This document shows positions 1 to 64,000 of a stretch of DNA of 64,000 bases, piece by piece. The DNA is from Podarcis tiliguerta. Taxonomy: Eukaryota. The DNA is taken from the NCBI GenBank assembly GCA_965153285.1, contig OZ229110.1. One strand, 5' to 3'. Within the stretch, counting starts at the first letter, position 1. Each line of letters opens with the position of its first letter. A model generated the notes under the pieces. That model made no database searches. It had not been told where the DNA came from and saw only the letters and a program-made list of their open reading frames with translations. Made by a program: the position numbers and the translations under genes.

Positions 1-1
1 G

Positions 2-165
2 GTAACACATACAATATCCCAATATGTCTGTGGCTGTTGGATACATATCCATACAATCCACCAATCTGTTTTGTTAAGCCAACTAGTTCAATGACAATTA
101 AAACTGGGAAGCACGTGGATGCAAATGGCAAGATATACCTTCCATATCTACATGAATGGAAACAT
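2..165 (+). CDS. TSG101: TSG101 coding exon 4 (UEV domain); upstream exons lie outside the window
   Basis: Translates (G)[54 protein letters not shown]; gtaagt donor at 166; 164 nt. Confidence 0.97.
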
Positions 166-628
166 GTAAGTACAATTATAAAATTCTTAACCATTAGCCC
201 TAAATTACTTCACCATTTAAGTAGCAGTTTTGTTTAATGTTCTGCTTTCTCCTTTGGTCATTTGTTAGAGCAGAAAGACGTGACATTGGGAAACTGGGGT
301 CTCTGTTGGGTAAAACCTTAGCACTCTTACACAGTACTAATTGTGTTACTGCTTTTGTCATATTTGATCTCCATTCATGATACCTGCATGTCTAATTGCT
401 GCCGATAATTAATATGGGCTTAGGGTTCATCAGTACTTTCTCAGTGACATGCTACACTTTATTTTTTATCAGTTAGTGATTGAACCTGAATTGGAACATA
501 CTTGGCCAAAACCTACAAATAGAGTAACCAAATGACCACCTATAACTGACAAGGTGATGGATGCATTGTCATTATTAATCTTTGTGGGATTAAAAAAGCA
601 AAGAGATTTTTATGTGCTTTCCCCTTAG

Positions 629-755
629 CCACAATCAGATTTGATTGGCTTGATTCAAGTGATGATTGTGGTGTTTGGAGAAGAACCTCCAGTCTTCTCT
701 CGGCCTACCATTTCAGCAGCCTACCCACCTTACCAGGCAACAGGACCACCAAACT
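629..755 (+). CDS. TSG101: TSG101 coding exon 5 (end of UEV, start of proline-rich region)
   Basis: ccccttag acceptor; PQSDLIGLIQVMIVVFGEEPPVFSRPTISAAYPPYQATGPPN; gtaagt donor. Confidence 0.97.
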
Positions 756-3210
756 GTAAGTACCTTGTACCCCATATACTTGCAAATTGCAATGAAAACA
801 AGTAGAATAATGGCAGGGTGTGTTGTTGAAAGGATCTAGTTATTGTAGTATCAGTTTCTAAATATGTAATTATGTTGTTGGTTAAAATATAAAGTATCCC
901 TGCTGCCAATTGCCCAGTCCAGAGCACAAGTTGTATAGCCAATATTCATTCTTTATAATCTTTTTCAGCTACCAGCAGCTCAGAGTTTGGTTTATTTAAA
1001 TGCAGAAAATTAGGCTAGATATTTTGAGCATGCTGTCTAATAACTGTTTTGATTATAAATAAATTTCCATGAAAGATGTTCAGTTTTTTAGCACCCACAC
1101 TACAAACTCAACAACGTTGCTACAATTCATTTGATCCTTGATCTATTTTCAAACATTATTTATGCTAATATTTTGCCATTATCAGTACCTTTATCTTCAT
1201 ATGTCATTGTTTTTGAAACTTATTAATTTTATAATGCTAGCAGAGTTATATTGGCATCCTTTATATTAATTTTCTTTTAATTGCAAATCAAATTAAAAAC
1301 TCACTTTGGTATCTAATTTTTGGGTATCTAATAATGGCACTTTTATGTTCCATTGCTCTCAACTTCTGAGAAAAAGATGTTCCTATAACTGTTAATTATT
1401 TTGCAAGAATTTACTGTGCTATTTTATAAGATGTGTAGGGCATTTATTTGAAATGTATACTTATACCAGTTTGAAAACAGGGATTATTGTAGGAAAATTC
1501 ATTTTATAGAACAAAAACCTGTCATTGTTAGATGTACCAATGCTGAGCACTCAAGGAAAGTTAAATTTCCTTTCTCTTCTGCCATTTTAGCATTGCAAAA
1601 AGCTTTCTTTCTTTTTACCACCAGAGAATATCATCTCTGCCAGTAGGTGTCAGCCAAATATAGAATAGCCAGGAGTTTAACTTCAGAACTAGTAAAGCTA
1701 TATAGTGCCAGCTTGAAAGTAACACTAATGCTTTGACACCATCACTTTAAAAATCATAGGTAGCTGTCCTTGTCTTCAGTGGGGGTGGGGGTGTGCAAAA
1801 CCACAGTTGGGAAATAGCTTCATTAGGACCCTTGGAAATGTAATATTAATGGTGAGCAAGTTTTCAGGTTCTCCAGAACTCTTCATTGCACTGCATGTAG
1901 AGTTGGTGGAGTGAGAGATATAACATAATGGAGAAAGCCCCAAAGTGCAGTCTCAATTGTCTTAAATTGGAGTGTGGGATGTGTTACTTATACTTAATGA
2001 ATGCAAGGCACACATCACATCTAATTCATTGATTTCTCCCTCGTGTCCCATCTTGGACCACTCCACAAACTCCCTCAAATTTCAGGTGATTTTTGGAAGG
2101 GGCGTAGTGAGCTGCAGTGGGGAGGAGGGGGAAAGTGGGCCTTTTCCCTCACAATTCTGGAACCAACTCTATAGATCCAGCTCTTAGTATGAACATCTTA
2201 ATCTTTATTATTAGATTAATTGCTCCATTTTAATAATGGCTTGTTTGTAAGGACTCCCTGGTTATATAGGACTGGATTCAATTAAAGTACTAAACAATTG
2301 TACTAGCAGGAGCCAGTGGAAGGGCTCACAGTAGCACGGCGGGGTCTCCCCACACTATCTGCTTTGGGAGGAAAAAACCCCAGACTGCAGGAGGAGGAGA
2401 AGGGAGATTGTTCTGTCAAGCAAGCAAAAACACTTGCACCAAGGGAAAAATTGAAATAATGTGATGTTGAACTCCACCTATGGATTTGAATATGTGTAAG
2501 GAAAAAAATGGGATAAATGAACACTCTGAATTGGCTTATGCAGCAAGAGTAAAGTAACTGAAATGCATAATAAGTGCAAGCACAACAGGGAAGACTAGGA
2601 AGAGAAATGGTTTCCTGGGCTGCTGTTTGCGTATTCTGAAGGTGGGGCAGGGGTCAAGAAGACTTCTTTTTTTTCTTTTCTTTCCTTTTGCATTTGCTCC
2701 ATGTGGGCTATTAAAAAATTACTTTTACAACTGTAGAAATTACAAGTGGGCTGCATCAATAGTTGTCATTCTATTAATAGAACAGCTGCTTCTGTTCCAA
2801 AAAGGGACTGAGGTTCAGTGGAGACTTGGGGAAGTGATTATTGCCTCTTGTCTCAGCACCAACTTCCATGGTCTTCCATAGAATACCCCTCTCCCCCTGT
2901 CCTCCAGAACAACTTTCAGGGGTCAGAAATAGCAGGAAGAAATAGGTAACCATTGCATCTTCCTTTCCTCCCAGAAGGTTTCTGCTCACAGGAAGTCTGG
3001 ATCTAACCTAGTGCAATGTATTCAACTAAGTTCTACTCAACCCATTGAAAGAAATAGACCTAAGTTCATTGTTTCCATTCATTTGGTGGATCTACCTTGA
3101 GTAGAGGCAACCCAATTAATTTTTAACTACTTATTTGTAAAGATAATTTTATATAATTGAACAACACTATCCTAAATTGTTAAAATGTTTGAAATTGTTG
3201 TTGTGCACAG

Positions 3211-3277
3211 CTTCCTATATGCCAGGAATGCCAAGTGGAATGCCTCATTTCCCTCCTGGACCACCACCTAACCCAAG
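3211..3277 (+). CDS. TSG101: TSG101 coding exon 6 (proline-rich region)
   Basis: cacag acceptor; SSYMPGMPSGMPHFPPGPPPNP; gtaagc donor; 67 nt keeps frame. Confidence 0.95.
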
Positions 3278-5396
3278 GTAAGCTATAGTTTGCTGAATCT
3301 GCCGATCCAATAGACTACACTGTCAATATTGGACAATGTGATGTTGTGCCCATTTCTGAAATTGAGAGTGATGGACTTTAAAAGCATTAGATTTGTATTC
3401 CATTCATCTTGAGTTCAGTTTTGTCTGGGTGTTGAGTCAGGGTCTTTTATATGTTGTTCTTTAAATACAGTCATCAAAAAGCCTGGTTGCATTTAAGGCC
3501 CCTTCATTTGAGTAAAGCAATGATTAAGTGTATAGTGAGCAAAATTGGTGTCATTGTAAACCTATACTTCTAAAATGACTCACGTTCTTGCCTCTTTATA
3601 AAACTTTTCAGCTTGCTTCCTGCATTCTTAACATTATTTGGCTGCATCCTCTCCTGATGAGAGGCCTTTTATATATAAAAAACCTAGGCTTCCCATGTCC
3701 ATGTTCAAAGAACACATGTAGGGGGGTGCACAGCTATGCATTTTTTTTCTGTCTCTGATGTCTCTGTTCCCTCCAGCTCCTCCCCCAGACCTTTGTGCCC
3801 TTGGCAGAAGATCTGTTGGGAGAATGTGTGTAAGTTCAGCTTAATGCACACAGGCTCCTCCACAAAATTTACATCCACAGAACTCCTAGTTACATGGAGG
3901 AGCCTGTGTAGCTTTTGCTGAATGTGTGTAAGTTTCCCCTTCAGACTTTCTGCCCAATACGTATAAGTCTGAGGGTGAAGCCAGCAATAGACAGTGTGGG
4001 CAGTGGTGGTGGAGCAACTCCAAAACAGACCCAGGATTAGAACCCAACGTACTGGAGCAACTGCTGCACGTGTTCTGGCAAGGCCCCATTGGAGCTGATG
4101 CCAGTCTTGCTATCACCCCCATTGACACCTTGCCTGGCATTTCCGCCGCCATTGGGGTCTCTGTCCAATGCTGTTACCACCACCAATCACTACCCTCCAC
4201 CAGCAGGTGCCATTTTCATATGGGAGCCAAGCTACCACTCAAACTCCAGTCCGTGGTGGGTGGCCACTATCTCAGGACCCCCAAAATGCAGTGCTCACAA
4301 ACGGGCATTGCATTTGGGGTCTCTGAGATGGCAGCCATCTGCTGCTGAAGATCAGAGCTGAGTAGTAGCCTGTTTTCCATCAAAAACACCGCTGCCATCT
4401 GCTGGATAAGCACAACCAGAGGGAGTGAGAAATGACTGGTGGCAGCAGAATTGGTGGGCAGAGTGCCCAAGGGAAGACACATTCTTGGGCAGGGGAACTG
4501 AGAGAGGCCCAGTCTGAGAGTCTACTAAAATCTAACACCAACCTCGATACAATACACTGCTACCTTATGCACATGTTCTTTCAATGTATGGAGACAGAAG
4601 AGGGCTGAGGACTGCTTTGTTTCTACACATCGGCTCATTTTCTCCCTTTAGTTGTTGGCTAGTGTTAGTACAATGAATTAAACAGTAAGGCTTGTTCACA
4701 ATAGACACAGTTCTGAGTGTAGAAATCCCACACATGTACTGTATTGTATCTCCCTTTTTCATATCCTGTGGTATTATTGTCTCTAGTTTCCTACTATTGA
4801 TGGCTTATTAGTTCTGCCATCACTATATGGATTATATAACTTATTCTGAAAATGGAGTGCATGGCACCAACTGACTGGAAATAGAGGGCGCTAACTTTTG
4901 AGGAAAGTAACGTAGCATGCAGAAACTCTAAAATGTGTACATGCTCTGGCAGTTGCAGAAGCCTGCTCAATCTCCCCTCTGTAAATGAAACCACCAAGGC
5001 AACATAGACCTTTTCAAATGAAAATAATGCAACAAAGTACAAACCTGTTAACTGCTAACATAGAATGAACCATGAATAATTAGACTGAGTGCCTCTACCT
5101 ATCTTCAGCTTTAATCCACAAATGTGAAGAAACTTTGATCAGGGAACTTGAAATTTATTTATACATATTTGAATAACATTGATTAAAACATTGATACCTC
5201 TGAAACCTATGGATGACAACAAATTTCTCATGGGCTTGAATATTACTCTGACTGTTTATATCTGCATCAGTGGCTCTTTTTAAAATTCTGTTTGTCTATT
5301 ATAAATTGTTTAAATATAATAAAAAAATTGCTTATGAATGGAAATATTAACTAAAGAATGCATAACACTGTGTCTTTCTCCCCCTCCCCTTTCAAG

Positions 5397-5494
5397 TGGT
5401 TACCCAAGCTATCCTTACCCTCCCCCTAGCGGATCATTTCCACCAACAACTAGCACACAACACTACCCTTCTCAGCCTCCTGTAACTACTGTGG
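5397..5494 (+). CDS. TSG101: TSG101 coding exon 7 (proline-rich region), ends in phase 1
   Basis: Pyrimidine tract plus ttcaag acceptor; SGYPSYPYPPPSGSFPPTTSTQHYPSQPPVTTV+G; gtgagt donor. Confidence 0.95.
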
Positions 5495-6999
5495 GTGAGT
5501 AGCTTTGAAAGTGTCTTTTTCCAAATGTAATGAGATTGCTCATTCTAAATATGCAGCATAAAGCAAATCCAAATACACCTATTTCTGAGATGGGCATTAA
5601 GTGCCTCGTGGCAAAAACATCAGTTACATTACACTTTAACCATGCTGGATGTTCATTTTTCTCTCCATTGTTTGATTTATGGAACAATCATTAACTGTTT
5701 TCACTGTTCAACAAACTTCATTTTTATTGAACTGTTTTATGTAATGAAGTTCACATGTGTTTGAAAATATTATGTTTGCAGGTCCAAGATAAATTAAAGC
5801 CCAAGGGCTTCTTCTTTTTTAAGCATACATATTTATTATGTTCTTATTAACTGGGGGAATGATCTTGTAGTTATGAACTTTTCAATGATGAGAAAGGGGT
5901 GGGTTTCATTTGATCACACCAACCACTGAATGTACCAGGAACTTGAACAGCAGCATCATTTGGACACAAGAATGAAGAGGCATGTAGCCAGTGTGGAGTA
6001 ACTGCAGTCCAAGAGGCAGTACTACAGCCTATTTACAAGCCTTTTGCTATGTCAGCCAAGGATGAAGAACAGTACCTAAGGATGATATGAACTGAAGAAA
6101 CCTTGATTGCTGTCGGGTCAGTAGCACTGAAATACAGTTGAGTTCCGTGCTTAACTGGAAGTGAACCAAGCTATCCTTGACTCCATCGTGTTTTCCAGTA
6201 CACTCCCAAACTGTTATTTCCCCCCCACTCTTTTTGTGTGTGATGCAAGTGTTCATGAAGTAGCCCAGCTACCATCACCAGATCTTCATCTTGTGAAGTT
6301 TGTTGATCTGTAAGCTAAAGGTGCCATTCAACAGCTTTCTTCTGTTTCACATTCAGTGTAATTCTTGGGTGCTGAAATGCTTGCTCACCTGTGTTACTAC
6401 TTAGCCCAGAACTACCAGATCTGTTCAGGAAAGAAGTCTTAAGAATCTGAAAGTAGTGTTGCCTCTAGTGATAAGCAAAAACTTGAAACCCTCAAAAGAA
6501 TATAATTTAGAAAGCACATTATTATTTAGCACAAAGACTGCAAGATCCCTGGCCACATCATCATCCACTATTTTCTTGTCCAACGTCACATAGAATATAT
6601 TTGAACTCCAAAAATTATCATCACTTTTGTTGAGCTATTACTATTATCGTTATTGTTATTTTATAGGTCTATGGACTGCTTCAGAGCCCTATGCTATTGA
6701 AGCTATGTACAATAAGATCAAATACAAAAGATGCAAACTCTAAAAACAATAAAACCATTTTTACAATTATAAAATTGACTGGATTCCATGTCGGGAAAAG
6801 ACTTCATGAACAAAAACAAGTTGAAAATTGAAAGGAGAATGTAAAAATGATAATTTTCTATAGTTTAATACTGGAGGTCTACATTGTTTAGAAGAGATCA
6901 AATTACTATTCTTTCAGGGCAGTAATAGAAAATCTATCCCTAGTGCAACCTTTCTAGCATTTTGTTCAGAAAATGAATTTTTAGAAATGGAGGTGTAAT

Positions 7000-7520
7000 G
7001 TGGCAACAAAAATTAATCCTGTCAGGCAAAGTGTGGAAATGGTTACATAAATTTCTACATAAGATTTAATAGAGAAGTATAACTCTGCTCCCTGGGCTTT
7101 TTTAACAGTCGAAGCTTTCTCTTCTGCTTGAAAGGTATGGACTTCTGCTCCTGACCTTTTGTTAATTTTGGAAAAAAATCTGGAAGAACTTCATTCTGAG
7201 TAGAGCACATCTATCAAACCTATATACTTTATCAAGAATAAATGGATTGTTAGCAACTTTATTTAGAAAAGATATTTTCAGTTGCTCTTGTAAGATTGAT
7301 CAAAAGGGTACATGAGCATGCATTCCTTTCCATTGATCTTATAACTTGAATACAGGCATTTTTACCTGTAAACTTTACACACCAATCTTCAAATAAAGAG
7401 TTGACTTTATGGATTATTATGCCATGTATTTTAAGATAGAGGTGTCTCATGTTTTGATTTTTACATGGAATAATTCAGACAACACTGAATAAAGTTTTCA
7501 GGAGGTGCTTGGGCCACAAA
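7000..7520 (+). pseudogene. Heavily decayed tyrosine-recombinase (YR) remnant of a Ngaro/DIRS-type retrotransposon
   Basis: Motif ghosts read by eye, in the expected order: CKIDQKGT* at 7289-7315 (cf. SKTDQxGxG), H+1nt+YFKIEVS at 7423-7447 (cf. HSFRIGAA), FRRCL at 7497-7511 (cf. FRxYxRP); stops and frameshifts; lies directly upstream of the SGNH ORF as in Ngaro elements; boundaries approximate. Confidence 0.55.
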
Positions 7521-7561
7521 ATTTATGAAGCATTAATGTATGTTTGTTCTCTTAATAGCAG

Positions 7562-8139
7562 ATGGCAGAAGAAAGCAGAAACAGGTATGGATATGTGGTC
7601 ATTCTTACGTTTTCTGGGCAGAAAAAAGAGCACTTGAAAGAAGCTTTGGCCCACAGTTGGGCATTCGACTGGAGGATGCCAAACTACATTGGCTAGGAAA
7701 GAGTGGCATGACGTGGGATCAGTTGATACCCAGCCTATTGCGCACACGGCGGCGTCTAACAGATCCTGATATATTGGTGGTCCATCTAGGAGGAAATGAC
7801 CTTGGGACATACGCAGATTATGATCTCATAAGACAAATGAAGAAAGATATAATACATATTAAGATAACATTCAAGAACAGCATCCTTGTCTGGTCTAACA
7901 TTGTACCCCGCAAATCATGGAGCCAAGATATGTCCCATGAATTTATGGAGAAAAGCAGGAAGAGAGTAAATCGGGAAATCGACAGTTTTATGGAACGTAT
8001 TGGAGGGATTATAATCAAACATGATTCACTTGTCCCAGAGTCTCCAGGATTGTTCCATCTAGATGGTGTTCTCTTGTCTGAAAGTGGCACAGATGTCTTC
8101 AACCTGGATTTATTAAGTGTTTTGGAGACTTTGATCTAA
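7562..8139 (+). CDS. SGNH/GDSL hydrolase-like domain of Ngaro/DIRS retrotransposon origin; putative alternative terminal exon of TSG101 (ORF track 7540..8139)
   Basis: Motifs VWICGHS (block I), WLGKSG (II), VVHLGGNDL (III), DGVLLS (V, normally DGVHLS); no stop for 192 codons; acceptor cattaat...tgtttgttctcttaatagcag in phase with TSG101 exon 7. Confidence 0.85.
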
Positions 8140-8558
8140 CTTTTTCTTTGGAGAAGGAATAATAGATTTCAGTTTAAGCAAGTATGGAAGGTCTCTACAG
8201 ACAGAGATTATTAGAAGGTTGTGAACGGTGGTAATTTGAATTTTCAGGCAGTGGAATTGCACTGTTAATATGGTGGTTGGTATTAATTTAGTAATGTAAT
8301 TGCTAGTGGCATTTTTCTGCAACCACTGCAGTAAGATATTTGCCGATATATTTAACTGTTTTTTTTAATTCTGTTTACTTCCCCACCCCACTGAATTCAG
8401 TTTGCTTCTACAGTGTGCTTAGAGACACTGCCAAGCAGTTTAGTTTCCCTGATTGATATTCCCATCCGAAAAATGCTCAGTGAATAGCACGAGGTGATAG
8501 CTACCTAAAATATGGGTGCAGTAATAGCTTACAAAGCTATTTTATGTGGGTAGATCAG

Positions 8559-8564
8559 AATAAA
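8559..8564 (+). terminator. Candidate poly(A) signal for the SGNH exon (second AATAAA at 8736-8741)
   Basis: AATAAA about 420 nt after the SGNH stop codon; the region is AT-rich so chance occurrence is possible. Confidence 0.4.
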
Positions 8565-11500
8565 ACATAAAAAATATGTAACCTTGGAAAAGGCGAGTCT
8601 GACTAGAGCAGGAAAACAAACTGAAGCATTAGGGCTTCATTATACATGGACTCACATGTTACTCTAGTTATATGTTAATCACTTATGCTTCATGAGTGTT
8701 TATTAACATATGGCAGGCTCAGAGGTAAAATTCTTAATAAACCATAGTTCATTAAGCAAGAATAAGCATCAAGCTTATTCCCGCCTCCCCATGTGTGCCA
8801 GGTTCAGCCCAAGCTGCTTTTAAGTCACACTTTCCTCTGAAATGGGGAATTGAGCTTTAATACAAGCTTGCTAATCAGATTTCAGATGCTGGGTAGTAAA
8901 TCAACATTAAACCAGTGCTCCCAATTTCAGACATAATGGGAAACTGAGTTAAAGAGCCTGGGCTCAAAGTACTAAAACCAGCATAAACACCAGATGCTTG
9001 CACCAGATGCTCCTTCATGGCTTATTCAACCAGGAATGTCACATCCAAAATCCTTTATAAGTTTTAGATGCTGAAAGTTTTAAATGTTACTCTGCAAGAC
9101 ATTCATTGCAAAAGATCATGACTGCCCAGAGCTATTATGGCACTTGTTAAAACTGTGTGAAGGTATATATTCTGGTTACCTTGAAGCTTGTTGAACTGTC
9201 TGACAGTGACTGTATGACAGTTTTGCCATGTTTTGCTTTGGCATTACTGTGTCACCTTTCCTGGAAAAAAGGCAGATCGCCTGCATCAGAATTTACTTTA
9301 AAAATATAATCTAATAGAATGACCATTTTTCACAATCACTGTTAGTACTTACTAGGAAACAAATTACAGGGAAGCATATGCTTTTTTATTTTAAAAGAAC
9401 CCTGCCGTGAACTTGAATATTCTTAAGGAGAGTTGGTTGTGAATGAAGCCACATGAGCCAATATCCTTCAGTGTTTCGGCAGCACATTTTATGTAAATTG
9501 CTTTTATGCTGTAATGTGCCTTTCACAAACAAGAGAGAGCTTAACTTCAGTGGCTTACTTCACCTTCCCAGCTTCTCTGAAATCAGGTCAATATCCAGAC
9601 GAATTCTGGATTCGTCGGTATTGTGGTTTTAAATGGTCAGTACTTCCAAATATGATATCAATCTTGTAGGTTGATGTTGGAAGCTAAAATTTAGCACAAA
9701 TGTGATTCTGGAATGCAAGGGCAACAGGAATAGAATGTAGCAGTTTAAGATGAATGCTTGGATTACATTTATATTTTTTTACATAACCTCTCTTTGCATG
9801 CCACTCTGGAAATTTCCCACTAGATTGGGGGAGAACTATATAGCCTTTGGGAGGGACAGGAGCAGAATTCTACATGTTTATAGTGCGGTCCAGCTCATTC
9901 CCTTAAGGACATGGCAGGCGCTTGCTGGTGCTTACAACTGACTATAGCCTTCATTTTGAATACTTGCTTGTAGTAGGGACGTTAAGTTCCAGTATGGATC
10001 TGGGCCTACCTTTTCTACCTTTTTGATGTTGGGCAATGCTGTTTGATCCATCTAATTTGTATAACTTGGAGATTTGTGTTCTAACAATAAAATACTAGTA
10101 TTTCTTTCTTAGTCCTTACATTCTTTGTTAGTGAACACTTAGTACTGAATGATGTGGTGTGTTTTTTATAAAGACGATTGAGGAAAGATGTTCTTTGGGT
10201 TGCTAATTGTACTTGTTGAAACACTTCTTGAGTCAGCCCACAGTCAAACATCCCAGAAATGGTGATACTTTCCTCAGCTATATTTAGGTTGTATAAAAAT
10301 AGTGTGTTTAAGTAAGCTACTACCACACATAATTTTATGAAAGCAAAACTTTCAAGAGCTGTTGCTACCAGTAATTGGTGACCATTATCTGCATGAGATA
10401 AAAGTAAAGCTTTGGATCCAGACTTTGTCTTACATAAGTTGAAAGGACTTCTCCTTGCACAAGGCAGCTTACTGATCTCCCCCTTCAACTGCATTTCCTC
10501 ACCACCCATCTCATACTGTTCTTGAGGTTCCGTCTACTCTCAAGGGTGGCTTTTGGGGAGAATGCAAGGGAAAGCTTTCAGGCAAAAACATGTTGCTTTT
10601 TGGATCCATGCTATTAATTTTGTTGGGACTGTTAAAATTCAGTTATCACTGCTGTTAAGTACTATATATAGTTTACTTATGGTTGGTATATAGTATTTCA
10701 AGTATGTTGCATGTTTATGAATGAGCAACAAATATTAAGTTTGCTTTTATATTTTCATGTTAGCTCACAGCGTCTCCCTTGCTCGCACATCTGTACGAAC
10801 AAGGTGGCCTTTCAGAAATCTTTCTTCTTGTTGGAATACTCCAGTTTCTTGGGGAACTGGAATATAGCAGTGAGCAGAGCAACATCTTCCACAGGGTCTC
10901 TTTGATTTGCAGACTTAATTAAGCTTTGGGGGGTAAGTAGCAGTTATATAATTAGAATGGAATCCCCTGAAAAGACTAGTAGAGATGGATATCAGGATTC
11001 ATTCTTCTAAGATTTCTTTCCATAAATGTATTAACTTTCAGGTGTTCAGAGTTCACTTATGTTATCCTGGAGCAGGATCCCAATGCACAAGTGAAGATCA
11101 CTTCCACTGGGCAAGAGGTGGAATTTCCTTCTGCTGGAAATTCCTTGCAGCTCATGGGGGGCATTATGGAGGGCTCTCCAACCTTGGATGTTGTGCCACT
11201 AGAAGCAGGGTCTGAGAAAGAAGAGACCATAGCTCAATGAGCAGATATTTTGTCTGCTGAAGATGTGTCAGGTTAAATTCCTGGCATTGCCTGGTAAAAG
11301 GTTCAGTGAAGATAGACCCCAGGCTGATATCAAGGTTCTTTCCTTTCAATTTTTATTCTCAGAGAATGGTTTTTTTGCTCAAGAATATAAGCTGCATATT
11401 AAGGGTTTATGGCGGTGTTAATCTTAAGGTACTTAATTTGTGGGGTGGGGGTGGAGGTTACTACCTTATCTGAAGAAATGTCTTACTTGAAGTTCAACTA

Positions 11501-12417
11501 AACAGAGGCCTAGTAAGGCAGTATTTTCTGGAAGTCATTCAAACTGGTTATAGGGCCCCCAGCTGATGGACTTCCACAATGTGTTAATCCTTTAAAATGG
11601 ACTGTCTACTCTGGCAGTTCTGATACAGCTAAAGCAATTTAGCCTGTTTAATCTTGCACTTCCATCTTTCAGTGTTAATATTTTGTTTGACATCATACCC
11701 CTCCTGAAACGTCAACTGAAAAGATAATTAAAATTCTTTTCTAGTTAATAATTGAGGAATACGCCATTATTACTTTGTTTATGCTACATTTCACATTGTC
11801 CTACTGGTGGTGATATATAGTCATCATCATTAAATTAAATTAAACATCAGTTTCTTCCATTGCCAAGTTGATATTTGGCTGTTTCTTTTCTGTCTGAGTG
11901 AACTGCTAGTCTGCAGTACTGTAAGGTCAGTACCATAAGGTCAGCTCTGAAACTAGACTCTGTATAGCAAAGGTTAAATGTCTGAGTTTTCCCTTGGACA
12001 TATGGCTGCATGCCAGGAACTCTTCTCTAAGGGTGGCTAATTATGGAAGTGATTGAAAATGTTAAGGGTTCATGTTCTTGAAGGTGCTCTTCAAATCAGG
12101 TGCTCCTGGTATGAATTGGTATATGGTGGTAGCCTATCTTGTTCTCTGTACATCTAAAACCATATATTTGTACATGCAGACTTATTTCTCTGACTTTATT
12201 TAAGCTCTAGACAAAAGCTTCATAAATAAACAGCTTTGACCAAGAAGTTGTAACTGGTTCTAAGATATATTTATATGATATATGCTTATGGTGGAAAGAA
12301 ACCTGGGGCAGAGAGAGATGGAAATGTGGGTCTAGCACTTGAATAGGATTTTGTTTTGCTGGCTTTTTCAAGATCATTTTCTGGATGACCATATAGGCTG
12401 ATAATCCTAAATTAGCA

Positions 12418-12490
12418 TGGAGTAGACCCACTGAAATAAGTGGGCTTAAGTCCATTGATCTAAATGGGTCTACTTCTGAATGAGTAACAT
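12418..12490. repeat. Short palindromic interspersed repeat; related copies near 3030-3105 and 46075-46150
   Basis: agtagacccactgaaat...attgatctaaatgggtctact. Confidence 0.55.
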
Positions 12491-15400
12491 TTGATATCAC
12501 CCATAGTTGCTTTGAACAGTGTTTACCTTCCTCTTTAGCACAGCTTACTCAGTTGAGCCAAGTGATCTGTTCATTTTGTTCTGGGTTTTTTTTCCCCTGT
12601 TGCCCTATTTTAATACAGTTTCTGAAGCAGGGGATTAGCAAAATAAGGTTAAGTTACTTTTTGAAACTGCCTTCATGATTTTCTTACTCTGAATAATTCG
12701 TTTTAAACAGGACAAGTCTAGACAGTAGTAGAAGAAGATAAAACTTGGTATGGAAAACACAGAAATGGATAGTTTCAGAACAGAACCTTTTGTTGAAACT
12801 GTTGTCTAGATCATTCAGAAGAAAACGATGCAACATGTTTCAATTTAGGACCAATTTCTGCAGTAAACTCTTGCGTGCAGCTGTCTTCAGGTACAGGAAT
12901 ATGCAACACAGGGTGAATGGGGAAAACACTTAAGAGAACCTCTTTAGTGATTTGACATGGTACTTCAAATTCAACCAAAAGTAGCCCTTGCTCTTTTTAT
13001 TAGGAGCAAGTGTAAGTGTGTGCTTACTTGATGGATAAGGGGGCAAAATATGAAAAGTAGTCTTCAGGCACTTGGTGCTGCATAGCTCCCAAATAATACA
13101 GATCACCTGTCAAAAGCTTTTGTTATCACTATGTTGTGGAAATGGGCTCTACACATTTTCATCTGCCCAATCACCAGGCTTCCTTGGAATTTGGCAATGC
13201 AGATAATCACATGCTGACATCACTGCAAACCTACCTTAAGTCTGCCAGAATACTTGTTTTCATTTGTCCTACCACATAGCTAGTCTGGTCTTAATCTTTT
13301 AAAGGCAAACTTTGATGAATTCTTAAATCAGTTGAGAGGGATTAGAGGGTTACATCTTTTGATGTACATAAACATATTTACTTAGATCACTTAAGTTACA
13401 CCCCTATGTTTGGCTAGTTAAAACGTCTGAATGTTTGCAGTTCACTCAAATCACCTGAGATTATATAATAGAACGTCTACGACATACTGTTTTGCCTTGG
13501 GTCTTTTCAGTAGTTGGGACAGCACTTGATGACACAACACATTCCATGGTTCCCCTCTAAAGCTAAAAGAATATCAAACAATATCCTGGCTTCCATCTCT
13601 GTTTTAGCTTCAATTATACTTGTTTTCTTGTTGCACAAGTATTTGAATAAATGTTTTAACAACAAGCTATGTTTTTATATTTAATGAGAATATGGCTTGT
13701 TTTAAAAGCAACGCAACAACAATATGTTCTAAGGATATTGACTCTGGCCTTTGCTTATTTCTTAGCTGTCATTTTAGAACCTGCGGGAATTTGTTAACCT
13801 GAGTTTTGATGTCTTTATTTGGGCTCGCCTTACAAATTGTATACATCTAGCAGCATGTATCAGCGTAACTGTCTGTATGCCTGTTCATTCTTCAGAAATA
13901 TGCATATAATTCAAGTTGAAATTGCTAAAAGTTAAAAACCAGTAATTATGTAAAAGTGGGATTTTCCAGGATGTTTTGGGGCCCCTTGTCCCATAAGAAT
14001 GTCTTATTAAAATCTGTATTATTATTATACTTTTAATATAATAGAAAATTAATAATGCCAATGTTTGGAGAGGTGTTTTTGTTTTGTTTTTGGGATAAAA
14101 GCTTCATGGGGGGAACTCAGATGATACGCAAATGTTTAGAATCAGCAATGTGCAGAACTCTGAGCTGTAATAATGTTTTGTGTTCAAATAATTTTTGGTT
14201 TAAATTGCTCAACATTTGTTATGCAGAAGGGTTTATTCATCTGACACCAGTTTTCAGTGTTCCTTACATATGATACCACGCCTATACATACTCAAGAGAA
14301 GAGCAGAAAGACTAGGGAGCAATGATCAACATAACGGACATTAGCGTCAGACTTTGAACTTTGTTGGACATGAACCCAAGACAAGAATGGAAATGAGAGC
14401 AAATAAAAATCATCTGGTGTTCACTGAAATTGGTAATTGGACTTTAAAAGCATTGAAGAAATGAAATGGTGATACTCATCCGTCATTAATTTTATTCTGA
14501 AGATAAGAAGCTTATATCCATTTAACGAAAAGAAAATGAAAGCAGGAAGAGTGAAATACTGAAAATGAATCAACAATGTATCCTCATAAAGTGAAATCCC
14601 AAGTCTGGAGTCAGAAGTTCCAATCAGAGACTGTGATTCCTTCCATAAAGTTGTTTTGGCTTGAAGATCCCCCAGTGTGAATGAAGCAGCAGCAAGACAG
14701 AGCGGATTCAGAAAGGACAGCATGAACAGACGTTTTCCATACTTTGCTTACTATTGCTGAGTGGACACAATTGCTGCAGGTGGGCTGGTCAGGAAACTGC
14801 TGGGATGGACCCCTACACACTTTCTACATACTAAGTGCTATTTGGGGCAGTGGGAACACCTCAAAAGCAAAAAGAATGGACTGATAATTGTGAAAGAGAC
14901 TGTAAGAAGAAGAGTTTTAATGTTAAGAGAACACATGGATGGCGGCAAATTCAAGCTGCATATGAAACCTGTGGGGCTCTTTGAGTTGGTGTGTTAAGGT
15001 AAAATACAATTTTTATACTAGAGTGCTGTTGCTAATTCTTGCTAGGTTTGATATAATTGTGATGTTTGGAACCTACACAGTTTATTGAATACTTTCTTAA
15101 AATATATTTGTAGATTAGTAACGGTAGTGATTAAGACAGGGCATTCATTTTTATAAAATTTCAAGTCCTCAATGTAAGGAAACTCTTCAGACAGTGTTGT
15201 CTGTGAGGAGACAAGCGAAAAACTTGTAGATTTGACTGTGCAATGTGAATTCGTGGATGTGAGTGTTTGGAAGGAAAGGCTTTAATAAGGAAAGACCATC
15301 TTGTGCATGGCAAACATTTGGGGTTTCATGTGAACTTGGTGATAAAAAATGACTGTAGATATTTTATATGATGGTTGATGCAAAAGCAAAAGCAGTATTT

Positions 15401-15908
15401 GTATAAAAAATAAACTAGTGTTTCATTGTTTGTAGCTCAACTCAGTGCTCCTCAAACAATAACCAGAGCTAGTAATCTGACAGAAGCATTCTGTGTTTTC
15501 ATTAAAACATTTTGAATTTGGGGGTCTATCCAAAGTAAAGTTTGAGTGGCTGAGAGCTAAACCTGTGTTCAAGGACGATGTTTCTTCGTTGTGATAGTTA
15601 GCTAATGTGTTAGTTAGCTAACACTTGAAAGCTCTATGGTTGCTTTTAAAATATTTGTTGGTTCAAGTTCACAGTCGCACTCTGTGAGAAGATGGGCAGA
15701 ACCTCCTTAGGTTGGGAAAGTGCAATAGATTATTAAGCAACTTAGAAGTTCATGGGTACACCTTTTGGAATGTTATGTCTGAAAATTAACCTGTTATAAC
15801 ATACTTTAGTTTTTTAGCCTCAAATACCTTTGCATTCAGATTGTCATGACCTACAAAACTCCTCAGAGGTAGAAGGGGCTGATTCTGTGACTGAATCTTA
15901 TTGTACAG

Positions 15909-16111
15909 GTCCCAGCAGAGATGGCACCATTAGCGAAGATACCATTCGAGCTTCGCTTATTTCAGCAGTCAGTGATAAGTTGAGATGGAGAATGAAAGAG
16001 GAAATGGACCGTGCCCAGGCAGAGCTCAATGCCTTGAAGCGCACAGAGGAAGACTTGAAAAAAGGTCACCAAAAGCTTGAAGAGATGGTAACTCGCCTAG
16101 ACCAGGAAGTG
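15909..16111 (+). CDS. TSG101: TSG101 coding exon 8 (coiled coil)
   Basis: tacag acceptor; GPSRDGTISEDTIRASLISAVSDKLRWRMKEEMDRAQAELNALKRTEEDLKKGHQKLEEMVTRLDQEV; gtaagc donor. Confidence 0.98.
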
Positions 16112-17039
16112 GTAAGCAAACGAAAAGGCTTGCCATATACCTTGTTTTTTTTCCCCCTTTTAAGCAATTAAAAGCATTGGGCTCATGACTTCCCATGTCT
16201 TTTCAAACCACAACGATGCTTTTTTGGTTGCTCAAAGCAGCTGGAACATTTCCTTCCTTGCAGTAGATTCTGCTGCCTGTAGCTCTTTGAATCCATTGTG
16301 TGGTAGGTAAGACAGTTATAGGAAATGAAAAATTTAGCCCTTTTCTTTCTAGCCATCTATTCCTCACCACTGATTCATTATTTGCAAGCGAGGATAGTGG
16401 TCTTAAAACTGCAGAGACTTTACAATTATTTGTCCTGTGTCTGTGGTTATTTACAAGGTCAATAGCGCAGGAATGGTGAAATTTTGAGAACATCCAAATA
16501 AGCAGTTAAATGCTGTTCTTGTACATAAATACTCTTAAAGTGTTACAGAGCAATCCTACTGAGGCAAAGAAACTGCCACACCCAAAGTCCTGCCGGCCTT
16601 CTGCTGGCAGGGCAGAAGGTGGTGTTGTAGCACCCATCCTGGTTTTTTCCTTTTTGTAACTACCCTGTCCTTTGCCCACTCTGCCTACCGCCATGTTTTC
16701 CCGTCTAGTGCCAAAAGGACAGGAAACTGAGTACACCAGCTTCAGGACCATGTACTCCCCCCCCTCCCCCGTTCCAGAGGTATGTAATGGGAACAGGAGA
16801 GTTTGGGATTCAGTGGATCCCAAGTTTCCCCAGGCAGACACCTTTTTTGCCATTATTGCCCTCAGAGCAGTGTGGGGGTAATTTCTTCACATGCAATGGG
16901 AGGTGTTTGAGGGCAGGAGGGAAACCTCTTTCCTGTGGTGCCTGGGACTCCCTTCCATGGACTTTAAAATGAAATTTAGGGTGTTGATTAAATAGGTATC
17001 AAGGCATCTTAAAACAAACCTATATTTTTTTTATTTTAG

Positions 17040-17279
17040 GCTGAAGTTGACAAGAACATTGACCTCCTGAAAAAGAAAGATGAAGAGCTGAGTTCTGCCT
17101 TGGAAAAAATGGAGAGTCAGTCAGAAAATAATGACATAGACGAAGTTATTGTTCCTACAGCGCCACTTTACAAACAAATTCTGAACTTGTATGCTGAGGA
17201 AAATGCCATTGAAGATACCATCTTTTACCTGGGTGAAGCATTGAGACGTGGAGTTATTGATCTTGATATCTTTCTAAAG
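17040..17279 (+). CDS. TSG101: TSG101 coding exon 9 (PTAP motif, Vps23 core)
   Basis: ttttag acceptor; AEVDKNIDLLKKKDEELSSALEK...VPTAPLYKQILNLYAEENAIEDTIFYLGEALRRGVIDLDIFLK; gtaggt donor. Confidence 0.98.
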
Positions 17280-17749
17280 GTAGGTTTGAGTAAATATTCA
17301 AAGGTACATTCATGTAGTTTTTCAGGTCCACTGAAACCAATAGTTGTGTTCCTAGTTCTTAACTCTAATGCTTCTTCAAATGTAGGGAAGAAGGGAGGGT
17401 TTTCAAGTGCATTGGATGGTACCAGAGTGTGACTGTTGTTATCTCTCTCACACATCATCAAAACTGTAGTTTAGAACCTTACACACCTGACAGCCAGGAA
17501 GATATAAGCCTGTAGAACAGAATAACTTGTCTTCCCATGATGAGTTGGACCACTGTGTATATATTCTTGTTGTAGCAGGTCTGAGTGAGGCGTTTAATGC
17601 ACTGTCTGGTCAGGTTTTGTAGGATCAGTTTCAGCTTTTGGGTCTTGAGGAAGTGCTTGTAGCTGTATGGCCAACCAAATGCCCTCTTTACCTTTTCCCA
17701 TTTTGGCTGATTCAGGTTATTGTGTGGGTGACTGCATGTGTCTAGTAAA

Positions 17750-17883
17750 CAGTTTCTGAAGCTTTGGTCTTCAGCTGTTGTTGGACTACAATTCCCATCA
17801 TCCCTAGCTGGCAGTACCAGTTGTCAAGGATTATGGGAGTTGTAGTCCAACAACAGCTGGGGCCCCAAGTTTCAGAAACACTG
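17750..17883. mobile_element. Palindromic MITE of about 135 bp (hAT-like, CAG...CTG ends), family A
   Basis: Foldback core ggactacaattcccatcatccct...gattatgggagttgtagtcc; related copies elsewhere in the window. Confidence 0.8.
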
Positions 17884-18158
17884 GTATATGTTACATGCAC
17901 CATTACACAAAATTAATTTATAAGAATCTAAAAATGTCAAAATTGACACCATTGAAATTATTGGGACATACAGTCGAAGAGAAAATGCCATTCAAAATGG
18001 TATCTTACTTTTCAAGTTGTCTTTAAAGTCAAAATCCGGACCTAAATATTCATTTATCAGTAACAAAGATACCCCATTGAAGTTGATCAAGTTAAAATGT
18101 TATAACTTCTGCCGGATCATGTTCAGATGATTTACTCTGGCCTGATTTTTCTTTTCAG

Positions 18159-18248
18159 CATGTCCGCCTCTTGTCTCGCAAGCAGTTTCAGCTGCGGGCA
18201 CTTATGCAGAAAGCAAGGAAAACGGCAGGACTCAGTGATCTCTACTGA
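18159..18248 (+). CDS. TSG101: TSG101 last coding exon (steadiness box)
   Basis: cttttcag acceptor; HVRLLSRKQFQLRALMQKARKTAGLSDLY*. Confidence 0.98.
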   Translation, partial: HVRLLSRKQFQLRALMQKARKTAGLSDLY

Positions 18249-18605
18249 CCCATGGCTTAGGGAAGAGTGGTGTAGTCCAAGTGGTCATATCCTCATTTAT
18301 TTTTTCCTTTTAATCAGTAAGTGGCCAGAATAAGTTATTACATCATTCAACTTGTAAAATATTTTGAATGGATAATATATTTTCTTTTTTTCTTTTTGGT
18401 AAGGACTAGCTTTATTAATGCACTTTCTATTCTCTGTAAACCTTTTGCATTTGTGGGCTGATGGCTAAATGAAATTTGTTGTGTTAACACTTTTTGGGGG
18501 GTGCTACAGACATTTGTGTAACGAATGCCACTGCTGTAGTCTCAAGTTTGTCTAATGTAGAATGTAGCTGGAAACTTCATACGTGTACTTTCAAGATTAA
18601 TTTAT

Positions 18606-18611
18606 AATAAA
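18606..18611 (+). terminator. Candidate TSG101 poly(A) signal (another at 18687-18692)
   Basis: AATAAA followed by a GT-rich tract at about 18644-18658. Confidence 0.55.
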
Positions 18612-19073
18612 AGCGTAGAAGTTAGTAGCAGGTTGGGATAAAATGTGTGTTTGTTTTCTAGTCTCATCCTCTGCATACTTATACAGAATAAATAAGGCCC
18701 ATTTTGTTCAGGGGGACTATGTATGCTTAGAATTGCGGATCAGTTATCAGCCCCCCTATTCACAATAACGTTGCTAGTTTAGTCAGTTATAGTGCACATT
18801 GTCCATTGGATCAGATTTAGTCTTGGGGACCATTACCATAATGCACTGTTGGTTAACTTGCACCCTCTGACTTTCATTTTAGCGGTATTTGGGAGCGGGA
18901 GGGAGTCATTAATCCTTGTTGATTTACTTTAACACAGATCTGTTCTCTGCCCACCCTGGCTTACATGCACCCTTTATTGCCATGCGTCTATTAACTGCTG
19001 TACAAAACCTGGAGATTGAAGATTAGTCATGTTTACGGCCGACCATATAGACACGCGAAGTAGCAGTTAACTG

Positions 19074-19079
19074 TTTATT
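19074..19079 (-). terminator. Candidate LDHA poly(A) signal (another at 18973-18978)
   Basis: tttatt on + equals AATAAA on -, about 610 nt after the LDHA stop. Confidence 0.6.
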
Positions 19080-19689
19080 TTGTTGCTTGGGCTGGTACTA
19101 CAGTTAGACAATTGCATCAGTTGTAATTGTTGCATACAGAGGGTTTTTTTACATAACATTTAAGACACTCCTCTAGAGTTCACATGGTTCTCTTGAAAAG
19201 TATGCACAAAGACTAAGGAAAAAGGACATTTAGAACTGCTCAATACTGGAGATTTAAGTCATCTGTTAAGCAGAGAATATTGGTCAGTGAATCTGCCAAT
19301 CCTTTTTGATCACAAAATATTCTTTGGTTTTCTACAGCTTTTGGAAGACCAATTGAGCTCTTCTCTTCTGAGTGACTAAAGTTTAGCTGAGGAAAGGCAG
19401 GAAGCTTCCATTTGGCAGTGTTGTTTCAGAGCATGCTGGATCTACTTTTACACCACTTAACAAGAGACTAGGTTCTTCCAGTTCTGGCCACAGACAGGGG
19501 TTGTGGTAAACAGGAGCTGCAAGTTTCCTACTGGATAAAATAGGCATTTCATTTGCAAATTTAGCTCTGCATTGTGTTGGTAGTTGACACACATCGTAAA
19601 GGGAGTTGATCTATCTGAAAAGTGCAACAAGACAATCCACTAAGACCCATTAAACACTAGTTAAGCGGTGAAGTGATAGGACATCAGGC

Positions 19690-19854
19690 TTAAAACTGAA
19701 GTTCCTTCTGGATCCCCCAGAGTGTATCTGCACTCTTCCTCAACTTGTCTTCCTCTTCGCTCTTCAGGGTCATTTTCACCACGTCGGTAATTCCTGAGTA
19801 GCCCAGGACACAAGGAACACTAAGGAAGACGTCATCTTTAATTCCATGCATGCC
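19690..19854 (-). CDS. LDHA: LDHA last coding exon
   Basis: [54 protein letters not shown]; the QKELQF end is the LDH-A type C-terminus. Confidence 0.98.
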
Positions 19855-20220
19855 CTAGAAGAACAGTAAAAAGAAAGACTTAAGCCAATTAAATAATGTG
19901 TTGATTTGCATGTAATAAATGCTTTCCCCATTAGCGGGAAGGGGGAGGAAGTGCCATCCTTGCAGGGAGAATGTATGAGTTTGGGTAGCCCGTGAGGTGC
20001 TCTACAGATCCATCAACTCCATGCAGGATGGCCCATCAACAACTGGAGGGCACAACCTTGGCCACCTGTGATCTGGAAGATGGGCTGGTTTTGCTAAGGT
20101 GTTGACTTCCCTTCTTGACAAGCAGCTTTTCATCCGCATGAGGAAAGCAATTGTCTGTTTCTTATTTAAAGCAAACTCATTTACTTGCTTTGGCAGCTAC
20201 TGCCTCTGTTAGCTTCACTA

Positions 20221-20454
<234 letters not shown>

Positions 20455-21463
20455 TTAAAAGAAACATGTCTATTAAGCAACAGCATAGCTGTCCATCTAT
20501 ACTTCAGGTGAAGTCCATCTGAGCCTACTTATCCTCTATCTCCAAACGGCATCTGTTGCAGGCATTCGATCTATTAATTTTTTATTCTTACAAGCAAGCT
20601 ACTAGCCTTTCTCTGTAGAGATGTTGGTGCCTGCATGGAGTAGCTTTGCTTGCATGTTTTGTCAAGCCATAGTTAATATTTAAACATGAAATACATATGA
20701 GCAGCATGCTCAAAGTCCTTGCTTTGCTCCTTCTCCCTTCCTGGCCACACCATTTGGGGGTGGAGGCGAGGAGAGAATCTACCAGCCTTGGCTTGTCAGG
20801 TTGTCTAAGCAAAGCTAGTCAATGGTTTGTTTGGAAATATGCAAACCAGGGTTCAGATTATATGGTACAACAAGCCACAGCTTGTGGTTGTTGCATGTAG
20901 CACAAGCAAGAATGAGGGAGAAGCAATCTGGATTTTTGAACGCCTACACTAACAAGCTGCTAATTCACATTTCATGATAGTTAAACATTAACATTAACTA
21001 TTACCTAGCATGTTACGTGAACCAGGGCAGTTTGTAAATGGATCAGTCCTTCAGGAATGTGAAATGTATGCACAATTTACTTTATTTCGCTTTCAAAACA
21101 TTCAAATTCCATAGTGCAGAATATAGTGATTGCTATATAGTATCTATCAACAAAGAGAAATTAACTGCTAAACAGTGGTTTCCAACATTGGAAAAGCACT
21201 CTTCAGTAATCTGGCACTGTAAACAGCACTCTAAATCAATATTTCTTAAAAACTAGACAACTGGAGATTATATTGTAGGAAAACGAAGGGGGTTTGGTCC
21301 AAAGTTAAGTGCATGTCATGGGGCAAAAATGCTCCTTTAAGGATCAGGGGACCTCGATGAAGCAATGTAGGCTGTGGCATCCTTGAAAATGAGACACAGG
21401 CAATTTCTGGAAGCTCAGTGGAACCCCATTTCCTCTCTCTCACAGAGACGAGATAAAGATTAC

Positions 21464-21581
21464 CTTTCTACCACATGCTTGTGGACTTCTTTCCAGTTCT
21501 CCTTGTCACTATCAGACCCCATGTCTGGATGCAAAGTTTTCAAAGAGACGCCAGCAACATTCACGCCACTCCAGACAGGCA
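21464..21581 (-). CDS. LDHA: LDHA coding exon 5
   Basis: [39 protein letters not shown]; GT-AG; 118 nt. Confidence 0.98.
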
Positions 21582-22822
21582 CTGAATAAAATGCAGGAGA
21601 TTTTTCTGAGCAATCTAGAACGTTTTCCAACCTCACAGAAAGTAAGATTCACAAGTGTTTCGAACAGATCTGAGCTGGGCAGTTAATGTAGCATGATATA
21701 CCAAGTACCGTTTTATAATTACTAAGAATCTTGCTACGCACACATACCTTTCCCTTAAACTTTGGCTAACAGGCAGTGGAGATGGATCCTTGTGCTCATC
21801 CATGCTGGATTAGCCACTGACCTGTTCCTTTTAACTCATAAACCCAGGGAAAAGGGTGGGTTTTCGTCCTGCTGTGGCTATGCACACACATCTTCCTAAA
21901 ATGGTCCATAGCCCTTGGGGTAGAAGAAAGACTGCAAAAGTGCTGTGACCACACGCACAGGGCTTGGCAACCATATACTGCATATAATCTGTCATTCAAG
22001 GATGAGTGTGGCGGCGGCAGCTGCTCACCTAAGGCAAGCAAGCAGCCAAGTCCACAGCTGAGGGCCAGATTCAAGTAATGAAGCCTGCTAATGGAAGCTC
22101 GTGCAAGGACTTGTGCTAGCGCACTGTGGCTTTCCCCTCTACCTCCCCACCACCACCACCAATTGGCTTGGGGTGTCAGAGAGGGAGAGAAACCCCAGAA
22201 CAGTGCACTCGGGAGGGGAGAGGGGATTGTGCTTATATTCACGGCTATGAGACGGGATAGAGGAGTAGTAGAGTGGAATCTGAGTTTATGCATCAAAGCA
22301 GAATTCTAGTGGCAGCATTGGTGCAGGGCTGTATGAGATCACACAACTCCCAAATATAGGACGACAGAGGGGCCAAGACAAGTAACTTGTAACTGCTTTA
22401 CTGAACACCAGCATGCAAGGGTCTCTGACATGAAAAGGATTTACTGTGAACTCCCCAGTTAGGAGTAAAGGGTAGAATTTAGCCTGGTAGGGTTTGGCCT
22501 ACTTGGATTACAAAGCTGACCTTTTGCAACAGAACTGCTCAAGTCAAATATAGACCATCTAGTGTTACTTCATGCAGTAGGGACAGCTAGATTATATTCC
22601 TAACTTCCATACAGAGGGAAGAGTATGGAAACCTCTCTGTGGGTTTGCCCAGCACCTAAGTCTGATGTGGTCAACGATTCTATAGCAGTCTTCAAATTTC
22701 CAAAAAGCTGTCATTTGTTGGATTCCAACTCCCCATCAGCCCATCATGGTCAATGATCCTGGTCAATGATAAGAGCTGTAGTTCAGCAATGTCCAGAGAA
22801 AACTATGTTACCTAACCCAGTG

Positions 22823-23030
22823 TTAGGAGATGCTTCCTAATGGTATGAATTCCTCAGCAATGGAACACTGCCTCCGGAGGCGATGGGCTCTCCTTCATTG
22901 CAGGCATTTAAGTAGATAATGGAATGTCCATCAGGGATGCTGTACATGCACCCTGCATTGGAGGATCCAGCATTAAGCAGGGGATTAGCCTAAATTAACT
23001 CAAAGGTTCCTTCTAACTCTACGATTCTAC
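22823..23030 (+). mobile_element. CR1 LINE 3' fragment
   Basis: Degenerate CR1 3' end ending aggttccttctaactctacgattctac. Confidence 0.65.
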
Positions 23031-23075
23031 ACTCAAGAGCTAGATCTGGGAAATGCTCGATTACTCTCCTTTTCA

Positions 23076-23393
<318 letters not shown>

Positions 23394-25051
23394 TCACCTG
23401 GTTAGAAAGTGATTGTCATATGCACTATTGAAGACAAACACGCTTCGAGAGCACTGGGAATCTGCAATCCTTCTCCACAGGCTGTTTAATTTCATCTCCT
23501 ATTCTACACAAGGCTACCTTAATGATGAAACGCCAAAACCATCCTGGCTCCAGGCAGCAGTTGAAGGGCAGAGGGAATATTGAAGTGCTTCTTTACAATC
23601 CTCTCATTTTAATATGAGGTGCTCAGGCAAGAGTGATGGTTCTGTACTATGGTTCTGACTTTCCTAGTAGACCCCGTGAGTTAACAGCACCATTCCAGAA
23701 TTATCTGTGTCTTACAGAGGACTCAGGGAGAGATATCTCACTTGGGACCAGGACATGCAGGCATGACTGAAGCAGGACTTACCATCCTGCAAGTATCCCA
23801 ACAACTCCCCAAGCTCTTATCCAGCAGAGCAACCAAAGCTCTTTCCTTTTGCCAAAGTCTCTAGTTTAACTTCCTGAACTTCTGCATCCAGACATCATGG
23901 TAAACTATGGCTTATTGGGGTCAAAGCAAGACTTGGGCTTGCACCTGTTCCCATCTTCTCCAGCCCCGAGAATAAGTTTGGAAGCCTTCACTTCCTTATT
24001 AACTACAGTTTATTTGTTCTTCTGAACCCATCAAAAAGAAAGCTTCCAACCTCATAGCCACAAGGGCTGGGCATGGGAACATGACAACAGGGCTCATAGG
24101 AATTCAAGAGCTGCCTTACAGAGTTGGGGCCATGGTCCATCCAGCTTGGCATTGCCAAGGAATCTTTCTTGGTTCTATCTGGAGCTGTCAGGGTTTGAAC
24201 CTTCAACTTTCCTACGTTAGGAACACACGCTTCAACACTGAGCTATGGTCCATCCACCATGATTTACCAGGGCATCTGAATGCAGCCACTGTGCAAATAG
24301 ATCAGAGAAGAGTGTGCAAGTGCGTTGGCACAGAGAGTAATATGGTGTAAATGGGCTATTAGCTAGGTAGTAGGCAAAGCACCTAATTTTACATGGGGAA
24401 AAGTTAGGCGTTTCCTGTAGACTGTACCCTAACAGTCAAACATGGAAGTACTGCTGTATTTCCCATGAGACAGTGGAATGATGTGATCTCTTAACAGATC
24501 TTAGCCATGAGTGTCACCACCATAGTTCCAATCATCGTAGATACTAGATAGCAAAATCATTCTTCAAATGAAGATCCTTATATAGCCAAAACAGCACCAC
24601 CCACACTCAGAAAGGAGTTATGAGCAAGTTTATGGAACCCAGAAGTCCATGAAATCTTTAGAAAAGGGAGGATGTAACCTGGAGCAGCCCAATGAAAGAC
24701 AGCATCATCAGTGGGCATGGAATGATGATTGGCTGCTGAGTAGATAGGGTGGGGACATGGGAAGAGGTAAGAGAATGGGGTATTCTGCGAAAGGGCATGG
24801 CTGAATGGAACCCTGAACAGGAGCACTCCATGGGGCGATATTTAGTTGCAGGTCCCACTTCAGAATCGAAACTTAAGTGTTAAACCATGATGCCCTGGTG
24901 GAATAGATATTTTCCTTTTCATGGCTAAGGGAAAACTTGGAATGCTTTCAGGATTCCCCGATTTCCTTCTTGGAAGCAAGGAATTTCTCCTTTCAAAGGC
25001 CTGGAGGGTGAATTATGGTCCATAAGCAGTTAAGAGTAGGACACAACCAAC

Positions 25052-25225
25052 CTGGATTTGAAACAACAAGCAGCTTGCAGTCAGGACTGTACTTGACAAT
25101 GCTGGGAATGATGAATTTGAAGATGTTCACGTTGCGCTGAACCAAGTTAAGGCGAGACTCGCCTTCTTGCTGGCGGGCTCCAGCAGTGATGATGACCAGC
25201 TTGGAGTGTGCAGTCACAGCATAGT
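25052..25225 (-). CDS. LDHA: LDHA coding exon 3
   Basis: [58 protein letters not shown]; 174 nt. Confidence 0.98.
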
Positions 25226-27515
25226 CTGCAAAAATAAACACCTTTGTTTGTTCAAGATACATTTCACAATGCATTTTACAAATCCAGACAAATTGAATGC
25301 ACAAAGCACGACTGGGAGAGGGAAATAATTGGGCCCGCAGGAGCAGAAGGACACCTCTGAGGGCCTGTCACTGGCAGTTTTATGAGCTGTATAAAGGGAA
25401 TTTGTGCCTCAGAGAACCTGAAGTCCTAATGATTGCTCTCTAAGAAATTGGCTGTGTTCTTCCAAGTGTTAGCTTAGGGGCTAGAAACTTGTTTTTAGAG
25501 TTTTTTGGAAACTAATAGTAAAATAGCTGCTTGGACTAAATCACCTTTGTTCATCCGGATGTAAGAGCAGCTGCTATGACTTCAGACACCCCTTATTGCT
25601 ATCATAATTCTACTGCTACTTCTCCCTTAAAAACGATTAAATGTTTTATATGCATGTAATTTTGCTTTCAATTAGACCCTGTTTAGAAACATAAGACAAA
25701 AAATCAAGCCACTTTTCTGCAAAGCCCAGGCCCCTTCTGGAGTTAATGTTTTCAGGTGATATTGCTCTGAAAAGAGAATGGAAGGGGAAACCATGACTAA
25801 GCTCTCCAATGTAACCCTTGGGAGCAGGGGGAAAGTGCCCTTTGCAGAGCCATTAAGTGCTATTTAAAATTTTATCAAAGGTCTGTGGTCAGGAAAGGAC
25901 TGTGGTCGGGAAATGAAGCAAAGAAGAGCTCTTGTCTGCCAGTTTTAGAGCAGCAGTTTTAGCAAAAGCAACAATACACTTCTCTACACTGTAGCTCCTC
26001 TGCTTTGTGCTTTTGATTGACAAGGATTCAATTTATTTGGTATCTGCTCTCTTACACTACGGCCAGTTGTTCAACTTGCATCAAAGACCTTCCCAAGGCT
26101 GAAAAGCCTGTTTCCAGGGTTTTTTCGTTCAGGCTTTTTAAAGGAGTGTAAAAAGGGAAGTCAATTCACATGCCTTCTCTACACCTCTCATCTCTTCCTG
26201 GCCTGAGAAGCCTTATTGACCCCAAGCCAGCACTACCAGAGGAATCAGGCTATTCATTTATCATACATCTGAACAATTCCATCCTAGCTGAGTCTAACAA
26301 CCCCACATACTACTGGAAGCAATGGCAGAATGGCCACAGCATGCAAGAACTGGCTTGGAATCTTGCAATATTTTGTTTTAGACTAGGAGTGAGGACTCAA
26401 CAAAAAGGGACACCCAGTTGTTGTTGCTTCTGTGTGTTTGTTTGTTTGTTTGTTTGTTTAGTTATCAGCATGTTTGTCAAAATTAATTTGTTTGTCTCAG
26501 ATAACACTGATATGTTCAAACCTAAAAATATAATAAGCCCAGTGTAAATTCATGTACAGTGCTATACTGAAGGCACTTTATCCCTACCAGGCTCATGATC
26601 CTTTTTTGGCTTTAAATGTGTCTGTTTTAATGTTTTCACTCACACTGGAAGTAACAGAGTACTCAAGAGTGTGACTAATTTTTTTGCCCACTTTGCAGGG
26701 CCAGGAGAATTCTGCATCCTAGCTGCTTCCAAGGGCCTCCTCTGGGGCCCTACCAACATTATAGCTCTGATATCAGTTGGGCTAGGCTTAGGAGATACTT
26801 GCAGCAGTGAGGAGGCATGCTCCAAAACCACCAACACCCCTCAAATGTTGGGGTTCTGAGTCTCTGCTGTCAGATGGATAGATCTTGCCTATTCTATGGC
26901 CCCAAGACATCCTCTCAGGAATTTTAGGACTGCACCCATAATCCATTCTCTCAACACTTCCCTATTGATAGTATTTGCTGCACCAAAAGAAGCCAAAACA
27001 GGATTCCCTTATATTTGTTCTAAGCTGTGCCAAGCAGACCTGTCAAAGGGTGAGCATTTGTAGTGATGGAAATGGACAGAAGAGCAGGCCAACTCAGCCA
27101 GCAGAAGGAAACAGTGATGACCAAATTCTTAGTTAATATAAATAGCCTTTTCTATCCTTGTGGTATCATAAATTTGATGCTCATTGCTAACTTTATCAAA
27201 CCATGCTGCTTTTCAAAGTGATGCAACTTAAACCACACAAAACATCCTTTATCCACAACACCAACTCTCCAATGCTTTCTGTATAATTCTGTGCAGGTCA
27301 GCTGCTGGTTAAACCAGCTGCCTTCAAGTCATCATTGCCATAGTGAAAGCTCTTTAAAGATGGACATTCCACAACTTTGGTCTTGCCTAAGGCAAGAGAA
27401 GTCACCTCTACTTCCAGAGGCACAGAGGCTTCCCTCTCAGAGAAACTGCTGGATGTTGCCTTGCTATGTAGCATCTGAAATAGATGGCCTGTACATAGAG
27501 GACAGGGAAATACTA

Positions 27516-27635
<120 letters not shown>

Positions 27636-27865
27636 CTACAAAAAGCCAAGAACAGATAGATCAACCCACTGGCTTTTTTAGAGACCTGAATTTTGTGGCT
27701 CTGGGAAGGCCTGCAGAAGCAGACATACACCAAGACAAATTGCAGCCCACCAGGCCCTGCCAAGGCCTTGATAATAATAAAAATAAACAGTTCCCAGCAG
27801 GCAGCAAAACTAGGAAACTCCTGATAAACCACTATACATGGCTGTTGGGAGTGTTTGGTCTGGAG

Positions 27866-28000
27866 CAGGGGTCGGCAAGATTTACCGGCCATGGGCTGGA
27901 TCACTCCCACAGAGATCATCCATGGGCTGGAGTGGCACAGCACGACACTGGAAATCGCATCTGCGCATGCCCAGACACCGAAAATCGCACCTGCGCACAA
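27866..28000. mobile_element. hAT-like end fragment with an internal direct repeat of about 30 bp
   Basis: caggggtcggcaa terminus; gacactggaaatcgcatctgcgca / gacaccgaaaatcgcacctgcgca. Confidence 0.55.
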
Positions 28001-28384
28001 GTGATTTCCAGTGGAGTATGTCCCATTGAAGCCAATGGACTTATTTCTGAATAGGCAAGCATAGGCTGCATTGCTAGGATTTGTATTCACAAACTGAGTT
28101 TATGGAAACATACTTGACTGTCTATGAAAACACCTCTACCTATGCTTTATAGAACATTTTATTTTTACAGAAAGACATAGCAATACACAAATTTAGCATT
28201 ATTGCATTTGTTCATCACTTTTCTTACACAGTAGCACGAAGTGACTTACATTAAATTCAGTTAAGAACAACAACAACAAAAAAACACCTCAAAACACAGC
28301 AATGCAAATAAACAGCTAAAAATATTGCTAAACGAAAAAGCAAGACCACGGATCTTGCCCCCACGAAACACAGATTTTACCTAC

Positions 28385-28510
28385 CTTCATCAAAATGCTT
28401 ATGGCACAAGCCATGCCAACTGCACCAACCCCAACCACTGTGATCTTGTTGTGGGCATGAGGGTGTTCCTCTTTGTGAACATTTTCAATCAGCTTTTCCT
28501 TGAGAGACAT
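28385..28510 (-). CDS. LDHA: LDHA first coding exon (exon begins at 28519)
   Basis: [42 protein letters not shown] with Rossmann GVGAVG; the seven coding exons total 999 nt = 332 aa. Confidence 0.98.
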
Positions 28511-31015
28511 CTTGTAGCTCTGTGGGAGGAAACATAAGAATACAATCAACTAATTTTCATCACTTGTTGAATTGTGCTGTGATGATAAGTTAACACAGTC
28601 CATTTCAAGTATGGATTCCATCACTAAGATACACACACCACAGAGTTTACTCTGCAAATTTGCAAGAACCTTGATTTTGCTTGAATTGCTATTGCAGTAC
28701 TTGAATTTTAGCAGATTCTTCTGTTTTCACAATGGGAACAAAGTCATGAGTAAATTGCCCATTGATTTACATGGGATCAAAGTTCAATCGACAAATTTTA
28801 GTGTGGATCCAAACCACGGTTGGCACATATGTATCATTCCCCCCCCCCAAATACACATTAGAAAATTTGGCAGGGTCATTGCAGGTGAGAGACAGAGGTT
28901 TTCAAGAAGTGGAATGCTAATGTACACAGTCAACACAAAACCACACAGTATCTTATCAAAGGATCTTGCAAGCTCAGTGCATTGTGCAACAAAATATCTT
29001 GTCAGTTTGATCAGTATGCTTTCAGGCACAAAGTCTACCCAGGGTGTGATTGAGAACTAAGAGATGTGACTGACTCACTCACTCGGAAGTAGTGAAATGC
29101 TTTTTCTTTTTGTTCTATATGCTTGTCTCAAAGTTTTTATTTTGTTTTGTTTAATGTTAAAAGCTGTCTTGGGAGAGAACAGCATATAAAAAACATAAAA
29201 TATTATGCTTTATTCTGACCACAACAACTCTGGAAATGGTGTAGGGGACAAGAAAACTGGCAGCATGGCAGGTGGAAATCCCCAGGAGGCCAAAGGTTGA
29301 TTCTGGACATCACATTGAGCCAGAGTCCAGAGCTACAAGCTACTAGCAAGTCAGGAAAATAAAAAAATTGGGTAGTACCAACAAGAGGTAGGGGTGCATG
29401 CCTGCCAATGCAAGAGCACAAAAGTGAAAATAAAGGGGTCAATATAGCAGATTAGTGGTCAGTGTTGCAGGAATGAAGGGGCATTTCATGATGTTAAACT
29501 TTGGAATTAAGAGTGTCAGGCAGTTCTGAATCAAAATCAGCAACAAGCCATTGCCATCTCAATTTAAAGTTGGTCAACCAAACTGGGGGAGGGAGTATGG
29601 CGCAAGCAATGTGTAATGTAGTGGCATAAAGGCACATCTGCTTGGTGGGAGAAGGCTGGTGAAGAGGAGGAAGGATGCCCAACAGGACCGAGGAGGGAGG
29701 GCACATTAAAGGGATATATTGGTGGGCAGAGTTTGAGAGAAGAATGTGGAATGTAGATTCTGGAACACTGACAGCAAGGAGCTAGGATGACACATCTCAG
29801 AACCAGTCCTTAAAAGATGGGCTTCCAAAGCTCATGGGATAGTCAGCCATACACCTGTAGTCCAAAATTATGACAATCCCTGCATTCAAAGCTGCCCCAT
29901 GTAGAACAACTGCAAGGTGGGGGACGACCAAAAAGTCTGATCTCTCCTGGGTGCATCATTTCAGTGTCATCTGGTATGCAGCACTCTGCTCAGTTATGCT
30001 CTTTGCAGCAATGACGCTACTGCAAATGTGGAAATACTGAGCGTCCCTACTGAATATATTGAATCAGAATTACTGTAGGTCTTTTTGTTGCTACTATATG
30101 CAGCTGTTCATTTGGTGGTTAAAGAGCAAATCAAGGCAAGCACTCTGTCTCTCTCTCCACCGTGACCATCAGCACTCCAGTTTGGTGATCAGTAAGTATT
30201 TGGAGACATTCGTGACAATGAGCGAGTTTTGCAACAAAACAAAGCCACAACTTCTGAAGCAGTAGCAAGTGAATGACCTAGAAACTTCCCCATAGACTAA
30301 AAACACCTGCTTATTAGTTGCAAATAATAGTGTGAATTAACAACAGTGCAGTTCAGAGTGAGGCACAAGCAAGATTCATATGCAGTACGTACATTAAGCT
30401 CCACATCGTTCCAATGAAATTCAGCAAGCAAAATGGAAACCCAATTCCACTGCCCTGTAGGGGCCAAGGTCACAAGGGCACATTCTGACATGAAAGGGCT
30501 CTGGTATGTAGATGGTATCTGATGAGAAGCTGAATTCAAAGGGAATCTGCATGTGTGATGCTAGGAAAGCCATGGGGGGTTAACATGCACCTAGATTTAC
30601 AAAATCCAACATGTTGGAAGAAGGAAGGGGAAATCTGGTAAATCGTGTTCCTGTAACCAAACACAGGACAAAAAGCGGAATATTATTAGAACCTGGAACC
30701 AGTGGTCCACTTCTGGAGTCATTTAAAGAAGTATCATACCTCTTTAAGCAATCATGGCTTCCCCCAAAGAATCATAGGAACCATAGTTTGAGTTCTGAGA
30801 GTTCCCTTCACTCTGGGAGTTGTGACTATGTGAGAATAGGGGTCTTCAAGCAACTCACAGCAGCCTTAACAAACTAGTTCCCTGAGTTATTTGAGATAAG
30901 GCATGACTGAAGTGGTATGATACTGCCTTTAAAGGTGAGATGAGGCCTTGAGTCCAATTCACAAAATCAAACTCTTACACTGAGAATGCACTGAACCATG
31001 TGCATCCACATGAGC

Positions 31016-31070
<55 letters not shown>
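31016..31070. repeat. Compound microsatellite (TG)n(GA)n in LDHA intron 1
   Basis: Directly visible. Confidence 0.95.
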
Positions 31071-31077
<7 letters not shown>

Positions 31078-33493
31078 TAAATTCACAACCTTGGTGCCAT
31101 CACCACAATGCTGCCAAATGCATTTTCAGTAACAGCGTGGTAAATACACACTTGTGTTACAAGCCATTTGGTTTGTGTGCTGGAACAACTACATCAACTT
31201 CCTGTGTGAACTGAGCCACTCCACATTCAAGCCTAATTTAGCCCCAACTGCTGGGTCTGTAGACATTAAGTTCTTCTGCCAGCTCCCTGCCTGGAACTAA
31301 CTGCACACAGTCATAGCCATGTACAGGATCAGCCTCGTTGTGCAGCCAAGAGTGCTGGGCTTTGACAGGGCTCAGATCTCAGCTTCTTAATGAAGCTAAT
31401 TGGCTGACCTTGCATCTCATTTTAACCTATTTCCATTGCAAGGAGCTCCCACTGAAAGGGCAAAATAAACAGGTAAGACAAACGAAAAAACACAGTGGGT
31501 GGGGAAGTTGGGAAGCATCATGGAAAAATGTGAGGAGGGTGGTCAGTGTTGCATATAGAAAATGATGTTCTACTGGGCAAAAGCTGCATTCCACTCTGCA
31601 TGTGGCCCACTTCAGCATATGTAGTTTGGGCCCTATAGTTTGCATTCCTGCACAGTCCTAAGAATTACCCCTAATAAATCTGCAAGAATCTGGGGAGTCA
31701 CAACAAATTGAGGGAAAGGGCATTTCCCCCACAACACAATGCCTGGCTCCACCTATTCTCACTGAAGAGTGAAGTGATTCACTAACACAAGTTATCTTCT
31801 CTGGGATTCTTCCGGCATCCCTTAAACTAGGTAGCAATTCTGTTAACCAGGAAGGGTATTAAGCCTTGGGATGTAGACAGATTTCAGGCTTAGCGGATAT
31901 ACTTAAAACACACACACACAAAAAATACCAAAATATAATCAGCCAAAGCCCATGCAGGAGCAAGTTATAATTAAAAAAAACCAAGGTGTCTAGAATTTGG
32001 TGTTCTGAACCAAAACTGAACTCACAGTACTTGAACTCTAAGCTATTTTAAGTGGGGAGAAGCAGTCTCGTTAGGGCAGCCTGAAACCCTCGGCGATCTA
32101 ACGCAGATCCGTCAGAGATCAGCAGATCCAGATCTACCTTCCTCCCACCCCTACATAAGCGGCACTATATTCCTAAGGGGGTCACCGACTGCGATCGCAT
32201 CCAGCTACTGCCGAGATGAACTACCGCTTTATGCCCCTCCCAATTAAATTTCCGGGAAGCGGGCCATGTGAGGCACCGAGTCCAGTGCTGACCAGTTTTC
32301 CCGGTGCAAGATATTCAATGGTCGGGCAGGGGGGAGATGCAGGCGGGGAATGGAGAGAACCGTCCACACTTCCTCCTCCGTGCGAGTCGAATGCAATCAG
32401 GTTGATTTAGTTGCCAGCGATAAAAGGCAAGGAGGAATCCCGGCTCAAAGAACTACGCGAGCCAGAGACAGAATACCACCGCGATCTTCGCCTGGGGGTT
32501 GATAGGGCGGTGCTAGTCCCGCTCCCGGGAGGAAATAAAGGAGCTAAGAAGGTGCAACAGCCTGAGCAATAACTCTGCTGCGCTTGAGCTGCAAACCTCA
32601 CCATGGACTAGCGACTTAGACGTTCCAGTGGCCCCAAAGCGCAACCTTCCCCGGACATCCCCCTCCCTTTTTTAATTTCCTCCCGGCAGTGCGATGACCC
32701 AGCGGTTTTCGGAAACCACGTTTTCCCTCCTCTCTGTAGCGGATATTGCAGAACCGAGGGCGGAGGCGGCAAGGAAATACGACGCGTCCACAGGTCCTCG
32801 CAAAGTAACTCCGCTCTCCTCACCAGCACAGTCATCTCTCCACCCCAACACACCCAAAGCCTCGGGGCATTGGAAATCCAGTTAAAAATTCCATACCTAA
32901 AGCAGCTCGAATTTATTGAGGGTCCAGGGGTCGGCGTTTTCCGTTCCAAAGTGGACTCTCTGACCTGTACAGAGCATCCCTTTCTGCAGCCGCCTCCCTC
33001 CACCCCTCGCGTTACATAAGGACCAGTGGGCCAAAGAAGGGTCCACAACAGCCTGCTTCTCTCCCCACCCCGGGCACTTCCTACAAAACCATTTCAGAAG
33101 GGCACGGGGGAGGCGGGGAGAGATTCCTATTTCCTCCTCTCACACCTTCTCACGGGTAGCCAACGTGGTGCCCTCCAAACGCACAACTCTCGCATCAGCC
33201 CAAGCTGGCGTGGCCAACAGCCTGGGATGCTGGGAGATGTGGTCCCACAACGTCCGGAGTTACCTTACCCCGACCTAGAGGGGTAGTTTTCTACGGACTC
33301 TGCCTCTCCTTCCTTGCGCGCCCAACGCCCGGTCTCTTAGCTCCGCTTTGGAGGATCTCCTTCTACCCATCCAGCAGGGGAAAGTCCTCTTTGGACGGCT
33401 TGCTTTACCCCGAGGGTGCAAGTGGCGAAAGGTGGCGCGGGGCTCTTTGCACGCCTCGCCCAGCCCGCCTCGTTCCCACGAGCGCTTCCTTAC

Positions 33494-33555
33494 CTGGGTA
33501 AGTCTAGCAAAGCGTGCGCGCAACGACCGGGCCCTCTGATTGCCGCTGCAGTACC
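33494..33555 (-). other. LDHA: LDHA non-coding exon 1 (5' end approximate)
   Basis: CAG|gtaagg donor with intron starting at 33493; TATA-like CTACTTAAG about 30 nt upstream of the inferred start; inside the CpG island. Confidence 0.7.
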
Positions 33556-33579
33556 GCGAGGCGGGGGGAGGCGGCGGGC

Positions 33580-33785
33580 GCTTAAGTAGGAATCCCGCGC
33601 GTGACGTCGGAGGGGGCGGTCGCCGCCGCTTGTCTGGCGGGGTTGGCCACCGCGGGACGTGCCGGCCCACACGTCGAGGGGAGCCGGGCTTCGGCGGCGG
33701 CGCGGTTCTGACTCAGGCCGGCGCAGTCACTCCGCTGCGCACAGGCGCGAAGAGTTAGGCTCCCTGGGGATCGAAGCACGTGGCG
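33580..33785 (-). promoter_or_regulatory. LDHA core promoter: TATA-like CTTAAG, CRE-like site, GC box, paired HREs, AP-1 site, E-box
   Basis: cttaag 33581-33586; TGACGTC 33602-33608; GGGGCGG near 33613; ACGTG 33657-33661 and CACGT 33670-33674; TGACTCA 33709-33715; CACGTG 33777-33782. Confidence 0.8.
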
Positions 33786-34769
33786 TCCCTACTCGCTTCC
33801 TCCCGGTCAGGTCAGAGGCCGGGAAATCCGACGGAGGAAGGAAAAACCCGGCGACATGATGGCCGGAGCGGATGCGGGTGGCGGCCCCAAACAGGCTGGA
33901 GGGCACCCAGGTCTCAGAAAGGCTGCGAGAGCGCACACAGAAGGGGCCTGCAAAACCATCAGCCCGATGCCCTGCGGCCAGTGGCGTAGCGTGGGGGGTG
34001 TAGGGGGTGCCGGCCGCAACATCTGGGGGGCGGGCGCTCGCACTCGCAGCTCTCTGCCCGTACCTGGCTCCACGGATTAGGGGGCGCAAATTACTTGCCT
34101 TGCCCAGGGTGCTGACGACCCACGCTACGCCACTGCCTGCGGCACAAGGCCGGAGAACCAGTGTTGCGGAGCCACTGCGGTCAACTCACAACATGGATGC
34201 CACTTTTTAGCTTTTGTAGGAAGAGCAGCCGGTCGACTAGCATTGCTGGTGTGGAGAGGCAATCCAGCAGCAAAGCAATTGGTTTTTGTGCCTCTGGGCG
34301 CCTCAGTGGGGACACTGGGCTGGTGGTGCTGCTGCCCGCAGAGAAAACACAAGCAACGGCCTCTGGCCTCTGGCCTCTGCCCACCGTCACTTTCCTCCTC
34401 TCTCTGGGCAGTGCAGCAAAGAGTGAGCAAAGAGCATAGAAGGAGCAGCTGCCCTCATCCTGTCACTTCCTGGTCTGAGTTGGCCCTCTGTTTGCACAGT
34501 GGTGGAGGCTCCCAATCCTCCCAGAGGGAGAGAGAATGAGGAGAAGGCATGAGTGCTCACCTTCGGCCCTGCCTCTGCAGAAGGTTTTGAGCAAGTGATG
34601 GTTGCCGCAGCTCATTTCTGAGATGCCCTCTGCCTCTGCAGGCACTTCCTGCTCATGTAGGCAGTACAGAGGGAGGAGGAGGCCAAGCAAGGAAGCAGGT
34701 GGCCAGTGACTGTAGGCAGCTCACAGACTGAGTCAGAAGATCAGCCTCTCTAGTATTCTGGCCTGGCAG

Positions 34770-34890
34770 CAAAGCGTCTGTTTTGCAGGCAAAAGGTCCT
34801 AGGTTCAGTTCTGAGCATCTCCAGGTAGGGCTGGGAACAACCCCTGCCTGAAACCTTGGAGAGCTGTTGCCAATCATATAAGACAGTTGT
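34770..34890 (+). mobile_element. Squamate tRNA-derived SINE fragment (Squam3-like); inverted related pieces near 34950-35020 and 24160-24255
   Basis: aaggtcctaggttcagtt...catctccaggtagggctggga...ctgcctgaaaccttggagagctg. Confidence 0.6.
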
Positions 34891-35477
34891 GTTTTTTTGT
34901 CCCTAGCCCAGTGTTGTTAAAGACTGACTAGCAAGTTTCAGACCACAGGCTTTTCCAGCCCTGCTGGGGATTGAACCTGAGACCTCCTGACTGTGGCACT
35001 CTGCTACTGAGCTATAGTCACTGCCCATTAGAGGAGTAAGCCATCACCTACGCCTGAGTCATATAGCACAGAGAACTAGAGCTCATTTGGCCCCAATTCC
35101 CCACCCAGAGAGAAAGACTGAATAATTGGCTGTTTCTCCATTACCAGCTCTTTATCACCCAGAGATAAAGGCGTGTGTGTGAGTGAGTGAGAGAGAGAGA
35201 AAATAAATGACTACCTACTGTACTTTTTCTCCTGTTCTCTGTTCACTGTCTCCATGCTAAGCAGCAGATTTCAGAGCAATGATGCGGTGGAGAATGTTTC
35301 CAGGAAGGCTTAGTTCTGGGTCTCTTCTCCCTTTTCCAGCCTCAGCTGCTGCAGGGCAGGTTACAATGCACTGTTTGATCATCTCTCCTCCCCAGCAACA
35401 GCTGCTGATCAGCTACTTTAGCCCTCAAAATAAAAGGGGCAACGATGCTGATACAAAACCCCACACATACACTAAGG

Positions 35478-35660
35478 CAGGCATGTCCAAAGTCTGTTTT
35501 GGGGGCCTAATCCAGCCTGCTGGTCGATTTAATCCGGCCCCTGTGGTAGTATATGCCATGGGGTAAAATTGTAAAAAAAAACTTAACAACTTTGGTCGGC
35601 TCTCACACATGTTCATTTCATCAAATCTGGCCCTCTTTGAAAAAAGTTTGGGTACTCCTG
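35478..35660. mobile_element. Non-autonomous hAT DNA transposon
   Basis: TIRs caggcatgtccaaa / tttgggtactcctg; perfect 8-bp TSD cactaagg on both sides. Confidence 0.85.
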
Positions 35661-35739
35661 CACTAAGGGGAATAGAAGCATTGCTACCCCACTCCACCCC
35701 CACTTACCATTCCCCCTCCACCTCTTTCCCCCTTTTCTT

Positions 35740-35875
35740 CCTAATGTAACGCTAATGTATCACAACAAATGAAACTGATCTGCAGAAAACGTAACTTGAA
35801 AAAGAGACATTGCACATACTTTTGTAAACCAATAAATCTTTAATAAAAATACATTTAAAAAATAAAAAGTAAAAT
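35740..35875 (+). mobile_element. Probable retroelement 3' tail
   Basis: Two AATAAA signals followed by an A-rich tail in intergenic DNA. Confidence 0.4.
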
Positions 35876-37119
35876 AAAAGGGGCAACCAGCATTGAGCAT
35901 ACCCCCCCAAAATGACATTTGACCCCAAGTTGCCATCCTGTACACAAGACACTTATTGGCAAGTAATCCCCACTGAACAAATTTACTTTCAAGAAAGCAT
36001 GCACAGGACTGGGCTGTCAAGTTAACATAAATGCATGCAGCTGGATCCTAAGCATATGTTTATTTAGAGGGACATTCCACTGAGTTGGATGGTTGGCACT
36101 AACTCCTCAATCTGTGTGCTTAAGGATATCACAAACAGAACATCCCTTCAACTTGCAGACATGGAGAACAAAATGTAAACAGTGGGAAAAAGAACCCTAT
36201 TATGTAACATCTGATCACTTATCATATGGGATGAATATCATCAGCAGGTTGAGTTTTGCTAACATCACCAATTGCTGCAGTGATTTACAGTCTAGACCCC
36301 ACTCCCAAAAGATACTTTGAATGATATAAAATATAATTCCTACACATGCATGACTCTAGTATACAACATGAAGTGAAATCCATAGGAGGAAGTTATAAAG
36401 TTTATTAATGGTTAAATATCACTCCGGTTTGAATATTTACAGACAGTAGACTAGGCTATTGAAGGGAAAAATAGTAACAGTATCCGACAGCATTATTTAT
36501 TGGAATAAAAATTACATACTTCCACCTATGTTTTTTAAAAAACACATGAATTTAATGGTGAGCAGGGTGGGTAGATTGAGAACTGCTGGTAGAGCTATAA
36601 TTAAAAAGAACCCTTTAAATAATAATTTTAGAAGCATATTATTATACAAGCAGACACTGGTAAAGCAGATTTTACATATTTCATATTTTTTATCCTCTGG
36701 GGCCAATAGGTTTATTGAATGTCCCTGTTGAAAACTATCTCATTTGCTGTGCAGTTGGTACTAATTGCAGGCGTAAACGTATGTTAAGTTGTGATCTCAG
36801 CGTGATCAGTGGATGCCCTACACTTATTGGAATCTACTAGTCTGTGTGCTGCTGATCTTTATTGCACTTTATTGCACCTACTCCACTGTTTGCACTCCAG
36901 ATTAGTTTGTACCTTTTCCTGGTATGGATATTTTTAAATGGTGGACTTCTTGCACAGTGCAGAGAGTGTGGGGAAAGCTTCTACAATCTGATTTTGCTTC
37001 AGGATGAGATAGGCCTTAACTTTACCACTAGAAGGATGGAACTTATCACAATAGCAGGTCTATATTCTCCTTAGCCAAACAGGCTACCCCATCTGAGCCT
37101 CAGCACCATAACACTAGAG

Positions 37120-37255
37120 CAGGCTTCCTCAACCTCGGCCCTCCAGATGTTTTGAGACTACAATTCCCATCATCCCTGACCATTGGTCCTGCTAGCTAGG
37201 GATCATGGGAGTCGTAGGCCAAAAGCATATGGGGGGCCGAGTTTGAGGAAGCCTT
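37120..37255. mobile_element. Palindromic MITE, family A
   Basis: TIRs caggcttcctcaa / ttgaggaagcct; same core; imperfect 8-bp TSD cactagag / cactacag. Confidence 0.8.
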
Positions 37256-38645
37256 TCACTACAGGCTTTGTTCCATTCATACTCAGAGAGGCTGGCAGTG
37301 TGTGAGAGAGAGGTGGGGCAGGCAGCTGCTGCACACCCCCTTTCTATTTCTTCATATCCTTTCAACCATTTCCTCTACTTTGAAAAATACTTTTCAGCAG
37401 CATTCTCAGTAAGCTTGCTTGAGGACATTTCATCTGGCTTGTAACCTCTGTAAGGGATCTTGGGCATATATGAGTTTCCCAAAATAGATTTTTGGAAGGT
37501 CATGTAAGGCTCTTTCTCTGCCCCCAGTATAAAAAGCTCTGGGGTTTTAACTTACATGGAGGGTCTTTTGTGGCTACTTCCTCTGCCGGAGCAATAATGT
37601 TGCAGTCGTGTACACATATATTTGAAGAATGGGATTTACTTTTGCGTTCCTGAGGGCTTAGCAGCAAATGGCACAAAAACCTACTTCTTTTAAAAAAGAG
37701 AGAAGAGGATGTTTTAATATTATTGCAAACAGCTTTGCATAATTACCTCCCCCACCCTATCCAGTGAACCTGTCCATCTGCTTTGCTGCTTCTTCAGTGA
37801 AAGAGAGAGAGAATTATATGGTAAGGTTATTAGGGTTGTTGGCTGGATTCTGGCACAGAGCCTTTAATGCTTAGGATGGGTCCAGAATCTCGTTGGAACT
37901 GAAAATCTGCATGCAGGTTATTCAAGGTTGCTGCTAACATCCACGTCCCTGGGAGCAATCGCATTTCTGTTTGTCATGCTGCCATCTCTGCTTCAGTATT
38001 GACATGAACTAGATATGAGTTACGATTTGGGACACATCCCTTATTCAGAGTGAAACAAACAAACACAGACAGACAAGATATATTATGCATTGTGATAGGA
38101 ATTTAGAGGTCTTAGCAACAGCATCTAGCCACATACACACAGAGACAGTATACACATAAAATTAACAATTGTAAGGGGCAGGTTTTAAAAAAATATTTCA
38201 GTCTGCTAAATTTGCTTTTCAGCATTTTCAGGGCAAGGGAGCACCCAGAAAGCTGTCTGTGGACAAACACCAGCTCCCTTGGCCTGAAAAGCAAGATGAG
38301 CACCACACCCCATAGTTGCCTTTGACTGGACTTAAGCATCCAGGGGTTCTTTACCTTTACCTTACCCTTTATTCCACTTGGCTAACAATATTATGTGTAC
38401 TCAGTTTCACAAAAGGAACACTATGTTGGCAGGAGCTGGAAAGTTAGGGCAAAATGAAGGGGGAGAAAGTGCTAAATTTGTGTAAAAATAGTGGTCACAT
38501 CCAGACCAAATAATGAAAAGCCTCCTTTTAGAAGCTCCAATAGAAATTTATCATAGTGTGAGGAAGGTGGACAAGCAGTTTTCCTTCCTCTCATAATACT
38601 AGAATCCAAAGCCATCCATTGATGCTGAATGTTGGAAGATTCAGC

Positions 38646-38781
38646 CAGTATTTCCCAAACTTGGGTCCCCAGCTGTTTTTGGACTACAACTCCCATCATC
38701 CCTAGCTAGCAGGACCAGTGGTCAGGGATGATGGGAATTGTAGTCCAAAAACATCTGGGGACCCAGGTTTGAGAAACATTG
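38646..38781. mobile_element. Palindromic MITE, family A
   Basis: cagtatttcccaaacttgggtccccag...ctggggacccaggtttgagaaacattg with the same core. Confidence 0.8.
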
Positions 38782-40908
38782 AGATAGACAAAGGACAGTG
38801 ATGGCCACCAATCTGGATAGCTTTCCAAGGATGAGATAAAATATTGGATGATAGGGCTATCAGTGACTCTGAAGACTAGGCCCTGGAAATTAAGTTATTT
38901 GTTTTTTAAACACTGCCCCCAGAGTTCTGAAGAAATATTTGGCTGCTGCTTTGGTTGTGGGTCATGCAGTTCAGTTGTGTAAGAAGTAAGACAAGCTGAG
39001 TTTAGTGAGATTTACCTCCAAGTAAGTATACATGGGACTACAGCCTGACACAATTGTTGTTTGCTTTTGCCTTGCCCCCAGGTACCTGTACTGGTTCATT
39101 CAGAGTTAAGAGCACTTTCTGGCTGTGGCTGCAGAGCAGAGCACATGAGCCTGGCTTGTTTTTGTACTGCATGGCAAATATAGTTACATCACTGATGCAG
39201 TTGAAACACATGCATTATTTAGAAACTTATTTTCAGCGTCCTGCCAGCAAAGTGAACCTCTTACAACCTTGACAGTCAGGCGTTGTTTTTTTTTTTTTTT
39301 AAATATATTAAAACCAAATGGTCATAGCAAAAAAAATTTCATGCCAGAAAATAAAATCCAGGGAAGAATCAACAGGGTTATTATGATATTGAAAGTACTC
39401 TAGCATAGATGGGTTTGTACTAAGTCATGATATTGACAAAGTATAGCAATAGATTTAACATGCTGGTCAAATAGAAATAATGTCTGCCTCCTTTATCCCA
39501 GAAAAATGTCCAAACCAGAACGCATCTCCCTCCCTCCCTTGATCTCTAGATATACTGCAACAAGATAGATGGCCTGTAAGGCTTCCTCCAGCTCCACAGT
39601 TCTCACAGGTGAAAGGGAAGTTTACATGTGCAGATCTAGTAATGGCTAGTTTTGCAACTGTGTGATGTGTAACTTTACTAGGAAAGTAACCCATGTAACA
39701 GGTTCCAACGACTGCACTTGTTTGATGGCATTTTCATCCAATTATCCACTTAAATTGTTTAGGACTTCTTGCCAAAGGCCAGTTTGCAAGCTCACAGTGA
39801 AATTCTCTCTTTGACGCATAGGTACAAACTTTTCTAACATACCTCTCAGACTGACTTATGCCAAGTTAAATTACGGACCTGTCAGAACAATGCAGGCATT
39901 TTAGGATTTGCAAGTGATGGGGTGTGGAAACAAGTTCCCTAACTCATTTATCCTTTTCACTGTTTCCCTCCCTGTGTACACTTAACACAAAGAGGGAGCA
40001 GGAACACTGGCCTTACCCAGAACATCACCATACCCCCATTGTCAGCAAAATCTTAAAAATAATCTTAAACTGTTCTGCAGTGTAACTTCTTCAATTAGGG
40101 AAATGCTCAGACTGCTTCCTTCCAGGGCTGGCTGCTTATAAACAAAATATTAATTGTTGCTAATGAGCAATTTTGGTAGGGCCAGTGACTTTACTAATGG
40201 TTCTACGTGTAACAAGCCCACATTTGATTAAAAATAACAAAGGCTTGGGGTGGGGGTGGGGAGAGAGAGAACTAATTACTATTACAGTCAACGGTCCAAA
40301 TGGACATCTAGCTGCTGCCAACTTTATTAAATGATGCCAGAGAGAAAGGTTATAGCATAGCCTTCAGGATGTTATTTAAATTTCTTTTTGCATGGAGGCT
40401 CATTCAGTCATGCGCAGCCTAGGGAACACAGGATTACCATCTCTATGAGAACTAGGACTCGGACATTGGCATGGGAACAGCCAACCAGGCAGCCTAGTTT
40501 AGGAGAAGCTTCCCACTGCCTGTGCTAACTCAGATTAATGTTTAAAGAAGTAATATGTATTTTACATTTCTCCAGTATAGTCCAGCTAGCATCTTTCAAC
40601 TTTCCTTTACTGCATTTCATATAGGAATTAAGCAGCACCCATTAACTAAGCATCTAAAGGAGTGAGGGGAGACAGAAGAGACCAGGATGGTTGCCTTAGG
40701 TGACAGCCACAGATGGCAAAAAAGACAGTCTGTTTTGCTGGATGTGCCAGATGTGTTCACCCAGGTAGATAACCAGGATATTATATCCAGCTTTGGGTAA
40801 GGCACAGAGCCTGCTTCATCAGATTTCAGATTAACTAGTCAAACTCTTCAAAGGCAACCAACACTGCTGTTATAATTGCTCAATCTGCCACTGCTCTTTT
40901 TTATGACA

Positions 40909-41040
40909 GCTGGGATAGCTCGGTTAGTAGAGCATGAGACTCTACTAACCCATGCTGGGGAAATCTTCCTGCAGTGCAAGGGGTTGGACTAGATAACCCT
41001 TCTGGTCCCTTCTAGCTCTACAAATTCTACAATTCTCTGT
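40909..41040 (+). mobile_element. tRNA-headed SINE with a CR1-type 3' tail
   Basis: gatagctcggttagtagagcatgagactct head; ggttggactagat...ttctacaattct CR1-like tail. Confidence 0.7.
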
Positions 41041-41153
41041 GATGAGTTAGAGAATCTAAAGGTGCTCATTGCTTCAGCAATCTCAGAATGTACTATTTCT
41101 GCTACATTGAGCATGATGCTTAAGCCAGAGGCAAACGAATAATTATATTAAGG

Positions 41154-41292
41154 CAGGCACCCCCAAACTCGACCCTCTAGATGTTTTTGTGACTACAACT
41201 CCCATCATCCCTAGCTAACAGGACCAGTGGTCGGGGATGATGGGAATTGTAGTCCCAAAAAACATCTGGAGGGCCAAGCTTGGGGATGCCTG
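41154..41292. mobile_element. Palindromic MITE, family A
   Basis: caggcacccccaa...ttggggatgcctg with the same core. Confidence 0.8.
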
Positions 41293-42240
41293 TACAGTAT
41301 TAGGGAGACGGGTTGTAGCAGCTCAGTGGCAAAATGTATACTCCCAAAGCAGAAGGTTGAAAGGTTGTACAGTTCAGCTCAGACATACTGTTGCTTTGTT
41401 TCAATTGCCTCATTGTATCTGACTCAGAGTAAATGGCTTGTTAACAATGTTTGCTTAAGGTGAAGTGGTCTCTCTGCCAGAGCGAGGACCTGGTAATGAC
41501 ATTAATGGCCAGGAAATCATCAAGGGAGCAAATTGTGCTACAGAATTACCCAGACTGCTCTGAAAAGAAAAACACCATTCAGACTCCTAGAGCTACTGCA
41601 GAAGCAGCCTCAATGCAGAGCGGCTGAGAAAGAAAGGGGAGCAGATCAACAGGCTTATTGAGTAGTTTTACATGGTAGTTTGGGGCTGTGTAGAAGTCAA
41701 AAGTAAAATTGCCATCTCTCTTGCATGATTCATTGGCTTCCTAGCCATAAAAATCAAGTTTGCAAAAGGGTTGTTTTCTCCTTGGATTTTGAGGCCAGCT
41801 TACCAACCAAGAGCCCAGAAAAACAAAAGGCAACACAGCCCCACTGAGACCAGAATTGGTGTGTGCCAATGCTAGCAATGTCACCATCTAATTCTTTCCC
41901 CCCACTTTAGTTAAGAATGAAAAAGGGAACCAGGATGAACAAAGCCTCAAAAATTCAGGTATTGTTAGGCAATTTAAGGGGCTGACCTTTGACAAAAGAT
42001 CACTAATCTCTCTTAATGGGCCATTTGCCACCTAGGATGGGGTTGGACACAAGTATGTGGCAGATTATGCAGACACAGTAGGACATTCTCAACCTTTTAA
42101 GGCCCACAGCATTTCTCTTATTGCCTACTTAACATCAGTAGGAACAAACTTCCTGCCCCAGAAGATAATCCAGTACATGTCAAGGCCAGTCCTGTCCTGC
42201 ATAAACCTAGGCTTTTTCTCATGGAATGTAGATCCCCATT

Positions 42241-42339
42241 ACGGTGGCGCTGTGGGTTAAACCACAGAGCCTAGGACTTGCAGATCAGAAGGTTGGCGGT
42301 TGGAATCCCTGCGACAGGGTGAGCTCCCGTTGCTTGGTC
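42241..42339 (+). mobile_element. Sauria SINE 5' (tRNA-related) fragment
   Basis: ggtggcgctgtgggttaaaccacagagcctagg...gatcagaaggttggcggttggaatcc...gtgagctcccgttgc; pol III A/B-box-like motifs. Confidence 0.8.
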
Positions 42340-42669
42340 AGCATAACATGGAAAGAGGCAATTTCTCTTTGCCACTGATCTCGTTGATTTGTTTTTGCCA
42401 AATAACAAACATAGGGTGTGATGAAGTGGGGCAGGAACTCCTAGCCTAAGCCCTATTGTACAATGGCAGTGGTAGAATGGACAACACACAATCAGCTTAC
42501 AAGTGGAGGAAGAATTTAACTCCTGAGTTACAAGACTAGAAAATTGGGGCAAGGTTTCATTATGCACAATGCAACTTCCCCTCCCCAAACCTGAGGGTTC
42601 CACCAACCCTCTGAGGCAGACTGACTACATCCAAGGAGCACAAGGTGGTATAACATGGTTATCTTTCTC

Positions 42670-42825
42670 CTCACTTAGTCCCTGCAAGCCTGCGAGGTAG
42701 GTTATGTTCAGAGGCAATTACCGGCTTGAGGTCATCCACTGAGTTCCATGGCCAAGTGGGGATTTGAATGCTGGTCTTCTGTGTCCTATTCCAGGGCTCT
42801 AACCACTACCCCACACTCTGGCTCT
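42670..42825 (-). mobile_element. Old tRNA-derived (MIR/CORE-like) SINE fragment
   Basis: Reverse-complement B-box and A-box pattern ggatttgaa...ctctaaccactaccccacac. Confidence 0.55.
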
Positions 42826-45800
42826 GGATTCGATTAATAAAGCCCAGGAAAAAATAAACTTATGGAACGCCTTATATTTAGGAAATAGATAATCACCACA
42901 TTTTAATGACATTATGAGCTGCATGCACACTTTTGCATTTCTTTTCAAAAATTATTGGATTAAAATGTATGGTATTCTATTTTTTGCAAGTAAAAATGTA
43001 AATGATTTTTTTAAACAAAAGATTTGTTCAATTGTTTCATTATATTCATCACTGAAAATGTTCTTTGTGTGCCTAAGCAGAGCCTCCTGCAGCTGTACTC
43101 TCTGCTCTTCTTTGATCTCCTAGACCTCTTGCTGAATGTGCAGACTGTGTGGTTGGGTGAGCATTGATGTGCATGTGTGCCATTACCCAACATGCAATGC
43201 CTGAGCAGCAGTAGCACACACAGCTGAGGCTCCCATTTAAAAGATAGAAAGGATATTTTCCTTTCAACTGAAGGACAGCCGCAGCAGCCTAGAATATATG
43301 CAAGTAAAATTTTGAAATGAATTACAGTTCAGCATGTCAAAAACAAAGGAACCTTTAAAATACTCAGTTACACAAGCATGATTATCAGATTCTCGAGTTG
43401 ATATTTTCTCTTGATTTGGGAGAAGTTACAAAATAGACACCCTAAAGCATAGAAAAACCACTTGACTACAGAATTCAGATTTATTCTACAATTTTGGATC
43501 AATGCCAGTGATACAAGTTGCATGAGTTTCCATTAAATACAAGTTCTATCTTCAGATTCCAATAACTGCATGGTTAGCAAAACATCAATTCACAGTTAAT
43601 GTCACTCATCTGTTTTGGACCATGCTTAAGTAGTACTGGAATCAACAAAGGTCAAACAGCAGGAGCACAAAAGAGCTATGTAAGGAAAGTAGGCATGATG
43701 TAGGCATGATAGTGCTATTGCCATCTTCTGGTAGGAGAGTCTCATGGTACTTCTCAGGTCAAAGAATTGAAAAAACCATTCACAGTGTTTAAATTCTCTA
43801 TTTGGGGATATTTCTGCAATTACAGACTTTTTTGTCCCAAAGCCTGACATAACTATGGAAATTTTAAAATTCCAGGAAGAGAAGAAACAAAAAATATTTT
43901 GTTAAATGACCGTCAATCTGGTTATCTGCCTGAATAAGTTTTGATGAAGCCCACTTTTATGGTTTGTATCAGCTAATTATTGCTCAGAAATATCAGTGCA
44001 AATGTATACCTTCATGCCTTCACAGCAACAGGATCAAGTAGAATGTGTGCACATGAATCCTGCACTTGAGCCTGACCAAAGCATTTCTCAATGCAAAAAG
44101 CTGTTTCAGCCTGCCGCCTGTAGTACGCTCTTTGTTGCACAGATGATACTTGAAGATATGTATGTGTCATTGGCACACTGCCGACAAGGTCATCAGAATT
44201 ACGCTTGCTTGAGGGGCTCACCCAAAAGACACAGTGACGTATTACCAGAGCCATGTTTCGGTAAGTTGACATTACCACAGTAGCAGCAGCTTTTATTATT
44301 CATGATTAATTCCAGCTTTTCACATTTCGCTGCGTCCGACCAAAGAGAAAGCTCCTTTTCGTTTAGAAGCAGAATCATTTTGCAACACATAACATGCAGC
44401 CCCTCTGAAAAGGCAAGCAGTGGCAAGTTTAAGGATAATGCCTTACATCTACTTCATAGTATTTCAGTATAGATACAGTGGTCTGCTTATCAAGTTTGGG
44501 TTGTTGCAGAATATCAATTCACCGGAGAAGACTGTGAGCATGTAAAGAAGGACATACTCTTGCATGAGGAGAATTCTTGTGGCTCTCAAACTGCCAGTTC
44601 ATAGACATGGCTCAAGGTGGGAAGCGATCCTTCATGCCAATACACTGTAAATCAGTAATACTAATAATTCTTTCTGGGCATGAACAGTTCTAACTTACCA
44701 ATGAATTCCAACAGTTGCCACTAAAAAATAATGGTTTATGGGGTCATAAACCACTGGTTTCTAAAATATCTCAATAGATCTCATCACACACATAATCAAA
44801 GCCATTTGCTTGGTCCTAGAATAGCCTTCTAATGAGGAAGACATTAAGACAACAAAATATAAGGAGTCTGACTCCATGGACTATATAAAACAAGTTTACT
44901 TTGTTTTTATAAGTCAAGTATTTAATACATGGCAGGTACATCTTAGGTAAGAGTGAAATGCTTCCTGTTTGGACCATAATATGGAACAGATTCCACATAT
45001 AGCTAAAGATATCGTATTTTCACTCTTCAATGATTATCTAGTCGCCAGATACAGCGCTAACAGTCATCAGGAGAGAACTGAAAAAAGCACATGTAAGATT
45101 GTTTTCCTCCTCAATAGTATAAAAAGTTATTACTTCTGTAAGCTTACTTCTTAAACTCACTTTAAAAATGATTTTGTTTCACCTCCAAACAAAAGTCAGA
45201 CTTTAAAAAACTGCAGCAGCACACTCTAGCGGTAAAAAGAAAACATGTAAACGATGGCTGGTAAAAATCCTGCATAAAACTTTGCACTCTTTCTGCCAAA
45301 GGTACCTCCTTTAAACACCAAACTTCATCAGTGCATTGGCTGTTGATTTGTAGCAAAACATGGCAAAAAAAACCAAAAACTTTTTTATTTTAGCATCTAA
45401 GCTGCTTAGGAATTTGAGGCAAAAAAGTCTCTCATTAATATTTAAAATGTTAAACCTGTTTCTAGAAATACAAACAGAATTCAATATAATGCCAGGATAC
45501 AGTGAAGAAATAACTGTTTAGGTTCTACCCTGTACCATACACTTTTAAAAAACTAGACAAACAATCTTGGATTTTATTAATACACCCTTTTTAAAGTTTT
45601 TATTTCTGAAAGCAGCTCTTTATGAAAATCAAAAGCAGTTCCTGAGTAACTGCAGTAAACAGTGTCTTTACATTTATAGATATAGATATTTGCCACTTAT
45701 CTCTTCTGGTTTGGTTCCTTTTAACTTCCTAGTTTTCAAGTTTGACCTCCTGTTTCTTTCCAGAAAGTGTGCAAGTTCAGTTAGCATCATTTTCAGGAGT

Positions 45801-45913
45801 CCGTACGATGCTGACTTTCCAGCATTGTCTGTAAGATATACCCCACTGGGTAGCTGCATTCCTACAGCTATTGCAAATGCTTCCCACTCAAAAAATCTGG
45901 CATCACTGGGTCT

Positions 45914-46000
45914 TCACGTTTTCTTCAACATACGCCGAGACTGCCATGTGTGGAATTTATTGTAGGCTGTTTGCAGCATTTCTTCTATGTGATTTATCAG
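45914..46000 (-). CDS. GTF2H1: GTF2H1 last coding exon
   Basis: [28 protein letters not shown]. Confidence 0.96.
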
Positions 46001-46178
46001 CTGAAAAAAACAAGGTTTGCAAAAATTAGTACGCAAATATTATTAAGCCAAGGGCTACATTCAATGTTAGTCCTATTAAGAGTGGACCCATGAAGTTAAT
46101 GAAAGTGACTTAAGTCTGGACTGTTAATTTTCATTGAGTCTACTCTGAGGAGAACTGAGTTGTATAGAACACCAAGTA

Positions 46179-46425
46179 CTGTATTTTTTGCTCTATAAGA
46201 CACACCAGACCATAAGACGCACCTAGTTTTTGGAGGAAAACAAGAAAAAAAATATTCTGAATCCCAGAAGCCAGAACAGCAAGAGGGATTGCTGCGCAGC
46301 GATCCCTCTTGCTGTTCTGGCTTCTGGGATAGCTGCGCAGCCTGCATTCGCTCTGTAAGACGCACAAACATTTCCCCTTACGTTTTAGGAGGGAAAAAGT
46401 GAGTCTTATAGAGCAAGAAATACGG
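46179..46425. mobile_element. Tc1/mariner-superfamily (pogo/Tc2-like) MITE with a 70-bp internal palindrome
   Basis: TA TSDs; TIRs ctgtattttttgctctataagac / gtcttatagagcaagaaatacgg. Confidence 0.85.
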
Positions 46426-47032
46426 TATTCATCTTATCTGAGTGCAAAAAAAAGCAGAATCACACACAGATCAGTGATGGTAAACGAGAAGACTTCATTT
46501 CATGAGTCAGAACTTTTTTCTAATGGTCCTCTATTGCACAATAGTACACACTGACAATATATAGCTAGCAACTTGAAGCACCTTTAGCCTTATCTTATAC
46601 AGGTCATGGCAATGGATTCAGTAAGACCCCCCATAGGAAAATAAGAGTTTGGGCACTTGAGTCATGATCATGATAAAGCTTTGAAGCAGGATAGTGACCA
46701 CAAGGTACCTTCAGTTAATGTGAAGTCCCTGCAGTTAAAGAGTTGATTGAGATGCTGTCCATTTTATGACATGGGAGGAACAGGTGGGTATAGTGGTCAT
46801 TTTTGAAGTTGACATTTAAGAAGGAAGGGGGCTGGGTTACAGGAAATACTTTCACGGTGTTCACTGCCCACTCTAGAAAAAACTGAAAGCCTCCTTATTT
46901 CTGAAGTTAATGGCACCCGTTTCATATAAGGCAAATCAATTTTGCCGTTCTTTCTAGCAATCAGCAATTTATATGAACAATGCATTATGCTACCCTTATA
47001 TTTCATATTCGTAGGTTGCTTTTCCCTCTTAC

Positions 47033-47125
47033 ATTTATGCTTAAATACTGTCTTCGGATTTTGTCTTGGAATGGACACAGTTTAGTAACTTGAAATCTTT
47101 CCAGATTACTCCTCATTTTCACAAC
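47033..47125 (-). CDS. GTF2H1: GTF2H1 coding exon 13
   Basis: [31 protein letters not shown]; GT-AG; 93 nt. Confidence 0.96.
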
Positions 47126-48003
47126 CTGAAAGAGAAAATATCAGAGAACAAACATTTAAAGGAAGCTATTTTGCTTTTTCAAACTTATCCGTTCCACTGG
47201 TAGATTTCGACTGTTGGATTTCACCGTAATGCTTGTATCCAATTGTGCTCCGCTGCTGAAATAACTCTAATCCACTGGAGCATTCTGCAAGTGGGGAAAT
47301 GGGGGGGGGGGGGTTTCACCCCCGCAAATGTCCCTTTTTCTTTTGCAGCTCCCTATGCTACACATTACACTATTCCAAAAAAGGGCCCCCAACTCTGAAA
47401 CAGATGGGGGGAGGTCACGTGTGGGTCAGACAGATGGAAGGGGAAAAATATCTGTGAAAATTACTTCCACTTCACACTTTCCATTTATAGAATCTTCCAC
47501 TGGATCAAAAAACCGTGTGTTAGCAGAGACACATTTAAATAGAACCCTAAAACTTCTGATTGAATGGGAAAGCAGACTACACACTTGTTTTAGCATGTGG
47601 AAGTTTCTTTCAAGTTCTTATACTTTAAACTTTCTATAGTATGGCTGATTAAAATACAGAACACATATGCAATGCAAAACTTTCGTTCCTGCACTTATTA
47701 ATTTTCAAAGTTTCTTTTAAAGTCCCTGAAGACAAAAATCACCTTTCGAAATTATTTGAAAAAACCACTGGATTAGGTAGCAAGGTCAGCTGGTACTACA
47801 TTTGCTCCAATAGCGAACTTTCTTCAGGCTGACATTCCACACACTGCTGTTCATCTGGGACAGAATTGTTGCATGCAGCAGGCCATTCATTATAGAAAGC
47901 TTTCATATCAACAGATCTCAGCATGCACATTTCATTACAGAACAGACTGCTGTATATCAATAATGATAGGGATAAGCCAAGTCCTACTATAGATCCTTCC
48001 TAC

Positions 48004-48119
48004 CTTCTCTTCTAGGAATGGTGTGTTAACCGGAAAGCAGGACCAAAAATGTCGTAACAGCTCTCCTAGTGCCACATACAAGTGTTTCAGCTCAGCCTGA
48101 ACATCATTTGGCACCATCT
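48004..48119 (-). CDS. GTF2H1: GTF2H1 coding exon 12
   Basis: [39 protein letters not shown]; 116 nt. Confidence 0.97.
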
Positions 48120-48486
48120 CTGCAGTCAAAAACAATGAAGGCAAGTCACATTTATACCACCACCTCGGCTCACAAACTGCGATAGTTGGCAGTGGGCAGA
48201 AAATTGTGTTTTTGATATTAGCATCATTAGAGGATCCCGCACAGTTAAGGACTAGGCCAGGGGTCAGCAAACTTTTTCAGCAGGGGGCCGGTCCACTGTC
48301 CCTCACTGAAAACTATTCAACTGGCCTGAATTGGATGGAAAAAGAACTCTTGCCACAGCCAGGGTTGTACAACTAGTCAGATATTTTCAATCTCTTCACC
48401 TTAGCTAAAAGAATTGTCCTATAATGCTTACATGAGCATTTCACACATTTGATAAGGCATGAGTGACGAAGACATAAAATACTAAC

Positions 48487-48577
48487 GATTTATGGCTTGC
48501 TGTGTTCCACCCTGCATAAGTGCTCCTCCAGGTGACAGAGCTGCGATCGTACTACTTGCAGCACCACTTGAGATAAC
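48487..48577 (-). CDS. GTF2H1: GTF2H1 coding exon 11
   Basis: [30 protein letters not shown]; 91 nt. Confidence 0.96.
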
Positions 48578-49171
48578 CTTGAAAAAGAGGCAAAATAAAG
48601 GTCAGAAAGCATAATAAAAGAACTCAAAACCTATGAATATTGCTTGAGTCATATGGGCTTAACCATATAGTTATATGCCATATTAATTTTGTTCTAAAGT
48701 ACAATTATTATTTGGTGTTATATTAAGAATGACAATTCTTGTTATACCCCAAGTGGATATTTATTATATTTATATAACTCAGCCATAACCATTCTTAGAA
48801 GTGCTTTACAGTACAGTACATAGTTTAGCCTAATAGCAGAAGCAGAAAAATCAAGCTGGCTGTCCGAATAAGGGAGAAAAAACACCAAACCAACAGCAAG
48901 AACAATCTGTTCACATCTAATGTCTGAAAGTGCAGGGCAAGAAGAGGCACGTTTTCACTTCCTGCTGCTCAACTGCAAGGTTTGCAGACGGAGCGCTCAA
49001 AAAAATAGCAAATGAATGAACGAGCAAAGCACTATGCTGTTTCATAATTGAGCAGTTAATGTGCTAAGGCAGTTAGGTTATGCAATCATGGATCAAAATG
49101 ACCTGGTTCTTTTAAACTCAAAAGACTGTCTTCTTCATATATCCCAATACAGTTGAGTGAACCAAACAATA

Positions 49172-49375
49172 CAGTGGTACCTCAGGTTAAGTACTTAATT
49201 CGTTCCGGAGGTCCATACTTAACCTGAGGTACCACTTTAGCTAATGGGGCCTCCCGCTGCTGCCACCGCAGCCCGATTTCTGTTCTCATCCTGAAGCGAA
49301 GTTCTTAACCTGAAGCACTATTTCTGGGTTAGTGGAGTATGTAACCTGAAGCGTATGCAACCTGAGGTACCACTG
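49172..49375. mobile_element. Tigger/pogo-like MITE
   Basis: TA TSDs; perfect TIR cagtggtacctcaggtt / aacctgaggtaccactg. Confidence 0.9.
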
Positions 49376-49785
49376 TACTAAGTGTACTCCAAAGGCCTTC
49401 TGAACAGAGAATTCAGCATAGTGGTAAGTGGGGTATCTGCATGGAGAACAAGGCCACTCACGCGATGGGACTTTGCCGCCAAAGTGTATGGGGTGGGGGC
49501 AAAGTCCCATTTCACAAGCAAACCTTGTTCCATGCATGAAACAACCAAGTTGAATCCACCCATATATATTTTCTGTGGATGTCCCACATTTAATCCCCTC
49601 CAACAGAGCCCTGAGTTTATCCTAGAAGTGATTTAATACCTTACACGTTACAACTCTGTAGACTAACAGTGGAGGGCTGTAGTGAACATGCAAGAACTGC
49701 TGGTGGTTGGGAAGCATTCACATGGAAGAACCACTTGCAAAAACCGATAGCTTAACAGGGCTCCATGCCAGACTGTAACTAAGTA

Positions 49786-50037
49786 CAGTCATACCTTGGG
49801 TTGAATGTGCTTCAGGCTTAGCGCTTTTGGGTTGCGCTCTGTGGCAACCAGGAGGTAACGGAGTGAGTTACTTCCGGGTTTTGCTGCTTGCGCATGCGCA
49901 GACGCTCCAAATGATGTCACGCGCATGCACAGAAGCAGCAAAACGCAACCCAAATACGCGAAGTCGTATCTTACGTTCTATTCAGGATGCAAATGGGGCT
50001 CCGGAACAGATCCCGTTTGCATCCTGAGGTACCACTG
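49786..50037. mobile_element. Tigger/pogo-like MITE
   Basis: TA TSDs; TIRs cagtcatacctt / gaggtaccactg; CpG-rich interior. Confidence 0.8.
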
Positions 50038-50521
50038 TATGTACAGCTGAAATAATCGCACTTTCTCTCCCCATTTACCTCTGCTTTCTATTCTCTCCCC
50101 TTCCTCAACTGTTCTCCTGCATTTGTTTTGTTTTTTTTTTAATATTGTAATCTCACCACAGCAGGTACCTGACCAATTGTTTTCTGTAAAGCACCATGCA
50201 CAATAATGGTGCAATATGAATAATAAAAAGGGGTTACACATGTAGCTTTCACTATTTGCAAGACTGCAGTAGACTTAATTATAGCTGCTGCAATTATGCA
50301 GATCATGACAACTATCAGTTAAAAAACATAACATATTGAAGCTGAATATTCTGTGCTTGTTAAAAATAGTTCTCAAACTATTTTACAAACACAACATTTG
50401 CTCCCCCAAGATTAAGTATGCTGGGCAGCATCAATCAATATCCAATCTTCTAATCATATGGACAATCAGAATCCAGTTTTGGTGTTTTGTTCTATTTAAT
50501 AAAGCAACATACATATCCTAC

Positions 50522-50639
50522 CTGAGTTAGTTTGGGTACATAAGTGTCCATTTCTTCTCTAATACTATACAAAGAATTAATAATATCTTGGCTAGTTGCA
50601 TATTGCTGTGATTGAATTGGTGTTGGACCATGATAATAC
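50522..50639 (-). CDS. GTF2H1: GTF2H1 coding exon 10
   Basis: [24 protein letters not shown]...YVPKLTQ; 118 nt. Confidence 0.96.
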
Positions 50640-51024
50640 CTGTTGACCAAAGGAGAAATTATAATTAAAAATCTGGGAATAAGAATCCAATTTCTCAGTG
50701 TTCAACCCCACTCTGTAGGTACCTTTGTAGCACATTTTGTTCTGCTCGAAATGAAAAATTTGTTTTCTTAAAATGCATATTGATTTTCCAGAAAATGAAA
50801 TCTTCCACTGCAAGGGAACCCAAGTGATTGTGTCTGATTAAGCTGGATAACCAATGAAGTCAATTTTTCAGAAAATACAAAACAAAAACAACCAGAAAAG
50901 TGGTGAAGTGAGGAACACATGGGCCAATAATATATTGCAACCACTTCTAATCCACCTAATTATCTTAACATGTGAAAAAGATTATAGCCTAAAACCAACG
51001 AAGACTTAGATTTTGTTTAAACCC

Positions 51025-51162
51025 CTGTGTTTCCCAAAACTTGGGTCTCCCAACTGTTTTTGGACTACATTTCCCAACATCCCTGACTACAGGTCCTGCT
51101 AGCGAGGGATGGTGGGATTTGCAGATGACAAACAGTTGGAGACCAAAGCTTGGGAAACACTG
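51025..51162. mobile_element. Palindromic MITE, family A
   Basis: gtgtttcccaa...ttgggaaacactg with a degenerate core. Confidence 0.75.
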
Positions 51163-51616
51163 CTTAAGCCAATTGAAATCAATGTGTGAAAAAATGCTTC
51201 TCTATGTTGGATTTAGGCCTAAGTGCTAGATTTGACAATGACTGTTAAGTGGAAAGAAAACAGTGGTAAGTATTTTGCAAATGCATGTACAAGAGCATAT
51301 ACAAGAGTTTCTGCAGAGCTGTGTGGTTAACATTTTACAGCTACTATTTCACTTCTGCTTATATAAAGCTCTTGCTAAAGCAGAATGTAATATTTGGAAT
51401 TATTTTCATGTTTCTCACAGTGTTCTGGGGTATCTTCAGATTTGCCAGCACTTCCCTCCCCTTTTTCTGCTGCTGTCTGTTAAACTGTAAGCCCAAGGGC
51501 AAGATTCTCATATATAAGCATGCTTCTTTCTCGTTGAAAGCATGATGTACAGAAAAGAGGCAAAAAGGGTCAATGATTTTTTGACCAAACTATTTTATTT
51601 GGCCTGCAAATCATAC

Positions 51617-51705
51617 CTATCTGATTTCTTTAGGTTTAGTGCAATAGTTCTAACGCTGTTGTTATTTTCTAAATCTTCATATTCAATGGACTCTTGCAGC
51701 TTTAC
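51617..51705 (-). CDS. GTF2H1: GTF2H1 coding exon 9
   Basis: [29 protein letters not shown]; 89 nt. Confidence 0.96.
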
Positions 51706-51820
51706 CTGTAAGACAAGGCACAGTCATGATACTGTAGAACTAGACACAAGAAGCAGAACTTGGCATAGTCCCATAAGGGAGAACATTTGTGTTCTTTTAG
51801 AATCACAAAGGCAGTCTTAC

Positions 51821-51908
51821 CTTTTTTACCGGTGGCTGAAAGAAATCTGAATCTCTGGAATTTCCATCCATACTGCTGGCCTCATTGTAGTGGTCATTCT
51901 GTGTGTCT
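51821..51908 (-). CDS. GTF2H1: GTF2H1 coding exon 8
   Basis: [29 protein letters not shown]; 88 nt; GT-AG. Confidence 0.94.
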
Positions 51909-52370
51909 CTGAAAAGCAAGAATTAGGCATTATACTGTGTTCTCTCAAACTACTCAAGTTTAGTTAGATCTGTACAATGGTCAGGATTCAATCCCTCATC
52001 TCTATGCACAAGCAAAAAGCATTTATGCAAGTGCACTGTGTCAGGGGTAAGGAGAAGACAGTCTCCTTTGGGCAGCAGTCTCTAGCCCCATGTACACTTC
52101 CTTTGATAGAAGACAGTTTTAGTGATGTGCCCATCCTGGGACTTTTGGTTCGATGGACAATACATGTACCCAATAAGTAAGTTAATAAAAACTGCCTGAG
52201 AGAGTCCCAACGTCAGAGCCAATCTGAGCAGACCTACAAAGGGCATGGTTTGACTGTTCCATTTTGATTTCAATTATTAAACATCAGCACAAATAGAGCT
52301 GGGCTATTTGACAGTTTAGACTTGGCTGATTTTCAGTCTAGTTGAAGATCTGTTCTTAGCTGAAACTTAC

Positions 52371-52501
52371 TGTTTTCTGAGCCCAGCTGCAAGGACCATG
52401 GCACTGTGATGGTTAAACCGTTTTATAATGGCAGCATTGCTACTCTCCTTTACTGATTTTGTAGCGTTGGATGTGGAAGCCGCCAAGGAAACACCATAAC
52501 C
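52371..52501 (-). CDS. GTF2H1: GTF2H1 coding exon 7
   Basis: [43 protein letters not shown]; 131 nt. Confidence 0.96.
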
Positions 52502-53083
52502 CTGCAAAGGAAGAGATGATAAAATGTTTGAACAAGACATCCTGCATTTTAAAATATGAAGATCTGAAATCAGATGCTGAACTATTGGCATTGCAGAGTG
52601 GTCCAGTGCAGGTTATGACAATGTAAGAGTTGGTATCCCAATCTTTAAATCTCTTACCCAGATCTCAACAAGAACATAATTGAGACAGCTTTTGCAAGAG
52701 AAGCACCATGCTACTAGTGCTCAAATCATTATTGCCCAATGGCAAATAGGCTTTCTGAAACTAGGTAATTCATTTCTTGGCAAGAGCCAATAAGGCAATG
52801 ATCCCCACTGAGAGGGAAGGCAGGTCTGTCATACTTGCCAGATGGCAGCAGTACACTTGTCATGGCAACCTAAATTATGGAACCTGGCAATGTACTAGTA
52901 ATGTCCTTCAGGCAAGCAAGAGGCATTATCAGAATTCAAGGACACACTCCAGCCACATAAGTACATGAATGGATGGTGTGAAGAAGGGCTGGTGAGGGAC
53001 ATGGCTATGGAAGTGGTATAGCCCAAACAGAGTCCTGAGAGCCAATACCTTATGCTTACTTGGCATACATATTATACAATTCA

Positions 53084-53251
<168 letters not shown>

Positions 53252-53691
53252 TCAGCCTAACAGTGCAATCTAAGCTTAGCAATTGGGGCAAGCAGCCTAC
53301 AAAAAGAAACACGATTTAGCACTTAACAGATGTGTGTGATTTACCCACTCCCAAACAGCTGGGAAGGCTTGAGCTTTTAGCTTTGCATATAGGCCAGGCA
53401 CTATGGCTTACAACCATGCATTTGTTAACGTGAGCTACCTTCATAAGTCATGGTCTGAAGCTAGCTCATTTAGCAATGAAACATTGTTATAAACCAGGTT
53501 CCCCAATTCATATGCAATGTGAAACTATTATTTTTAAAAAAACAAAACAAAAGCTAAACTCAGCAACAGTTCTCCTAACTGCATAGCTGGGAGAAGGGAG
53601 GGAGAAAGTGTAAGCCAGATGCTTTGCGTGAATCACACCTTAGCATTACATGTGAACCAAACAAATATGTTTTTCCCATGTTATACATATA

Positions 53692-53862
53692 CAGTCGTAC
53701 CTTGGATCCCAAAAACCCTGGAACTCTGACATTTTGGCTCCTGAATGCTGCAAACCTGAAAGTGAATGTTCTTTTGGAACCCAAACGTCCGACGGGGCTT
53801 CCACGGCTTCTGATTGGCTGCAGGAGCTTCCTGCAGCCAATCAGAAGCCACAATTACGACTG
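53692..53862. mobile_element. Tigger/pogo-like MITE with an internal hairpin
   Basis: TA TSDs; TIRs cagtcgta / tacgactg; 21-bp perfect inverted repeat at 53805-53849. Confidence 0.8.
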
Positions 53863-54725
53863 TAGTGACTTTATGGGATAGATATGTACGTACTACTTTT
53901 CAATAAGCACCCACTTTTCTTTAACATGTGGTGGTCCCTCACTGCTGTCCCACTTGTGCAACAGACTGCAGCTTGCTCAATGAAATTTCCCTCTCCTCTC
54001 CTATGCACCCTCAAAATACACTCGACTCAATTATGAGAATTTAAAATACAGGATGCCATATCAGAACCAAGTATTGAAAAATTTAATCAATGTGCTCCAG
54101 GGAGCTGGATACAACCCTATGTGAGCAAATTACTGATGTGTTTTGAATTAGCTTTGCAAGTATTGTGGCAGAGTCATTTCCACTCATTTCCATCCCTTCC
54201 TTCATAGACAAAATCATCAAAGGGAAAAATAGAAGAAGAAAAGTGTCTACCTTACTAACTTGTGGATCACTTAGTAAGAACATGTTTTACATATGCATAC
54301 TGTTATAAGTCATAGTGTATGGATGAGAATACAGGCTTTCATAGTGTACTTTTGGGGATCTCCAAAGAAAACTTTGTTGGATTTGCTGGGTATGGGTTAC
54401 CTTTGTTTCTAGTATATATGTGCAATAATTCTAAAAATAATATGAATAAAACATGAAAAAGGTAAGCAAAGAAGTGTCCACCTTTCAAACATGGTGGTGG
54501 AATCCTACCATCTTGGAATGTTAGTCAATAGGACCTATTGCTGAGTGAACTGCTTTGAAAGTTCAATATCACAAGCTGAAAAGTTTTAAAATATTATAAT
54601 AGTTAAGTACTGTACTCTTGCTGTATTGCTACTCTTGAGTATAGTATTTACCAGATGTGATTTCTATGTTATTTGGTATTATTTGAAGCTGACAAACTTG
54701 GCTAGAAACTGCAGTGTATTGTCTA

Positions 54726-54938
<213 letters not shown>

Positions 54939-56233
54939 TTATTTTCAAATTAAATAATTTACAATGTATTTATATTGCTCATTGTATCAGATTTCAGGAT
55001 GATTTACAGTGTATCACAACCGCAAAAATATAGTTCAACATGCAATGAAAAAGTAACATTGAATAGGAATGGAAGAAGATTAATTCAATTGTTTCCAAAC
55101 ATTCTGTTAACAGGACACACAAACAGGATTTTATTTTTGTTCAGAACTTGCCTGATCCTTGACCAGGAGGTGGGGGGTGGGGGTGGAGAGAAACCACTCC
55201 AAACTCTTTCCATGCTCCCACCCCATATCTGCCATTGACGGCAAGCTTGTAACCAACTGCAAGGTTCAAGACACTAACTGGTGGACTCAAGCCACCTTTT
55301 GGGAACTACTATATCATGCTGTTTATATATGTGCTTAAATATGTGTAATTTAAATTGACATTGGCCTTGTTTACAACACATACAAATAAATGGAATTTAA
55401 CTGCTGATCTGTCATCAGGCAGTGTTCTCAGGAAAAACGAGTAGTCTATTAATCTTTCTAGCAATAGGGATACACAAATGGTTGGTATATGCTGTTTTAT
55501 GTGAGCCATTTTCAAATGGGAGGTGAAGGGCCAGATCTCTCCTCTTCTACATTCCAAAGCAAGTGGCCTGTCTGAGGCCAGGTCTATCTTCCTCTTAGCT
55601 ATTTCAGATAACTAACATTTAAGTAGAGTGGGAGTGAGCAACAGGAGGAGGAACTTTCATTCTGCTTTCATTCAATTCTCTGTCTCCTTTCAAGAAATCT
55701 CCAAATGGAAATTCTCCCCATGTACTCCTCTGTGCCACCAATTCCCTTCCCCTCTAAGTCTTTCCAAGTCACTTCCAATCTGGGAAATACAAGAGGAAGA
55801 AGTGATCACTATAAATAAAATACTTTTGCAACCCATCAACTAATCTCTTCTGCCCCTTAGAGGGGAAGTAAAGAGAGTGTAGCGTGGAGAGAAACAAAGA
55901 CCATTCATGTGAATCAGATGTAACCATTAATTTAGGTTAGGCATATAATTTATAAAGTTCACACAATGGGGAATCCTAGGTTACCTTGGAGAAGCAGAGG
56001 TTCCATAAGGACAGATCATTACAGTTTAAATATAAAATCAATTAATATCATTTAACATCCCACAGGACAAAGATGCAAGGCTGAAAACACCAACTTTTTA
56101 TGGCTTAAAAGTATAAAATGAAGGAGAAAACATATGGAAGTCGATATGTGAATTGAAGAGAAAAGTCAGAAAAAACTGCATAGATGCCAGGGATGCTACA
56201 TATGTGTATATAAGCTCAGTTTTGAATATATTA

Positions 56234-56332
<99 letters not shown>

Positions 56333-57611
56333 CTACAAAAAGATATATACTGACAATAATTTATTTGAACTTTTGCAAATCATTGTTAAATGGCACCAAC
56401 AAACTATGTCAATACTATGTGTCAAAATGGCTTGTACACATCCTTATGTCCAATACTTAACATATACTGAGAAACAGCTAGTTAGTACCGACGTGTGTAA
56501 GCTACAGTCCTGATTACAGATTTGAGCATAATGAGAGAGGGGGCATGAGCCCAAGGGTTACTTCTATACTCCCATGCAGATAACATACACACCAGGACTC
56601 AATTGTGGTGTTTAATACTTCCAAGATCAGAATATATGAAAAAAGAGGGCTCAAGAAGTATGAGTGGTTATACATCATGGTAGCTTGTTTGGAGAAAACA
56701 AACCACAGGCCTGGGTTCAGGCAACATGACAAGTGAGACTCTGGCTTGTTTCATTTATGGTTCAGCAGGAGTGCTCTGGAAACTGCTGAGCAGCATGCAC
56801 TATTGCTTGTTTTAAACTATGGTTTAACATATGTGGACAGGATCATTGAATTGTCAAAAGCCCAAGAGAACAGGACAAACTTAGCCCAGTGCCTGAAAGT
56901 TTCCAAAAATGTGCTAAGCTAACATGCCTTTAGAAGTTCCAAAGCTTAGGTGGAACCAGAGAAAAGACCCTCTCGTTGATGACCTATTTGTCTAATCTAT
57001 GAAGGCAGGTATACTGGAAAAGGGCCTTCAGAGAATATTTTAATTAATGGGTATGTTCATGCCAAAGAAGGCAGACCTTCAAGCACTCCAGTTCCAGGCT
57101 CTTCAAGACTCTAAAGAACAAGCCCAGCTTCTTGAATTGAGCCTGGAAAAAATGGCACTGTGACTTAAAAAAAAACCAGCCCTTGTGACCTTAAAAGAAA
57201 AGTCCAAGTTACTTGAAGAACGGCCTGCATCCATATCAGCCTGCTTGCACAATGCAGGCTGTTTTTACCTGCCCAACTGTGAGAGCAGTTAAGACTGGCC
57301 ACCACTAGGCAGCAGATTTGAGAATACCGTATCATCTGGATTCCAGCAGGCCTTGTTGCGACAGGTCTATTGGAAAGCTCTGAAGCACACCTGTTTCCCT
57401 TGGTCTTCCCTTCAACTGCTCTTGTTGAGGTACTGATGGTTTTATTTCTATTTTATTCTATTTTTTTTATTAAATGGGCTCTTTTCTCACTTACTTTATT
57501 TTATTAACTGTGTTTTGTTGTATGCTTTCATCTTGTAAGTCACCCTGAGAGAACTTTTACCCTTAAAAGGCTAAAAATATTTTTAGATTAAGAAACCCTC
57601 AATAAACATAC

Positions 57612-57774
57612 CAGAAAAGCTGCAGAAATGCCCACATCCTGCTTATTAGATGCAGTAGAACTGTCCACAGAATTCATGCTTAAACGGTTGGCCCAGAACT
57701 CCTCAGCACTGATCACCTGACTCACAACAAGGTCTTTATAAAGTTGAAACAAAACAGGATCTTCTTGCAGCATT
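57612..57774 (-). CDS. GTF2H1: GTF2H1 coding exon 3 (first BSD domain)
   Basis: [54 protein letters not shown]; 163 nt. Confidence 0.97.
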
Positions 57775-59197
57775 CTGGCAAGAGAAGATTAAAAATTGTT
57801 CAAAGTGTTTAATTCCAAAGATAACTTACTGGATTCTAGAAACTAGTGTTTATGTGCAAGCTACATACAAGCAAATGGCAGCTATGGTGTTTTAATACTC
57901 AAATTCTGATTTACAAAAGTGGTAAGTTCATGAAACAGGAAAATTACTATACATACAATTAATTTTTTTAAATCAAGGTATGTCAATTTGAAACCAACCT
58001 TATTGTATGAAATAATTATATAAAATATTATCTAATAGAACAGGAAGTGAAGCAGTTTTTTTGTGATCCTACTGTCTCATGCAGTGTCCTGCACCCCTCT
58101 TCCAAATTCGTGACAGAGGACTGGAAGACCCAACAGGACAGACTGGGGAGGTGTGGATCACTGAAAACTGATTCCTTATCTGTTTTACTAAAGTTTCCTT
58201 TCATCATCAGATTACCACCCCATCATTTTTTTCAATTGTAATTGCACTTTTAGAAACATTAAACAACATGTTTTTTCTTTTTAGAGGTAAGCCCTACGTA
58301 TGAAAAAAGTATCAAAAATGTTAAGTTACTTTTACAAATAAAGTATGTTTATGCTACACAGGAAACCTAAATGTGCAGAGCAATCCTCACATGTGCTCAG
58401 GAGCATGTGTGTGTTCAATGGGGCTTCCTCTTTAGTAAGCTTGCTTAGGATTCTTAGGATTGAAGCCTTAGATTCTGGAGAACTGAAAGTTCTGAAAGGA
58501 CACACACAATCTTTTTCAAAAGTATTGTTTTCCCCATCTTAACCAGCTACTTCTTATAGGATTACTGCAAAGTTCTGTGTATGTTTACATACACAGCTGC
58601 TTTTTACCACTTGGGATTGTGGAGCTTCCATTTTTGGGGAGAACAAGTTAGAGCAGTTAAAGTGATTCAAGACTTCCATCTGCACCATGGGACTTCTTTC
58701 CCCTCTCCTTGTGAGCCCCTCTCAATCGGCTCGGGAGAGTTGGGGAGCCCCCAGTAGAGATTTAGGAGTGGGTAAGAGAGGAGGTCCTGCTGTGCAGACA
58801 GAAGATCTTGTTCTAATTGGGAACGTTTCAATGGAAGCAATTCCATGACATCTAATACTTTATTAAATCAATAAAACGTAGCCCAATGAAGGCTACTGCA
58901 ATTCATTTTATGCCAGTTTCAGCATACATACCCTTAATACAGAATTTAGTACTTACTAATATGGAAACAGCTCAACAACTATGAAGAAAAGCTTCACTTC
59001 TGACAAGTTAGAGGAGTATGCCTCACTCCACTCACACAACATCTATGCGCCTGGAAATCAAGCCAGGCTACTGTTACAGTTAGGGACAGGAGCTCCCAAT
59101 ACCTTAGCCATAATGGATCTGACACAATTACAAGACAGTTTAACAAATTACCAAAATTGGTTTACACTGTAAGTAAAAGACACAGGGACATGCTTTA

Positions 59198-59539
<342 letters not shown>

Positions 59540-59660
59540 TTACAGCAACCATTCACATAAACAGCAATGAGGCCTGACTGACACTCAATGGACAGATGTG
59601 TCTCACTGCACTGTTATCCTAATCCCTTTAGAGGACAGGCCTGGGGCACATGCTCTAATC

Positions 59661-60123
59661 CAGAGGTTTTCAACCTTTTTGAGTCCACGGCTCCCTTAAC
59701 CAACTACAGTCTTTCTGTGGCACCCCTGTGGGGCTCAGGAGCCCAGTTATATCACCCCTTTCGCAGAGCTGGCAGCCTCTCACCCTTTTTCAAACACCCT
59801 CCCTTGTGGAGTGTTCCCTCAGCCTCCTTTCCCCTCTCCTTGGGAGTGCTCCGGTAAGTTGCCGTCCCTGGTCTCTGAGCTCCCGCCCCCCCCCGCCCCG
59901 CTGCTCCAGAGAGGTGTCTCCCAGAGGCACCACTCGCCTCCAGAGCTTACAGCCAGGGCTGCTGCAACAAACAGCTGTGCAAGCCTTTGGGAGGCAGAGA
60001 CACAAGAGGGCATCAAAGGAGGGAGGGAAGGAAAAAGGGACAGAGGCCAGTGTTGCCTGCAACACGCCTAACCATCATTCAAGGCACCCCAGGGTGCCAT
60101 GGCACACTGGTTGAAAACCACTG
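59661..60123. mobile_element. Non-autonomous hAT DNA transposon
   Basis: TIRs cagaggttttcaacc / ggttgaaaaccactg; TSD ctctaatc / ctcaaatc. Confidence 0.85.
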
Positions 60124-60560
60124 CTCAAATCCTTCCTATGTATAAGCCACGAACTCTTCCTAATAAATAACAACATCTCCCCATATTTATGTTATTCCAC
60201 CTATCACTGGGAAGACCCACAGGTTTTCTCCCAATAAAGACAATTCATTTCTGAAAGCAAAAAAATCGCAAACAGTAAGGAGCAGTTATGTAAGACAGTA
60301 ACGCTAGCAGCAAAAGTTGGCAGGTTCCAAGAAAATAATATCTCCACATAAGGTTGCTGTGGAGAAACAGCTAGAATTCTGCAAGTCTTATTTTTTCAAA
60401 ACTAAAACAATGCAATATCCAATGAGCGTGATGACTCAAACATGTTTAGGGAGGTTTGTTTATTTAGCCCCCATCCTGAACTCTTCAAACAGAACAGCTA
60501 AGCATTTAACATTTATATTCAACCAAACGTTACATGATGAAACAAGTGTTAGGCATTTCA

Positions 60561-60755
<195 letters not shown>

Positions 60756-60818
60756 TTATTTCAGCATTATTTGTTTTTCATAGTTTCACACTTGCTTTAA
60801 CAATTTAGAAGCTCCCAC

Positions 60819-61098
60819 CAGCGGTGTAGCTAGCAGCTCCTGCACCCGGGACTAGCCACCCGTGGGGGTGGGGCGAGCCAGGGCAGGGTGCGCTGCACAG
60901 AGCCTCCAAGGAGTCCACCCGCCATCTTCCCCTCAGCTGTAAGACGGCTGCCGTTTTGGGCAGCACAGAGCCTGCAGGTGCCTCAGCCGCCACGTCACTC
61001 CTAGGAGAGATGCGTGGCTCAGGCCTCACACTAAGTGCTGCCCCCATGGTGTGGTGCCCAGTGTGCCCTGCCCCCCCCCCCCCCCCGCAACGCCTCTG
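60819..61098. mobile_element. GC-rich non-autonomous hAT-like element
   Basis: Imperfect TIRs cagcggtgtagc / gcaacgcctctg; TSD gctcccac / gcttgcac. Confidence 0.65.
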
Positions 61099-61179
61099 GC
61101 TTGCACTGGAAATAGGAGATTCATTGCTGGTTGCTGTTAATGCACTTAACTGGCTTGCAGCCATTCATCAAGCAATATA

Positions 61180-61302
61180 CTGTACTTTTCCGTGTATAAG
61201 ACTAGGGGTTTTTTTTACTTTAAAATAAGGTTATAAATCATACCCATTTTCTAAATTTGGGTCCCCAAAAGTAGGGGGCATCTTATACACAAAAAAATAC
61301 GG
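61180..61302. mobile_element. Tc1/mariner-superfamily (pogo/Tc2-like) MITE
   Basis: TA TSDs; TIRs ctgtacttttccgtgtataaga / tcttatacacaaaaaaatacgg. Confidence 0.75.
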
Positions 61303-64000
61303 TAAGTCTTCTGACACCAGCATCTTCCACCTCCCTTTGTTTTGTTTCCCCTGCCAGAAGGCAAAACAATACAAGCCCAAGCTCTCTCCAGTATGAATTA
61401 TATTTGAAAAATGTAAGGAACAGGCTATCACATAGATATAGGTTGTAAGGTGGTCAAAGAGTTTACATTTGATTGTTATTTGTGCATTTTGTTTTCTGAA
61501 TCATGAAAAATGAAAGATAACCTTCTATTCTCCAGACTGAAAGTGGAGCAGACAGATTTAAGATTTTGGATGCAAAAAAACCAGATTGCATTTGATGATG
61601 TCTGAATGGAATTCTACTCGCACAATAGGACTTTCCTTCCCTTTTCCCCCTCTGCTGCCTACCAAATAAGGCTCCTCCAATCATCAAGAGAAGATTTTAA
61701 GTGTATGCATGCATTGCTAGTGGAAAGAACAGTAAAAACATGAAATATTAATGTTGATGGTGAAATTCAACATTATGCTATTACAATTATTTCATTTCCG
61801 TTTGCCAGATGGAGCAATCTTCCCTCTCCTCCCCTGCACACTGTTCTGGGGGCTCTCTCAACCCCCTAGAGCCAATCTGAGTGGGTGCATGGAGAGAAGA
61901 GAGAAGTCCCTTTGCACTTGGAAGGCTCCTGTGGGCTTCTGTTAGTGCAACTGTTTACTGAATCTGGCCCAAAATGTATGGAAATACAGCTATGACCAAT
62001 AGTCCAAAGACATAATTCTGTCTGATCTGAAAATGAGGGGAATCTAGTAAAGTCCAATGTCAATTGATGTCCCTAAGCCTTTATATTGTCCAACAGATTA
62101 TGAAACTTGCCAAAAAGTGCTGGGAGAGTGCCATCTAATAACCTTTTAAAATGCACTCTTCCTTGCTGAATGATCATTTAAAAATTTGACTGTTTCAGTT
62201 GGTGGTTCCATTTGCTGAATAAGCCCTATCTATCCCAAACCACTTTGCAATGTATACTGTAAAATATACTGTATAATATATGAAAGTGGAATGCTCTTTC
62301 CCTTCCTCCTCCCTGCAAACCCATAAATTCTCTGCGGCGGGTCCAGGGTCCTTGCATAGACTTCCTTGAGGAGACCTGCAGGGAGGATGCAATTATTTGA
62401 AAATTGATTCTAACTCAATTTCACTGGGTTCTGCATATTCCAGATACTAGTCTTCAAAAAAAGAGATAGGGACTAGTAATTCTTCCACCCCTCAAATAAA
62501 AGCATCAAGCTTTAACTGATTAGCTAGCAAGTGCTGCAGATTAAAATCTGCCCTGAATGGGGCTGAATAGGTTACAATAAACACAAGTCTTAGTGTGGCA
62601 ACCACATGTCAAGTTGCCCTCTCCAACTGCCTGGTGTAATCACACCTTGCATTTCCCCATGCCTCCTTCACACTGTTGATTGCTTCTGGTGGGATGTGGG
62701 CAGGGAAATAAACAATGTGAAGATATGGAAACACAGCTATGTTTTACTACACACTATAGAGAAGCGGCAACACGTAATTAAGAAGTGGCAAATTTGAGAG
62801 GGTTGTTGGTTTTAAAGATATTTCAGAAATCTTAAAAGAGGCTCATAGGTGTAGGCAGTTCCTGAAATAACCAACAATTAAACTTTCTTTGTTACCTTTA
62901 CTTATTTTTAAATGTTCTTAATTGTTTTTAACAGTTTTTTACTGATAATTTTAATATTTCTTGTAAGCCACTTAGAGGTTTTACTACAATCAAGTCGTAT
63001 ATAAATTTTGTTTAAAAAAACACACAAAAAAAAACTCGGTCCCAGCAAGTCATTTGGTTAAAGCTAGAACCAGCACTTTAAACTGAACCCAGAAGCAAAT
63101 AGGCAGCCTCTTCAGTTAACATAAGATCATAGTAATATGCTCCAATCTCTGGGCTCCACTTAATGAGTATTGCATATATTCATAATGCAATTTTCAGCCA
63201 AACACTTCACAAGCAAATGCTGTTAGAACTATGATAGAACACCAGAGAAGACTAATTCTTCCTAAATTAAATGAACACCAATAGCACAAAAAGCAAATAC
63301 TACTTTTAATAACTAGCCTAGCTTATATTTCAATAAAAGGTTTCTGAAGGTTGGTTTGGCCAAGTTCAATATATTACATGGATATCCTTTTTGTGCCGGA
63401 CTTGTATGGCTTTTTATACTGCCCTAGGAAAAAGGTCAGTCAGTTTAAGGTTTAATGCTTGAACAGGAAATACTTCCAACTTTAGAACTGCTCTATTAAT
63501 CCATACAACATTAGCATATTACTTAATATACTCATATTATGGCTGCTTAGAACAGCTGGCAATAGCCAATGAAGTAGTTCTGTTAGTGCAAGGATTTCTG
63601 TTTCTGCAGTGGAACTCCCCCCCCCCCCCCCGATTATTCAAGGTCTAAAGTGGGCTTGAATTCTTCTGTTTGCTTTGGATGCAACACCAGAATATGAATT
63701 TCTGAAGTAGGGAAGGTGGGGTAATCGCTGTGTGAAAGAGGATGCAGAACACATGAGCCAGTCTTATTTTCAATCTTCTAAGCTATGGTTTTGAAAGACA
63801 AAACATTATACTTCAACTAACCAAACGTAAGAAACTGAATGCATCTCATTTATATTGCCACACGATGAACATGTCTATGCTGCTGTGTATATAGACTCCA
63901 ATCACAGACCCAACGAAATATACGCAGTGTCATTGTTTTGCCTGTGGTAAAATTATTTTTAGATGATGTAAACTGGATAGAGATGTAAACAGAAGTCCTA

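Follow-up and report, generated by a model that had tools for sequence, protein, structure and literature searches.

Within the 64,000-nucleotide stretch of Podarcis tiliguerta DNA analysed here (contig OZ229110.1; hereafter, the window), positions 7559-8139 of the + strand, together with the 3' untranslated region behind them, form an alternative terminal exon of TSG101 that competes with the canonical exon at 15909. The resulting minor mRNA encodes a predicted protein of ~409 aa in which the UEV domain and the proline-rich region are followed by a 192-residue SGNH-fold domain. By comparing sequences across amniotes, we show vertical inheritance of this predicted fusion protein from the ancestor of amniotes onward (~300 million years), under purifying selection. 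The overall explanation that we consider probable is that of a conserved alternative terminal exon encoding a triad-defective SGNH domain, with a Ngaro-like origin and an ESCRT-I-independent role.

TSG101 is represented in the window by its 5' two-thirds, which are encoded on the + strand and were located by tblastn with TSG101 isoform X6 of opossum (P0026). The window start cuts the UEV-domain exon (1-165, 98% identity to P0026), which is followed by an exon carrying the end of the UEV domain and the start of the proline-rich region (629-766, ends approximate, 85% identity), by a proline-rich-region exon 5' of exon 7 (3211-3277, delimited by an RNA joint, by loose read ends before 3211 and by tblastn) and by exon 7 itself (5397-5494, translated as GYPSYPY...PSQPPVTTV and delimited by RNA joints and loose ends). 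Exon 7 ends in ...GTG G/GTGAGT, its final base, 5494, being in phase 1, and the donor GT at 5495-5496 is common to the canonical and the alternative isoforms. The intron behind it is 10.4 kb long and leads to the canonical next exon, the start of the coiled-coil stalk (15909-16111, placed by the consensus of loose read ends); the alternative acceptor lies ~2,064 nt inside this intron. There, 7531-7558 comprises a branch-point-like TTAAT, a pyrimidine-rich tract free of AG and, at 7557-7558, the first acceptor AG, and a tandem TAG/CAG (NAGNAG) acceptor occupies 7556-7561, either cut being in frame and the two products one Ala apart. The ORF at 7540-8139 (+) comprises 199 codons; read from the D codon (7561), it stays open for 192 codons before the TAA at 8137-8139. 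The coding part of the exon (7559-8139) is delimited by the ORF, by RNA depth and the joint, and by AlphaFold2 and Foldseek. A transcribed 3' untranslated region, identified from RNA depth and sequence, extends over 8140-8900 and includes AATAAA at 8559-8564 and 8736-8741. The first-pass annotation, made from the letters alone, had already described the phase-1 end of exon 7 at 5494, which both sequence and translation confirm, and was equally accurate on CATTAAT (7531-7537), the AG-free pyrimidine-rich tract, TAGCAG (7556-7561), the 192-codon frame open to TAA (8139) and the AATAAA signals at 8559 and 8736.

Direct evidence for splicing comes from two raw stranded RNA-seq runs of a single study, whose reads we aligned over 3100-8900 of the window. 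The reads derive from a close relative of P. tiliguerta and not from P. tiliguerta itself, namely a sister species that is ~2% divergent and shares ~59% of sampled words with the window. The joint 5494->7559 (GT..AG, 2,064 nt skipped) is carried by 4 reads with 4 starts in one run and by 6 reads with 6 starts in the other, with 58-59 nt on the shorter side. In the same two runs, 80 and 50 reads continue canonically past 5494, and the reads running past 5496 have a 30-nt consensus identical to 15911-15940; further upstream, 143 and 81 reads carry the joint 3277->5397. Every read lies on the strand of the TSG101 exons. The first-pass annotation had suggested searching RNA-seq for two junctions, and one of these, 5494->7559, was found in 10 sister-species reads, giving ...TTV-A-D-G.... 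The other, 5494->7562, which it had taken as its main reading, is absent from the reads and is represented in annotated relatives only: the reads use the first AG of TAG/CAG (7559), and use of the second AG is predicted only by the 408 aa annotated isoforms of relatives.

The same chimera is predicted in many other amniotes. An initial protein search returned 199 aa ORFs with identical ends at 73-82% identity, and a search with the SGNH part of P0026, combined with a cluster look-up, returned TSG101 isoform models of 407-409 aa from more than 15 named amniote species. P0026 is annotated as opossum (Monodelphis) 'tumor susceptibility gene 101 protein isoform X6' and runs from ...PSQPPVTTV-A-D-A-RRKQKQVWICGHS... 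to ...ETLI; a Gekko kuhli model has a join identical to that of P0026. Further fusion models come from marsupials and monotremes (Monodelphis, Notamacropus and the echidna Tachyglossus), from turtles and crocodiles (Pangshura, Chrysemys, Crocodylus) and from squamates (Varanus, with 409 and 408 aa forms, Sceloporus, Naja, Crotalus, Euleptes, Sphaerodactylus, Anolis and Ophiophagus). The join reads ...PPVTTV-(A)-D-G/A-RRKQKQVW... in all fusion models, and the pairs of 409 and 408 aa isoforms in relatives differ by one Ala, an optional residue that corresponds to the two AGs of TAG/CAG. One protein, P0043, has exactly the five amino-acid differences found in the sister-species reads. Three further proteins, P0036, P0069 and P0070, form one cluster from three assemblies with an intact SGNH exon, and we take their N-terminal residues to be those of a placental-type TSG101. 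The earlier remark that no such TSG101 isoform was known in mammals must therefore be withdrawn, as the isoform is predicted in Monodelphis, Notamacropus, Tachyglossus and this placental-looking group. Among predicted proteins, to which this result applies, two word-indexed searches and an exhaustive representative search returned no TSG101 fusion from birds, amphibians or fish. Since orthologues of the same length and with the same ends occur in many amniotes, and since the junction is present in RNA reads, the ORF is not a product of chance. Pfam recognizes UEV (PF05743, E 1e-43 to 1e-51) and a weak GDSL_2 in seven of the fusions, which, along with the junction reads and the 407-409 aa models, bears out the proposal of an in-frame alternative last exon yielding a chimera of ~410 aa composed of UEV, proline-rich region and SGNH domain.

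The domain is only weakly recognizable from its sequence. Pfam assigns the ORF to Lipase_GDSL_2 with an E of 9e-5 and 23.4 bits, under the gathering cut-off of 32.9 that several other family members pass, and a sequence search of the PDB with the ORF gave no meaningful match. AlphaFold2, run on a 41-sequence alignment, returned a model with strands alternating with helices (pLDDT 93.2, pTM 0.90), for which Foldseek listed 170 PDB matches at E<=0.001, with GDSL/SGNH enzymes foremost (TM 0.65-0.75). The matches include Bacteroides GDSL-like lipases, PAF acetylhydrolase Ib, TesA, sialate O-acetylesterases and the ORF1 esterase of a zebrafish L2 retrotransposon. The domain is thus confidently modelled as an SGNH/GDSL alpha/beta/alpha (flavodoxin-like) fold.

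The SGNH family to which the exon belongs comprises 1,716 clusters at 50% identity, and the nearest relatives outside TSG101 are 41-45% identical to it. In a caecilian, near-identical proteins are annotated at several distinct loci spread over more than one chromosome, and one of these proteins bears the model name 'SPRYD4 isoform X2'; other near relatives are multi-copy ORFs of frogs and lizards, a snake 'VGLL4 isoform X5' and, at 41-44% identity, the C-terminal SGNH domain of si:dkeyp-121d4.3, a host gene with cold-shock domains that is conserved among ray-finned fishes. The first-pass annotation had stated that an SGNH ORF follows the recombinase in Ngaro-type elements, and this arrangement is documented for the Ngaro elements of amphibians (Xenopus) (PMC9210276). 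A Ngaro or related mobile element is the probable source of the exon. An alternative that we judge unlikely, if still deserving of serious attention, is that the exon arose as a copy of some host gene in this subfamily, Ngaro elements having gained their SGNH ORF separately. The fish gene, which is among the closest relatives, would be compatible with such a source, but the nearest caecilian, frog and lizard relatives are multi-copy and dispersed, and the domain, stop and poly(A) signals of the TSG101 exon form one intronless block behind the acceptor, which is the layout expected of an inserted element ORF. A host-gene source would also account for the lack of transposon domains: Pfam found RT or recombinase domains in none of 18 long relatives, detecting cold-shock domains, a VGLL4 part and a Tc1-type HTH instead, and found no traces of RT, RH or recombinase upstream of the exon in ten stop-free + strand segments (6155-7559), although remains this old may be unrecognizable. 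No terminal or split direct repeats of at least 25 nt flank the exon in 5495-11000. The tree does not settle on a sister group for the TSG101-linked clade, a point for the host-gene source, whereas the documented SGNH ORF of Ngaro elements favors the mobile one. For the N-terminus of P0011, a protein from a frog, the only leads, to RVT_1, were too weak to be of use (score 0.77).

Alignment of the catalytic blocks suggests that this fold has been separated from its chemistry. Block I, G-H-S (7597-7605), retains the nucleophile Ser and is at least 90% conserved in all relatives; block II, G-K-S-G-M, keeps its Gly; and block III, H-L-G-G-N-D-L (7783-7803), retains the oxyanion Asn, its G-G-N-D being invariant in 41/41 aligned sequences. 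The motifs GHS and HLGGNDL that had been read from the ORF are therefore present, but the accompanying DGVHLS is not: the actual block V is D-G-V-L-L-S (8062-8079), without a catalytic His, which is replaced within D-G-V-L (8062-8073) by Leu (CTC, 8071-8073). The same replacement is found in 25/25 TSG101-linked sequences, whose block V reads D/N-G-V-L, as opposed to the D-G-(V/I)-H of other family members, 14/15 of which keep the His in the same alignment; this distribution identifies the His-to-Leu change as a synapomorphy of the clade. In place of the block V Asp, the sequences of crocodile, Anolis, Sphaerodactylus, the P0036 group and the sister species (8062 G>A in reads) have Asn. We infer that the catalytic His was lost in the stem lineage and that the triad Asp drifted to Asn several times afterwards. 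In characterized SGNH enzymes, the DxxH histidine is the general base. Loss of catalysis, as judged from this one residue, would make 'SGNH fold, triad-defective' a better name for the domain than 'SGNH hydrolase', and the lost His together with the drifting Asp points to retention of the domain on account of its fold and pocket instead of any hydrolytic activity.

The main mechanistic rival is that the chimera is a working esterase that uses another base, its UEV bringing the domain to ubiquitinated or PTAP-bearing targets on endosomes, the midbody or budding sites. The invariance of Ser, Gly and G-G-N-D over ~300 million years would be expected of an enzyme, as would the intact predicted fold, and the TSG101 clade has, two positions N-terminal to the Asp of block V (F-H-L-D), an invariant His that is mostly absent from other family members; either this His or that of G-H-S could conceivably stand in for the lost one. 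However, the general-base His of DxxH is Leu in every orthologue, and its partner Asp has changed to Asn independently in several lineages, as expected of a disused triad. We consequently regard an active esterase as distinctly unlikely, and the SGNH module as most likely a non-catalytic ligand- or membrane-binding module.

Read depth provides a second view of the exon in the sister-species runs. Depth at 7562-8725 is 9-19 in one run and 5-15 in the other, compared with 0-4 across the intron at 5622-7561, so that the alternative exon is ~5-10x deeper in reads than the intron preceding it; in the 3' untranslated region, depth is 4-19 and is still 4-7 at 8900, the limit of the stretch examined. 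The exon ending at 5494 has a depth of ~138 and ~80 in the two runs (bin depth scaled to its 67 exon bases), giving ratios of alternative exon to 5494 exon of ~9% and ~12%, alongside junction shares of 5% and 11%. Across the two samples, the minor isoform thus makes up some 5-12% of transcripts, and the canonical splice to 15909 accounts for the majority.

This agreement between depth ratio and junction share counts against an independent gene nested in the intron, which would have its own promoter, start at the ATG at 7540 and make a stand-alone 199 aa protein, the join to TSG101 being a minor by-product. Such a gene could explain why five genomic ORFs of squamates share an identical start, M-F-V-L-L-I-A-D, and VLLIAD, the translated pre-acceptor stretch, is conserved in squamate and crocodile genomic ORFs even though it is intronic in the fusion mRNA. 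A polypyrimidine tract and a NAGNAG acceptor would, however, conserve this stretch too, and the crocodile genomic ORF has no ATG there (F-L-C-V-L-L-I-A-D). Models from Carettochelys and Naja do place non-TSG101 5' exons on the same acceptor, and some unspliced coverage enters the exon, with a depth of ~2 just upstream, but no joint from any other upstream site exceeded the listing threshold in the sister-species runs (3100-8900), and more than 15 annotations splice the exon to TSG101. A nested gene is accordingly very unlikely in our estimation, and we retain the alternative terminal exon of TSG101. In two runs available as contigs only, X1 and X5, which we guess to be RNA, an unspliced contig extends from 5467 to past 8900 and is deeper than the preceding intron; it may represent unspliced or read-through RNA.

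The pattern of change between species is that of a maintained coding sequence. Between lineages, the 192 residues show zero indels, the same stop and 68-85% identity; for the same species pairs, identity is 70-88% in the TSG101 proline-rich region and 78-94% in the UEV domain. The TSG101-linked SGNH sequences form one clade (support 100/99 in one tree and 100 in another), within which the order follows the species tree, with mammals, then turtle and crocodile, then squamates. Small indels between the window and the sister species fall at nine places in the intron and three in the 3' untranslated region, with zero in the ORF. The coding differences at this close range, 3 synonymous and 5 non-synonymous, are too few for any selection inference and show no plain sign of constraint. 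Unconstrained decay is pictured by P0193, a Logan-derived sequence nearest to the P0036 group, in which the Gly of block II is gone, as is the G-G-N-D Asp, and the frame is lost after ~130 residues. That the exon is a relic without function, spliced by noise onto an old insertion to yield a degraded transcript or an irrelevant protein, would suit the minor transcript share, the Pfam score under the family threshold, the missing catalytic His and the 5 non-synonymous against 3 synonymous differences, but is scarcely credible given a 192-codon frame that is intact, indel-free and closed by the same stop in lineages split since the amniote ancestor, and given the broken motifs and lost frame by which P0193 shows that neutral loss looks otherwise.

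In canonical TSG101, the UEV domain is the binding module for ubiquitin and P(S/T)AP motifs, and the stalk and C-terminal core hold VPS28, VPS37 and MVB12/UBAP1. Pfam detected the Vps23 core in 0/7 fusion proteins, and the stalk and core exons are located 3' of the alternative terminal exon, from 15909 onward. Because stalk and core are absent, the chimera should be unable to assemble into ESCRT-I. In the sequence of events that we propose, an SGNH ORF of the Ngaro-retrotransposon kind would have landed in sense orientation, with its own splice acceptor, in a phase-1 intron of TSG101, and minor splicing from 5494 to 7559 would then give a UEV, proline-rich and SGNH protein without the ESCRT-I core. 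The retained UEV module would still bind ubiquitin and P(S/T)AP ligands, and the SGNH module, with Ser and the oxyanion Gly and Asn kept and the His lost, would serve as a non-catalytic ligand- or membrane-binding module, so that the isoform may be a UEV adaptor working independently of ESCRT-I, or may compete for the ligands of TSG101. We favor such an adaptor or competitor, whose SGNH module would bind a small ligand or membrane. A bolder proposal, to which we would give only a slim chance, is that ancestral amniotes possessed a second TSG101 protein with a catalytically dead, retrotransposon-derived fold, an ESCRT-I-independent ubiquitin/PTAP reader that could act as a regulator or decoy to tune or restrict the ESCRT-dependent budding of enveloped viruses and retroelements, and that may then have been lost in birds and most placentals, including the model species used in work on TSG101.

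TSG101 is a heavily studied trafficking and virus-budding factor, and work in human and mouse would never meet this isoform. Full-text literature searching found no paper linking TSG101 to an SGNH, GDSL or esterase domain or to Ngaro or DIRS elements, and the fusion models are already public, without remark, in RefSeq, Ensembl and UniProt. Our contribution is therefore to recognize the isoform, to show its splicing and conservation and to note the loss of its triad. Host-element chimeras made through an alternative terminal exon are a known kind of event; the novelty lies in the module captured, in its host and in the lost triad. If the Ngaro origin is correct, we know of no vertebrate gene described earlier in which a tyrosine-recombinase retrotransposon's accessory SGNH ORF was the source. 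VGLL4 and SPRYD4 models also have related SGNH ORFs spliced onto them, and a conserved fish gene ends in this domain, raising the prospect that the SGNH module may be a recurrent exon-trapping cassette. For TSG101 biology, the pairing of the UEV recognition module with a different effector domain for ~300 million years points to an ESCRT-I-independent role of the UEV, and the chimera has the architecture of a natural dominant-negative-like protein.

Several known systems share parts of this arrangement. Like solved SGNH/GDSL hydrolases, among them PAF-AH Ib alpha (1WAB), TesA of E. coli, the Bacteroides GDSL-like lipases 3P94/4PPY, sialate O-acetylesterases and the ZfL2-1 ORF1 esterase (4C1B), the TSG101-linked domain is modelled with a three-layer alpha/beta fold (TM 0.65-0.75 over ~200 columns) and has blocks I-III; unlike them, with which it shares 10-20% identity, it is missing the catalytic His and is probably not an enzyme. 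Relative to the SGNH ORF of Ngaro elements (DIRS order), as described in the literature, it has the G-H-S, G-G-N-D and D-G-V-x motifs and a similar ORF size. In contrast to the Ngaro ORF, the TSG101 exon exists as one copy with orthologues across amniotes, has lost the His from its block V and is accompanied by no detected RT, RH, recombinase or split direct repeats.

On the host side, the chimera is identical to canonical TSG101/Vps23 over its N-terminal 216 residues (UEV and proline-rich region) and shares its promoter and exons, but has the SGNH domain in place of the stalk and C-terminal core. UEVLD (UEV3) offers a vertebrate precedent in which a TSG101-type UEV is fused to a lactate/malate-dehydrogenase-like domain without an ESCRT-I core; it is a separate gene with an enzyme fold different from SGNH, and we know of no link between it and a mobile element. 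CSB-PGBD3 and SETMAR are host-transposon fusion genes, in which an intronic mobile-element ORF gives the acceptor, coding block, stop and poly(A) signals. Cases of the CSB-PGBD3 type capture the DNA-binding or catalytic domains of DNA transposases, whereas the module captured here is an esterase-fold accessory domain of putative element origin, and its host is an ESCRT-I subunit instead of a chromatin or repair protein. As with CSB-PGBD3, the TSG101 locus yields both the normal protein and a chimera that keeps the host's N-terminal domains, joined in frame and conserved over a long period.

The stretch immediately preceding the acceptor of the SGNH exon of TSG101 (7540-7561) translates as MFVLLIAD, and these residues are identical in five squamate genomic ORFs, with VLLIAD also identical in a crocodile. 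Conservation is higher across this short stretch than within the SGNH domain itself. Because the stretch is intronic in the fusion mRNA, its conservation suggests that the splice signals are under constraint. Two ORFs on the minus strand, at 7523-7810 (95 codons) and 7818-8102 (94 codons), overlap the SGNH exon, and since the RNA reads all derive from the plus strand, these ORFs are most simply read as shadows of the SGNH coding frame.

Two small sequencing runs, X1 and X5, which we presume to be RNA, each yield one unspliced contig that begins in the interior of the 5397-5494 TSG101 exon (position 5467), spans both the intron and the SGNH exon and extends beyond 8900, the two ending at ~9.6 kb and ~12.6 kb. 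The mean depth of these contigs is 24-35, compared with 3-11 for the preceding intron. They may represent intron-retaining or read-through transcripts, which contigs alone cannot establish.

TSG101-SGNH fusions are also found in proteins from three mammal-like assemblies (P0036, P0069 and P0070), the SGNH part of which lies on a longer branch. The UEV and proline-rich part of these proteins carries residues that we take to be of placental type, and on this basis the TSG101-SGNH isoform may have been kept in some placental mammals. A further relative of the TSG101-type exon, the protein P0193 from a Logan contig, is decayed; it is nearest to the mammal-like group of P0036 (~70%), has lost the Gly of block II as well as the Asp in the block III GGND motif, and its reading frame breaks after ~130 residues. 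This copy has probably become a pseudogene in one lineage or another.

Related SGNH ORFs form the C-terminus of gene models for other, unrelated host proteins, namely VGLL4 isoform X5 of Erythrolamprus reginae (P0189) and SPRYD4 isoform X2 of the caecilian Rhinatrema bivittatum (P0329). Together with near-identical caecilian SGNH copies at several separate annotated loci, these models suggest that the ORF carries its own splice acceptor and has repeatedly been trapped as a terminal exon. Outside the window, domains of the same subfamily (29-34% identity) also occur in tandem, with 4-7 copies in giant proteins of 1,300-3,100 aa (P0079-P0084).

The same subfamily is found in a gene conserved in ray-finned fish, both teleosts and gar, known in zebrafish as si:dkeyp-121d4.3 (P0087, P0089, P0090 and P0221-P0324; outside the window). 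Its annotation is inconsistent, with products mis-named ZNF318, SRRM2 or CSDE1. The products span ~1,100-2,600 aa, the majority being 1,700-2,150 aa, and combine CSDE1-type cold-shock domains with a C-terminal SGNH domain that is 41-44% identical to the TSG101 exon and, in the two fragments that were aligned (P0008 and P0009), retains the catalytic His. This fish gene looks like a second host use of the SGNH module, independent of TSG101.
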